DNA of 64,000 nucleotides, from NCBI GenBank assembly GCA_051313645.2, contig JBNRSN020000008.1, forward strand, positions 94,240,001 to 94,304,000, in the 5' to 3' direction. Source of the DNA: Centroscyllium fabricii (lineage: Eukaryota). The notes beneath the pieces were generated by a model. The model was given only the letters and a program-made list of their open reading frames with translations, was not told the origin of the DNA and did not search any database. A program made the position numbers and the translations under genes. Below, one piece after another: positions 1 to 64,000 of the stretch (the stretch's first letter is position 1; each line of letters begins with the position of its first letter).

Positions 1-129
1 GCGCAGATCATTCGCCGAAGCCACGATGGCGGCGGCCATCTTGCGCATGCGCAGTGCAGTCTGGGCAATTTGTGCCGGCAGACTGAAGCTGCCGGCTATT
101 CGGGACACGGATTTTCGGTGCACAACCTG
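1..129 (+). mobile_element. Tc1/pogo (Tigger-like) MITE, right end only (family M1)
   Basis: Ends in ...GGTGCACAACCTG|TA. The internal sequence aligns with the copies at 22039 and 48141. Confidence 0.8.
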
Positions 130-379
130 TACAAGGCAACCAGTTTCTCAGGTTAATGTTTCCTATGGGACAAAAAGAGCTCAACCATAGCTACAGCACA
201 TTTGTAAACTGATCAATCAAGCTATCAGACCAATAGCCTTTTTATGCTAATATCTTACTTCTGGAAGCTTGTTCTTTCTGTAAACCCTGGGCAATGCAAT
301 AGTTGAGCATATTATCCTTTCACTTTAAATCCAGCTAAGACCAAAGAGATGAAACTCTCTCCCTTCTGACTTTAAAAAA

Positions 380-1930
380 GTGAGAGGTCAAGTTGAAAAA
401 ACTATTAAAAAACCACATGGGATTCTAGGTTTTATAAACAGGGGTACAGAATGTAAAAAGATAGAATGCTAAATCTATGCAAATCATTCGTTAGATTGCA
501 GTGAGAATATTGCATTCAGGTTTGGGCACAATGGGTCAAATGTTGCGCTCCCCATGCGTGCGCAAGTGCCGGGTTTAGGTATGCGAAGTGCATGCACTAA
601 AACCCGGCACTTGCGATCTGTCAAGAACCTTCTTGCCTAGGAGGTGGGCCTCCGTGGGTGGAGAGTTGCGCTTTTTGTACAACATCCGCTCGCTGAAAGC
701 CCGTCAATTTTTTACGTCTGGTAAAAGCAGGTGCAATGCCTGCTTTTACTAGCATCAAGAGTTTTTTAAAAATAGAAAAATAAAATTTGATCCATAATTT
801 ATAAATTAAAAATGCTCTTAAAAATGTTAACTTTAATTTTAGTCCCGTAAAAATCTTCAATTATTTTTTTCAAAAAATTTAATTGGTTTAAAATAAGTCA
901 TTTTTAATTAATTTTAAATGTCACTTAAAAAAAGTTATTTAATGTTTGTGTTTTTAAATGTGATCTCCATTCATACTTTTGACAGTTCTGTGCGTACAGA
1001 GCGGTCAAAATTATGAAGAGGGATTCCCTTCTTTCATTGGTACACCTGGCCCACATGATCCCAGGGGCGCTTGCGAACCACACGCGTCCCTGGGATACCT
1101 GGGCCTCTGTGCATTTTGAAGAGCAGAGGCCCAGGATCGCAAGCCTCGGGATCTACGGAACCAGCAGGTAAGTTCGTAGATTTTTTTACGATCGGAGGCA
1201 TCGGCCCACAGGAAGCCTCAGATTGGAAATTCAGGGCCAATATTTTAGGATGGATGTTAAGACCATGGAAAGGGTACAGAAGAGATGCAGTAAGATGAGA
1301 GGAGAGGCTTTAGTTATGAGGAGAGACTGGAGCTCTTTTCATTAAAATAAAAAATATAATATAGGTGTTTAAAATTACAAGGAGAGATTTTGATGAAGGG
1401 GAAAATTATTTCTAGGTTTTATAAACAGGGGTACAGAATGTAAAAAGATAGAAGTAATGCTAAATCTATACAAATAATTAGTCAGGTTGCAGTGAGAATA
1501 TTGCGTTCAGTTTTGGGCACAATGGGCCGAATTTTGCGACCCCCATGCGTGCGTACACACCCGTATGGTCAGTTGGTAACGAGAATGACCGACATTTAAG
1601 ATCATCACCAAAAGAATGAAAGGAGAGGTTAGGAGATTTTTTTTGAATGCAAAGGGTTACGATAGGGAATGCTTACCAGAAATGTGCTGGAAGTAGAATT
1701 TAGAATCGCTAATAAAAGGGAAATTAGATAGAATTTAAAATTACATGGAATTTGCAGCATTGAAACAGGCCATTCGGCCCAACTGGTCCATGCCAGTGTG
1801 CATGCTCCACACAACCTCTAATTGAAAAAGGAAAAATTCAGAAAGCAATAGGGAAATGGGCAAGGGAATGGAATTAAGTGGACAGCTTTTTCCAGAGAGC
1901 TGGCACAGATGCGATGGACCAAATGATAAA
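380..1930 (+). mobile_element. Old CR1 LINE 3' portion, interrupted by a MITE (533-1238) and a templated duplicate (1410-1553)
   Basis: Degenerate CR1 C-terminal and 3' UTR sequence. The tail resumes at about 2933-2960 after a younger CR1 insertion. Confidence 0.65.
533..1238. mobile_element. MITE with GG-terminal TIRs and 3-bp TSD (Harbinger-like, family M2)
   Basis: aat|GGGTCAAATGTT ... AAATTCAGGGCC|aat, inserted into a CR1. Confidence 0.6.
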
Positions 1931-1931
1931 A

Positions 1932-2932
1932 ACATAGAAGATAGGAGCAGGAGTAGGCCATTCGGCCCTTCGAGGCTGCTCCGCCATTCAATGAGATCAT
2001 GGCTGATCTTTGGCTGAGATCATGGCTGATCTTTCAAGTTCAGTACCCCGTCCCCGCCTTCTCTCGGTAACCCTTAATCCCTTTAGCCTGAAGAAATATA
2101 TCCAATTCCCTCTGAAATATATTTAATGAACTGGCCTCCACTGCCCTCTGTGGCAAGGAATTCCACAGGCTCACCACTCTCTGGGTGAAGAAATTCTTCC
2201 TCATATCTGTCCTAAATGGTTTACCCTTATCCTTAGACTGTGGCCCCTGGTTCTGGACTCCCCCGCCATTGGAAACATTCTTTCTGAATCTAGCCTGTCT
2301 AGGCCTGTCAGAATTTTATATGTTTCGATGAGATCCCCTCTCAATCTTCTAAACTCCAGCGAGTACAAGCCCAAACTGCACAATCTCTCCTCGTAGGTCA
2401 TTCCTGCCATGCCAGGTATCATCCTGGTGAATCGCCGCTGCACTCCTTCCATGGCAAGAACATCCTTCCTCAGATGAGGCGACCAAAACTGTACACAATA
2501 CTCAAGGTGTGGTCTCACCAGTGCCTTGTACAGCTGTAGTAAGGTATCCTTATTCCTATACTCAAACCCTCTTGATATGAAGGCCAACATACCATTTGCC
2601 TTCTTAACTGCCTGTTGCACCTGCATGCTCGCCCTCAGTGACTGGTGCACAAGAACACCCAGGTCTCTCTGCACTTCCCCATCTCCCAATCCATTGCCAT
2701 TTAAATAATAATCTGCCCTCCTGTTTTTGCCCCCAAAGTGGATGACCTCACATTTATCCACATTATAGTGCATTTGCCATGTATCTGCCCATTCCCCCAA
2801 CTTGTCCAAATTGCACTGGAGCTTCCAGACATCCTCTTCAGAGCCGACCCCCCCTCCTAGTTTAGTGTCGTCTGCAAATTTGGAGATGTTGCATACAATT
2901 CCCTGGTCCAGATCATTAATATATATTGTGAT
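1932..2932 (-). mobile_element. Young 5'-truncated CR1 LINE (RT C-terminus and 3' UTR)
   Basis: ORF 2201..2935 with IYINDL, SKFADDTK and LVRPHLEYCVQFW, followed by a CR1 3' tail (ttctatg). Confidence 0.93.
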
Positions 2933-3306
2933 CATCTACTGTGCTGTAAAATTCTAGGATTTTACCATCAGCTGCAACCCAATGTAGTGGGCATGAACTC
3001 ATATCAAAATGTCTAACTGTTCCAGAATTGCTAGTGAGAAAAAATGGAAAAAACATTAATGCAGATGTTGCTCCTTTGAGGTCAGGGAATCACATTGTTG
3101 GGGAAGAGTGCAAGGGAGCTTCAGTCCATATCTGGATGTACAAAAGCTGAGTTACGACTGCTTGATAATGAAATAGTGCCCCTCCCCACCCATCCACCAA
3201 GATGGAAAAAGTGCTATATTTCATAAAAATGACACCACTCACTGGAACACAAAAGTGTACATTTTTATTGATAATTAATTATATATTTAGATAATTTTGG
3301 ACCTAC

Positions 3307-3480
3307 CTTCCAGTTTCCCGCAGATAAGTTCTGTAGAGATCCTGCAGATCCTTCCAGCGTAGCTGGGTTTGAACTTTCAGCAAGCAGTGTGAGATATGGT
3401 TTCACTATTGATGGATGCCACAACATTTCAACTCCCTTGGGGGATTTAGAAAATCCAGGGATTGGACCTACTCCATCCCA
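3307..3480 (-). CDS. PKP4: Plakophilin-4 coding exon K (about human exon 15), last exon in window
   Basis: Boundaries tttcag|TGG and AAG|gtaggt; 174 nt, phase 0-0. Encodes [58 protein letters not shown]. Confidence 0.96.
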
Positions 3481-3518
3481 CTGAAAATAAAAAAGTACAA
3501 CTTAAAAGCAGCAGGATA

Positions 3519-3880
3519 CATAGAAACATAGAAGATAGGAGCAGGAGTAGGCCGTTCGGCCCCTCGAGCCTGCTCCGCCATTCAATGAGATCATGGCTGA
3601 TCATCCAAACTCAGTACCCTGTCCCTGCCTTCTCCCCGTATCCCTTGATCCCTCTAGCCTTAAGAAATACATCCAGCTCCTTCTTGAATATATTCAATGT
3701 ACTAGCCTCCACCGCCCTCTGTGGTAGAGAATTCCACAGGTTCACCACTCTGGGTGAAGAGATTCCTCCTCATCTCTGTCCTAAATGAGTTACCCCTTAT
3801 CCTCAGACTATGACCCCTGGTTCTGGACTCTCCGACCATCGGGAACATTCTTCCTGTATCAAGTTGGTCCAGACCAGTAG
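3519..3880 (-). mobile_element. CR1 LINE 3' end fragment
   Basis: Same 3' UTR and (ttctatg)n tail as the neighbouring CR1 copies. The tail ends about 38 nt from the exon K acceptor. Confidence 0.88.
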
Positions 3881-4530
3881 GATACCTATAAATTACGTTC
3901 TAATCAATTGAAAGTCACTTAATTCAGTTATCTAATACTGTATCATGCCACTTGGCTATGTTATTTACATTGTTTAATTCAAATTATTGACTAATTCAAA
4001 TTATTGACTAATTCGATCATTTTTAAGTGCAAAAAAATGACTTGAGCCCTCAGGAATAGACTGTAGTTGAAATCAGCAACACACAAGTCTACCTAAGCCT
4101 CTCAATGAAAAGTCACCTTTGGCGTGAAAAATTAAAAATGTCAGATTTGCAAAACGTTAGATAATCTACTGTAGTTGTCCACTGCTCCTCCTATAAAGCT
4201 TCTTGTGACACTGTCAAAGAACAAAGTTGCATTTATATAATGTTTTTTTATGACCTCAGGATGTTCCAAAGTACTTCACAGTCAATGAAGTACTTTTGAA
4301 GTAGAGTCACAGTTATCATGCAGGAAAACGCCACAGCAAATTTGCGCACATTAAGATCCCAGGTAATCTCTTTTAGCGACATTGAGTCTACAACACAGAA
4401 ACAGGTCATGCTGCCCAACTAGTCTATGCTGCCGTTTATGCACCAAGTGAGCCTCCTCCCACTCCGGACTTCATCTAACCCCCATCAGCATACCCTTCTC
4501 TTTCATGTGTTCATCTAGTTCCCCCTTAAA

Positions 4531-5406
4531 GCTACAGGGCGATTTGGATAAGTTGGGGGACTGGGCAGATAGATGGCAGATGCACTATAATGTGGATAAA
4601 TGTGAGGTTATCCACTTTGGGGGCAAAAACAGGAGGGCAGATTACTACTTAAATGGCAGTAGATTGGGAGATGGGGAGGTGCAGAGAGACCTAGGTGTTC
4701 TTGTACACCAGTCGCTGAAGGCGAGCACGCAGGTGCAGCAGGCGGTTGGGAAGGCAAATGGTATGTTGGCCTTCATATCAAGAGGGTTCGAGAATCGGAA
4801 TAAGGATACCTTACTGCAGCTGTACAAGGCACTGGTGAGACCACACCTCGAGTATTGTGTACAGTTCTGGTTGCCTCGCCTGAGGAAGGATGTTCTTGCC
4901 ATGGAAGGAGTGCAGCGGCGTTTCACCAGGCTGATTCCTGGAATGGCAGGAATGACCTACGAGGAGAGATTGTGTAGTCTGGGCTTGTACTCGTTGGAGT
5001 TTAGAAGATTGAGAGGCGATCTCATTGAGACGTATAAAATTCTGAAAGGTCTGGACAGGCTAGATTCAGAGAGAATGTTTCCAATGACGGGGGAGTCCAG
5101 AACCAGGGGCCACAGTCTAAGGATAAGGGGTAAACCATTTAGGACAGACATGAGGAAGAATTTCTTCACTCAGAGTGGTGGGCCTGTGGAATTCCCTGCC
5201 ACAGAGGGCAGTGGAGGCCAGTTCATTAAATATATTCAAGAGGGAATTGGATATATTTCTTCAAGCTAAAGGGGTTAAAGGTTATGGAGAAAAGGCGGGG
5301 ACGGGGTACTAGCTTGCTAAAGATCAGCCATGATCTCATTGAATGGCGGAGCAGGCTCGAAGGGCTGAATGGCCTACTCCTGCTCCTATCTTCTATGATT
5401 CTATGA
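4531..5406 (+). mobile_element. Young 5'-truncated CR1 LINE inserted into an older minus-strand CR1 (about 4390-4530 and 5407-6040)
   Basis: ORF 4505..5269 with CR1 RT C-terminus; tail ttctatgattctatg. The host CR1 sequence cccttaaa|tgcatct is split by the insertion. Confidence 0.92.
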
Positions 5407-6590
5407 AATGCATCTCTGCTATTTGCCTCAAAATACTCCTTATGGGAGCACATTCCACATTCCACATTCTTGGGTAAAGACATTTCTCCTGAATTCCCTA
5501 TTGGATTTATCAGTGACTCGCTTATATTTATGCAGTCTAGTTTTGGACTCCTCCACAAGTGTATAAACATTTTCTCTACATCTACCCTATCAAACCCTTT
5601 CAGTATCTTGAAAACCACTTATTACGTCACCAATCAGATTTATCTGAGAGAAAGAGCCCTAGTCTGTACAGCCATTCCTAATAAGTGTATTCACTCAGCT
5701 CTGGTATCTGCTTTTCAATTCTATTCCTCTAGAAATGAACCCCAGTGCTTGGTTTGCCTTTTTTTATGGCCGTATTAACCTGTGTCGCTACTTTTAGTGA
5801 TTTGTCATCGTGTTCCTCTAGATCCCTTTGCTACTCTAGCCCATTTAGCAGTGTGTGGCCTCTTTATTCTTCCTACTAAAATGCACCACCTCCCACTGAT
5901 CTATATTTAAATTAATTTGCCAATTACACACCCAATTACAATTCTGCAAGTTTATTGATGTTCTTTTGTATTTTGTTGAGTTTGTCCTTTGTGTGAACTA
6001 CAACCCCCAATTTGGATCTTCCACAAATTTTGAAGTTGTACTTATTATAAATAATGCCTGCCTGTGGCAGGTGCCCCCAACACTGCGTTAAACTTCGAAG
6101 TTAAATTATTGGCAGGAAGGGCATGTCGAGAAAGGAGGGAAGTACTCTTACCCATTTGACCCCCACCCCGCCAACCCCTTTCTCATCGGCGTGATGTTAA
6201 AATCGGGCCTTAAAATTTCCTAGGTCAGTTTTGTCACCTTTTTTGGAATATGGGTACTATGTGAACCTATTTCCAAATCAATTGAACCTCCTGAAATGGT
6301 TGACTTGCGAATGAACATCAAGAATTTGCAAATTTTGTCCTGTGGCTCTCAATACCCTGGGATAAATACTAACCAACTTGTGGATTTTTAATTATTTTTT
6401 TTTGGAGCCCTTTAGTCCAGTCTGGGGCCTCGATTTATTGATGTTCAAGTTGTTAAACCCAACTTGGATTAACTATATTCTCTGGTGAATACATCAATCA
6501 GAATATTGATAATGTAGGCTTGCAAACTTTATATTCTCCATTGAATACTTCAATCATGCAGTATAGTGACTATTTTATGTTCACATTCAG

Positions 6591-6897
6591 GGAGGCACGG
6601 TGGCATAGTGGTTAGCACTGTTGCTGCACAGCGCTAGGGGCCTGGGTTCAAATCCGGCCTCGGGTACTCTCTGTGTGGAGTTTGCACATTCTCCTCGTGT
6701 CTGCGTGGGTTTCCTCCGGGTGCTCCAGTTTCCTCCCACAGTCCAAAGATGTGTGGGTTAGGTTGATTGGCCATGATAAATTGACCCTTAGTGTTAGGGG
6801 GATTAAATATGTGGGGTTACGGGGATAGGGTGGGATATGTGTCGGTGCAGGCTCGATGGGCCGAAATGGCCTCTATCTGCACTGTAGAGATTCTATG
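6591..6897 (+). mobile_element. HE1 SINE (elasmobranch tRNA-derived V-SINE), full length
   Basis: A-box TGGCATAGTGG, B-box GGTTCAAATCC, V-domain GTGGAGTTTGCACATTCTCC...CCCACAGTCCAAAGA, CR1-type tail, and TSD attcag (6585-6590, 6898-6903). Confidence 0.9.
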
Positions 6898-7053
6898 ATT
6901 CAGTTTGAGTCTTGTTAGCATTCTTTAAGGTCATCGCCTCTCCCTTCAATTTGTTTCATTATCCATTAGTTTTTTGGGCGATTCATCTCCCATGAGACTA
7001 CAAACAGAGCTCAAAATTACATCACACGGTTTCAGTGAATAGCAAACTTTTAC

Positions 7054-7245
7054 CTGATCTTCCTGTGGTTCTTTTTTCTTCTTTTTTTTCTTCTTACCCC
7101 AGCAACCAGTCTCAGCGTCTTTATTGGGAGAGTCACTACCAAGTAATCCATCAAGTTCACTTGTTCCCATCAGACGAGCTTGTGGAACCTCTAGCTCTAA
7201 GCGATAAGACAGGTTTCTCAGGATGCAAACGCAGTTTTCAACCGT
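7054..7245 (-). CDS. PKP4: Plakophilin-4 coding exon J (about human exon 14), ARM insert with polybasic loop
   Basis: Boundaries ttttag|ACG and CAG|gtaaaa; 192 nt, phase 0-0. Encodes [25 protein letters not shown]...[18 protein letters not shown]. Confidence 0.96.
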
Positions 7246-7341
7246 CTAAAATGACAAACATAATTAGAATGTCACTTATAGCTGTTGTATTTTAATGAGC
7301 ATGGTAACATTTTCAACAACATTAACACAGTAAAGCATACT

Positions 7342-7478
7342 GTTCAAATCCGGCCTCGGGTACTCTCTGTGTGGAGTTTGCACATTCTCCTCGTGTCTGC
7401 GTGGGTTTCCTCCGGGTGCTCCGGTTTCCTCCCACAGTCCAAAGATGTGTGGGTTAGGTTGATTGGCCATGATAAATT
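7342..7478 (+). mobile_element. Internal HE1 SINE fragment, near-identical to 6646-6782
   Basis: 137 bp with one difference from the upstream copy. It lacks both head and tail. Confidence 0.9.
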
Positions 7479-8389
7479 AGAGGGCCCACACTCAAATCTC
7501 AGTCCTGACTTTTGAACTTGGCTACCCTTCAAGGACAAGCTTTGCTGTTTTAGTTGGGATAGCAGTTGGAGCATCCCATGCAAACGCAGTACTCCACCGT
7601 AGTGCAGGGATCACAAAATAGTAAAGGGACCTTTCCCGCCGTACAAAGTTAATCTTGCATCTGCCAATATGAAGTGGTGCTGATGGTATGTGAAAGTTAA
7701 GCCTACCCTCCTTCAGTCAGGGGATAAACAAGCATCAAACAGTGGGGAACCAAGGGGCTAGTAAGAGTGAAAGTGGAGTTGAGGTCGATGATCAGCCATG
7801 ATCTTATTGAATGACGGAGCAGGCTCGACGGGCCATGTGGCCTACTCCTGCTCCTAATTCTTATGTTCATCATCACTGTAGCAGGTTGAGAACCCTATGG
7901 GCGCGATCTTGCCAGCCCTGGGGAGGCAGGACTGCCAGGAAAATGCACCCGTCCCCAACCCGCCTCCGTGCCACCTTGCCAGGAGGTGGGTAGCCAACCC
8001 GCACCGGGAAGGGGATTGGTGCCACTTATCTGCCTGTTAACAGGCAGATAAGAGGGTCACAGAGGCGAGCAGTGGGTCGGAGGGGTGCAAAAATGCACTG
8101 TAGAAGTAAGTGACGGGTGCAAGTGTGGAGAGGTGAGTATCGGAGGTAAGTGGAAAGTGTTAGTAAAAGTTTACTTACCTTTGTTTCTTCCTGCAGGCTT
8201 CAAGACTTGGGTATGCGGACAGTCTTGCACCTCTGCGGCAGAGATGACAGATGGCCGCTGCATTCTCCAATGCAGCAACCATTTAATTTCTGCTAAAGGA
8301 GGTTTGATGAGTCTTGAATTCAAGAACTCATCAAACTACAGAGAATGTCAGTGTTTGACAGCTTCACAGAAGTCTGTTAAAAAGCATCT

Positions 8390-9020
8390 GATATCCTTGG
8401 CTTTATTAATAGAGGAATAGAGTACTAAAGCAAGGAATTTATGCTAAACCTTTTTAAAACACTGGTTAGGCCTCAGCTGGAGTATTATGCTCAATTCTGA
8501 GCCCCACACTTTAGGAAGGATGTCAAGGCCTTACAGAGGGTGACAGAAGAAATTTACTAGAATGGTATCAGAGATGAGGGATTTGGAGACCTCGGAGAAG
8601 CTGCCATGTTTTTTATACCTTCAAGCAGAGAAGGTGAAGAAGAGATTTGATAGGTGTTCAAAATCATGAACCATTTTGATAGAGTAAACAAGGAGAAACT
8701 GTTTTCAGTGGCAGAAGAGTCAATAACCAGAGGACACAGATATAAGGTGATTGGCAAAAGAACCAGAGGCGACATGAGGAAACATTTGTTTTTAAACACC
8801 GAGTTATGATGATCTGGAATGCATGGCCGGAAAGCGCGGTGGAAGCAGATTCAAATTTTTTATTTTTTTAAAATTGGATAAATACACAAAGGGAAAAAAT
8901 TTACAGGGCTGTGGGAAAAGAGCAGGAGTGTGGGACTAATTCAACAGCTCGATCAAAAAGCCGGCACAAGCACGATTGGCTTAATGATCTCCTTCTGTGC
9001 TGTATCATTCTATGATTCTA
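8390..9020 (+). mobile_element. Older CR1 LINE 3' end
   Basis: Degenerate ctggttaggcctcagctggagtat...aaccagaggacacag...cattctatgattcta. Confidence 0.8.
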
Positions 9021-9296
9021 CCATGCCTCTCAGAAATGCTTTACATACACTGATTGCTGCTGGTGCCCGTGAAACCAGATTAACAAAACTTAGTGCCTTT
9101 AGGAGAGAAAAGAAGTGACTAGGAGGGAAAACTGGGAACTAAAAAAACTCGTGCTTTAAACAATAAATTTCTTTTCAAGTTCAGTGACTCTTGTGCAAGA
9201 ATTATACAGTACTTATAGAATCAAATTAAGAGTAAAACCAAGATTAATGCAACAAAGTACAACAAACATCCTGACCAGTAAGCAGAAATCACAAAC

Positions 9297-9414
9297 CTTG
9301 CTATCATAATCTGCAGTGTTAACGCACATCTGGATTACATGTAGTAAGGAATCCACCAATCCCTCACAAGATCGGATCTTCTTTCGAGCCTCTTCACCCG
9401 CAGAGCTAAGATTT
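9297..9414 (-). CDS. PKP4: Plakophilin-4 coding exon I (about human exon 13), ARM repeats
   Basis: Boundaries ttgcag|A and AAG|gtttgt; 118 nt, phase 2-0. Encodes NLSSAGEEARKKIRSCEGLVDSLLHVIQMCVNTADYDSK. Confidence 0.96.
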
Positions 9415-9814
9415 CTGCAACGTGACAAACTTGTTAAAATATATCTCGCCAACACATTCAAGTACATATATAAACAGTTCATTTAATTAAACATAATGAA
9501 ACTAGACAGACATAGCAGTCCCTGTTTTTTCTCATACATGAAAAACAGCCACTTGCGCAAGGCATTAGATGTCCATGAAACCATGAGTTAACAATGAGCG
9601 AAAGTTGGCACAGAAAGTGAGTGGGGAAAAAATATGGAACAATTTAAAACTAAGTTATTTCAGCTTATTAAGTAAAAACAATTATTTGAAAATACTCAAT
9701 TCTTGATTTTAAACATGTAATATTTAACACTACATTTAGTTCTATGGCTTCAATCCTTCAATATACTCGTTTAGCTAGGACCATTGTGTTGATGAGGATA
9801 ATTTATTTACTTAC

Positions 9815-9995
9815 CTCAGACATCCAGTAGTATTTCGTAGTACTAATGAAGTATGGAATTTCACTTTCCTGTCTTCATCAAAAGAACTGCTCCATCCAGA
9901 ATGAGGTATCACCACACTATTTGTGAGAGTTGTTAGAGCATCACGAATGATTGGCATCTTCACTGCATCACACGAAGACAAGTTCCAGAGGACTC
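9815..9995 (-). CDS. PKP4: Plakophilin-4 coding exon H (about human exon 12), ARM repeats
   Basis: Boundaries ttttag|GA and GAG|gtaagt; 181 nt, phase 1-2. Encodes [20 protein letters not shown]...[10 protein letters not shown](R). Confidence 0.96.
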
Positions 9996-10319
9996 CTAAA
10001 AGAAAACCATTGAAGTGCACACTCATTTCCCAGTAGCTATTTGCTTAACAACTGCAGAGCTTGTTTCTCAAGAGTAACATATTCAATTCCTCAAAATTGG
10101 TTTGGGTGGGGTGGAGAGCATATATTTGTGCAGGACAGGCTGGATGGACTGGAGGATCTTTTCCTGTCTGTCATTGTTTGTTTGTAAACTAGTTACAACT
10201 GACAGAAACTGGGGTAGAATTTCTGTGGTGCTTCCCTGATCATCCACCATAGCGGAGGTGAAAACATTGGATAAATGGATTAAATGACTAGTTATGCCAT
10301 TTCTCCAAGGTATCTGCTG

Positions 10320-10655
10320 CAGTTATGGTGGATAACACTCGAAGCCTCCTTGAAAAGGTGCAACATCCTCACCGACACCTGGGAATCCCTGGCCCAAGAC
10401 CGCACAAAGTGGAGGAGAAGCACCCGGGAAGGCGCCGAACACCGAGTCTCTTCGCTGGGAGAAAGCGGAAGCCAAGTGCAAGAAGCGCACGTCAACCTAA
10501 GCACCCCACCCATCTGTCCCTTCAACCACTGTCTGCCCCACCTGTGACAGAGGCTGTAGGTTCCGCAATGGACTCATCAGTCACCTGAGAACTCATTTTT
10601 AATGTGGAAGCAAGTCATTCTCAGTTCACAGGGACTGCCTAAGGAGAAGGAGATT
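10320..10655 (+). mobile_element. RTE-clade LINE 3' end
   Basis: Encodes TLEASLKRCNILTDTWESLAQDRTKWRR and a degenerate C-x2-C...GLISHLRTH zinc finger, followed by a short 3' UTR and an (aag/gag) tail. Confidence 0.75.
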
Positions 10656-11220
10656 AGGAGAACCCCAGTGGAAGAACCCCAGTGGAAATTACTGGCAATT
10701 AAATTGAAGTAAAATTTCAAAATTTAAATTTGTTATCTCTTTCTTTACAAAGCTGAAAGTAACAGAGTTCACAGTTAAACTGTTACTTTTTGATGTTTGA
10801 AAGCTGGGATTTCAGATAATCCCTTCAGCTACTCAACACATGTAACCTCAAGAAAATTTAGCAGACATTCTTAAAACTCTTAATACACAATAGAGGTGAA
10901 ATATCTGTTGGCAACAACTACCAGAATAGCCAGGATTAACAAAATAGTAAATCCTAAATCCCATGTTGTTCTCATGCCAACTTTTTAATTAAAATTGTAA
11001 AAAGGATGAGTTGCAAATCCTAGGTTAAAGGTTCATTTTTAGATTTCTGGGTTAGATTCCTCCACGTTGTGATCCATCTTAAATGTCACTAGGTTTTTGG
11101 ACTGCAATAAGACCTGCCTCTGTCTAGTAATAGGAGCAATCACTCACTCTAACCTTTTGTCCTTGGTAGTAACATACAACTTAGTCACACAGTTTGAAGC
11201 CCAGGTAGCCACATCAGTTA

Positions 11221-11681
11221 AAAGACTGGCATTTATATAGCGCCTTCCACGACCACCAGATATCTCAAAGCGCTTTACAGCCAATGAACTATTTTTGGAG
11301 TGTAGTCACTGTTGTAATGTGGGAAACGTGGCAGCCAATTTGCACACAGCAAGCTCCCACAAATAGCAATGTGATAATGACCAGATAATCTGTTTTTGTT
11401 ACTTTGATTGAGGGATAAATATTAGCCAGGACACCAGGGATAACTCCCCTGCTCTTCTTCGAAATAGTGCCATGGGATCTTTTACGTCCACCTGAGAGAG
11501 CAGACAGGGCCTCGGTTTAATGTCTGATCCGAAAGATGGCACCTCCGACAGTGCAGCACTTCCTCAGCACTGCACTAGAGTGTCAGTCTAGATTTATGTG
11601 CTCAAGCCCCTGGAGTGGGGCTTGAACCCACAACCTTCTGATTCAGAGGCGAGTGTGCTACCCACTGAACCACAGCTGACA
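11221..11681 (-). mobile_element. SacSINE1-type (DeuSINE) tRNA-derived SINE
   Basis: Minus-strand head gtcagctgtggttcagtgggtagc...gggttcaagcccca and L2-like tail ggcgctatataaatgccagtcttt. Homologous to 32085 and 37163. Confidence 0.8.
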
Positions 11682-12931
11682 TTGAGAAGGAGAACAGAAC
11701 TTGGGTTTCTATTTGAGACAGAGTGCTTTTGTGACACTACTTTTCTGAAAGCCCTGCCTTTTGCTGGGCTATGGTTCCACATGCCAATACCCTTTGGTAA
11801 CTTGCTGAAGTAGACACTGTTGATGTGTGAAACTAGACAGTGAAAGCCACTGTGGAAGGCTTGTTTTATGTTATGTTCACCTGATCCACAACTTGTAATT
11901 ACACGGCAGAGACCACTGCATATTGATGGAATGGAAACTGTGGCTGATTTCTTGCTCCATAGCCCAGGATGCAGTCCCAGCTGAGAATTGTAAACTTAGC
12001 ACAGACTAGTGTTTGAACTGGAGACTATGGTCTCCAAGGCATGAATTGCATTGGCCAGTTTCTTTACCCACTGGGACATTTGAGGAGATTTCTGTGGTTC
12101 TAATGTGGAAGTATAACAGCCCACAGCATAGAAGGGGGCCATTTGACTTACTAGGTCTGTGGCAGTAGCATGGGAATCAGAATTTGGTGTAGGAGACGAT
12201 GCAATGAGTCTTGATTTTAACACAATGAGGATTCAGACAGGAATATCATGAATGATAATATATTTCCAGTATAAGAGGAACAAGAAAGTTCAGAGAAGAA
12301 CTGACTATAGTAGCTTCGATAAACCAAAAAGATGAAAAAGGTTACATGAGCGAGAAAAAGTAAAACGCTTGGAGGCTGCAGGTGAGAGAAGGATCACACA
12401 TCGCATGACAAGCTTTTTCTTGTATTATGTTGAGGAATGCGCGAGGTGATAGAAGGACCTCATCAGATATGGGAGCAGTATTTAAGTATTGGACAGAGTT
12501 GGGCTATATAAAAGAATTACTGAGAGGAAAAGTACTTGGCATGACGGAGGAAACAGAATTTTCAGGAGGCAACTTTAGTAGTGGGAGTTACATTTGAGAC
12601 AGGAGATAGTAAGGCTAGAATCCCATAAAGGACTAAAGCTGCAACCATATAAAAGGCAAGAAGTAATCGCTGTTGGTTGGACCATCAAGGGATATGAAGA
12701 AATTGCGCCTTTGAAGAGAAACTGTGCCTTTAAAGAAGAGTCATAAGGACAAGATTTTTGTAGTCCCATTTGCAAGATGCATGAAGGAATAAACTGGTTT
12801 AAACAGAAGGTTGAGTGCACGGAAGGCATGATATCTGGGGAAACAAAATGTAGAGAATAAATCAGCAAAAGATGGTCACTCAGCCACAGGTCATCTGTAG
12901 TCTAATGAAGTTCTTAGAAATGTAGCGTGTC

Positions 12932-14212
12932 CAGGGCGCGACAAAACCGCTTGCCCGGGGCAAGTAAAATGCGGCGCTGGGCAAGTAAATGAAAATCTTA
13001 CTTGCTCGACCGGGCAAGTGACTGAGGCCATGGGAACGGGTGGGTGGATCCCGGCCTGGAGGTGGGTGCGGATTGGCCGGTGGGGCCGGGCGGCGCGGCA
13101 GGGATTGGAGGTGGTGGCGTGTCAATCGGGAGGGGCAGCAACCAAGTTAGGTGGAGCGGGCTGGTAGAATGCGGCAACAGTGGGTCGGTGCTGTCGACCT
13201 GCTGAGGGGGGAGAGAAAAAACCGGAACGGCTGCTGGACGAAGGTAGGCGGGGAGAGAGAGTGAGGGAGCCAGCGGCCTGCGGAGGCTTCACAGAAAGTT
13301 TGGTAAATGAGGGAAGAATGTTCAGAGTAGAGAGAGAGACCCAACACAATTATTACTAAACAAAGAGAAAAATATTTGACATACTGGACAGAAACGACAA
13401 AAACCCAAAACAAACTAGATTGTTATTTGGCCCTAAACAGACCGTACACCATGGCTAATTACCTGACCATGGTGAAAGATAGCAAACTGAGAAAAACCCT
13501 GACAATGTACAGACTTAGTGAGCACAGACTAGCCATCGAAAAAGGCAGACACATACAGACTTGGCTGCCCAGAGAGGAAAGGCTGTGCTCCCACTGCAGT
13601 CAGGGAGTGGTGGAGAGAGCTGCATTTCCTCACAACTTGTGAAAACTATCAGGGCATAAGGGGGAATTTCTACCCCAAATTCGTAAAAACATGCCCTGAA
13701 TTCAAAAATTTGAACGACCACCAAAAACTCCCATATCTATTGGGGGAAACAGAGGGACTGTATAAAATTAGCGGCAAACTACGTCATAGCTTGCCATAAG
13801 CAGAGGGACAACCAGTGACCACTGAAGCTAAGAAGAGTATATGAGATTTATATGTGGGTATATATGTATATGTTTGCATAGTTATCCATTCACTGTATGT
13901 CTAGTTCTGCATTTGTATGTTCAATAGATATGTCCTTTTTCTGTGCTTTGGCAACATAAGATGTATCTTGTCATGCCAATAAAGCAATTTGAACTGAATT
14001 GAATTGACCCTGGCAGAGAGGGGTAGAAACTGGGCCAATGCAACTAAAGGCACAATCACAATCTATGGCTTTAGATTGAAGCATTTTAATAAAAATGTAA
14101 AATCTTTATTTCTTTAAAAATTTCAGGCAAGTGAAATTTGTGTTTGGGCAAGTGTTTTAGAAATCCACTTGCCCGATTGGGCAAGTGAAATTTTTTTTTT
14201 TGTAGCACCCTG
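12932..14212. mobile_element. Non-autonomous DNA transposon (possibly P superfamily) with a nested LINE fragment
   Basis: TIR CAGGGCGCGACAAAA / TTTTGTAGCACCCTG, flanks gcgtgtc / gtgtgtc, and subterminal GGGCAAGT repeats at both ends. Confidence 0.7.
13343..14008 (+). mobile_element. Non-LTR retrotransposon 3' end (RTEX-like, tentative) nested in the MITE
   Basis: ORF 13376..13642 encodes KTLTMYRLSEHRLAIEKGRH...RLCSHC with a frameshifted HFL..C zinc knuckle. The 3' UTR ends catgccAATAAAgc followed by a (ttgaa)n tail. Confidence 0.7.
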
Positions 14213-14999
14213 GTGTGTCCATAACTGGGCATAATATTCCAAATGATTAGCTTGGTTACTGGCTTCACATTAACTGGATAATTTTACTGAGTAGTTAGTA
14301 ATCATGCTACATTTTCCTTTTTTAGCTTTACTAATGAAGATCCATTTATATACACGTTCATGTTTCAATATGTATACCATACATTTACTTAACTACATTA
14401 AAAGCTGTGCATTATTCCTTAGCCCATCAGCTTATTGCAGATCCACTTGCACACAATCAACCTCTCATAGTAGACACCTGGCTGCATTATATTTTGTTCA
14501 GCATTATCTTGCTTCTGAAACTATACTGACTAATCCTTTGGGCCTTTTGTGTTTCTCAGATGAAAACTGACATTATGAACAATAATTGAACACATTTCAT
14601 TCCTTTTATTAATATTGGGGCTACATTTGATTTCTTCCAGTCTTTGGGTGCAGCTGCTGTATATGAATTTATTTAAAAATCTCGCCTATTTTCTTGTTCA
14701 TTTCCTCAACAATTCTGGGCTGATCAAAGCATACAGTGGTCACTGGGGGTAAGCCAGTGCAGATCACAGCCCTGCGATTTTCCCAATATACCCTGGCTGT
14801 ACGCAAGGCACCACCTTCCCCATCACGTCTCTCAGAATGTATCCTTTAACTCTTCGAATTATTTTCATCTTACATGCTTTATTGATTTCGACATTACAGA
14901 TTCAGGAGCCAGCAATGACAATCTAGAATTTGTAGATATGAACCCTCATCTTGTGCAATAACCTTTTGTCACACCTTATCGAATGCCTTTTGGATTTGT

Positions 15000-16600
15000 T
15001 GGCTTTTAGTCACATTAGTTTCTCGAGTATTTTTTCTCTACTAATATTAATTACTTTAAGTTCCTCACTCTCATTAGCCCCTTGGTTCCCCACTATTTTT
15101 GGTATGCTTTGTGTCTTCTACTGTGAAGACAGATACAAAATATTTGTTTAAAGTCTGCCATTTTCTTATCCCCCATTATAATTTCCCCCGTCACAGCCTC
15201 TAAGGCAGTGGTCCCCAACCGCCGGTCCGCGGACCGGCACCGGTCCGCGGGACAATTTTACCGGGCCGTTGAACGATTTGCGCTTCCTCCTTAAATAACG
15301 CTTTTTTTTGGCTGGACCGCTTGTTTCCGTCTGTGCCTCATTTAACGATGCACAGACGGAAGCCGTTTAACGAGGCACAGACGTAGGGCTTGCGTCTGTG
15401 CCTCGAACGCACCCCCCCCTCACCGCCCACGCCGTGACGTCACGACGCAAGCGGTGAAGAGAAAGGGCGTTCGAGGCACAGACGCAAGGCTTGAACTTGA
15501 TTGCGCACCCCCGCCCCGCCAGCAGTATATATGCTTTTGTTTGGTGTTCATCTCTTGCGTTTCTCCGCTTAATAGTTCAGTCCAGTCACTAGGCTGGACT
15601 AAGCGGAGAAACGCGGGAGATGGACACTGAATGGAAGTGTGTGTGTTGCTGGCGGGGGGAGGGGGGCTGATGGAGGTGCGTGGGGGGGGGGGGGGGTGGT
15701 CGGGCTCGGGCGGCCAGACGGCACGACGGGGCGCGGCGCCGCCCCAGCTCCAGCCCACCGAAACACAATCCCTCCGCTCCCACTGAAGAGGCCCGGGCCC
15801 CGGCGGGCGGCATGACCCCTCCCCCAAAACGCCCCCCGCCAGCGTTTGGCACAAAGGAAACACCAAACTTTAGTGTTTCCCTTGTGCCAAACACCGGCAA
15901 AAAGCACCTTGAGAGAAGGGCCACGCCGCCCACCGGAACCCGAACCTCCCCAACAAGAGCGAAGAGACTGCACCCCAGCAGGCCGGAGCCGGAACAGCAC
16001 CGCGCCCCGCCACGCCGTCCGACCGCCAGCACCACCCCCCACGAAAAAATTGCGAACCTCAAAATGGGCCGCGGAGCCAAAAAGGTTGGGGACCCCTGCT
16101 CTAAGAGACCAACATTTACTTTTGAAACTCTCTTCCTTTTTACATATTTGTAGACACTATTACTATCTGTTTTTATATTTCTTGCTAGCTTACTCTCATT
16201 CTATTTTCTCACTTGTCAATTTATTCGACATCCTTTGCTGGTTTCTAAAGCTCTCCCAATCCTCAGGCTTACTACTATTCTTTACAACGTAAATCTCTTC
16301 TTTTAGAAACATAGAAACATATCTAATATTTAATCTAATTCTATCCTTAACTTCTTTAGTAAGCCATGGATGGATCACTTTTCCTATGAAGTTTTTATTT
16401 CCCAATGGAATGTATATTCGTTGAGAATTTTGGAATAGCTCTTTAAATATTTGCCACTGCTCATCTACCTTCATGCCTTTTAATCCAATTTCCCCATCTA
16501 CCTTAGCCAACTCTCCCGTAATACGTATATAATTGGCTTTATTTAAGTTGGAGTCTAGTTTTGGATTTGAGTATGTCACTCTCAAATTCAATGTGAAATG
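15000..16600 (-). mobile_element. Old CR1 ORF2 fragment split by a hAT MITE
   Basis: ORF 16196..16591 encodes KANY...QWQIFKE...PWLTKEVKD (CR1 linker). The sequence gcctctaag|agaccaac is interrupted. Confidence 0.75.
15206..16098. mobile_element. hAT (Charlie-like) non-autonomous element
   Basis: TIR CAGTGGTCCCCAACC / GGTTGGGGACCCCTG; 8-bp TSD ctctaagg / ctctaaga; GC- and CpG-rich interior. Confidence 0.88.
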
Positions 16601-17442
16601 AGGTTACTAGCAGATTTCCCGTGACATTGCTCACACGGAGTCAGAAAATCATCTCCTCTGCTGGTGTCTCACATTCCTGCCTTCAGTCTTTCTCCCTCTC
16701 ACACTCAGATTGCACTCTGCCCAGATTCAATTTTTGTCTTATCAGCTAGTATTAGCAATGGTGTGCGGGATGCATACAGGGCAGAAGAGTAGGGGCAGCA
16801 GCAGTGGGCTTAGGCCAAGACAAGGGTTAAAAAAATTAAATGGCCACTGGGGCGCCTGATGTGAGCTGTCCAAGAGCAGCAGGGTGCTGGACAGGAGTGG
16901 AGTAGATCCAAGGACAGTAACAAAAGCAGGGAGAGGATACAGGAACTAGCAGAGTGACAAAGGCAACACCAACAAGGCAACCGAGCAGTGCAGCATACAT
17001 ACAATTTAAAATAAGCAAGAAGAAACAGATGAAATTAAAAACAACACTTACCAGTTAAAAAGGTTGAAAAATAAAATGTCAGATGGACTTATGCTACCTA
17101 TGGAGAACTGAAGGCAATGAAAGTATAACAGTAATGTAAGCAGGTGTTATTTCAGATATTTTCAACTATCGCAAGTCACGACAAAATCATTACACAAAAC
17201 GTGTGATGACAGGAAGAGCGTTCAGTTATAAGAAAATGCAGCAAAAGCACTGATGGCAAATCTCCTGTGACAAACCAAGTAGCAGTGTCATGGTCTGTAA
17301 ACACTGGTCCTTAAAGGTAGTGAATACGCCACCTGAAATGCCTGGACATGAAGATGCTGTACCTTCCTTAATTGGTCCCCCTTATGCAGCACTGTGGGAA
17401 CACCAAAAGGGACTCCTGTCCTCCCAACCTAGTTAGCTACTA

Positions 17443-17791
17443 CAGGTTGGGCACCGTTAATCCGGCACCCAAAAAACCGGCAGCTTGAGACATCCGGCAC
17501 GGATTTCCCCGACTGCCCTGCGCAAAATGTCCGCCGCACATGGCTGCGCATGCCCGGGCCTCCCTGACTAGTCTGTGCATGCGCAATATGGCCACCGCGC
17601 TTGGCTGCACATGACCGGGCCTCCCCGAACAATTGATGCTTTGGCGAGCGCATGCGCAGACCATTCAAAATTTCGCGGCGGCCATTTTGAATGATCTGCA
17701 CATGCGCCACCGAAGCTTCAATCATTCGGCGTTTTCAAAAATTCGGCATGGTCCTGGCCCCGACCGTGCCGGATTAACGAAGCTCAACCCG
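17443..17791 (-). mobile_element. Tc1/pogo (Tigger-like) MITE, family M1
   Basis: TA|CAGGTTGGGCACCGTTAATCCGG ... CCGGATTAACGAAGCTCAACCCG|TA. Opposite orientation to the 22039 copy. Confidence 0.82.
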
Positions 17792-18958
17792 TACCTGTAC
17801 TGCGCAGTAGTTGCCAAGACTCCAGGAATGTCCGTCATAGCAAGTTGAAGGCTTCAACAAAAATGCAAAATTGCAGAGGGAAGTAAAAGTACGCAAGATG
17901 TTAAACGTACAAGTAGAGAAATGCTTACTGTTAAAAATGTAGACTTCAGCATTCCATGAAACAACAGCAAGAGACAATACAAAGCAGGCCAGGCACATTT
18001 CTTTGTCATGTGCCCATGTTATATGGGTAAAGAGCACATTGAGCAGTGAAGCCACACTTGAAGTCATAAAATTCAGCATGGGACCTTATTTTTGTGCACG
18101 CCTATAGTGCAACCTCATTCATACCCCCAAAAATCCCACGTTGGGTAATTGGGTGCACTTCAAATAGAACCTCAGAAAAATCAAGACTTAAAAGTTGAAG
18201 GGGAATTAGTTAAGTATTTGAAGAGTAAGAACATAAATTAATGTAGGAAAACAGCAGGGAAATGGGACTAGTTAACCCTCACTGAAGAGCTAGCAACAAA
18301 TTGAAAGGGCTCCTCTTCACTAAGTATCTATTATCCCATGATTCTAAATCTGTACAGCAGCACAAGCAACATATAACAAACTATTTTTTCTATTTATTTC
18401 CTACATTTTAATGAATTACTTCTGCTGTATAATTACAGGAGTACATTAAATGAGGGTGAAGGTAGTTTAAAAAAAGACATCATTTGTCACAATCAGTATA
18501 TTATTGCAATGAAACGCCCAAACATTAGGAAAAAAAGTGGAAGTCAGTAAAATAATTAAATTGATTTATACTAATTTCTTCAAATGATGCTGCCAGACCT
18601 TTGTTTTGGAGGGTGGAACATTGAGTCATAGACATCGCCACAGCAGTCAACAAGTCTACTTCACAACTACAATTAAAGTACGCTTATTGCTCACATTACT
18701 ATACAATCTGTACAAATTGCCTTTTTTTATATTAAGTATTGATCTAGAGCCGCCTTCAGATGGCTAAGTGACCAGATGGACTATATGCTGTGGTACAGAG
18801 CTATACATAGATCAGGAAGGTTCCCAGGTTTGAGCCTCTGTCTGCAAGGAGTAAGAATCTCAGCTGGGGCAAAATCACTTTATAAATAAGATTACTGGTC
18901 AGTTCCTTGGTCACAATTTATTAATAGTCAAATAAACTTTAATAATGTCAACACTCAC

Positions 18959-19172
18959 CAGTAATGAGCTCTCTCATTTCTGCATCCACAGTTTTTCGTA
19001 ACAAACGCAATAAGGCGGGGATTCCACCAGTATTCTTTACGGCTATTTTATTCTCATCAGTTGATCTTCCGTAAACTAGGTTCCGAAGTGCACCACATGC
19101 ATTTTTCTGTACTTCGAGGACTTTATGATCGAGAAGATCAACCAAGTGCTTAATTCCACCCAATATGCACAC
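18959..19172 (-). CDS. PKP4: Plakophilin-4 coding exon G (about human exon 11), ARM repeats
   Basis: Boundaries cccaag|GTG and ACTG|gtgagt; 214 nt, phase 0-1. Encodes [35 protein letters not shown]...ELIT. Confidence 0.96.
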
Positions 19173-19611
19173 CTTGGGCAAATAAGCAACATAATACTCA
19201 TCTTCAGTTTATTACTGTATATAGAAAATTGATTTTCTGCTATAATGTACAACTTTTTAAAAATGCATTATTAATCCTACAAACACCAAAGGTACAGTTC
19301 TCTTGAATTGACAGCTCTAATTGAATGCAGGTGAAGTTTAACCCTCGCCCTGCTAGCAGCAGCTTTTCACCAAATAGATTTGTGTGCAATCACATGACAA
19401 TGAAGACACGAAATATAGAAGACAGACCACTACTGTACTTCCAAAAGACTACATACAATTTGTGCTGTCAAATTCTCCTCAGGTTATTTAAATCTATTGA
19501 GGGAGGTGAAAAAATACAGGCAAAATATAACATTCAAATTTCTCCCTGAACCCCCAAATAATCTGTCATCCATATTAACAATCCAGCATACAAATTGCAA
19601 TATTCCACATA

Positions 19612-19767
19612 GGGGGGTAATTTTGAACTTTGCCAGATGGGCAGCAACCTGGCAGAACAGATCACCTGCCTGTTTTAGAGCCTGCCCGATTTTGAAATCA
19701 ATGGAATGAAAATCAGGCGGCCTTTCCAACGGCCACCCGCTAGGGGCTGAAGTTGAAAATTGCCCTC
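19612..19767. mobile_element. Short GG-terminal MITE (family M2-like)
   Basis: Imperfect TIR GGGGGTAATTTTGAACTT / AAGTTGAAAATTGCCCTC. Confidence 0.6.
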
Positions 19768-22038
19768 ATGGTATTTCCACACATTTTCCAGTTGATTCCT
19801 TCAATATCCCGTTCCCCGCTTTTAATGGTTGCTCTCCCATTCACAGGTCATCTGTTTCTAGGCTTTTTCCAATGCAACACTAATTGGCCACCAGGAGGTC
19901 AGTAAAAGCAGTTTAAAGAAACTTTACTTTTCCTTACCCTCCTTGTAGGGAAATACTAGCTTTCAGTCGCTAACAGCGCCTTCCCATGCCCATACCATGA
20001 CCAATATCAGAAACTTGTACATGAACCTTGGTCCAAAATCATTAAATGCTGCATTCAGATGATGTATTTTGTACTTTTAAAATTGGGCATCTTTGCAAAA
20101 TTAACATTTACATAATTAATCGCACATGAATTAGGCTTGGGGACAGTTTGATGAGTGAGTATTGTGCATTCACAGGTATTCCAATTAAGCAACTTCAATT
20201 ACAATGTTTAAAAGTATTTTTTATATACTGAAAGCTGTAATACTGCTGAAATAGTAATTTTACTGGTATAAATTAAATACTTCAATTTCAAAGCTGAATT
20301 CCCTTACTCAATTAGTCTACTAAAATGTACTCAGTTGACCATCCGCATGCCTGGAGGGCAATACAGGGAGATGCATCTTTGCACCAGCTCCTATTACTGT
20401 ACAGTAAAGTATACAAATACTCTATTTGGCTTTACATTTTATAAAGACAGCTTCTGCTCAATATCACCTCAAAACATGGGAAACAGAAATGCTAGTTGTT
20501 CCAAAAAACACTTTGCAACAGCCAGCAAGTAAATACTTTCAATACCAACATCAACCATTTCACACAAGTGTGAAAAAATATCTATTCTTAATGCTTGCGC
20601 AAAGTGAATGGAGGCAAAACAAAATCTGGCTTTGTAATTGTATTAAAGTTGTAACCAGTGATTTGAAACACCGAGGTAATTAGAGCTATGATTATGTTTT
20701 AGCTGTTTAAATATAGCTCATTTTTTGCCTCAATTCACATGGCAATATATTATATAGATATGATAGCCCAATAGTTTGCCTTGATGAATAGTTCTTTAAA
20801 AATCACATACAATAAGGGCCCAAGTGTATCTAGTTTTTAAGAATGCAATAGCTCAAACAACTTCACAGTAGCTTATGGAAACATTCGTAACTCATCAGCT
20901 CTGCTGCTATGAAAAAAATAACATTAAGATCGGGGTAGAAGCTCTGGTCCAAGGATCATAAATTGGAGCATCGATTGCGACTTACTTCCTCAGCTGTAAG
21001 TAGCAAAGTTCTTTCATACAATTGAATACTGTTTTAATGTTTGTCTTCAGGCTTTAATTTACAAATCTCCTGGTCCCTGCTTAATATAAACATTACTTTG
21101 AATTGCAGTTTTTTAAAACAATTTTTAGCTTGCCCACGTTATGTTTTTAATAAAGTCAGTTTTGGTTGTCTCACACACAAGGTTCATAGGAATACACACA
21201 AAACGTGTTTGTTGGGTGTCTCTGCTCCTAGCATTCTTTGAGTAATGGGGACTCTAATGAAAACTAATGGGCTACTTCCAGCAGAAGCGAATGAAGAAAT
21301 CTGATTAACTGCACTTTCAGTATTGCTTCGTCCCTGTATCATCCAGGGTATAATGCAACCTTATCTGCAAAAAATCTTCAAAACAATACACTATGTGCTG
21401 TCCAAGTGCCTAAAAACAGTCCATGTCCGATGTTATCAGTCTCTATTTCTTGCATTTCACATGACTGAAAATATCAGTCAGTGAATATCCATAATGTTTC
21501 CACCCGCGTGCATCTGTCTCCTATTAATATGAACAGGAGAGTAAAATTAACACATTTATGCAACCTTGTTGAGAAATCTTTTTCAAAGTACAAACTTCAA
21601 AGTCCTCCAACGAAACCAGCAGGGAAGAAAATGCATCAAAACACTATCTGCCAGTCAGGAAATCCTCCTTACTCAACTTCCCTGCTCCAGCTAAGGCTGC
21701 TGGTCAATTCCCCATATGCTATGTACCCCTCCTTGGATGGATGTCAGAACAAATTGAAACTGATCCTGAAGCTTAATTATCAAGGGGATCACCAACACTG
21801 GAAAGAATAAAGCTGCTGTAGGAGAGTGAGATTTCCTAGCAAATGAGGGAGCCCACACGGAGGATCAATTCAAAAGAGGTCTTTTACTAACAAACTCCAA
21901 CACAACACTGAGGTGAAAAGCCCGCGAATCACGTGATGACATCACCACGTTGTATCACGTGAGGTCAGTTTTCCCTCGCTCTTAAAGGGGAGGGGATACA
22001 TAAACGTTAAAGGGAATTATACATAGTGTTTCTATATA

Positions 22039-22494
22039 CAGGTTGAGCACCGTTATACCGGCACGGGCAGGACTAGGCCCACGCCGGTAGAGCGAAAAAA
22101 CCGGTAGAATGAAGCCGGCCAGTGCGCATGCGCGCACCATTCAAAATGGGCACACGCATGCGCAAACATTGGAAATGGCCGCCGAACATCCTTGCTGAGT
22201 CTCAGCTGCGGTTCGTGCCTCCTGATGACGGCCTGCAGGCTGCTCCGGGGAACCGCGCGCTTCACCATGGCGGGCGCTCAGGACCTGCACATTCAAAACG
22301 CGGCGCGAGCCGCCGCGCCCTGACGTCACGGAAGGCCCGGCTTCCGTTTTGAATGATCTGTGCATGCGCAGATCATTCGCCGAAGCATCAATTGCGACGG
22401 CCATTTTGCGCATGCGCAGGGCAGTCGGGGCGATTTATACCAGACGACTGAAGTTGCTGGTGTTTCAGGTAACGGATTAACGGTGTTCAACCTG
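22039..22494 (+). mobile_element. Tc1/pogo (Tigger-like) MITE, family M1
   Basis: TA|CAGGTTGAGCACCGTTATACCG ... CGGATTAACGGTGTTCAACCTG|TA. Confidence 0.88.
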
Positions 22495-22954
22495 TATAAG
22501 CATTTACAATAGGATGTGGAACTGCCACACTACCATCTTTGGCATCGCTGCGCCCTTACTACCAGAGTGTCCTTGTGGAGACTAAGTCTGGTCTTCAAAT
22601 GTAAGACAACTTCCAGCATGTCATGTGGCATTACCACCATGCTATGTGGGACACATTAACAGATCGAGCAGCTCAAAACTAGGCATACATGAGGCACTGT
22701 AGGCGATAAGAAGCAGCAGCAGGGTATTCCACCACAATCTGCAACCTGCATATTTCTCACTCCACCAACACCATCAGCCAGATGACAAACCTTAATTCAA
22801 CGAGTGTAGAAAAGCAGTACCAAGTGCATCGCAAAATGATGTGCCAACCTGGATTACATGTATGCGGAACAGCAGAAGCAGCACACTACAGACTGATAAG
22901 CGATCCCATAATCAACAGATCAGATCAAAGCTCTGCAATCCTCCATCATCCAGG

Positions 22955-23415
22955 AAACTGCAGCTTATCAGAACTGGATGTTGGACAAGCAGGCTAATAA
23001 CACAGGCAGTGGAGGGGTCGATGGAGGGGGACAGGCAGAACTGGGTATCGTCAGAGTCTGCATGGAACCCGACACCATGGCTTCAGGTGACGTCGCTGAA
23101 GGGCTGTATGTAGATGAAGAAAAGGAGGGGGCCAAGTATAGATCCTTTGTAGATTCCAGAAGTAACGGTGCTGGGGTGGGAGTAGAAGCCATTGCTGCAG
23201 ATGCTCTGGCTATGATTGGATAGGCAAGGGTGGAACGAAGCAAAGGTATTCCTACTCAGCTGGACAATGGAGAAGTATTGGAGAGGATAGTGCAGTCAAC
23301 TGCATCAAAGGCTGTAAGGAGGTTGAGGGCAACAAGAAGGCATAGTGCACCACAATCAGTCGCAGAGGGTATCTTTTGTGACTTTGATTATGGCTGTTTC
23401 AGCACTGTGGCATGG
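22955..23415 (-). mobile_element. L2 LINE RT fragment
   Basis: The minus strand reads as a degenerate G.PQGSILGPLLF.IY..P.GD...HGV.FHA..DDTQ RT core. Confidence 0.75.
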
Positions 23416-23956
23416 AAAACCTCCTTGAAATCTATCCCCTTAATCAATCACTTGGTCGCCCTCCTAAACTTTGCTTTCCTGAATCTATATCCTTTTTCCA
23501 AACACCTTCTTGGGATATTTTATGTTAAAACCTAACTGAGTGGAAGTAGTTGTGCAGCTGTTTGACATGGGAAATTAGCTGGCAAAGAAATTAATTCTCT
23601 CAGTCACAGTTAAGTTTTTCTTATGCCAATGCAAGAGTGGACCAGATAATCAACACTGCAAAGTTAAGCAGGGATAGAAAGGCATGCATCAGGGAGATTC
23701 TCAATTTACACTGGGTAGTTGAAATTTCAGAACAATGAGTGAAATCAATGATTTCACATCATGAACTGCAGCATCGAACCACATGCATATTTCAAGCTGA
23801 CTGGTCTTGCATCACAGGTTTCAGTATGCAGGTTAGCAGAGATGTTACATTTTTGCAATTCGAACATCATACATCTCAAATTGTAGTGCATACTTTTGTA
23901 CTCTTCTATAGCTTTCCTCAGAAATAAACTAGAAGTGCCATACACATGTACCATAC

Positions 23957-24089
23957 CTCTGTTTTCACTTTGTTATCTCCAAAACAAAGGTGCTGTAAGT
24001 AGGCTGCTGCATTGGCCTGAACTGATGGAAACTGGTGTTGGAGCATATGAATCACTTCTGGCAACTCTGGGTCACGCCAAGCAAACTCC
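23957..24089 (-). CDS. PKP4: Plakophilin-4 coding exon F (about human exon 10), start of the armadillo repeats
   Basis: Boundaries actcag|G and GAG|gtatgg; 133 nt, phase 2-0. Encodes [44 protein letters not shown]. Not in the ORF track; translated by hand. Confidence 0.95.
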
Positions 24090-24306
24090 CTGAGTTAACA
24101 AAATGAATTGAGAAAATCCCTCGTTAGCAAATTTCTTTGTTAAGCATTCTCGTACTTTAAACCAACCAGTTATAGCATCTAAAATGAAATCTAATCATGC
24201 CATTCCAGCAAAATACAATCACCTTTCCCATTCTTCAATGTTTGATAAGGGCTTTAAAAAATTAAAATTTTGGATTTTATTTTGTAATTAGAGGATAACG
24301 GCATCT

Positions 24307-24720
24307 CAAGTTCAAGTTTCAAGTTTACTTTATTTGTCACATACATCATTATACATGTACAAAGTGCAGTGAAATGCTTAGTCGCAAGCTCCATGTCTGT
24401 ACTCTCCGGACAACAATAAATACAAATAATAAATGAGCAATTATAAGAAGAAAAGGCATTCAATCGTCAGTATGCCGACCAATGGCAGCGTATTCATTTA
24501 GGATCCGGATGGCTTGGGGGATAAAAGCTCCTCCTAAGCCTCTCCGTGTTTGTCTTAATGCTGCGGTAGCGTTTTCCTGACCACAGCAGTGAGAAGAGGC
24601 CGTTGTTCAGGTGACTAGGATCCTTAATGACCTTCTTAGCCTTAGTCATGCACCGCCTAGTGTAGATATCCTGCAGGTATGGGAGTGCACCCCCGGTGGT
24701 ACGTTCTGCAGTTTTCAATA
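24307..24720 (-). mobile_element. Rex1/Babar LINE 3' end
   Basis: ORF 24494..24742 encodes LQDIYTRRC...KDPSHLNNGLFSLLWSGKRYRSIKTNTERLRRSFYP, followed by aataaagt and a (ttgaac) tail. Confidence 0.82.
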
Positions 24721-25170
24721 ATGATCTACTTGTTCTAGACAAATTGTGTGTCTATCTGCAGAAACTCTTAGTTCTTGGTCATTCAGGCATCCCTCCTGCA
24801 CTGTAAAAACTTGTTCACTTTTGATTGGGGAATCACTTTTTAATTGTCCTGTTGTCAGAGAAGGTCCCCATATGATTCTCTCAATTCTAAAAGGTCCAGG
24901 AATAGCATGACTGAAGCTCATTTGTTTTTTATTGAGTTTTTAGAAGATTGTCTAAGCTCTCAGCATTCATTCTACAGGTATTGTATTTCTGATGCAGGCT
25001 CTGCAGTTTTCAGCACGTTTTATAAGAGATATGATCAATTTCTGTCTCTTTCATCCATTTCTCTTCGAGTTGATCTCTCACATGCAAGCTCAGCAACAGT
25101 TGACTCCTCTTTGCTACAACTTCTTTTAAACTAATGTGGACAATTGCCCATTTTGGACACAAAATTCACT

Positions 25171-25254
25171 GGGGGTGAATTTCTGCAGGGTTTCCAGGGC
25201 ACTTCTTCTGAAGTTATGGCAGACAAGTGAGAACCCTTGCTGAAGTTCACCCTC
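25171..25254. mobile_element. Tiny hairpin MITE (family M2-like)
   Basis: act|GGGGGTGAATTTCTGCAGGG ... CCCTTGCTGAAGTTCACCCTC|act; 3-bp TSD. Confidence 0.6.
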
Positions 25255-26179
25255 ACTGTTTTCAAAGTCTTTATTAGAGTGCTACGGCCTCAGCAGACAT
25301 GGTCTATGAAGAGATTTGCAGGCATTCTGGCATTTCATTTTTCATTGCACTAAGCGATAGTTCAATAATGTAGCATCTCTCTTTAAAACAAAAGCAGTTC
25401 CTGTCCAATACGGAGTAGTTTTCGCTCGAGACAGATTTTGGTACTTCAGCGTCACTCTTTGGCCTCCGAGGAATGCATCAAATTTGGAACTCTGTACTCT
25501 GGTAACACTAATGTAGTAAGATTGAGCTGGAGCTTCAATTATGCTGTTTCTGGACCTTTATACATGGGAGAATCATATTATGGGGCAAGGGATTTAAATT
25601 GGTAGAAGGATTAGAGGGGAGTGGAGAACTTTTTCACCCAGAGGAAGGTGGGGGTCTGGAACTCACTGCCTGAAAGGGTGGTAGAGGCAGGAACTCTTGA
25701 AAGAATTAAATTGTCCATATTATGTTTTTGGACTTAAAATGAAAAACTCTGGACATTGAACAAGTCAAACCTCGCACGTATGAACTGTTTACCAGAAACT
25801 TCCAAGGACATATGGAAGGGAGTCAAGGATGTGTAATGACAGTTGGAGCAAGAACAATGATAACACCTAAAGTACAAAGCAATTAAAATAGATAAAGTTA
25901 ACAGAAATAATGAGTAAAACCGATAGGAGTTAGATAAAAATGTAAAAGTCATGCGAAGATGGCCTATGATGAATCAGAAATAATCTGTAAGAAGTATGTG
26001 TATGTGGCTACAAGCCAAAAAAATGATATAAAAGGCAACGCTGTAATTGACTCAAGCGAGAAAGTAGACACAAGGCGTGGGCCTTTGTCATTTCTCCCAA
26101 AGTGCTTTGTTCCAAAATAAAATTGTGTGCTTGTATCTATCACTGGACTGGTGAGAATTAATTTTTTCTCTTACACTCT

Positions 26180-26760
26180 CATCACATTTAAAAAGTACTT
26201 GGATATGCATTTGAAATGCTGCAACCTACAAGGCTACAGACCAAGAGCTGGAATGTGGGATTAGGCTGGATAGCTGTTTCAGCCAGCACAGACACGATGG
26301 GACGAATGGCCTCCTTCTGTGCCGTAAATTTCCATGATTCTATGACGATAGGTTGCATAAATTTGCCTTGTATATCCTTGTGTTAATTTAGGGGGATTTA
26401 ATTTAAGTGTTTAAAATCATAAAAAGGGATTTCACAGGAAAGATACAGAAAAGTTATTTTCTCGTGTGGGGAACCCAGAACATGGGGCATAATCTTAACA
26501 TTAGATCGAGGTCATTCAGAAGTGAAATCAGGAAGCACCTTTTCACACAAAGGATAGTGAAAATTTGGAACTATCTCCCCCAAAAGGCTGTGAATGCTGG
26601 TTCAGTTGAAATTTAAGACTGATATGGATTTCTGTTAGATAAGGGTAACTAGGGATATGGAGCAAAGGCAGGTAAATCAAGGTGAGGTACAGATCAGCCA
26701 TGATCTAATTGACTGGCAGAACAGGCTCAAGCTGAATGGATACTCTTGTTCCTATGTTCA
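26180..26760 (+). mobile_element. Two adjacent CR1 3' end fragments
   Basis: Two CR1 3' UTR tails (ending about 26345 and 26760). ORF 26407..26616 encodes GHNLNIRSRSFRSEIRKHLFTQRIVKIWN. Confidence 0.75.
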
Positions 26761-27689
26761 TAATAAAAGCAGCAACCCTTTGATGTAGTCTCTTTGCCCT
26801 TGCTGCTATTGTGCCTAAGATATTGAGCACTATTTGGGTAAAGTCTTCATTTCATCTTTCAGACACCGATCAAGTAAGTGATTTATTCTATACTGGCTGA
26901 GGAAAGAAGCTTCCTTTCAGCCTTCTGAGCTCAGGTTCTAAGCTGATGAGGTTTTTCACCCAACCACATTTCTGTTACCAAGTGGGTGATCAAATAAAAT
27001 AAACAAAACTAAACAATATTACATTGCATAAAGACTGAGACACTAACAATTACCAACATTAAATGAAAATTAAAAGACAGTGGTATATTCAATTGATTTT
27101 ATTCAAATTCATTTGTCACATTTTGAGATTTTCTGATCTTTTTTCATGGAAAGGATTTGGGAATGGGTTATGTATAATTTTTTTTAATGAAGTGATTTCA
27201 CACAGTTTAAAAAGTCACAGATTGCAGGACAGAGTGTTTGGGGTGGTGGAGGGGATGGGGAGAAGAGAAGAGTACGATGTGTTAATGAGGTGCAGGCCTG
27301 GGCCTGGAGTTGAAAGCTAACATGCAAGAGGTCAGTTTTTGCAGTTAGAAGTTGTCTAGAAAGAAAAGTAATTTAAAACACAAGTCAGCCCATGAAAGGG
27401 ACGGGACGCACGATTTATTATTTTTTCTCGCTTTATGAGGAGGAGAGGAGAGAGATTAAGTGAAGGAAGTGCAATTCGCTTTGATCATTACTCGGCATGA
27501 TCACTTGTCATTTGCAAAGTAAAGCAATTTAGCAGCTTAACAATTAGTATTGTGCTTCGTCTCACTTGTGTTTCTCAGTGTGCCTACCAAAAGGCAAGTC
27601 TTATTTTGACTCTACTTTTTCTCCCTTATCCAGTCCTGAGCCACCGACATCAGTGATTCTTCTGATGCCCTCTGCCACCAACAAATTAA

Positions 27690-28030
27690 GTGTTGTTGGC
27701 TTGGCCCATTTTCTTTTTACACTGGATATACAGTCCCAGTATACTTCTATCGCTCAAAAGGACAGCCTGGATGTCCTCCATTTCTTTAAATAGCAGCCCA
27801 ATCAATCCCCATCCTCCACCTAGCTGAACTTGTTCTCAACTTAAACTCCCCTCAATTCCACCAGGTAAAAGCTGCTGTTATGGGAACCCACATAGGTCCT
27901 AGCTATGTCTGTCTTTGTGGAATATGAATAAATACCCATTGTTCCAGTCCTACACATGATCCCCTCCCTGGCCTCTTTTTCCATTATATTGATAAATGTT
28001 GGCGCTGCCTCGTGCTCTTACTCTGAATTT
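27690..28030 (+). mobile_element. Penelope-like element RT fragment (decayed)
   Basis: Degenerate LAELVL...QVK...MGT..GPSY.CL.V reading, typical of the PLE RT. Confidence 0.6.
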
Positions 28031-28375
28031 GGATGATCAGCCATGATCTCAGTGAATGGCTGAGCAGGCTCGAGGGGCCGAATGGCTTGCTCCTACTCCT
28101 ATCTTCCATGTTTCTATGATTGAAAGTAGAGTCTTTTTGGATAGATAAATAAGATGGGGTTCCTCATTTGTATTTATCTTGCGATATTTCGAGTGACTTG
28201 CTCTTGTATCAGGTTTAGTAGGATGCTAGAGTGGCTGAATTTACTAATCAATCTTCCTGGTCACTGGCTATAGTTTACAAGTGCCCCACTAAAGCTAATA
28301 TAAAAGCAGCTTTGGTTAGCAAGGTAGACAATGTCTCACAACATAGTTCTACAAGTCAATGTGAATTGCACTTGC

Positions 28376-28592
28376 CTTGGATCCTTCTGGATGCTGTCAA
28401 TTGATGGAGACCTTGTTGTGGCTTCATCTGCTGGAATGGTATAATGAAGTCTGGAATAATTAGATTCAGATGGTCGGTACTGAACTGCTCTGTATGGATC
28501 ACCATAATTACCCACTGAATTTAGAGCAAAGTTACTTCTTTGGTAAGTCATAGTGCTACGTTGACTGGCTGATCGCTGCAGGTTTCCAATGG
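28376..28592 (-). CDS. PKP4: Plakophilin-4 coding exon E (about human exon 9), ends at a GC donor
   Basis: Boundaries ttatag|CC and CCAAG|gcaagt; 217 nt, phase 1-2. Encodes IGNLQRSASQRSTMTYQR...TTRSPSIDSIQKDP(R). Confidence 0.92.
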
Positions 28593-29129
28593 CTATAATA
28601 AAAAACATATTGTACATCTCAAACTGTGTAACACTGTACATATACTTCTGAAATGTAGTAATGGAGAATTTTGCAGAAAATGTGCTTAAAAAAATCTAAT
28701 CAACAATATTAGCTTATTTACTGGGAACAAAAAGTGATCAGGATGTATGTAATACAAAGAACTAGATTCAAAATTATGGCCATTACACAGGCCAAGGGTT
28801 ATGTTAATTTAATTTAACAGGTGGTAACAATTTTAGTTACATTCCAGAAACTATTTTAATATATACTGAGAAACCTATACACAGAAGTATCAAATGCCAA
28901 TTACTGTGACATGCCACAGATTTCATAGGATTTCTACATTTCACACATGAATTTCATTAATCAATGTACATGAGACTCAGAGAAAACTGCTCTATTTTTA
29001 ATACATTATCCATGGTTAAACTCAAGTGCAGATTAAATCCCGTTGCTGTGTTTACTTCACAATTGTGGAGTAAATCTCATTAGTAAAAATCTATTGTTTA
29101 TCTTCTTTAAATTCCTCACACGATGTGAT

Positions 29130-30126
29130 GGCCTGGATTTTGCAGTGGGTAATAACTGCGAACATTCAGCGCTTGCTGTCATTACCCTTCCGAAATGGAC
29201 TGCAGCTTCAGGATTTAGTACATGGGCATCTAAACACAGAAATCCTGAAGTAGCTTTCATTCACTGCCCCAACACAGACTGCACTGTGGACCCCCCGCCC
29301 CCCATAGACGGCAATCCACGTAATTGTGAAATCAGTGGAAATGACGAATACTTGGGCTTTTCCACGCTAATATTGCTGTTAAAACACGGCATTAAATGTT
29401 AATCCTTGTTGGAACAGGTCTAACTGGGATTTCACTGCGTATTGACTGCTAAACAACCGTTCTGGTTGAAAATCTAATTTTATATTTGCGGACAGCATGG
29501 TGACATAGTGGTTAGCACTGTTGCCTCACAGCGCTAGGGGCCCGGGTTCAAATCCGGCCTCAGGTGACTATCTGTGTGGAGTTTGCACATTCTCCCCGTG
29601 TCTCAGTGGGTATCCACCGGGTGCTCTGGTTTCCTCCCACAGTCCAAAGATGTGCGGGTCAGGTTGATTGGCCATGATAAATTGACCCTTAGTGTTAGGG
29701 GGATCAAATATGTGTCGGTGCAGGCTCGATGGGCCGAAATAGCCTCTATCTGCACTGTAGGGATTCTATGATTCTATGAATGTCAAATTTCTCCATTATG
29801 ATAAAAATTACAATTAAAAAATTAAATAAAAATTTGTTCATGATACTTCAGCTTCTATCTTATCTCCATGTGTAAGTCCCAAGCTTTATTTCGCTCTCTA
29901 ACATTTTAAAAAATAAGCATAAAAGCTACTTTTCAGTTCCTGGTTTGCTGTCTGAGAATTCTTCAATGTGATTCACTGCTTAAGAAAGCTCGATGATGTC
30001 ACTGCAGCATTGCCACTGCAATCCCCTATTCACAGCGCTAATATCAATTACACATTGAGAAACCAAGTTTCCCCACAGAGATTGCGAGATCTCTGTGGGC
30101 AACTTGCTGACCAAAAGTTACTGGCC
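29130..30126. mobile_element. GG-terminal MITE with a nested HE1 SINE
   Basis: at|GGCCTGGATTTTG ... CAAAAGTTACTGGCC|at. Confidence 0.55.
29490..29779 (+). mobile_element. HE1 SINE
   Basis: A and B boxes, V-domain and (attctatg)2 tail. Confidence 0.88.
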
Positions 30127-30263
30127 ATCGTATTTACTCTCGAGGGTGTAGGTGCAAACACTAACCAAACCACCAGAGGGAAGGCAAAGAAACCAGATGC
30201 AAGTAGAAGATAATATAAAATGTCTTAAAATATAAATGCTAATGTAAATGGATTCTGAATGTT

Positions 30264-30431
30264 GCTTGGAAACCTGTTCCATCTCCAGCTTTTTCCAGTC
30301 CTAACAAAGGATCATTGACCTGAAACGTTAACTGTTTCTCTCTCCACAGATGCTGCCTGACCTGCTGAGTATTTCCAGCATTTTCTGTTTTTATTTCAGA
30401 TTTCCAGCATCCGCAGAATTTTGCTTTTGTA
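30264..30431 (+). mobile_element. Penelope-derived short element (pseudo-LTR) with a decayed hammerhead motif
   Basis: 9-bp TSD ctgaatgtt (30255-30263, 30432-30440). Contains agtc-CTAACAA-aggatcattgacct-GAAA-cgtt-aact. Shares its body with 44046-44237. Confidence 0.7.
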
Positions 30432-31271
30432 CTGAATGTTTACCATTTTGATTATCTAATAGTTACTTCTAGGAGATAAAAAACCTGGAGAAAGCTGTGA
30501 AGCAACAGTAATGATCTCTTTTACAACCCCCTCTACCTCACGTGATGCGTACTAGATTCCGTAAAAAAGAGTATATGGTTTAGAATAAGAGGACTCTTGG
30601 TTTGTGAATAAAATGTTTACATTTTCAAGCTCTTAAATAGGGCTGAGTTTCCATTTAACTCGCAAGTACATTGCATAATTGCAGTTTTGCATGACTATAT
30701 CCATATGGTGGCATTCTTTGGTACTTACACTGTCCATTTTGTGAATGCTTATCACAAAGCAATTTCTTACGAGTTAGCTAAATGCTGACTTTTACAAATT
30801 TAAATCAGAGCATATTTGATATCAAATTGTTCCTCATGAAAACCAATGAGCAGTTTACAATGCATATATCTGATTAAGGAATACAACTTTTCTTGGGGGG
30901 GGGGGGGGGGGGAGGGGAGAAAGAGACTGCGAAAGGAGGAATGCAATGGGCTACATAAAGGTAAATTATTCCTCGCATCCACACAACCCTTACAACGGAG
31001 CTCAGCAAACTGGAAAGAAACCCCCCAAAACACTTCAGTAACAAAACAGGTTTGTACATCAAAAATTTTAAATCCACTCTCGGCTACAGTCTTTAATTCT
31101 AGCTACCAACAGTCATTTTAGTTCATCAGTAAATCAATTATGTTTGCTCACACTTCCTATTAACCACATATTCAACAGCTGGCTCCCAAATAATTCAGTT
31201 TAAAATGGGTTTCTTCAGTAGCACGGTCTTTCTCTTGATAATCGAGAAATAAAATGTCAAAAAAATATTAC

Positions 31272-31463
31272 CTGAGCCCGTGCGAAACACTGCAGTTTGA
31301 GTGCCATGAAGCAGCTCCACGCCTGCATGACTGGGACTGCGATAAACTGGGCTTTGAAGTGTTCTTCCTTCATAGATTGGAGTAATATGCAAATCAGGAG
31401 ACATGGTAGAACGCAATTCATGTCCCAGTTGACTGTGTTGACTGGCATATGAACTACGTAATC
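31272..31463 (-). CDS. PKP4: Plakophilin-4 coding exon D (about human exon 8)
   Basis: Boundaries tttcag|GA and TCAG|gtaata; 192 nt, phase 1-1. Encodes LRSSYASQHSQLGHELRSTMSPDLHITPIYEGRT...RTGS. Confidence 0.94.
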
Positions 31464-31769
31464 CTGAAAAACAACAGAAGCCATGGTTGATTGAATCAAA
31501 TCAGATTTCTACTGGGTATAAACAGATGTTTAAAAACAAAGGTGTTCTGTTCCTCACACTGATCAGTATTTTTACCCAATGTAACCAAGTACAGTAAATA
31601 AAATGCACCTAAATTACTGCCTAATAGTTCAGTTTCTTATTTCATGTTACTTTAAATATCCTTATTTTGTTTGCTGTAAGGTGTGCTGGTGCAAGCTGGT
31701 CTATGGAATAAATGCAGTGCATTTTATCCTCAAGAACTACTGATCATGAATCTCAGGGGGGCGGGGGGG

Positions 31770-32050
31770 GGAGTCCAAAACTAGGTGTCATAAATACAAG
31801 ATAGTCACTAATAAATCCAACAGGGAATTCAGGAGAAATTTATTTACCCAAAGAGCGGTAAGAATGTGGAACGTTTTTACTACAAGGAGTAGTTGAAGCG
31901 AATAGCATAGATGCATTTAAGGGGAAGTTACATAAACACGAGGGAGAAAGGAATAGAAGGATATACTTAAGGGTTAGATGAAGAGGGGTGGGAGGAGGCT
32001 CGTGTGGAGCATAGAAAAGTTGGGCCATATGGCCTAGTTCTGTGCTGTAG
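31770..32050 (+). mobile_element. CR1 3' end fragment
   Basis: gagtccaaaactagg...gggaattcaggagaaat...tgtgctgta. Same subfamily as the minus-strand CR1 at 5407-6040. Confidence 0.7.
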
Positions 32051-32084
32051 ACAAAATAAGAATGATATAAAGTTCATGTAATAA

Positions 32085-32530
32085 GTGTCAGCTGTGGCTC
32101 AATTGGTAGCACCCTCACCTCTGATCAGAAGGTTGTGGGTTCAAGTCCCATTCAGAGACTCGAGCACAAAAATTTAGGCCGACACTCCAGTGCCGTGCTG
32201 AGGGAGTGCTGCACTGTCAGAGGTGCAGTCTTTTGGATGAGACCATAAACCGAGGACCCGTCTGCTCTCTCAGGTGGACGTAAAAGATCCTACGGCACTA
32301 TTTCGAAGAGCAGCAGGGGAGTTATCCTCAGTGTCCTGGCCAATATTTATCCCTCAATCAACATCACCAAATCAGATTACCTGGCCATCATCACATTGCT
32401 GTTTATGGGAGCTTGCTGTGTGCAAATTGGCTGCCGCATTTCCTACATTCTAATAGTGACTAAACTTCAAAAAGTACTTCATTGCCTGTAAACCGCTTCG
32501 AGATGTCCGGTGGTTGTGTAAAGAGCTATA
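32085..32530 (+). mobile_element. SacSINE1-type (DeuSINE) SINE, full length
   Basis: tRNA head TGGCTCAATTGG / GGTTCAAGTCC, conserved central domain and L2-like tail. Confidence 0.82.
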
Positions 32531-33482
32531 TAAGTGAAAGTCTTTTTCTTTTTAATTTGTACTTCATTGACAGTATTTCCCAATCAATTATCTAGATTTA
32601 AAAGATTCTACTTATAAGTGTATAAGTATGGAGACTTGGAATGGAAGTACACACTCAATGGAAAGACACTGACAGGTGTCTGAAAGATTAATTTAAATAT
32701 ATAATATCGTAATAATAAAAAGGCTACTAGTTGACAAGTCAGCCGCTTTCTTTTCCATTGTAAGTTAATGGATAAATGCATTTCAGAGTGGCAGAACGTC
32801 GAGATTTTTCCTTCCACTCATAATTGGTAATTTTCGTACGCTGAAACACGGGCAATTTTTCAGGCTGGTAAGTTAGCCATCTTCATTTTCATTGTAAAGC
32901 CCCAAAAATCCATTAATGGATTGTTTTTTTTCCACCCACACCCCCTCCTACCCACCGAGAGAGAAATCTGGAGAGAGGATTTAAAAATAGCGCCGGGGAA
33001 TTGGAGCAGTGGCCACACAAAGTAATGAGGGAAGAATTTGAAAAAGTGACATCATCATACACGATAGAGGGAGGAGTGATGGAGCCAGAGGAATAAAGCG
33101 GTGTTCAACTATTTATGCAAACTTTAATATTTAATTATATTAGTAGATTAAGGAGCTAATTTAACTTGAATTAATAGAGGGAAAGGCAAAAATCTAACTA
33201 CAGGGTATTAGCTATAATGAAGTAAATAATTCAATAAAACTGATACAGTAATAGGCTAAATAAACTAAACTGAGCAATGGAACTATTATAAATCAAATTA
33301 ATTGAATTTGTTAATTATAATTTAGCATTAAAGGTGAATTAACACTAGAAATGGATAAATAACTTACAGTAAATAAGTATATAAAAATAGATGGCAGCAC
33401 AAGCATTGCATTGGGTCTGCAGAATATGGGAATTTGTGGACAGTGACGGTCTTGAATGCCCACAGCTGAGACACATGTCTAT

Positions 33483-34032
33483 GGGCCAGATTTTGCTGTA
33501 AATAAGAATTAAACTCGCCACAGAAAGTTAAGTCAAGTCATTACAAATGCAAGTGCCCTTTTAACAATGCAATAATTGTTTTATTGCCAATCTACTTCTC
33601 TAGCACTGAATATTAACTGGGACCTGTATAAGTGAGGAGTCTCATTTTTTCAGGTAACAATTGTTGTTGGGAGATTTTAAAAGCGTCAAATTAAAAAAAG
33701 TTTCACTTTTACTTTGTTTCTTTTTTCCCCCCGCTTAATCCAATTTCTCTTTTCCTGTACTTGATTTGACATTGAGTTCACCCACATTACATTTAGACTT
33801 CATCGTCAATCCTTCCGCTGGTTTTTCTTCAATCCTTTAACCAGATTGGTTAAGAAGCTACACAGCTGGTTGCCCTGAAGACTCGGGTCCCAGTTGCACA
33901 GATTCCCTTGCTGCGCCATTATCAGCTCACTCTTTCAGCAACTTAGTGTCCAAAAATGTTTTGAGCTGAAGGGTGCAGGTGCAAGTCTTACTAGGGCCAA
34001 ACACCATTAAGATGCCCTGTAAAGTCTGGTTT
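33483..34032. mobile_element. GG-terminal MITE (family M2-like) nested in CR1 ORF1
   Basis: tat|GGGCCAGATTTTGC ... GTAAAGTCTGGTTT|tat. Confidence 0.55.
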
Positions 34033-34139
34033 TATGCCTCAAGTCACTGGCTCAGAGTCGTCGAGTTGGAGTGCGAGATAGAAACACTCGACACAAGGAA
34101 GCAGGTGGAATATCTAGCTAGTTCACTCAAAAACACAAG

Positions 34140-34515
34140 ATAGAACTTGCATTTATATAGCACATTTCACTACCTCAGGATGTCCACAAGTGCTTTACAG
34201 CCAATTAAGTATTTTTGAAGTGTAGTCACTATTATAATGTAGGGAAATGGGGCAACCAATATGCACACAGCAAGGACACAAATAGCAATGTGATAATGAC
34301 CAGATAATTTTTTTTATTGATGTTGGTTGAAGGACACCAGGAAAAACTCCCCATCTCCACTTTGAATAGTGCCATGGGATCTTTTACATTCACCCAAGAG
34401 GACAGATGGTTTAATGGCTCACACCAAAGATGGCACCTTCAACACGTCAGCTTAGATGGCGTGCTCAGGTTTCAGGAGTGGGACTTGAACCCTCAACCTT
34501 CTGACTCAGATGAGA
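34140..34515 (-). mobile_element. SacSINE1-type SINE (older, internally deleted)
   Basis: Aligns to the 37163-37627 copy. Confidence 0.7.
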
Positions 34516-37162
34516 GTGCTTCCACTTTGATTCTGACGGAGTCAGAAGGTTACGGGGAACTTAGTGGAGACAGGCAAGGAGGAACTGCAGAAACTGACCC
34601 TGTCCAACAGGTATGATATACCATGGAACAGCAGACAATTCAAGGGAGTGGGGGAAGGAGAATAGAAAGGTTGTAGTCTTAAGGGTTTCAATTATATGGG
34701 GAATTAAGGTATCAGCAGTTGCAATAAGAATCCTGGAGGGTGTGTTGCCCATCCAGTGTCAGGATAAGGGATATTTCGAAGTAGCTGGAAAGGAACTTGA
34801 AAGGGGAGGGGGAAAAGAACCATTTGTTGTGATCCATGCTGGAACCAATGACATAGAAGGACATTCTCCCTGTTCTTTCCTAAGTGAGTATCAGGAGCTA
34901 GACTCTAAATTAAAAAGCACGACCATGAGGGTCTACGCGAGCCACGTGCTAATGACTATAAACAGCTCAGGAAAGCAAATGCGTGGTTGAAAGGGTTGCG
35001 TGGGGAAAGAGGGTTGCAAGTTCATGGAACACTGGCACCAGTGCTAGGACAGGAAGGAGTTGTATCGCTGGGACAGGTTGCACATGAACCAGGCTGGGAC
35101 CTAGGTCCTAGCAGAAAGGATAAATAGGATTTTAAACTAGTATGGGGTTTGGGGGGGGGGGGTTTGAGCAGATATAATAATATAAATATGAAAAAAGGAT
35201 GAGAGAAAAGGTCATGGTCCAAAAGATAAAAATAAAATCCTCAGGAAATAGAAAAGCTTACAGGAAGTAGGAATAAATTAAAGCAGGAATAATGAAAAAT
35301 AAGAGCATATTAATCACCTGTATATCAATGTACAGGTCATCAGCAACAAACAGGAACTGGAGGCAATAATTACAAATGAAGAAATAGCTGTAATTGGGAT
35401 AATGAAAATATGGCTGCAGACAGGACATGATTCAACCTGTACCTATAATGTATTTAGAAATTATTAGGATGGAAGAAGTGGTGGTGGGGTAGCTGTGTTA
35501 ATCATAAATAACTATGGTAGTAGCAAAAAAGGACATAACTAAAAGAGATAGAAACAGAATCCATATGGGTTGAAATAGAAGGGATACAGATCAAGTGGAA
35601 AAGAAGTGGAGGGAGAAATATGTAGGAAAATCTATCAATGAGTTAAAAAACAGAATCGTAAACTATGCCCAAATAATCAGGCAAAGAGTGAAAGGAGAAA
35701 AAAGGATAGTGTTTTACAGTGTCTACATCCGACTCCATGTGCAAGGAAATCAAGGAATGAAGCACTGCTGGACCCAGTAATGGGAAATGAACCAGAGCAA
35801 ATAAATGATGCAAGCGTGGGAGAACATCCAGGGAGTAGTGATGAAATATAATGAGGTTTATGATGATGATTGAGAGGGATAGAGGTAAGCACAAAGAAAA
35901 ATATAATAGATTGAGGAAAAAACAACTATGAGGGAAATGAGGATGGAGTTAACGAAGGTAAACTGAAGAAAACAATTGACAAAGAGCTAGACAGTGGGCA
36001 ATATTTAAAGGAGAGATCAGAGAGTTCAGCACAAACTAGCCAGGAATGAAATGCCATGGATAAATAGAGGTTAGGATAAAACTGAATCTGAAGAAAAAGG
36101 CATACGGAAAGCACATCAACAATAAAGGGAAGGGAATATGAGCAGCTTTGGAAAGAGGATGAAAATGCAAAGAGGAAGGCAAAAAGGACATACGAAATGA
36201 AAGTATCAAAGAATAGAAAAATAAAGAGTCAAGTATTGTGTAGGCACACCATTAACAAAAGGAGAATTAAGCTAGGGCAATTAATGGATGAGTAAGACAA
36301 TCTCATACGAGAGGATACTGAAATGGCAAGGATACTTTACTACCAAAGAGGAAATTACCACAGTAGATGTTAAGTGGAATACAACAGTTAAGATAGAAAG
36401 GAAATACGAGATAAACTGGACAAACCCTGAGTCTAGATGGATTGCATCTGCAGATACTCAAAAAATTTGTATCCAAATGCAAAATTCAATAGAAAAGGGA
36501 AAAATGCCAGAGGACTGGTGAACAACAAATTATGTAATTCCTATCTTCACAAAGGGCAATAGAAATTAGATTTGCAGTTCACCAGTCCTCTGGCATTATT
36601 ATAGAAAAATAAATTGTTAACTATTCCGTAGTATTCTGGATTAGTTCCAGGCTGTAGACTAGTTGGCTTAATATCAAATCTAGGAAAGATACTAGAATCT
36701 TTGCTAGATGATCAGATAATGAAATATCTAGAGACAGAATAGAATAAAAAATGCCAGCATGGATTCTTAAAAAGGAAGGTGATGTCTAATCAACTTTTAT
36801 GAATTCTTTGGAAGAAATAACAGTAGACAATGGCAATGCAGTGGACTGTCACAAGGCCTTTGATCGGTTGTCATGTAAAAAACTCATGACAAAAGGTCAG
36901 GGCTTGTGCTGACGGGGAAGCAGAATGGATTAAACTATGACTACAAAACAGAAAACAGAGGGTAAGCGTTAATGGAAGTTTCTCGGACTGGTAGAAAATG
37001 GTAAGTGGTGACCCACAAAGATCTATCTGTACTGGGACCACTGTTGTTTACCATTTACATTAATGATCTGGACTCAAAGATTGGAGTTATGGTTTCAAAA
37101 TTTGCAAATTGGCAGGTATAGCTAATAAATGTGGCAGACTGCACCAAAATATAAGACGACAA

Positions 37163-37627
37163 AGAAAGACTTGCATTTATATAGCGCCTTTCATGACCAC
37201 CGGGCGTCTCAAAACGCTTTACAGCCAATGAAGTACTTTTTGAAGTGGAGTCACTGTTGTAATGTGGGAAACGCGGCAGCCAATTTGTGCACAGCAAGCT
37301 CCCACAAACAGCAATGTGATAATGACCAGATAATCTGTTTTTGTTATGTTGGTTGAGGGATAAATATTGGCCAGGACACCGGGGATAACTTCCCTGCTTC
37401 TCTTCGAAATAGTGCCATGGGATCTTTTATGTCCACCTGAGAGAGCAGACAGGGCCTAGGTTTAATGTCTCATCTGAAACATGGCATTATCTAACAGTGC
37501 AGCACTCCCTCAGTGCTGCACTGGAGTGTCAGCCTAGATTTGTGTGCTGCAAGTCCCTCGAGTGGTACTTGAACCCACAACCGTCTGACTCAGCAACAAG
37601 TGTGCTACCAACTGAGCCACAGCTGAC
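37163..37627 (-). mobile_element. SacSINE1-type SINE, full length
   Basis: Reverse complement of the 32085 family, with head gtcagctgtggctcagttggtagc. Confidence 0.82.
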
Positions 37628-38057
37628 AAGCTTGCATAGTGGATGGATAAATTAAATTCAATGTAGCCAAGTGTGAGGTGGTTCATTTTGGTAGGAGGAA
37701 TAAAGAGGCCACTTATTCCTCAGAAGGCAAGAAACTAAATGGGGTAGAGGAGCAGAGAGATCTGGGAATACAGTTACATAAATCATAAACCATAGAGTGA
37801 AAACAATGTACTAGGTTAACCACATGCAGGCCACGTTTGCCTAAATGTAGCTGGCCAGCGTTTTTGCAAAAGGAGCCTCAAAAAGGTGTTAGGCCTCATT
37901 TTGCATAAGCAAAGGGCGTATCTGTTCCAGGCGTGGGATCTGGATACCTTTTTTTCTCCCTTTACCAAATGTCAAGACAAGCATAATGTGTGCACGCACG
38001 CCGGCCAATATATTGGATGTTTTGGTGCCCTTTTTACGCCTGTAAAAAGGTCGTGGT

Positions 38058-38197
38058 CAATGTTCCCTTTAATTTTGGGGGGGCTGTGTAGCCCATTCAA
38101 AAATCTGTGCATGCGCAGTTTTTGCATTGAAGAGCCGGCTCACTGGCTGCGGGGGATCTCAAGTGCTGCGTGGCCATATAGCTTAAAGGCGACATTG
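38058..38197. mobile_element. Short hAT MITE (family M3)
   Basis: TIR CAATGTTCCCTTTAA / TTAAAGGCGACATTG; perfect 8-bp TSD gtcgtggt. Confidence 0.85.
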
Positions 38198-38689
38198 GTC
38201 GTGGTGTCAACTAATTTCCAGGCTCTGGTCTCCATACTACAAAAAGTATCTCAACACAATGGAGAAAGTGCAGAATGGCAAAGTAGTAATAATAAATTTG
38301 TACAAGGCAACGATTAGGTCACACAGTTAGAGTACTATTCAGTTTTGGGTGCCCAATTATGGAAAGGACATTAAAGCCATAGAAACCACATTGTGTAGAT
38401 TCATGAGGGATGGAAAGTTATATTAATGAAGGACTTGAGGTACTTGAACTATTTCTACTGAAACAGAGAAGGCTAAGGGATTTAACAGGTTTCAAAAACG
38501 ATTTCACCTGGTTGGAGAGTCAGTGACAAGGGATTACCAAATTAGATTTTTGATTCAAATGCAAGCATAAATTATGCATCAACCAAAGGAAACGATTACT
38601 TCTCAAAATATACTGTAAGCAATGTTTAATATTTTCACACTTTCTTCAGGAATGGCCGCCTTTTTGAGCGACTATCTGAATGACAGTCA

Positions 38690-39050
38690 TGTCCTCAAGG
38701 CATTAGTTTGCTTGCTGGAGTCCAGTTCCATGCCCAATTGGCCATTATTCATACCGTGGCAGTGAGCGACAGGAGGTGATTCATTCGTGGAGTAATCACA
38801 GCCAAGCCCAATTCTGTCCTTGCCTGACAAGGCAAATGCACTTCCAACTGAGGTCACTGATAACAATTGAAAGGCAGAGGTTCTCTCCACGCCCACACCC
38901 CAATCCACTGCACCCCATTTCTGAGTACATAGCGGGCAATTATAATGTATCTACTGCTGCCCTGTTTAAAATAAAACTCAGCTAATTCAACACAAACCAG
39001 AGACTAAACCTGGGATTGTTCTGGTCTGTAATGCTCAACTACTCATTGGA
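38690..39050 (-). mobile_element. Old unclassified SINE-like repeat (related fragments at about 18760-18870 on + and 11820-12070 on -)
   Basis: Shared head resembling acagaccag...cccaggttt...ctggt.tgtg.tga.ttagctga. Confidence 0.45.
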
Positions 39051-39366
39051 GAAACTCACTTTAGAACTGGGGGGAGATGCATAATTTTTTTTTCTAAAAG
39101 TAAAATTCTGAACCTGTCCCACCTCCTTCAATAGTCATTATGAGTGGTGCCCAGATCAGGATGCCACCGTAGCTACCTTTCCATGAATGAAATTGAAATA
39201 GAGGGTCTTCATCTAGCCTTGGTTCCCAATATAACCTGCTGCTCCTTGTGCTTAGCGGACCGTGGAGTCGTGATGAGGACAGCAGCCTTATCCGAGGTAA
39301 CCACTATTGTGTTTTTCTTTAAATGCGAACTTTTTAAAACCTTGGGCTGTCTTTTCAGATGAGCAA

Positions 39367-39760
39367 CATAGAAACATAGAAGATAGGAGCAGGATTAGGC
39401 CATTCGGCCCCTCGAGCCCGCTCCGCCATTCAATGAGATCATGGCTGATCATCCAAACCCAGCACCCCGCCCCTGCCTTGTCCCCATATTCCTCTCGAGC
39501 CTGTACCGACACATATCCCACCCTATCCCCGTAACCCCACATATTCAATCCCCCTAACACTAAGGGTCAATTTATCATGGCCAATCAAACTAACCCGCAC
39601 ATCTTTGGACTGTGGGAGGAAACTGGAGCACCCGGAGGAAACCCACGCAGACACGGGGAGAATGTGCAAACTCCACACAGATAGTACCCGAGGCTGGATT
39701 TGAACCCGGGTCTCTAGTGCTGTAAGGCAACAGTGCTAACCACTATGCCACCGTGCCACC
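39367..39760 (-). mobile_element. HE1 SINE body fused to a CR1 3' UTR tail
   Basis: HE1 head and V-domain at about 39495-39760, followed by about 130 bp matching the CR1 3' UTR at 3519-3640. Confidence 0.85.
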
Positions 39761-40353
39761 CGTGAGTACTGGAACATAATATTGTAGGGTCTTAACCTGC
39801 AGTATTCCTTTGGCACAACCAAAGCTATTCCGTGAACAAATGTTTTTAAGGTTTGAATTAATGTGATGCAGATCAATTCAGCTGGATAGCCTTAGAAGTT
39901 AAAGAAGGGCAATCAAATCAACTGCAAAATCATGGCTAGAATCAGACTCCAGTTTGACAGCAACATGTGGCCATGTCCTCACAGATTTTGGCATTTGCAA
40001 AACTAAACCGGGAAAACAAAGGTTAGAATTTAAATAGGCAGCAGGTGTGAAATTTATCAAGAGGGAATGTGCAACACACTGACTGAAAACACTCCCCTCG
40101 GGATGGCGTGTTACCTTGTTCTTCCACGAGTGTCACACCTGTACCACATGGGGTTTGGCAAGTTATGATTTGATTAAACCTTTCCATGAGTTAAATATGC
40201 CTCGTAACACAATGTTGCTCCTTTGAATATTCCATTTCTTTTAAAGGCTGTTATTTAGACAATTTAGAATTATTTTAGAATATAATGTGCATGAAGTAAG
40301 CAACAGCACCCTGCATTTATAAATGCAAGAAGTCACACAACACCAGATTATAG

Positions 40354-42058
40354 AACATAGAACATACAGCACTGTACAGGCCCTTGGGCCCTCAATGTAG
40401 TGCCGCGCTTAGTCCGTCTCTGATTTTTCCTGTCCCCCCTACTCTTCCTTCCCCTCCATGTACCTATCTATCATCCTTTTAAAAGCACCCAGACTGTCCA
40501 CATCCACTATTTCAGATGGTAGCCTATTCCATTCCCCGACCACTCTCTGCGTAAAGAACTTGCCCCTGCCATCCCTTCTGAATCTTCCTCCTTGAATCTT
40601 GTGCTCGTGTCCTCTTGTTGTCGTTCTTCCCACCCGGGGAAACAGTCTCTGCACGTTTACTCTATCGATCCCCTTCATCATTTTAAACATCTCTATTAAG
40701 TCCCCCCTCTTCCTTCTCCGTTCCAGGGAGAAGAGTCCCAGCTCCCTCAACCTCTCCTCGTACGACTTTCCCCCCATTCCCGGCAGCATCCTGCTGAATC
40801 TCCTCTGCACCCTCTCCAGCGCCTCCACATCTCTCCTGTAGTACGGTGCCCAGAACTGCACACAGTACTCCAAGTGTGGTCTCACCAGTGACCTGTACAG
40901 CTGTAGCATGACCTCCCGGTTCTTAAACTCTATTCCCCTGTTGATGAAGGCCAATACACCATAGGCCTTTTTTACTGCCTTGTCCACCTGGGTGGCAGCC
41001 TTCAATGATCTGTGTACATATACTCCCAGATCCCTTTGCTCCTCTGCTTCACTCAGGACCCTGCCGTTGACCCTATATTCCCTCTTCCTATTTGCCCTAC
41101 CGAAGTGCATCACCTCGCATTTCCCCGTGTTGAACTCCATTTGCCATTCTTCAGCCCAGCTCTGCATCCTATCTATATCCCTCTGAATCTTTCTACTTCC
41201 TTCCTCCTCATCCACTACTCCCCCAATCTTTGTGTCATCTGCAAATTTGCTGACCCACCCCTCAGTCCCCTCCTCCAAGTCATTGATAAAGATTACAAAT
41301 AGTAGTGGCCCCAACACCGACCCCTGTGGTACCCCACTGGTGACCGGTCTCCAGCCCGAGTATTGGCCCTCTAGCACTACCCTCTGCTTCCTCTGAGCCA
41401 GCAAGTTCTCAATCCATCCCACCACTTCGTTGTTTACCCCGCAACTCCTTACTTTCTTCATGAGTCGACTGTGCGGGACCTTGTCGAACGCCTTGCTGAA
41501 GTCCATATATATGACATCAACCGCCTTTCCCTCGTCCACACACTTGGTCACCTCTTCAAAGAATTCTATCAGGTTGGTCAGGCACGATTTGCCCTTAACG
41601 AATCCGTGCTGACTGCTCCTGATTAATTTGCCCCTTTCTAGATGGTCGTAGATCCTGTCCCTCAGGACCCTTTCCATCACCTTTCCGACTACCGAGGTAA
41701 GGCTGACTGGTCTGTAGTTCCCTGGCACGTCCCTGCTCCCCTTTTTAAATATGGGAACCACATTCGCCTCTCTCCAGTCCTCAGGGACTATCCCCGAGGA
41801 TAGCGAGGAACTAAAGATAGAGGTCAGTGGCTCTGCGATTTCGTTCCTCGCTTCCCAGAGAATCCTTGGATATATCCCGTCCGGCCCAGGAGATTTGTCT
41901 ACCTTCAGTTTCTCCAAAATATCTAATACCTCCCCCCTCTGAATATTTACTTCCCCCATCCTTTCCCCTTGTATCTTGAACTCCTCCTCTACTTTTAGTT
42001 CCCTCTCCCTTGTGAACACGGACGCAAAATATTCATTTAGTGCTTCCCCAATTTCCTC
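40354..42058 (-). mobile_element. Young 5'-truncated CR1 LINE with an uninterrupted ORF2 RT portion
   Basis: ORF 40439..42019 (526 aa, no stops) with KSPGPDGI, NYRPVSLTS, YMDFSKAFDKVPH, GVPQGSVLGP and KFADD. TSD tatag and (ttctatg)n tail. Confidence 0.95.
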
Positions 42059-42083
42059 TATAGTCCAACAGTTTTATTTTGAA

Positions 42084-42121
42084 TCACAAGCTTTCGGAGC
42101 TTTTGCCCCTTCGTCAGGTGA
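42084..42121 (-). ncRNA. Putative minimal hammerhead ribozyme (Penelope type)
   Basis: The minus strand reads UCAC-CUGACGA-A-GGGGC-AAAA-GCUCC-GAAA-GC-UU-GUGA. It has the conserved core, helix I (UCAC/GUGA), helix II, and a palindromic AAGCUU in place of helix III. Confidence 0.65.
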
Positions 42122-44045
42122 AAGACGAAGGGGCAGAAGCTCCGAAAGCTTGTGATTTAAAATAAAACTGTTGGACTATAACCTGGTGTTGTGTGACTTC
42201 TTGCATTTGTCCACCCCAGTCCAACACCGGCACCTCCACATCATGGCTGCATTTATAAACACTCTACTATTTATTCGAAGTTTCTTAATTAGAATCACTG
42301 GATAATTCAATTTTTTAAAAACACAAAACAAGTTTGGATTAATGGGAGTAGCACATTTAATGTAAATGTCTACATGTTTCCCCTCATGACATCACCCACA
42401 CACATGGGGGGGGGGGGGGGGCGAGGTTCACTTCCATGTGTATGCCTTGGATACTCAGTTCTACTTCCCATGACCACACAGCCATTTCTGTGCTGTTAGA
42501 CATTTGAATAGTTGAAAAACTAACTGTTTTAATTAGAACAGAGAAGATTAAGGGGTGATTTGATAGAGGTGTTTAAAATTATGAAGGGATGTGACATGGT
42601 TGATAGGAGGCTTCACATGTCCTGGACAATGATGTGTGTAGAAGTGCCTCTAATTGCTCAAACTCAAGGTTTGAGCTTGAGAAGCGGCTGGAGTCACTGC
42701 AGGGCATACGGGACGCTGAGAATTTCCTGGCCCACACATTCCAGGAGGCGGTCACCCCACAGCTCCAGAGGGTTCAGGAGAACAGTATTTGGATGACCAT
42801 CTGGCAGAGTAAAAGGAGGCAGGCAGTGCAGGAATCCTCCGGATGTTTGGCATTCTCACATGACAACACCTTGGGGGGAGTGCAGTCTAGAGCACATCCA
42901 CGGCACTGTGGGCAAATGACTGCGCAGGGGGCACAGCAAAGTGTAAAAATGCAGTGGTCATAGGGGATTAATTAGTCTGGGGGGGATAGAACATTTTGGG
43001 AGGCGGGGGGGGTTGGAAAAGAGAAAGAAAATGGGAACAGCCAGAAGTCATGGTCTGTATGGGAACCAAAGAAACTGGAAGGAAATTGGTTGAGGTCCTG
43101 CAGTCAGAGTTTCAGGAGTTGGGGAGGAAGTTAAAAAGCAGCACCTCAAACTGAAGTAATGCAACGCACTAGTGAGAATAGAAATAGGAGAAAAACAGGT
43201 TAAAGAACAACTGGGAAAATAGCTTCAGATTCCTGGAGCTTTGCGACTAGTTCGGTGGGTGGGTTGCACCTCAACAGAACTGGGACCCATGTTCTCGCGG
43301 GAAGGTTAACTAGTACAGTGGGGGAGGGTTTAGACTAATTTCGCAGGGGGGTGGGCACCAGGATGAAATGTTAGAGAGAAGAAACAAGGCGCAGAGAAGA
43401 CTGGGAGAGGGAACTAGCACTAGCGTAAAGAACAGTTCAGAAACAGGAGGGATGAGTCGGGGGGAAAATGCGAAGCAGTCCAAGTTGGGTTTGGAGTGCA
43501 TGTACATAAATGCATGGAGTGTCGTAAATAAGGTTGGTGAGCTGCAGACACAAGTCGTCACCTGGGACAATGATACAGTGGCAATAACAGACCTAGCTCA
43601 AAAAAGGGGAGGACTTGGAGCATAATATTTCTGGCTACAAGTTATTCAGGAAAGATAGGGAAGGATAAAAAAGGACTGGGGGGGGGGGGGGGGGGGTGGG
43701 CAGCATTGATCAAAGAAACTATTCTCGCATTGAAGCAGCATGATGTGGTTGAGGGGCCAAAGACAGAGTCTATTTGGTTAGAATTAACAATAAGAGGAGC
43801 GGTTACACTACTGGGTGTACACTATAAGCCACCGAATAGTCAAAAGGAGGTAGAAGAGCAAATGTGCAGGCAAATGACAGAAAAATACAAGAATTAGAGT
43901 AGAGATAATGGGGGACTTCAAGTGTCCTAATATAGACTGGGATAGTAACAGTGTAAAGGGCAAACAGACAGGAATTCCTGAAATGTGTACAAGATAACTT
44001 TCTTGATCAGTCAGTGTGTTCCTAGCCAGACGAGGAAGGAAGCAG

Positions 44046-44237
44046 AAATAAAAGAAAATGCTGAAAACACACAGGTCAGGCAACATCTGTGACACGAGGA
44101 AGAGTTAACGTTATAGTCGATCATCAACCTGAAACTTTAACACACTTTCTCTCGCCAGATGCTGTCTGACCATCTGAGTATTTCCAGCATTTTCTGTTTA
44201 TATTTCACATTTCCAGCATCAGCAGTATTTTGCTTTT
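44046..44237. mobile_element. Palindromic Penelope-derived element (second family)
   Basis: 14-bp TSD gaggaaggaagcag (44032-44045, 44238-44251). Inverted arms aaaatgctg...acatctg / cagatg...cagcatttt fold back at the hammerhead helix II/GAAA region. Confidence 0.8.
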
Positions 44238-45869
44238 GAGGAAGGAAGCAGTGCTGAATCTAGTTCTGGGGAATGAAATGGGGCATGTGGAGCATGTTTC
44301 AGTGGGAGAGCATTTGTTAAGTGATCATTTAATGATGTTTAGATTAGTTATGGAAAAGGACAAGGTGCAATGAAACGTAAAAAATATTTAACTGGAGGGC
44401 GGGTAACTTCAGCGAGTTGAAAAGTGATCTGACCCAGCTGGATTGGAATCAAAAATTGGTGGGCAAAACAGTAACTGAACAATGCAAGGCCTTCAAAGAG
44501 AAGGTGGTTCTTGTACAGAGTAGACATTCCTACGAGGAAAGGAAGGACACCCAAAGCTAGAGTTCCCTGGATGACCAAAGATAGAGATTAAAATGAGACA
44601 AATAAAGGAGGCTTATGACAATTGCAAGGTTCATAATACAGTCGAGAACCAAGCTGAATATAGAAAGTACAGAGGGGATCCAAAAAAAGGGAATAAGAGG
44701 GGCAAAGAGCGAGAGTATGAGAATAGATTAGCAGCCATTAAAAAAGGGAACCCAAAAGTCATTTATAAATACAAATAGTAAAAAGGTAGTCAAGGAAGAG
44801 TGGGGCCATTAGGGAACAAAAAGGATATCTTCTTGGAGGCAGAGGAACTACACGAGTACTTTACATCTGTCTTCACCAGAGAAGAGGATGCTGACAATGT
44901 AGCAGTAAAGGATCTATTTTTATCCTATCCAGTTTCCAGTAACAGCCTTCTCAACCTTCAAAGATTTGTGTACATACACTTCCACGTCTTTATTCCTGCA
45001 CCTCCTTTAAAATTGCACTATTTAGTTCATATTGATAATCTGTTCTCCTTCATATCTGCCAGAGGACTGGAATATTGGAAATTTACACTCTGGTTTAAAC
45101 AAGGGAAGAGGGATAAACCCAGCAACTACAGGCCAGTCAGTCCAACGTCTGTGGTGGGGAGACTTTGATACAGCAATCCGGGACAGAATTCATCGGCATT
45201 TGGAAAAGTATGGACTAATAAATGAAAGTCACCATGGATTTGTTAAAGGAAAGTAATGTTTTACGAACTTGATCGAGTTATTTGATGAAGTAACGGAGAG
45301 GGTAGTGTGGGTGATGTGTATATGGACTTTCAAAAGGCATTTGACAAAGTAACACATAAGAGACATGTTAGCAAAATTAAAGCCCATGGAATTAATGGGA
45401 CAGTGGCAGCATAGATACAAAACTGGTTAAGGGACAGAAAGCAGAGTAGTGATGAACGGTTGTTTTTCAGACTGGAGGGTAGTATACCGTCACGTTCACC
45501 AGGGGTTGGTATTAGGACCACTGCTCTTTTAGATATATATTAATGGATCTGGACTTGTGTATACAGGGCATAATTTCAAAGTTTGCAGATGATACAAAAC
45601 TCAAATGTAGTAAACAATGAGGATAGTAACAGACTTCAGGAGGACAGACAGACTGGTAAAATGGGCAGACATATGGCACATGCAAAATTAATGCAGAAGT
45701 GTGAAGTGATGCATTCTGGTAGGAAGAATGAGCAGAGGCAATAGGAACTAAGTGGTACAATTTTAAAGGGGGTGCAAGAACAAAGAGATCTGGGGGTGCA
45801 TGTACATTAATATTTGAAGATTGAGAAGGCTGTTAAAAAAGCTCAACGGATCCATGACTTTTATTAATG

Positions 45870-46425
45870 CAGCAAGTGCCTCACCTGACTCCCCAAAGAC
45901 GTCCACCATCTGCAAGGCACAAGTCAGTAGTGTGATGGAATACTCTCCACTTGCCTGGATGAGTGCAGCTCCAATAATACTCAAGAAGCTCGACACCATC
46001 CAGGCCAAAGCAACCCATTTGACTGGCACCCCATTCACCAGCTTAAACATTCACTCCCTCCACCACCAGCGCACCGTGTCTGCAGTGTGTACCAGCTCCA
46101 AGATGCACTGCAGCAATTCGCCAAGGCTTCTTCGACAGCACTTCCCAAACCCACAAACTCTACCACCTAGAAGTACAAGGGTGAATGGGAGCACCATCAC
46201 CTGCAAGTTCCCCTTCAAGTCACACACCATCACGACTTGGCAATATATTGCCGTTCCTTCATTGTCGCTGGGTCAAAATCCTGGAACTCCCTCCTTAACT
46301 GTGGGAGTACCTTCAACACGCGGACTTCAGCGGCTCACCAGCACCTTCTCAAGGGCAATTAGGGATGGACAATAAATGCTGGCCTTGCCAGAGATGCCCA
46401 CATCCCAGAAACGAATAAATAAAAA
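45870..46425 (+). mobile_element. 3' end of a second CR1-group LINE family (a possibly related internal fragment at about 22520-22950)
   Basis: ORF 45821..46375 encodes ICKAQVSSVMEYSPLAWMSAAP..LKKLDTIQAKA, followed by a 3' UTR with aataaa. Confidence 0.75.
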
Positions 46426-47019
46426 GAGGAATCGAGTACAAAGCAAGAAAGTTTATACAGCACTGGTTTAGTCTCAGCTGGAGCAGCATGTTCAACTTTG
46501 GGCAGAAACTTTAGGAAGAATGTCAAGGCGTTGGAGTGCGCGCAGAATAATTTACTAGAATGGTACCAGGGATGCGGGACTTCAGTTCAGTTACATGGAG
46601 AAACTGGAGATGCTGGGTTGTTCTCCTTAGAACAGAGAAGGTTTATGAAGAGATTTGATAGAGGTGTTCAAAATCATGAATGGTTTTGATAGCGTAAATA
46701 AGGAGAAACTCTTTCCAGTGGCAGAAGGGTCGGTTTCCAGAGGACACAGATTTAGGTTTCTGGCAAAAGATCCAGAGGCGACAGGAGGAACTTTTTGTTT
46801 TACACTGCGAGTTGTGGTGATCTGGAATATACTGCCTCACGGTGGAAGCAGATTCCAGATTAATATTCAAAAGAGAATTGGATAAATACTTGAAGGGAAA
46901 AGATTTACAGGGCTATGGGTAAAGAGCAGGGGAGTGGGATTCATTGGATAGCTCTAAAAAGAGCCGGCACAGGCATAACAGGCTAAATGGCCTCCTTCTG
47001 TGCTGTATCATTCTCTGAT

Positions 47020-47365
47020 TTTTTTATGTCCTCATTTATAATTCCTCCATGGCCTTGCCCCATCCTACCTCTTCTCCACTCTTGCGTCCACTCAGGCCCT
47101 TTGATTCTGACCCGAGGTGCAGCACCGTCTCCCTTTGTTCCACCCTTTATGGCACAGCTTTGAGCTGTCTTAACTCTACACTTTGAGACTTCTCTGACTC
47201 TGTCTCCAACCCACCTTTAAAAACCATCTCAAAAAACATCTCTCCAACCAGGTTTTCAGTCATCTCTCCTATTCTTCCTGCAAAGGCTTGGCAGCCGCTC
47301 CTTTTCTCTTCTGTAAAAGGCCTTGGGATGTTTTTCTATGTTAAAGGTGAAATATAAATACACAT
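47020..47365 (+). mobile_element. L2 LINE 3' end, decayed (an L2 endonuclease fragment also lies at about 47800-48085 on -)
   Basis: Tail gtaaaaggccttgggatgttttt.ctatgttaaagg...tataaat, shared with the SacSINE1 tail type. Confidence 0.6.
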
Positions 47366-48140
47366 TGGTTTTTCCATTTTTATGCACGAGGCTTAATTAT
47401 GGAGTAATCACACCTTTTACATTTTTTAAAAACCTGTAAGAGTCTGACTGGGTGCTAACCAGTACAAAGCCTCCTCCTTCATCCAGAACAACATGAACTC
47501 ATGCCACCCTTGCAATTAACTTTTCTTCCCAACCTCATTATGCCTTATGCCTTTATTTAAAATAAATTACTTTCCATTACCCCACCATCCCCTTCTCACC
47601 TCCGATGAGACATTAATTTCTCAAAAAAAGAATTTTTCCAAATCAAAATCAGACAGAATTTAGAAATTTAAGTCTTTTGGCAAGATACTGTGAATTTACC
47701 AAAGTAAAACAATATTCCCAAGTAAGGATGGGTTAAAAATACACAGTATACATACTTCTGGTGGGGTATGATTAAATTGTAGTGACACAACTGCATCAAA
47801 AGACAGAGGTGAAGGAGTGATTGAGTAGACGGAGAGCTGCAGATGCATCATGGCGACCTGAGGGCCAAAGGCTAGACAGTTGGCAATTTGAAAGTGCCAC
47901 TGTAAGCGACTTGGGAAAGAGAGTTTATTCAGAGGTAGCTGGAGAAGGAAGTGGGGTTAGAAGAGAGAAGGGGGATGCAAGTGGTGAGGGATAGAAGGAA
48001 GTGATCAGAGGTGGCCTCATCTGTGATTGAGACAATGGGAATAGAGAGGCCACGAGAGATGGCAAGGTCAAGAGATGGCCGTAACAAAGTTTTCCTTTTT
48101 CATGTCTTATATTGTGTCCTTATGCATACCAAAGAAAATA

Positions 48141-48496
48141 CAGGTTGAACACCATTATAACGGCACGGGCAGGACTAGGCCCGGGCCGGTATAGCGGAAA
48201 AAACGGAACGACGAAGCCGGCCAGTGCGCACGCGCACCATTCAAAATGGCCACGTGCATGCGCATAACGTTAGAAAAGGCCACTGGAAGTTTTAAATGGT
48301 CTACGCAGATCATTCAAAACTTCCGGTGGCCATTGTGAATGATCTGCGCATGTGCTCGCCGGTGCATGCGCAGATCATTCGCCGAAGCATCGATCACAGC
48401 GGCCATTTTGCACATGCGCAGGACAGTCAGGGCGATTTATGCCGGCCAACTGAAGTTGCCGGCTTTCCGGTTACCGGATAAACTGTGTTCAACCTG
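48141..48496 (+). mobile_element. Tc1/pogo (Tigger-like) MITE, family M1
   Basis: TA|CAGGTTGAACACCATTATAACGG ... CCGGATAAACTGTGTTCAACCTG|TA. Confidence 0.86.
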
Positions 48497-48847
48497 TAAC
48501 TGTATTTCAGTGAGCTGCAATTTATAATGTTTATCGGAATGTTGATAATTTAACGGGAAAGCCAGCATAAATACAGCAAATTTAATATTTTTCTCTCTGT
48601 TGGGACTATTTTTAATTGACTGAATACTGTAGCATATAAATGCAAGCAGTAGCATATTCCCTTAACTTTAGTACAGTTTGTTCACCTTTGCAGGAAATAC
48701 TAGGCAGTTTCGGAGATGTTAACTACAGAAAGAAAATTAAATGCTAGAAGAGAGGTACTTCAGATTACATATCATTTACCCACCAAAATAAACCTTTGCC
48801 TGAAAAGTGTTGTACTTTGGATCTGTGTTTATTGTCACAAAACAGAC

Positions 48848-49418
48848 CTGCAAGGCTGTCTGGTCGTGGTGGAACCATCCTCTCATAGATTTCTGGTGAC
48901 TGGAGACAATAAAAATCAGTATCAATGGCATGGGATCTTTGTAGTGGTGCTGCCATATGTTGAGGGACGGCAGTCATAGTGGACCGTGCAGGAGATGATG
49001 ATCCGGTTTGAGCTTGGGGTGGAGAGTTTACTCTTGTTTGTGCAGTTGCTAAAGTGAGAGGTGAACCCACTCTCAACGAAGAGCCCAAAGTCTGGTATGG
49101 AGAGGTGGCTCTGCTGGAATTAGTAGGTTGTCTTGTAACTGAACCAATTCGTCGAATTGTAGCTGGTGATGTCGATCTCTGTGTGGTATGTGGAGAACCT
49201 GCTCGCTGAGCTGGCAATGTTGAAGACAAGTAAACTGTAGAATTATTGGACCGAGGTTCAGTTAATGCTGGTGAGCCGTAAGCACTCCCCAGAGATGTTC
49301 TCAGTGATCCCCTTGATGGTGACATTCCAGTACCGTAAGCTGGCGATTGTGTTCTAGATGGAACTGAACTAACTCTTCTCATTGCCCTATTGGTTGTAGC
49401 AGCAACATGCATTGGACC
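48848..49418 (-). CDS. PKP4: Plakophilin-4 coding exon C (about human exon 7), Ser/Pro-rich head
   Basis: Boundaries aaacag|GGT and GCAG|gtctgt; 571 nt, phase 0-1. Encodes NRAMRRVSSVPSR...IRRIGSVT...IYERMVPPRPDSLA. Confidence 0.93.
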
Positions 49419-51206
49419 CTGTTTAAAAAAAGAGGTAACGCCAAATGAATTAATGGTGTTCTAAAAAGACAAAGATGATAGCATACACATTACACCTGGT
49501 CTAAGAGACACTTAGGCTTTACAAAAAAAAAACCTCCTTTATTACAATCCTCACCCTCCCTATCTGTTTGCACTCAGATAGTGGAATGGTACCTGTGGAC
49601 AAATTTGTATACACCATCAATCCTACTCTGCTCAAACTTGTCTCCAATCAAGCAGAGTAATGCAGGCTTCTTCCCAGTTAGTTTCCCCCATTACATTCCA
49701 GACAACTAGTCAAGATTGGCAGCTCAGCTTCATGGGGAAAAGTCGTCTAGAGGGTTTCTACATTTAGTTAGTAAATTTGAAATTGGGCAATAGATACACA
49801 GTTCAGGAAGGCTTGTGTAACAATTTTATATTGGACATAGCATTTCACAGGAATCTGTTACAGCTTTCTCAAAACAACTGCAGCAAGTCAAACAAGAAAA
49901 ATGTGGATCACAGGGTCAGCTGCTGCAATTAGAAACATTAAAAGCAAAATAAACGTTGAAAAATGCTTCAGATATATGAATTTAATAAACAGAAGAACAG
50001 TGCAGCATGTGGGAGCAGTGCCAAGGAGTGACGAGGTGCAGGTTCAACTCCGAACTCTGCTAAATTCCCAATCTCATCTGCATTGCTGTAGGGAGACACC
50101 TACTGGAGATGAGGCACCTCATCACAGGATGGGAAAGACAGGAAAATTAGGTTGCTCTTCCTAACAGGTTTACAGCCTGGAAGCAGGCCTGCCCTCACTC
50201 GGAGACAGAGACTGAAAGTTAAGGGTCAAAAAAATACTTGTAAATATCATCCAAACACAGTGATGTCAAGCTTATAATCTGCTCTTACAGTAGAAATCCT
50301 CAATTTTGCTCTTGCATTTCATAAGATTTGTGTGACATTGTAGTAAATTAGATATTAGTATTTCTAAACATACCTTAGTATAAAATTACATCTGTATTAA
50401 ATCAGCATTCAGCTGTGATTACGCTCCATGACACAATTTCCAAAGTTCTGCAATAACTTTTGATTAGAACTTTGCCAATTCTGTTCAATTGGAAACAGAA
50501 TGACCATTTCATACAGGATTCACTATTACTTTTGCATCTCATCACAAAACAAGTAACATTAGTTGTAAATATTAAGCTTTAGTAAACAATTTCAAGAACT
50601 TTATAGAACCCAAACGTACATGGGCTTTCCAGGACACGCCCACGGTCACACTGGGTGGGAGTATGGCAGAATGCCTGTGAATTAGGCTGGAACATGGATA
50701 TGCTGGGTTTTGGCCTTGGCTGTCACTTTGTGGGAATTTGTTTGGAGCGGTCTGCTCCAAACATGGCCTCCTACATCAGAGGTAGAGTGGTAGGTGAAGG
50801 GACTCCATGGCCAGGAGTTTACTCAGCCCTAGCTTGGTATGTGCCAGGTGGGTGTTGTGCCCAGTAAGAAAAGACATACTGCCCTGTGGGCTGGCAGAAG
50901 CAAAGTTTAGTGGTGGACATGTTCCAATATTCACCCCTTGCTATGACAGGTGCCCAAATATGTGCCCATAGTGGAGTAGGCACCTACCAGAAACACTTAA
51001 AACATGGATTTTCCCTCTGATTACATATTCCAGCAAGGAAAATGGTAGAGGTTACTGGTGAACAGATCCCAGCGCATATGCCAGAATCAACGGCTTATGA
51101 ATGGTCAAGCCCGTACAGTTTAAAATACCAGCATGGAAGAGATTAAGGGGACCTTTTTGAAAAAAATCTTAACTTAAGCCATCAGTTTCCCTAAAACATA
51201 TAGTAC

Positions 51207-51403
51207 CTGGCCTACAGTCTGTCCCTCTGGCCGAGAATTTCGCACGAGGTGATTACTGTTGGTGCTGCTATGAACAGATTCCTGTAGGCTTCTTGGATTA
51301 GCTTTGATCAAGTTCTGGCTGCTGTAGTAACTGCCTGCCTCCTGGTAACCACTATCAGAATAGGAGTTCATTTGTGTTGAGCTTCGGGAGTTTCCAATAG
51401 ACC
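51207..51403 (-). CDS. PKP4: Plakophilin-4 coding exon B (about human exon 6)
   Basis: Boundaries tatgcag|GG and CAG|gtacta; 197 nt, phase 1-0. Encodes SIGNSRSSTQMNSYSDSGYQEAGSYYSSQN...EGQTVGQ (ORF 51174..51371). Confidence 0.93.
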
Positions 51404-51552
51404 CTGCATAGTTGAAGCAGACAAGTACAGCTGGTTATAATAAAAGTGAATTGAGGAAAAAGTCAAAGTACCTTTTTCTGTCAACAGGACTTTTCAAAAT
51501 ACAGAATCTGAAAAACTTGGTACTCGTTACTTAAAATTCATATACAACAGAC

Positions 51553-51684
51553 CCTCACTTTCATGAAGAGATGTTTGTTCGGGTGCGAGAGTTGGCAATT
51601 GTTCACGACCTGTTTCAATATTAAAGGATTGGGGATGCGTGCCTTCAGAAACTCTGCGTCTATTAATTCCTCCTAAGGGTTCAT
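51553..51684 (-). CDS. PKP4: Plakophilin-4 coding exon A (first exon in window, about human exon 5), head domain
   Basis: Boundaries ttacag|AT and GAGG|gtctgt; 132 nt, phase 1-1. Encodes (D)EPLGGINRRRVSEGTHPQSFNIETGREQLPTLAPEQTSLHESE(G). PEQTSLHESEG matches PKP4 as recalled, and the frame continues into the next exon. Confidence 0.85.
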
Positions 51685-52374
51685 CTGTAAGAAAACATAT
51701 GTGCTTTAGAACTCATTTTAAGATAAGAACTTCCAATAAGATTAGTATTTTTCTCTGTAAAGTTAATTTTGTTTTCTGTTATTTTCCTTGATCAGAAATG
51801 ATTCATTTAGAATTTGCACATGCTTATCTGTTAACATTTCTGACTGCATCCTCTAGCATAGACTTGGGTCAAATGGCCTGTTCCTGTGCTGTAAATTCTA
51901 TGCAATTCTAAGTAATACGTAAATTAATATGCTTATAATTCAAATAGGGAAATCACTGCAACCGAGAATCCCGCTCCCTGGCCAAACTACCTCGGATGTA
52001 GGGGACTATGCTCAGAGGCCCCAGTGGGTTTTCTGAGCGGCCTGCAGCAGTTCCTTTGAAGACCACTGTTTGGCCACTTGCAGCACTGTTCCAACAGTTA
52101 GAGTGTATGTTCTACCCAGTGGAAGACCAAAATTGCATCAGGTTCCCTACACATGACGCAGGACCCCGATTTAAATATTTTAGCAAGGTTGAGGTAGGAG
52201 GCCCACTCAAAAACTGAGTTGGACAGGCCTCGAGCGCAAGTGAGCCATAGTTTCTTTTTAAAACCATTTTTTTTTGTCTACCTACCACCTCGTTTACACT
52301 GAAAACTTGGACAGGCGGCAGATGAAAATCGGCCCACACATCTCTTATCCATCACCAAAAAGAGTAACAAACAT

Positions 52375-52780
52375 ATCTATTTATATAGCAACTTTCACAT
52401 CTTCAGGATGCCCCAAAGTGCTTCATAGACAATGAAGTATTTTTGAACTGTAGCCACTGTTGGCAAACAGCAGCAGCTAATTTGCACAATAGCAATCATA
52501 TAAATGACCAGATATTCTGTTTTGGGTGGTGTCATCAAGACACTGGAAGAACTTTCCCGCTCTTCCTCAAATAGAGGCACTGGACTGGACCTTTTAGGTC
52601 AATCTGAGCGAGTAGATGGGGCTTCAGGTAAATGTCTCATAGCAAAAATGGCTCCTCCAACAATGCAGTACTCCCTCAGACTGCACAACAGCGTGAGTCT
52701 AAATTACGTGTTCAACACCCAGGGTTGGGCTTCAAGCCACAACTTTCCAATTCAGAGGCAGAAGTGCGGTTACCGAGCCA
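52375..52780 (-). mobile_element. SacSINE1-type SINE, old copy
   Basis: Degenerate alignment to the 37163-37627 copy. Confidence 0.6.
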
Positions 52781-53199
52781 AGGCTTTCACTTATCCATTG
52801 TTTTTGTTACCTCAAGACTCGAATTCTCAAATGTCCACCTCACAAAATCCTCCCTGAACAAACTCCAACTTTGTCAAAAAAAAAAAATCGGTGGCTCACA
52901 TCCTGTCCCACACAAGGCCTCACTTACTCATTGACATGCCATCAATAACTCCCAAAAGACTAAGAGTTAAACTTATAACAAGTAGGCTTTTATTAACAAA
53001 AGAATATGAGCATGCCTCGGCTGGTAGACCGATCCTTAAAGCCAGGGGGACTGGAGGTCAATCACCTTTATACCTGGGCTTAGGGGTAGAGCCAGCTGAG
53101 GCATGCCCAGACATGTTCTGTACAGGCAAATTAGTGGTTTACCACACTCATCACAACGGTTCTTGCTGGCCTCCACTGGCTTCTGGTCTTCCAATGCAA

Positions 53200-54025
53200 T
53201 GGTCACCATTATGGTTTAGACAAATCGTAGATGATGGTTGCCGTCTGGCTGATTTCTACTTCCTATGACAAGAGGGGGTGTTTCAGGTACCAAACACGGA
53301 GTTGCGGGAAAGATGAGCATGGATTTGGGAGGCAACAACACACTGAGGAACTGGAAAGGAAAGCGAGGTTGGAGAAGGGGTGGTTGTTTGCAAGAACAAT
53401 GGGGGTCCAAGGGTGGTTGTTTTGAGGAGGGGGCAATGACCAATGTTTCCTTTAAGCCGCGTGACCATGCAGCGCTCGAGGTCCTGCGCAGCCAGCACAC
53501 CGGTTTTTAAAATGGAAAATGCAGAATTCTGAATGGGCTGCCCAAAGAAAAAATTCGAGGGCACATTGCTGATGACTGACTGCAGATTTCAAAGGGTTGA
53601 GGGGGGTGGGGGCAGTACCAGAGAAGAGGAAACAGTTAACAGTATCAGCCAGCATGGGGGCCAGGAAGGGAAGTTGGGTGGTTATCACAGCTTAGTGGTA
53701 ATAGGGTCGAGAGAGCAGGAGGTGGGTCTCATGGGCAAGATGAACTTGGACAGGGCAGTAGAGAAGATAAGATGAGATTTCAAGGCCAGGACTGGGAGAA
53801 CTTTGGGTGACGTTTGGCTAGATGGGCTAAGGGAAGGGTGCGATGTGCAAGAGGCAGCTGAACAAATGGTCTCAATCTTACAGCCAAAGTTGTCAATTAG
53901 CTCCTTGCACTTGTTGGAAGTGAAGGTAGAGGGGGTAGGGGAGAGGGGTTTAGGAAGACAGTTGGCAGCGGAGAAGAGAAGCCGGGGGTTATCTCTGCAT
54001 TCTAGGATAATTCTGGAGCAGTGAG
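53200..54025 (-). mobile_element. L2 LINE ORF2 fragment
   Basis: ORF 53685..54041 encodes DNPRLLFS...RPTSCSLDPI, followed by degenerate PLLK..TLDP and QSGF/STET motifs. Confidence 0.75.
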
Positions 54026-55479
54026 TACACAAAGTAGTCATGGTAAATGGTACACATGGCAGTCATACGCTAGAAATAAGCCTGTTCAATTAGACACAAC
54101 TTGAGCAGCTATTACAACCACAAGACATTGCTAATTCACTTTTAAAATTACAATGCACCAATGTCCTCAAATAACTCCAGATTATGAATGTGAGTTTGTG
54201 AATAGGAAATAGGAGACGACAAAAGCATATTCAGGCAGTGTGTTACTATAACCAGTTACAAAAACAGAGGAAAAAAATACAAAAAAAGGTTGTATTTAAC
54301 TGAATTTGTTTTCTATTTATTGGTTTATTTATTTAGGAAAGCAAAGCCAAGATATACCCAGTATATAGAATCAATATTGAGCATGTAATTTGGATAAGCT
54401 CACTGATTATGACATACAAACACATGACAAAATAACTCATCTTGAATCGTCATTAACCATAGGCAACATCGAATTCTAGATGGAGAAATAAATTTTAGTT
54501 TTTAGGTAAACTGTAAGCTAATTGCTTGATTGGACTGTGCAGTCTTTAAAGTACCATGGTTTTGTCATGGCTTCATGCACTGCATATGTGTTTGTTTGAA
54601 AGGTATAACTGACTTTTTCTTTGACAGCTGGAACATCACCAATGGCTTGGGAAAAGTGGATACCTCCCTCTCCCCTTGAAAACATCCGGACTCAAAAAGC
54701 TCACCAACAATCGTCCTGTCCTCAGCAATTAGCACCCTCCAACCTTACTTTTCCTCGAACATACTTGAATATGTTGTTGTCTCCCAGATCTGTGCTCATT
54801 TCTCCTGTAACTCTGTTTGAATCCCTGCAATCCAGCTTCTGCTCTCAGCACCAAAACAACTAACTCTAAGCAAAGTCAAGAAAGACATCTATTTATGGCT
54901 ATGGTGCACTATTTCTCCTGACCTTGCTGCAGCATTCAAATGGTTGGCCAATCCATCCTCTTTCCAATGCCTCTGTTCTGTTGTCCACTTTCATGAGAGT
55001 GCCATTTTGTGGTTGTAGGAAAGGGAAGCTGTGGGGAAACAATGGATGCAAGGGGATGGTGGTAACAAGTGATTGGGAAGGAAACTGAAATGGCCATACT
55101 TTCCCTGCAAATCCCACCCCAAATGCAGCCTTTGAGAGCGAGAGTACGAGCTGTGCGTAGGCATATGTTGGGCTATTCATTGGTGTAGTCATGTTTCAAA
55201 ATTACATCTTCCTTTGTTGTCTATCCAACCTCTAAATATAAAGAACAGTCTACCACACAAATCATGACCCAGTACAGCTTGCTACCAACTTACAGCTGCA
55301 TTTCAATTGTGTACTGTGTATCATAATTTATTGGAAAAAAGAAATTACAAGTGAATTCTTAAGATGCTTTGTTGCAACATGTCTGCTTTCCCTCCCAGCT
55401 GAGAAATGATGTATGCCATCAGGGAGGGAGGGTGAAAGAGGGGAGAAAATGAATAAGGGAAGCTACATAAACTAGAAGA

Positions 55480-56845
55480 TTGTATTTGAAGAAATAATAA
55501 ATATTTGATGAAGCAACAGAGGGTTGATGAAGGTAGTGCAGTAGAGGTTGTATATATGGACTTTCAAAGGGCATTTGGTAAAGTACCACATAAACAGACT
55601 TATATGGAAAAATACAAGCACATGGGATTAAACTGACAGTGGCAATGTTCCCATTTAGTTGCACGGCCGCACAGTTGTCTGAAGCTCCCATGCAGTCTGC
55701 TTGCCGGTTTCGCAATGGAAACACGGCGCTTGCACAGAAGTTTGAATGGGCTCCGCACCCAAAAACAAATTAGAGGGAACATTGGACAGTGGTAACTTGG
55801 GTACGCAATTGGATAAGGGATAGGAGGCGGAGAGCAGTGGTGAACAGATGTTTTTTCTGAATGGAGAGAAGTATGTAGTGGTGTCCCCCAGGGGTCGGTA
55901 TTAAAACCATTGCTTTTCTTACATATAAATGAACTGGACTTGGATAGAGAAGTTTGCGGATGATACAAAACTTAGCAACATTGTAAGTAGTGTGCAGGAT
56001 AGCAGCAGACTGCAGGAGGACAAACAGACTGGTGAAATGGAGACACTTGGCAGATGCAATTTAATGCAAATAAGTGTGAAATGATGCACTTTGGGAGGAA
56101 CAACATGGAGAGGCAGTATAATCTAAATGGTACTATTTTGAGGGGAGTGCAAGAGCAGAGGGACCTGGGAACGCATATTCACAAATCCTTCAAGGTGGCA
56201 GGGCAAGTTGATAAGGCAGTTAAGAAAGTGTAAAGTATACTTGGCTTTGTAAATATGGGTACTGAATACAAAAACATGGAAGTCATACTAAACCTATACA
56301 AATCTCTGGTTAGGCCTCAGCTGGAGTATTGTGGCCACTTCTGGGCACCACACTTTAGAAAGGATTTCAAGAGCTTGGAGAGGGTACAAAGATGGTTTAC
56401 CTGGATGAGACCAGGGGTGAGGGAGTTCAGTTATGTGGAGCGATTGGAGAAGCTGGGATTGTTCTCCTTAGAGGGTTAAGGGGAGGCCCAATGGAGGAAT
56501 TCAAAATTATGCAAGATTTTGATAAGAGCAAATAGGGAGAAACTGTTTCCTCTGACAACTGGGTCAGTAACCAGAAGTCATAGATTTAAAATAATTGGCA
56601 AAACAACTAGAGGGGAAATTATTTCAGAGGGTTGATATGATCGGGAATGCACGACCTGAAGGGTGGTGGAATCAGATTCCATAGGAACTTTCAAAAGACA
56701 ATTGAACATGTATTTGAAGAGAACTAAATTGCAGGGTTCTCGGGAAAAAGCAGAGGTGTGGGACTAAATTGGACAGCTCTTTCAAAGTGCCGGCAGAGAC
56801 ACAACAGGCCAAATGGCCTCCTTCTGGGCTCTAAGATTCTGATTC
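55480..56845 (+). mobile_element. Old CR1 LINE 3' half
   Basis: YMDF, GVPQG and KFADD remnants. ORF 56255..56479 encodes LVRPQLEYC. A 3' UTR follows. Confidence 0.82.
55643..55784. mobile_element. Short hAT MITE (family M3), opposite orientation to 38058
   Basis: TIR CAATGTTCCC / GGGAACATTG; perfect 8-bp TSD gacagtgg. Confidence 0.85.
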
Positions 56846-56953
56846 TACAATCACTCATTTTTATTTGAGAGCTGCAACTCAGGATGCACATTATTGATTT
56901 GCTTGCTTGAGAAAACCTTTGGATAGATCAGAGAACATGAGACAGTGAACTTT

Positions 56954-58570
56954 CATAGAAACATAGAAGATAGGAGCAGGAGTAGGCCATTCGGCCCCTC
57001 GAGCCTGCTCCATCATTCAATGCGATCATGGCTGATCATCCAAATTCAGTACCCTGTCCCTACCTTCTCCCCATAACCCTTGATCCCTTTAGCCTTAAGA
57101 AATATATCCAACTCCTTCTTGAATATATTTAATGAACTGGCTTCCACCGCCCTCTGTGGCACAGAATTCCACAGGTTCACCACTCTCTGGGTGAAGAAAT
57201 TCCTCCTCACTTCAGTCCTAAATGGTTTACCAGTTATCCTTAGACTATGACCCCTGGTTCTGTACTTCCCGGCCATCGGGAACATCCTTCCTGCATCTGG
57301 TCTGTCCAGGCCCGACAGAATTTTATAGGTTTCAATGAGATCCCCTCTCAATCTTCTAAACCCAATCGACCCAATCTCTCCTCATACATCATTCCTGCCA
57401 TCCCAGGTATCAGCCTGGTGAATCCCAGGTATCAGCCTGGTGAATCTTCGCTGCACTTCTTCCATGGCAAGAACATCCTTCCTCAGATAAGGTGACAAAA
57501 ACTGCACACAATACTCAAGATGTGGTCTCACCAAGGCCCTGTACAACTGCAGCAAGACATCCTTGTTCCAGTCAGCGACTGGTGCACAAGAACACCCACA
57601 TCTCTGCACTTCCCCTTCTCCCAATCTATTGCCATTCAAATAATAATCTACCTTCCTGTTTTTGCTACCAAAGTGGATAACCTCACATTTATCCACATTA
57701 TAGTGCATTTGCCATATTTTTGCCCAATCACCCAAACTATCCAAATCGTACTGGAGTTTCACGACATCCTCCTCACAGCATACCCTCCCACCCAGCTTTG
57801 TGTCGTGTGCAAATTTGGAGATACTACATCCAATTCTCTCGTTCAGATCATTAATATATATTGTGAACGGCTGGGGTCCTAGGCCTGATCCTTGTGGTAC
57901 CCCACTAGTCACTGCCTGCCACTCGGAAAAACACCCATTTATTCCAACTCTTTGCTTTCTATCTGCCAACCAGTTCTCTATCCAAGTCAATACCTTGCCC
58001 CCAATCCCAAGTGCCTTAATTTTGCACGTTAATCTCTTAAGCGGGACCTTATTGAAAGCCTTCTGAAAGTCCAAATACACCACATTCACGGGTTCTCCCT
58101 TATCTATTTTACCAGTTACATCCGCAAAAGATTCCAGTAGATTAGTCAAGCACAATTTACCTTTTGTAAATCCATGTTGACTTTGTCCGATCCGGTCACT
58201 GCTTTCCAAGTGCTCTGCTATTACATCTTTTATAATGGACTCTAGCATCTTCCCCACTACTGATGTCAGGCTTACAATTGCCCGCTTTTTCTCTACCCCC
58301 TTTTTTGAATAGTGGGGTAACATTAGCTACCCTCCAATCCATGGGTACTGTTCCAGAGTCTATCGAGTTCTGAAAGATGGCCAGCAATGCCTCTACTATC
58401 TCCAGGGCCACCTTCTTAAGTACCCTAGGATGTAGATTATCAGGCCGTGGGGATTTATCGGCCTTCAATCCCGTCAACTTCACCAAAACCATTTCCCTAC
58501 AAATGCTGATTTCTTTCAGTTCCTCCCTCTCATTGGTCCCTATGTTCCCCGACATCTCCGGGATCTCGAA
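56954..58570 (-). mobile_element. 5'-truncated CR1 LINE with frameshifts
   Basis: ORFs 58196..58582, 57382..58323 and 57046..57351 are successive pieces of CR1 ORF2. There is a 22-bp tandem duplication at about 57401-57444 and a (ttctatg)n tail. Confidence 0.92.
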
Positions 58571-59599
58571 AAAGAAATCCACAATAGTGCAGAAACATTA
58601 ACGGCATGGAAGGAAGATTCAAGCCACACTTTAAATAATGTTTTTGCATACAAAGTACGATTTTATCAGCAGAACATATTTTAGTTTTCCAGTTTAAACA
58701 AGTTTAATTCGTTTGAAGTACCTCAGCTGAACATGAAGCAGAATTGCCAGAATAGGTCTTTGTTACCATATAACCAAGGGATGGGTTGGAAGGCAAGAGA
58801 ACTGTGGATTGTGATTACACAGCAGAGGATAAGCCAAAAAAGAGACACTATCAGGGTGGTTTAAATTTTAAATTGCACTAACTTCTGCACCAAGTGCACC
58901 AGATAGTCTGCTTTTTTTTTTAAAGCAGGCAGTTTAAATGTTCCATCACTCCATATCAACCTGAATTTGTTACATAGAACATGGTTATGGACAAGCTCAG
59001 TAGAAAACAAAGCTGTAGAAATTTAGCAGATCCTACTCGCAGATTTTAGTAAAAATGCACAAGACCCAAGTTTTCAAATGTAATAAATTTCACATAAAGT
59101 GACCATTTAAATTTCTTCTATCCTGAATGCACTGCCTCTCGCTGAGGAATGGTTCATCATGGACACTGAAAGCCTCAAGTAACCATTCTTAATAGGTGAA
59201 CCTAAATGACAATCGTTAGCAGGTTATTCATCTATCAAAGGAGATTAATCTTGTACTCATTTGCTGCCCATACACATTTCAGCAAGCATCACTGGAAAGT
59301 AATCAAGAGTGAGAATTGTGGCTGATTTTTCCATTCCAAAACCCAGAGGCATTGAGAGCAATTCCAAGGTCTAAAATGTCATTGCTGGGATCACCTAACC
59401 CAGTAAAGACCAGGAATAAAACATGGACATTCTGGTCTATATGACTTAGTGAAACAATAGGCAGCAGCATCTTTACCCACCAAAATATCAGGGGAGTTAA
59501 AATTTTAAGTTCATAGCTAATAAAATCATAACCTTTTTTCCACACTCCATTTCAAATTTAAAACTGCCACATACATGAGCAATTTTAACCCAGTTTCAA

Positions 59600-61790
59600 G
59601 ACTATGGGGGTAAAAAGCCACTTAATCTTGTCCCAGATTATTATCTCAAAGATTCCCCACCACTGACATTGGGCTGCCTGGCCAATAGATGCCAGGTTTA
59701 TTCCTCTCCCCATTAACAGGTGTAACATTTGCAATCCTCCAGTCCCCTGGCACCACCCCCGTTTCCAAGGAGGATTGGAAGATTGTGGCCAGAGCTTCTG
59801 CAATTTTCACCCTTACTTCCCTCAGTAACCGAGGATGCATCCCATCCCGACCAGGTGATTCTTCTACTTTGAGGACTGCCAACCTTAAGTACATTCTTAT
59901 CTATTTTTATCCTAATATCTCGACTGCTTCCTCCTGTACTGCTACATTGGCAGCATCCTCTTCTCCAGTGAAGACAGATGCAAAGTACTCATTTAGTACC
60001 TCAGCCGTGCCCTCTGCCTCCACAAGATCTCCTTTTTTGGTCCTTAATCAGCCCCACCCTTCCTTTGACTACTCTTTTACTATGTGTTCATAAAATACTT
60101 TTGGGTTCCCTTTTAGGTTAGCTGCTAATCTATTCTCATACTCTCTTTGCCCCTCCTATTCCTTTAAAAAAAATCTCCTCTGTACTTTCCATATTCAGCT
60201 TGGTTCTCTACTGTATTATGAACCATACAATCGTCATAAGCCTCCTTTTCTCATCTCATTTTAACCTCCATCTTTAGTCCAAATGCTCTCCGACTGTAAC
60301 ATGCTCCACTTGCCCCATTTCATTCCCCAGAACCAGATTCAGCACTGCTTCCTTCCTCGCTGGGCTGGAATGATCAAGAAAGTGCTCTTGTACACATTTC
60401 AGGAATTCGTCTCACTCTTCACCCTTTACTTGGTTACTACCCCAATCTACATTAGGATAACTGAAGTCCCCCATTATCATTACTCTGTTGCTCTTACGTC
60501 TTTCTGTTATGCCCCAGTTTCACTGGAGGCTACGAATTGCCGAATCGTGCCGATTGTGAAATTTGGCCGATTCGTGGGTAATTCTTGCGATTCGTAGTGG
60601 ATTCGTAGTGTATTCGTAGTGGATTCGTAGAGTTCGCGGAAGTTCGCGGGATTTCCTTGAGGTTTCAAGAAAGTTTTTGTTTGTCAAAAAATTTCGTGGG
60701 AGGGTTCACGAATGCCCAATTCGTGATAGATTCCTAAACAATTCTTGACCCTTTCTTACCATTCTTAACCCTTTCTTACCGTTCGTAACTGATTCGTAGT
60801 GGATTCCTAGTGCATTCTTGCCTATTCTTGGGCATTCTTGATTTTTTCAAATTCGTGGAAAAACGCCGAATTCATCACGAATGTCCACGAATGCACTACG
60901 AATGCAATTCGTAGATAATTCGTAGCTAATTCGTAGAATTCGTAACTAAATCGTGGAGGTCGTAGTGGATTCGTTAATTAATTCTTCATATTCGTGAGTG
61001 ATTCGTACCTCATTCCTACAATAATTCGTGATAGATTCGTAACCTTGTCCAGAATCGCCAAGAATTCACCAAGAATCGCCAAGAATCAACCAAGAATTTT
61101 CGCATTTTTTGCAGAATCGCCAAGAATTTCGATTCTTGACGATTCTTGATATTCTTGACATTCTTAGCCTCCAGTGAAACTGGGGCATAATTTGCCTCCG
61201 TCTCCTTCCCACTATTTGGTGGCATAATAGATCCGCCATTGTTCCTTATTTATGCCTTGAAATCTGAAGCCCTCCTTCCTGCACCATTTCTCCAGCCATG
61301 CAGTAACTTGCCCCGCTTCAAAATGTTCTGCATCCTCAGGTGAGGTCCTTTACCTTGGCACCAGACCATGTGGGATTCACATCGGTGGTTGCAGAAATGT
61401 CTGCCTATTCCCCCTGACTATTGAATCCCCTAGGGCCACTGCATTTCTACACTTTCCTGCGCCCCCCTGTGCAGTCATTTGCTCCAGTGCTGTGGATGTG
61501 CTCTGGACTGCACTCGATGATTCAGTCACCCTCACTGGCATTCAGTGCCGAAAACATGTTTGAGTGTGCCACACTCCGAGGATTCTGGACTGCCGGCCTC
61601 TTCCTACCCTGCTGGATGGCCACCAACTTACTTTCCTCCTGAACTCTGTTAGCTGTGGGGTGCCCACTTCCTGGAATGTGCAGTCTAGAAACTTCTCAGC
61701 CTCCCGTATGCCCTGCAGTGACTGCAGCCGCTTAAGCTCAGAAACCCAGAACTCTGGTTCGAGCAACTGGAGGCACTTCCTGCACACGTG
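59600..61790 (-). mobile_element. Decayed CR1 (ORF1 and ORF2 fragments) with a nested Harbinger MITE
   Basis: ORF 61542..61787 encodes CRKCLQL...LQGIREAE (ORF1). ORF 59646..59894 encodes SPGRDGMHPRLLRE...GDWRIANVTP (ORF2). Confidence 0.78.
60510..61187. mobile_element. PIF/Harbinger non-autonomous MITE
   Basis: Perfect 23-bp TIR TGCCCCAGTTTCACTGGAGGCTA, flanks tta / taa (TWA target), and an interior made of ATTCGT/ATTCTT motif arrays. Confidence 0.88.
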
Positions 61791-61794
61791 TCTC

Positions 61795-62105
61795 TAGGGC
61801 ACATGCATGAACCCCACCAACCTCCACATTCAACGGATCATCCTCTGCCACTTCAGTCACCTCCAGACCAATGCCACCATCCAAACATAGTTTCCCCTCC
61901 CCTTCCAGCACTCCAAAGGGACCGTTCCCTCCGGGGCACCCTGGTCCACTCTTCAAATCACCCCAACACCACTCCTCCTTCCCATGCAAATTTAGGAGAT
62001 GCCCATACAACACCTGCACTTTCATCTCCTCCCTTCCCACCGTCCAGGGCCCCAAACATGCCTTCCAGGTGAAACAGCGATTTACTTGAACTTTTAATTT
62101 ATTAT
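61795..62105 (+). mobile_element. Penelope-like element fragment (linker upstream of GIY-YIG), interrupted by the Gypsy LTR
   Basis: ORFs encode ALQRDRSLRGTLVHS and CKFRRC..NTC..ISSLPTVQGPKHAFQVKQRFT. Confidence 0.75.
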
Positions 62106-62326
62106 TGTAGCGCCAGCAAGGCCTAGGAACCACACGTGAGCCAGAGCTAGAGAAAACACAACTTTAATACACTAGAGCTAAACAAGAAAGAGAGTGAACC
62201 ACTCGCAACAAGCATATTTAAACTGTCCCGCCGTTGGTGACGTCATCGCGTCGGCAGACGTGGTGACGTCGTCGCGTCACCCGGATGAGCGGGTGGATTC
62301 GGTGTCCCAGTGGGCGTGCCGCCACA
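62106..62326 (-). mobile_element. 3' LTR of a Ty3/Gypsy retrotransposon (about 221 bp)
   Basis: The minus strand starts TGTGGCG and ends CGCTACA, preceded by a polypurine tract GGGGGGAG. It contains TTTAAATA (TATA-like) and ATTAAA. Confidence 0.85.
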
Positions 62327-62368
62327 CAGCTCCCCCCAGAATCCGTCCGGGAGGAATAGTAAAAGAGT

Positions 62369-64000
62369 CTATGTGAGCCGTTGGGGTGGCCGGATAATGC
62401 GGCCGGACCGTGTTGCATGTTGCTTCTGGTTCTGAGGTGGAGTGTGGGCGGGTTTTGTTGCGGGAGGGCGACCGCGTTGTGGTGGTTGTGCGGGGACAGT
62501 CGTCTCGCCCGCTATAACGTGTGCCGGCTTGAGCCGGTCTATTGTCACAGTTTCAGTCCTGTTGCCCATTTGCAGTTCGAAAGCTTTAGCTCCCGCCCGA
62601 AGCACTCTGTAGGGGCCATCGTATGGTGGCTGCAGTGGAGATCGGTGTCCGTCGCGCCGGACGAACACGAATTTTGCGTTTTTGATGCCGTCCGGCGCCC
62701 GAGCTGCCGGCTCTCCGTGCCGGGCCACTGGTAGTGGCTGGAAAGCTCGTGCCGGGTTGGCGATGTCCTTTAAATACTGGTCGGCTGACCAGGGAGCGTT
62801 GGGTTCGGCTAGGAACTCGCCCGGCACTGTTAAGGCTTGGCCGTAGACGAGTTCTGCTGCCGAGGCGTTGAGGTCTTCCTTGACTGCCGAGCGCAGCCCG
62901 AGGAGAACCCATGGGAGGCGGTCGGTCCACGACGCGTCCTTGAGGGTGGCTCGTAGTGATGCCTTCATTGAGTGGTGGAACCGTTCGCATAGCCCGTTCG
63001 CTTGTGGGTGGTATGCGGTGGTTCGATGTAGTGTTACCCCGAGGTCGCGGGCGATGGCCGCCCATAATGCTGACGTGAACTGGGGTCCTCTGTCGGAGGT
63101 GATGTCGGTGGGCACGCCGAAGCGGGTGACCCAGGTGGCGATGAACGCCCTGGCCAAGTCTGTGGTGCCGGTGGCGGTGAGGGGGACTGCTTCTGGCCAG
63201 CGAGTGTTGCGGTCGACCATGGTCATTACGTGCATGTGGCCCCGGGATGGCGGTAGTGGCCCGACGAGATCAATGTGGACGTGGTCAAAGCGTCTGGCCG
63301 GCACTTTAAAAGTTTCCAGCGGTGCCCTGATGTGCTTATGCACTTTGGAGCGCTGGCAGGCAATGCAGGAGCTGGCCCAGGCGCGTACGTGCCATACGAA
63401 CCGGGCAGAGATAAGTTTGATGGACGCGCGGGTGCCGGGGTGGGACAGGTCATGGAGGGTCCTGAATATGTGTCGCCTCCAAGCGTGGGGGACGACGGGC
63501 CTGGGCTGCGGCAGGGATACGTCGCAGCAGACGACGGTGGCAGCGGGGCCGTGCACGATATTGGCCAAGTGGAGGCCCGAGAGATTTGCTGCTGAGTTGA
63601 GCAGGTCTGGGTCGGCCAGCTGGTCTGCGGCCAGCTGGGCGTAATCGACCGCCATTTGGGCGGCGTTAATGGTGGGGCGTGAGAGGCAGTCAGCGACCAC
63701 GTTGTCGTGGCCGGAAATATGTTGGATGTCGGTCGTAAATTCCGACACGGCCGCGAGCTGGCGCTGCTGCCTGGCCGACCAGGGTTTGGCGACCTTAGCC
63801 ATCGCAAACGTGAGTGGCTTATGGTCGACGAAGGCTGTGAAGTGGCGGCCCTCCACGAGGAAGTGAAAATGTCGCACTGCCAGATGGAGAGCGAGGAGCT
63901 CCCTATCGAAGGCGCTGTACTTAACCTCTGGGGGCCGGAGTTGCCGGCTGAAAAAGGCATGGGGCTGCCACGAGTTGCCGGTCCACTGCTCAAATACGGC
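62369..64000 (-). CDS. Ty3/Gypsy Pol, C-terminal part (RNase H and integrase); open to the window edge
   Basis: The frame is open from 64000 (AFFSRQL...YSAFDRELLA, DHKPL). It includes the integrase HHCC (HDLSHPG...CIAC), DDE (HIDLVG, TSDRG, NGLCERF) and GPY/F (YDGPYRV) motifs. Confidence 0.95.
   Translation of the reverse strand, partial: AVFEQWTGNSWQPHAFFSRQLRPPEVKYSAFDRELLALHLAVRHFHFLVEGRHFTAFVDHKPLTFAMAKVAKPWSARQQRQLAAVSEFTTDIQHISGHDNVVADCLSRPTINAAQMAVDYAQLAADQLADPDLLNSAANLSGLHLANIVHGPAATVVCCDVSLPQPRPVVPHAWRRHIFRTLHDLSHPGTRASIKLISARFVWHVRAWASSCIACQRSKVHKHIRAPLETFKVPARRFDHVHIDLVGPLPPSRGHMHVMTMVDRNTRWPEAVPLTATGTTDLARAFIATWVTRFGVPTDITSDRGPQFTSALWAAIARDLGVTLHRTTAYHPQANGLCERFHHSMKASLRATLKDASWTDRLPWVLLGLRSAVKEDLNASAAELVYGQALTVPGEFLAEPNAPWSADQYLKDIANPARAFQPLPVARHGEPAARAPDGIKNAKFVFVRRDGHRSPLQPPYDGPYRVLRAGAKAFELQMGNRTETVTIDRLKPAHVIAGETTVPAQPPQRGRPPATKPAHTPPQNQKQHATRSGRIIRPPQRLT

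Follow-up and report, generated by a model that had tools for sequence, protein, structure and literature searches.

A window of 64,000 nt from contig JBNRSN020000008.1 of Centroscyllium fabricii contains in an intron of the plakophilin-4 gene (PKP4) two short inverted sequences with a complete hammerhead ribozyme motif. The locus raises the question of how such a hairpin arises, either as a small element that multiplies as a unit or anew at each insertion, and of whether hammerheads of this kind cut their own RNA in vivo. PKP4 lies on the minus strand; Pfam and PDB searches left its exons unidentified and a homologue search, with best matches in sharks, identified them, placing the element in a 17-kb intron between the two exons of Table 1.

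Without a nested LINE, 213 bp remain between the two copies of a 13-bp direct repeat, CTGCATTTATAAA, which represents the target-site duplication (TSD). The inverted arms pair over 57 nt with 96% identity (42059-42115 with 42124-42180) and over 33 nt with 97% identity (40321-40353 with 42176-42208), and with the nested insert removed there are 3 differences over 82 aligned positions. An element of about 215 bp with a 13-bp TSD, inverted arms and a nested CR1, as described by the first-pass annotation, is therefore confirmed by measurement, as is its statement that the CU of CUGA is lost in the plus arm, which begins at GACGA. Its description as a palindromic mini-element holds for the inverted arms but not for the element as a whole, which is asymmetric: only the plus arm has a tail, about 38 bp long, that stops at the parent ORF's start codon. 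The hairpin has a predicted folding energy of -93 kcal/mol and a z of -21 versus 200 shuffles and, with reversed-pattern controls giving 0 matches genome-wide, it cannot be attributed to chance.

Table 1. Positions, in the window, of the inverted element, the nested LINE and the neighboring PKP4 exons.
Feature	Positions	Strand	Remark
PKP4 exon downstream of host intron	31264..31470	-	aa 362-432 of shark homologue
Left TSD, 13 bp	40311..40323	+	last 3 bases also match the element; edge ambiguous
Tail-less pLTR arm, distal 3' end	40324..40353	-	of the two 3' end sites in this family, uses the first
Nested 5'-truncated CR1-type LINE	40354..42058	-	short-repeat 3' tail
Tail-less pLTR arm, proximal part	42059..42123	-	5'-longer arm; contains the whole hammerhead
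Minimal type I hammerhead	42084..42121	-	predicted cut between 42088 and 42087
Inversion junction	42116..42125	+	8-nt loop; 2-nt GA microhomology at 42124-42125
Tailed pLTR arm	42124..42246	+	5'-truncated inside the CUGA box; tail ~42209-42246
ATG	42243..42245	+	parent ORF start codon in full-length copies (L129, L134)
Right TSD, 13 bp	42247..42259	+	shares its first 2 bases with the ORF start
PKP4 exon upstream of host intron	48843..49421	-	aa 176-365 of shark homologue

The nested LINE, which is probably a CR1, duplicated 5 bp of target (TATAG, 40349-40353 and 42059-42063) and contains an open reverse transcriptase (RT) frame of 544 aa (40439-42073; RVT_1 match, E 5e-37). As this frame of 544 codons is uninterrupted through to its stop, the LINE is judged to be young. 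It is only 64-72% alike to the larger other CR1-type pieces in the window. Elsewhere in the window, frames at 62586-63644 are like the integrase region of LTR retrotransposons and resemble pieces flanking loci L033 and L038, and a 103-aa frame at 13331-13642 resembles the C-terminal end of another LINE RT protein.

On the minus strand, which is that of the PKP4 pre-mRNA, the sequence from 42121 to 42084 reads as had been claimed for a complete minimal hammerhead: a 4-bp stem I, CUGACGA, a bulged A, a 5-bp stem II, GAAA, a palindromic AGCU and U17, so that the core, stems I and II and the palindromic helix III of the minimal hammerheads of Penelope-like elements (PLEs) are all present, and an AATAAA at 42078-42073 follows in the same arm. 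Published PLE hammerheads likewise possess CUGANGA and GAAA boxes, a bulged base before stem II, a G-C closing pair, a short stem I and a palindromic helix III (PMC4209133); the main text of that report does not mention sharks or map 5' ends at the cut site, and U at the cleavage position is a feature of the present motif. The search with hammerhead models that the first-pass annotation had suggested came back empty, as an Rfam scan of 39000-44000 gave no hammerhead match at E <= 10 and only hairpin-driven miRNA models under their thresholds. When folded by itself in silico, the hammerhead forms stems I and II with probabilities of 0.87-1.0; with the opposing arm present, the predicted stem probabilities are < 0.0001, and in a minus-strand transcript of 42060-42130, which includes 7 nt of that arm, stem I has a probability of 0.002. 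Co-folding of two cores gave -21.5 kcal/mol for a swapped dimer versus -24 kcal/mol for two monomers, which says little on catalysis. Across 259 motif sites recurring variants lie in loop 2 or at N7, or preserve base pairs, A-U replacing G-U in stem II and G-U replacing A-U in stem I, but as the descriptor demanded core and stems and many loci were picked by motif, this is a biased test of conservation.

Copies reaching further upstream run into an ORF; for one piece of it, the 7.2-Gb genome offers 38,321 candidate places. The ORFs next to the pLTR of the element encode up to 865 aa and match RVT_1 above cut-off; a C-terminal GIY-YIG endonuclease was read by eye (YIGET motif, two cysteines before it), and a Pfam search of the ORF gave no GIY-YIG match at E <= 0.001. 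This adjoining ORF, with its RVT_1 match and GIY-YIG motif, upholds the Penelope origin proposed earlier. The parent family is an EN+ PLE, with RT and C-terminal GIY-YIG in a single ORF between pLTRs, and its copies show the 5' truncation, adjacent inverted copy, one-sided tail of 30-40 bp and TSD of such elements. Its clade is probably Neptune-type, judging from the linker motif and the vertebrate host: copies L129-L135 contain CHSNLCKTC and ADKGG, equivalent to the Neptune Zn-finger-like linker and DKG motif, and a CX2-5CxxC linker before GIY-YIG marks Neptune or Nematis (PMC8557442). Each arm is the 3' end of a pLTR, consisting of the hammerhead, AATAAA and then one of two end sites that in this family lie about 38 bp apart. 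These match the two RT start sites bounding the tail in the anole element PAc (Poseidon, Anolis), in which the hammerhead is also near the ORF start; PAc belongs to the Poseidon clade and has its ATG inside the ribozyme (PMC11167929), whereas the ATG of the present family follows the ribozyme at a distance of about 120 nt and the encoded protein includes a Zn-finger-like linker. The element is thus made of two 5'-truncated pLTRs, head to head, of an abundant protein-coding PLE that appears to be Neptune-type. This layout of an inverted 5'-truncated pLTR, a one-sided tail and a TSD is already known from published PLE insertions (PMC3846280, PMC8557442), and the PKP4-intron copy is a further example. 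Insertions of EN+ PLEs such as Adineta Pen2a similarly show head-to-head pLTRs with a tail on one arm running into the ORF start (PMC3846280; scheme in PMC8557442), a short TSD and heavy 5' truncation (PMC3846280); unlike in Pen2a, both copies here are about 90-125 bp long and lack an ORF, the host is of shark type and the copy number is very high. Hammerhead pairs on opposite strands 100-700 bp apart, and solo motifs linked to truncated PLEs, have also been described (PMC4209133).

The genome-wide count of copies proposed by the first-pass annotation found one 40-nt variant of the hammerhead 11,912 times without mismatch, together with 1,176 tight hairpins (spacer <= 12 nt). Among the first 100 of the 11,912 matches listed there are 12 head-to-head pairs, with gaps of 3, 4, 7, 13, 100, 140, 219, 381, 393, 1092, 1182 and 1404 bp, and by-eye counting of 68 insertions sampled by hammerhead motif found an inverted pLTR nearby in 41; 5' ends at -120 in this sample are alignment limits against one master with differing subfamily 3' UTRs and were not used as truncation points. 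The first 50 of the 1,176 tight hairpins listed contain about 23 different spacers, AGGT occurring in 9 and the junction of the PKP4-intron copy in 3, in three subfamilies (haplotypes). In these 50 hairpins an overlap of 1-3 nt is seen at most junctions, the tail is confined to one arm in 48, the TSD measures 12-14 bp in 36, and the 5'-longer arm is tailed in 25 and tail-less in 20, the arms being equal in 5. At 1,009 further junctions one arm is cut inside or below the ribozyme. Two loci deserve separate mention. At L023 a hairpin of the same family sits inside the hammerhead of an older related element, with the CUGA box duplicated as TSD, and L029 and L030 (G000:C1311) are one insertion with identical flanks found 600 kb apart on opposite strands, representing either a segmental duplication or an assembly duplicate.

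The locus had been interpreted as a non-autonomous, retrozyme-like hairpin that silences itself in introns; on this view Penelope proteins would insert a transcript of the whole hairpin at new sites. A hairpin query with 2,074 candidate places, 40 of 40 scored being near full length, one arm/junction combination common to 8 of 30 close copies, the predicted locking of the ribozyme by the hairpin and the finding that in rotifers pLTRs suffice for mobilization in trans (PMC3846280) would all fit such a unit. However, the 30 close copies show 17 arm/junction combinations, of which that of the PKP4-intron copy is unique, junctions form a continuum in which hairpins grade into inversions > 1 kb and full ORF copies, and they lie in either orientation with respect to the tail and are spread over several subfamilies, one and the same junction being found in different subfamilies. 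Non-LTR retrozymes resemble the present element in being small, non-coding and PLE-derived with a type I hammerhead, but their units, each with one ribozyme, are repeated in tandem head to tail (bioRxiv 10.64898/2026.07.22.740005), whereas here the tandem units that define them are absent and a single inverted pair has one intact motif and no sign of unit replication. Replication as a hairpin unit is accordingly very improbable. A hairpin family with a fixed junction and arm differences inherited from a master copy was likewise rejected, given the heterogeneous junctions in several subfamilies. The varied junctions and the unique combination of the PKP4-intron copy indicate that hairpins likely form anew at each insertion; occasional re-mobilization of a hairpin is possible and compatible with the recurrent junctions (8/30 and AGGT in 9/50). 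Nine or more 50-bp units derived from the pLTR 3' end, without the ribozyme, form a tandem satellite at G000:C420:25957-26405 (L247-L255).

From these data it is highly probable that the head-to-head pLTR pair was assembled at insertion into the PKP4 intron and was later split by the CR1-type LINE. In the proposed mechanism the element endonuclease would cut the two strands of the target at points about 12 bp from each other. Each free end would then prime reverse transcription, one at each start site, giving a tailed and a tail-less arm, and both cDNAs would stop early and be joined via the 2-nt microhomology. PAc cuts and extends both strands in vitro and has two RT start sites (PMC11167929). 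The PKP4-intron copy spans the cut site on both arms and would have been made from RNA uncut at the ribozyme, its hammerhead being inherited pLTR sequence; in PAc, too, uncut RNA is the main template (PMC11167929).

In order to compare the two arms, 47 of the 50 hairpins were used (3 were dropped for short arms), and discordance at subfamily sites was found in 12 of 275 comparisons (4.4%), versus a background of 37/2,458 (1.5%; p = 0.003) and 46% for random pairing; without a CpG-prone site the excess has p = 0.05. As the arms mostly share subfamily alleles, both would mostly have been copied from one RNA or from sister repeats, and the two arms usually seem not to derive from unrelated RNAs. 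Agreement at 96% of the subfamily sites, private variants common to both arms in L075, L106 and L117 and the near symmetry of several long hairpins are also what fold-back self-priming might produce, in which a truncated cDNA folds at a microhomology and copies itself into the second arm, as proposed in PMC3846280. A self-primed copy, however, cannot gain a tail that is absent from its template, which would make the tailed arm the 5'-longer one in every case, whereas the tailed arm is shorter in 20 of 45 asymmetric cases and in the PKP4-intron copy, whose arms moreover carry different family alleles at two diagnostic sites. Self-priming is therefore considered unlikely, and priming from both target strands is retained. 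At pLTR position 58 (loci L061-L128 and L001-L030), arms that differ carry C when tailed and T when tail-less in 4 of 4 cases of the unbiased set, and the PKP4-intron copy shows the same pattern; a single tandem source element may have supplied one arm from its 5' pLTR and the other from its 3' pLTR.

To address cleavage, 5' ends were counted as copies starting at a given base after four non-template bases, at five positions with -1 left out. There were 127 5'-truncated copies at -4, 149 at -2, 398 at the predicted cut site, 263 at +1 (about 13 of 100 listed in this class look like 2-base deletions) and 188 at +3, corresponding to an excess at the cut site of 1.5-3.1-fold raw and 1.5-2.8-fold after composition correction. 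After correction, cut-site copies number about 1,200, a minority versus the > 11,912 spanning the site. Thirty cut-site loci were fetched, 2 duplicates were dropped and 22 of the remaining 28 have an adjacent inverted arm. In 13 of these 22 the partner arm also ends within -2 to +5, versus 4 of 25 upstream controls (p = 0.003), and it passes the cut site in 3/22 versus 12/25 (p = 0.015); symmetric junctions are common at any position. Untemplated filler was not significantly commoner at cut-site junctions (13/22 versus 11/25 controls, p = 0.39) and microhomology was not significantly rarer than in controls (p = 0.25). Among 36 direct tandem joins (about 21 loci), 4 loci have an A-rich linker that begins 15 nt past AATAAA, and in all 4 the sequence resumes precisely at the cut site; two of these loci share a contig and could be duplicates. 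Two further loci with little or no linker also restart at the cut site, and the rest mostly follow microhomologies.

These counts suggest that the ribozyme cleaves a minority of family transcripts in vivo. The cut-site peak might instead mark the start of transcription, reflect RT stalling on the folded ribozyme or arise from the base composition of the counting pattern, a possibility for which there is some room, as only five positions were counted, with -1 left out, and the raw peak is modest at the fold values given above; furthermore, the first 100 listed of the 1,009 short junctions, inspected by eye, show only a slight excess, with 6 junctions at the site, of which 3 use a 4-nt microhomology, and RNA-seq of the anole element, as presented in PMC11167929, lacks ends at the cut site. 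Yet the peak coincides with the predicted site to the single nucleotide, pausing of the RT at stem I would presumably place the ends 3-4 nt downstream, microhomology is present in only 2 of the 22 cut-site junctions, and both the stopping of partner arms and the exact restart of the A-linked tandem joins argue for cleavage. An origin of the peak other than cleavage is thus conceivable but somewhat doubtful, and we give an even chance to the broader proposal that a minimal hammerhead cuts its own RNA in the germ line, that the genome records it and that, together with one-sided tails on the longer or the shorter arm, this reflects a Penelope RT that makes two copies of a single RNA, starting from each target nick and each start site. 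In contrast to PAc, where the study found cut-site RNA ends absent (PMC11167929), genomic 5' ends of the shark family peak there. A literature search, mainly of freely available main texts, gave no prior account of genomic 5' ends at this cut site or of PLE priming from two ends. L325 (G000:C224:21304912-21305070) is an otherwise normal pLTR with four extra 38-bp tandem units inside. Each unit begins at the predicted cut site, extends 15 nt beyond AATAAA and closes with an A-rich linker, and the array could stem from repeated jumping between templates, from a small circle or from expansion at a later time.

In the PKP4 pre-mRNA the arm opposing the hammerhead is transcribed first, and the ribozyme is predicted to be locked by the hairpin and the element to be inert passenger DNA. 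Self-silencing had been offered as the reason why an intron tolerates the ribozyme; the predicted block stands, but it is unnecessary as an explanation, because single minimal hammerheads were inactive in vitro (PMC4209133) and that of PAc needs the element protein, being in addition dispensable for insertion in vitro (PMC11167929). The predicted locking is a by-product of the hairpin.

The PKP4-intron locus, one of thousands of stumps, is of little import by itself. The family, young and with tens of thousands of copies, is a natural experiment in which the counting of junctions addresses both cleavage and hairpin origin. PMC4209133, PMC8557442 and PMC11167929, as far as these accounts go, leave two questions standing, namely whether minimal Penelope hammerheads ever cleave in vivo and what gives rise to the inverted pLTR and the one-sided tail. 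The first counts favor cleavage that affects a minority of transcripts, with priming on both strands of the target. If this is true, germ-line cleavage would be recorded by genomic 5' ends, by both arms stopping at the cut site and by rare tandem joins leading from a cut 5' end into poly(A)-like ends 15 nt past AATAAA.
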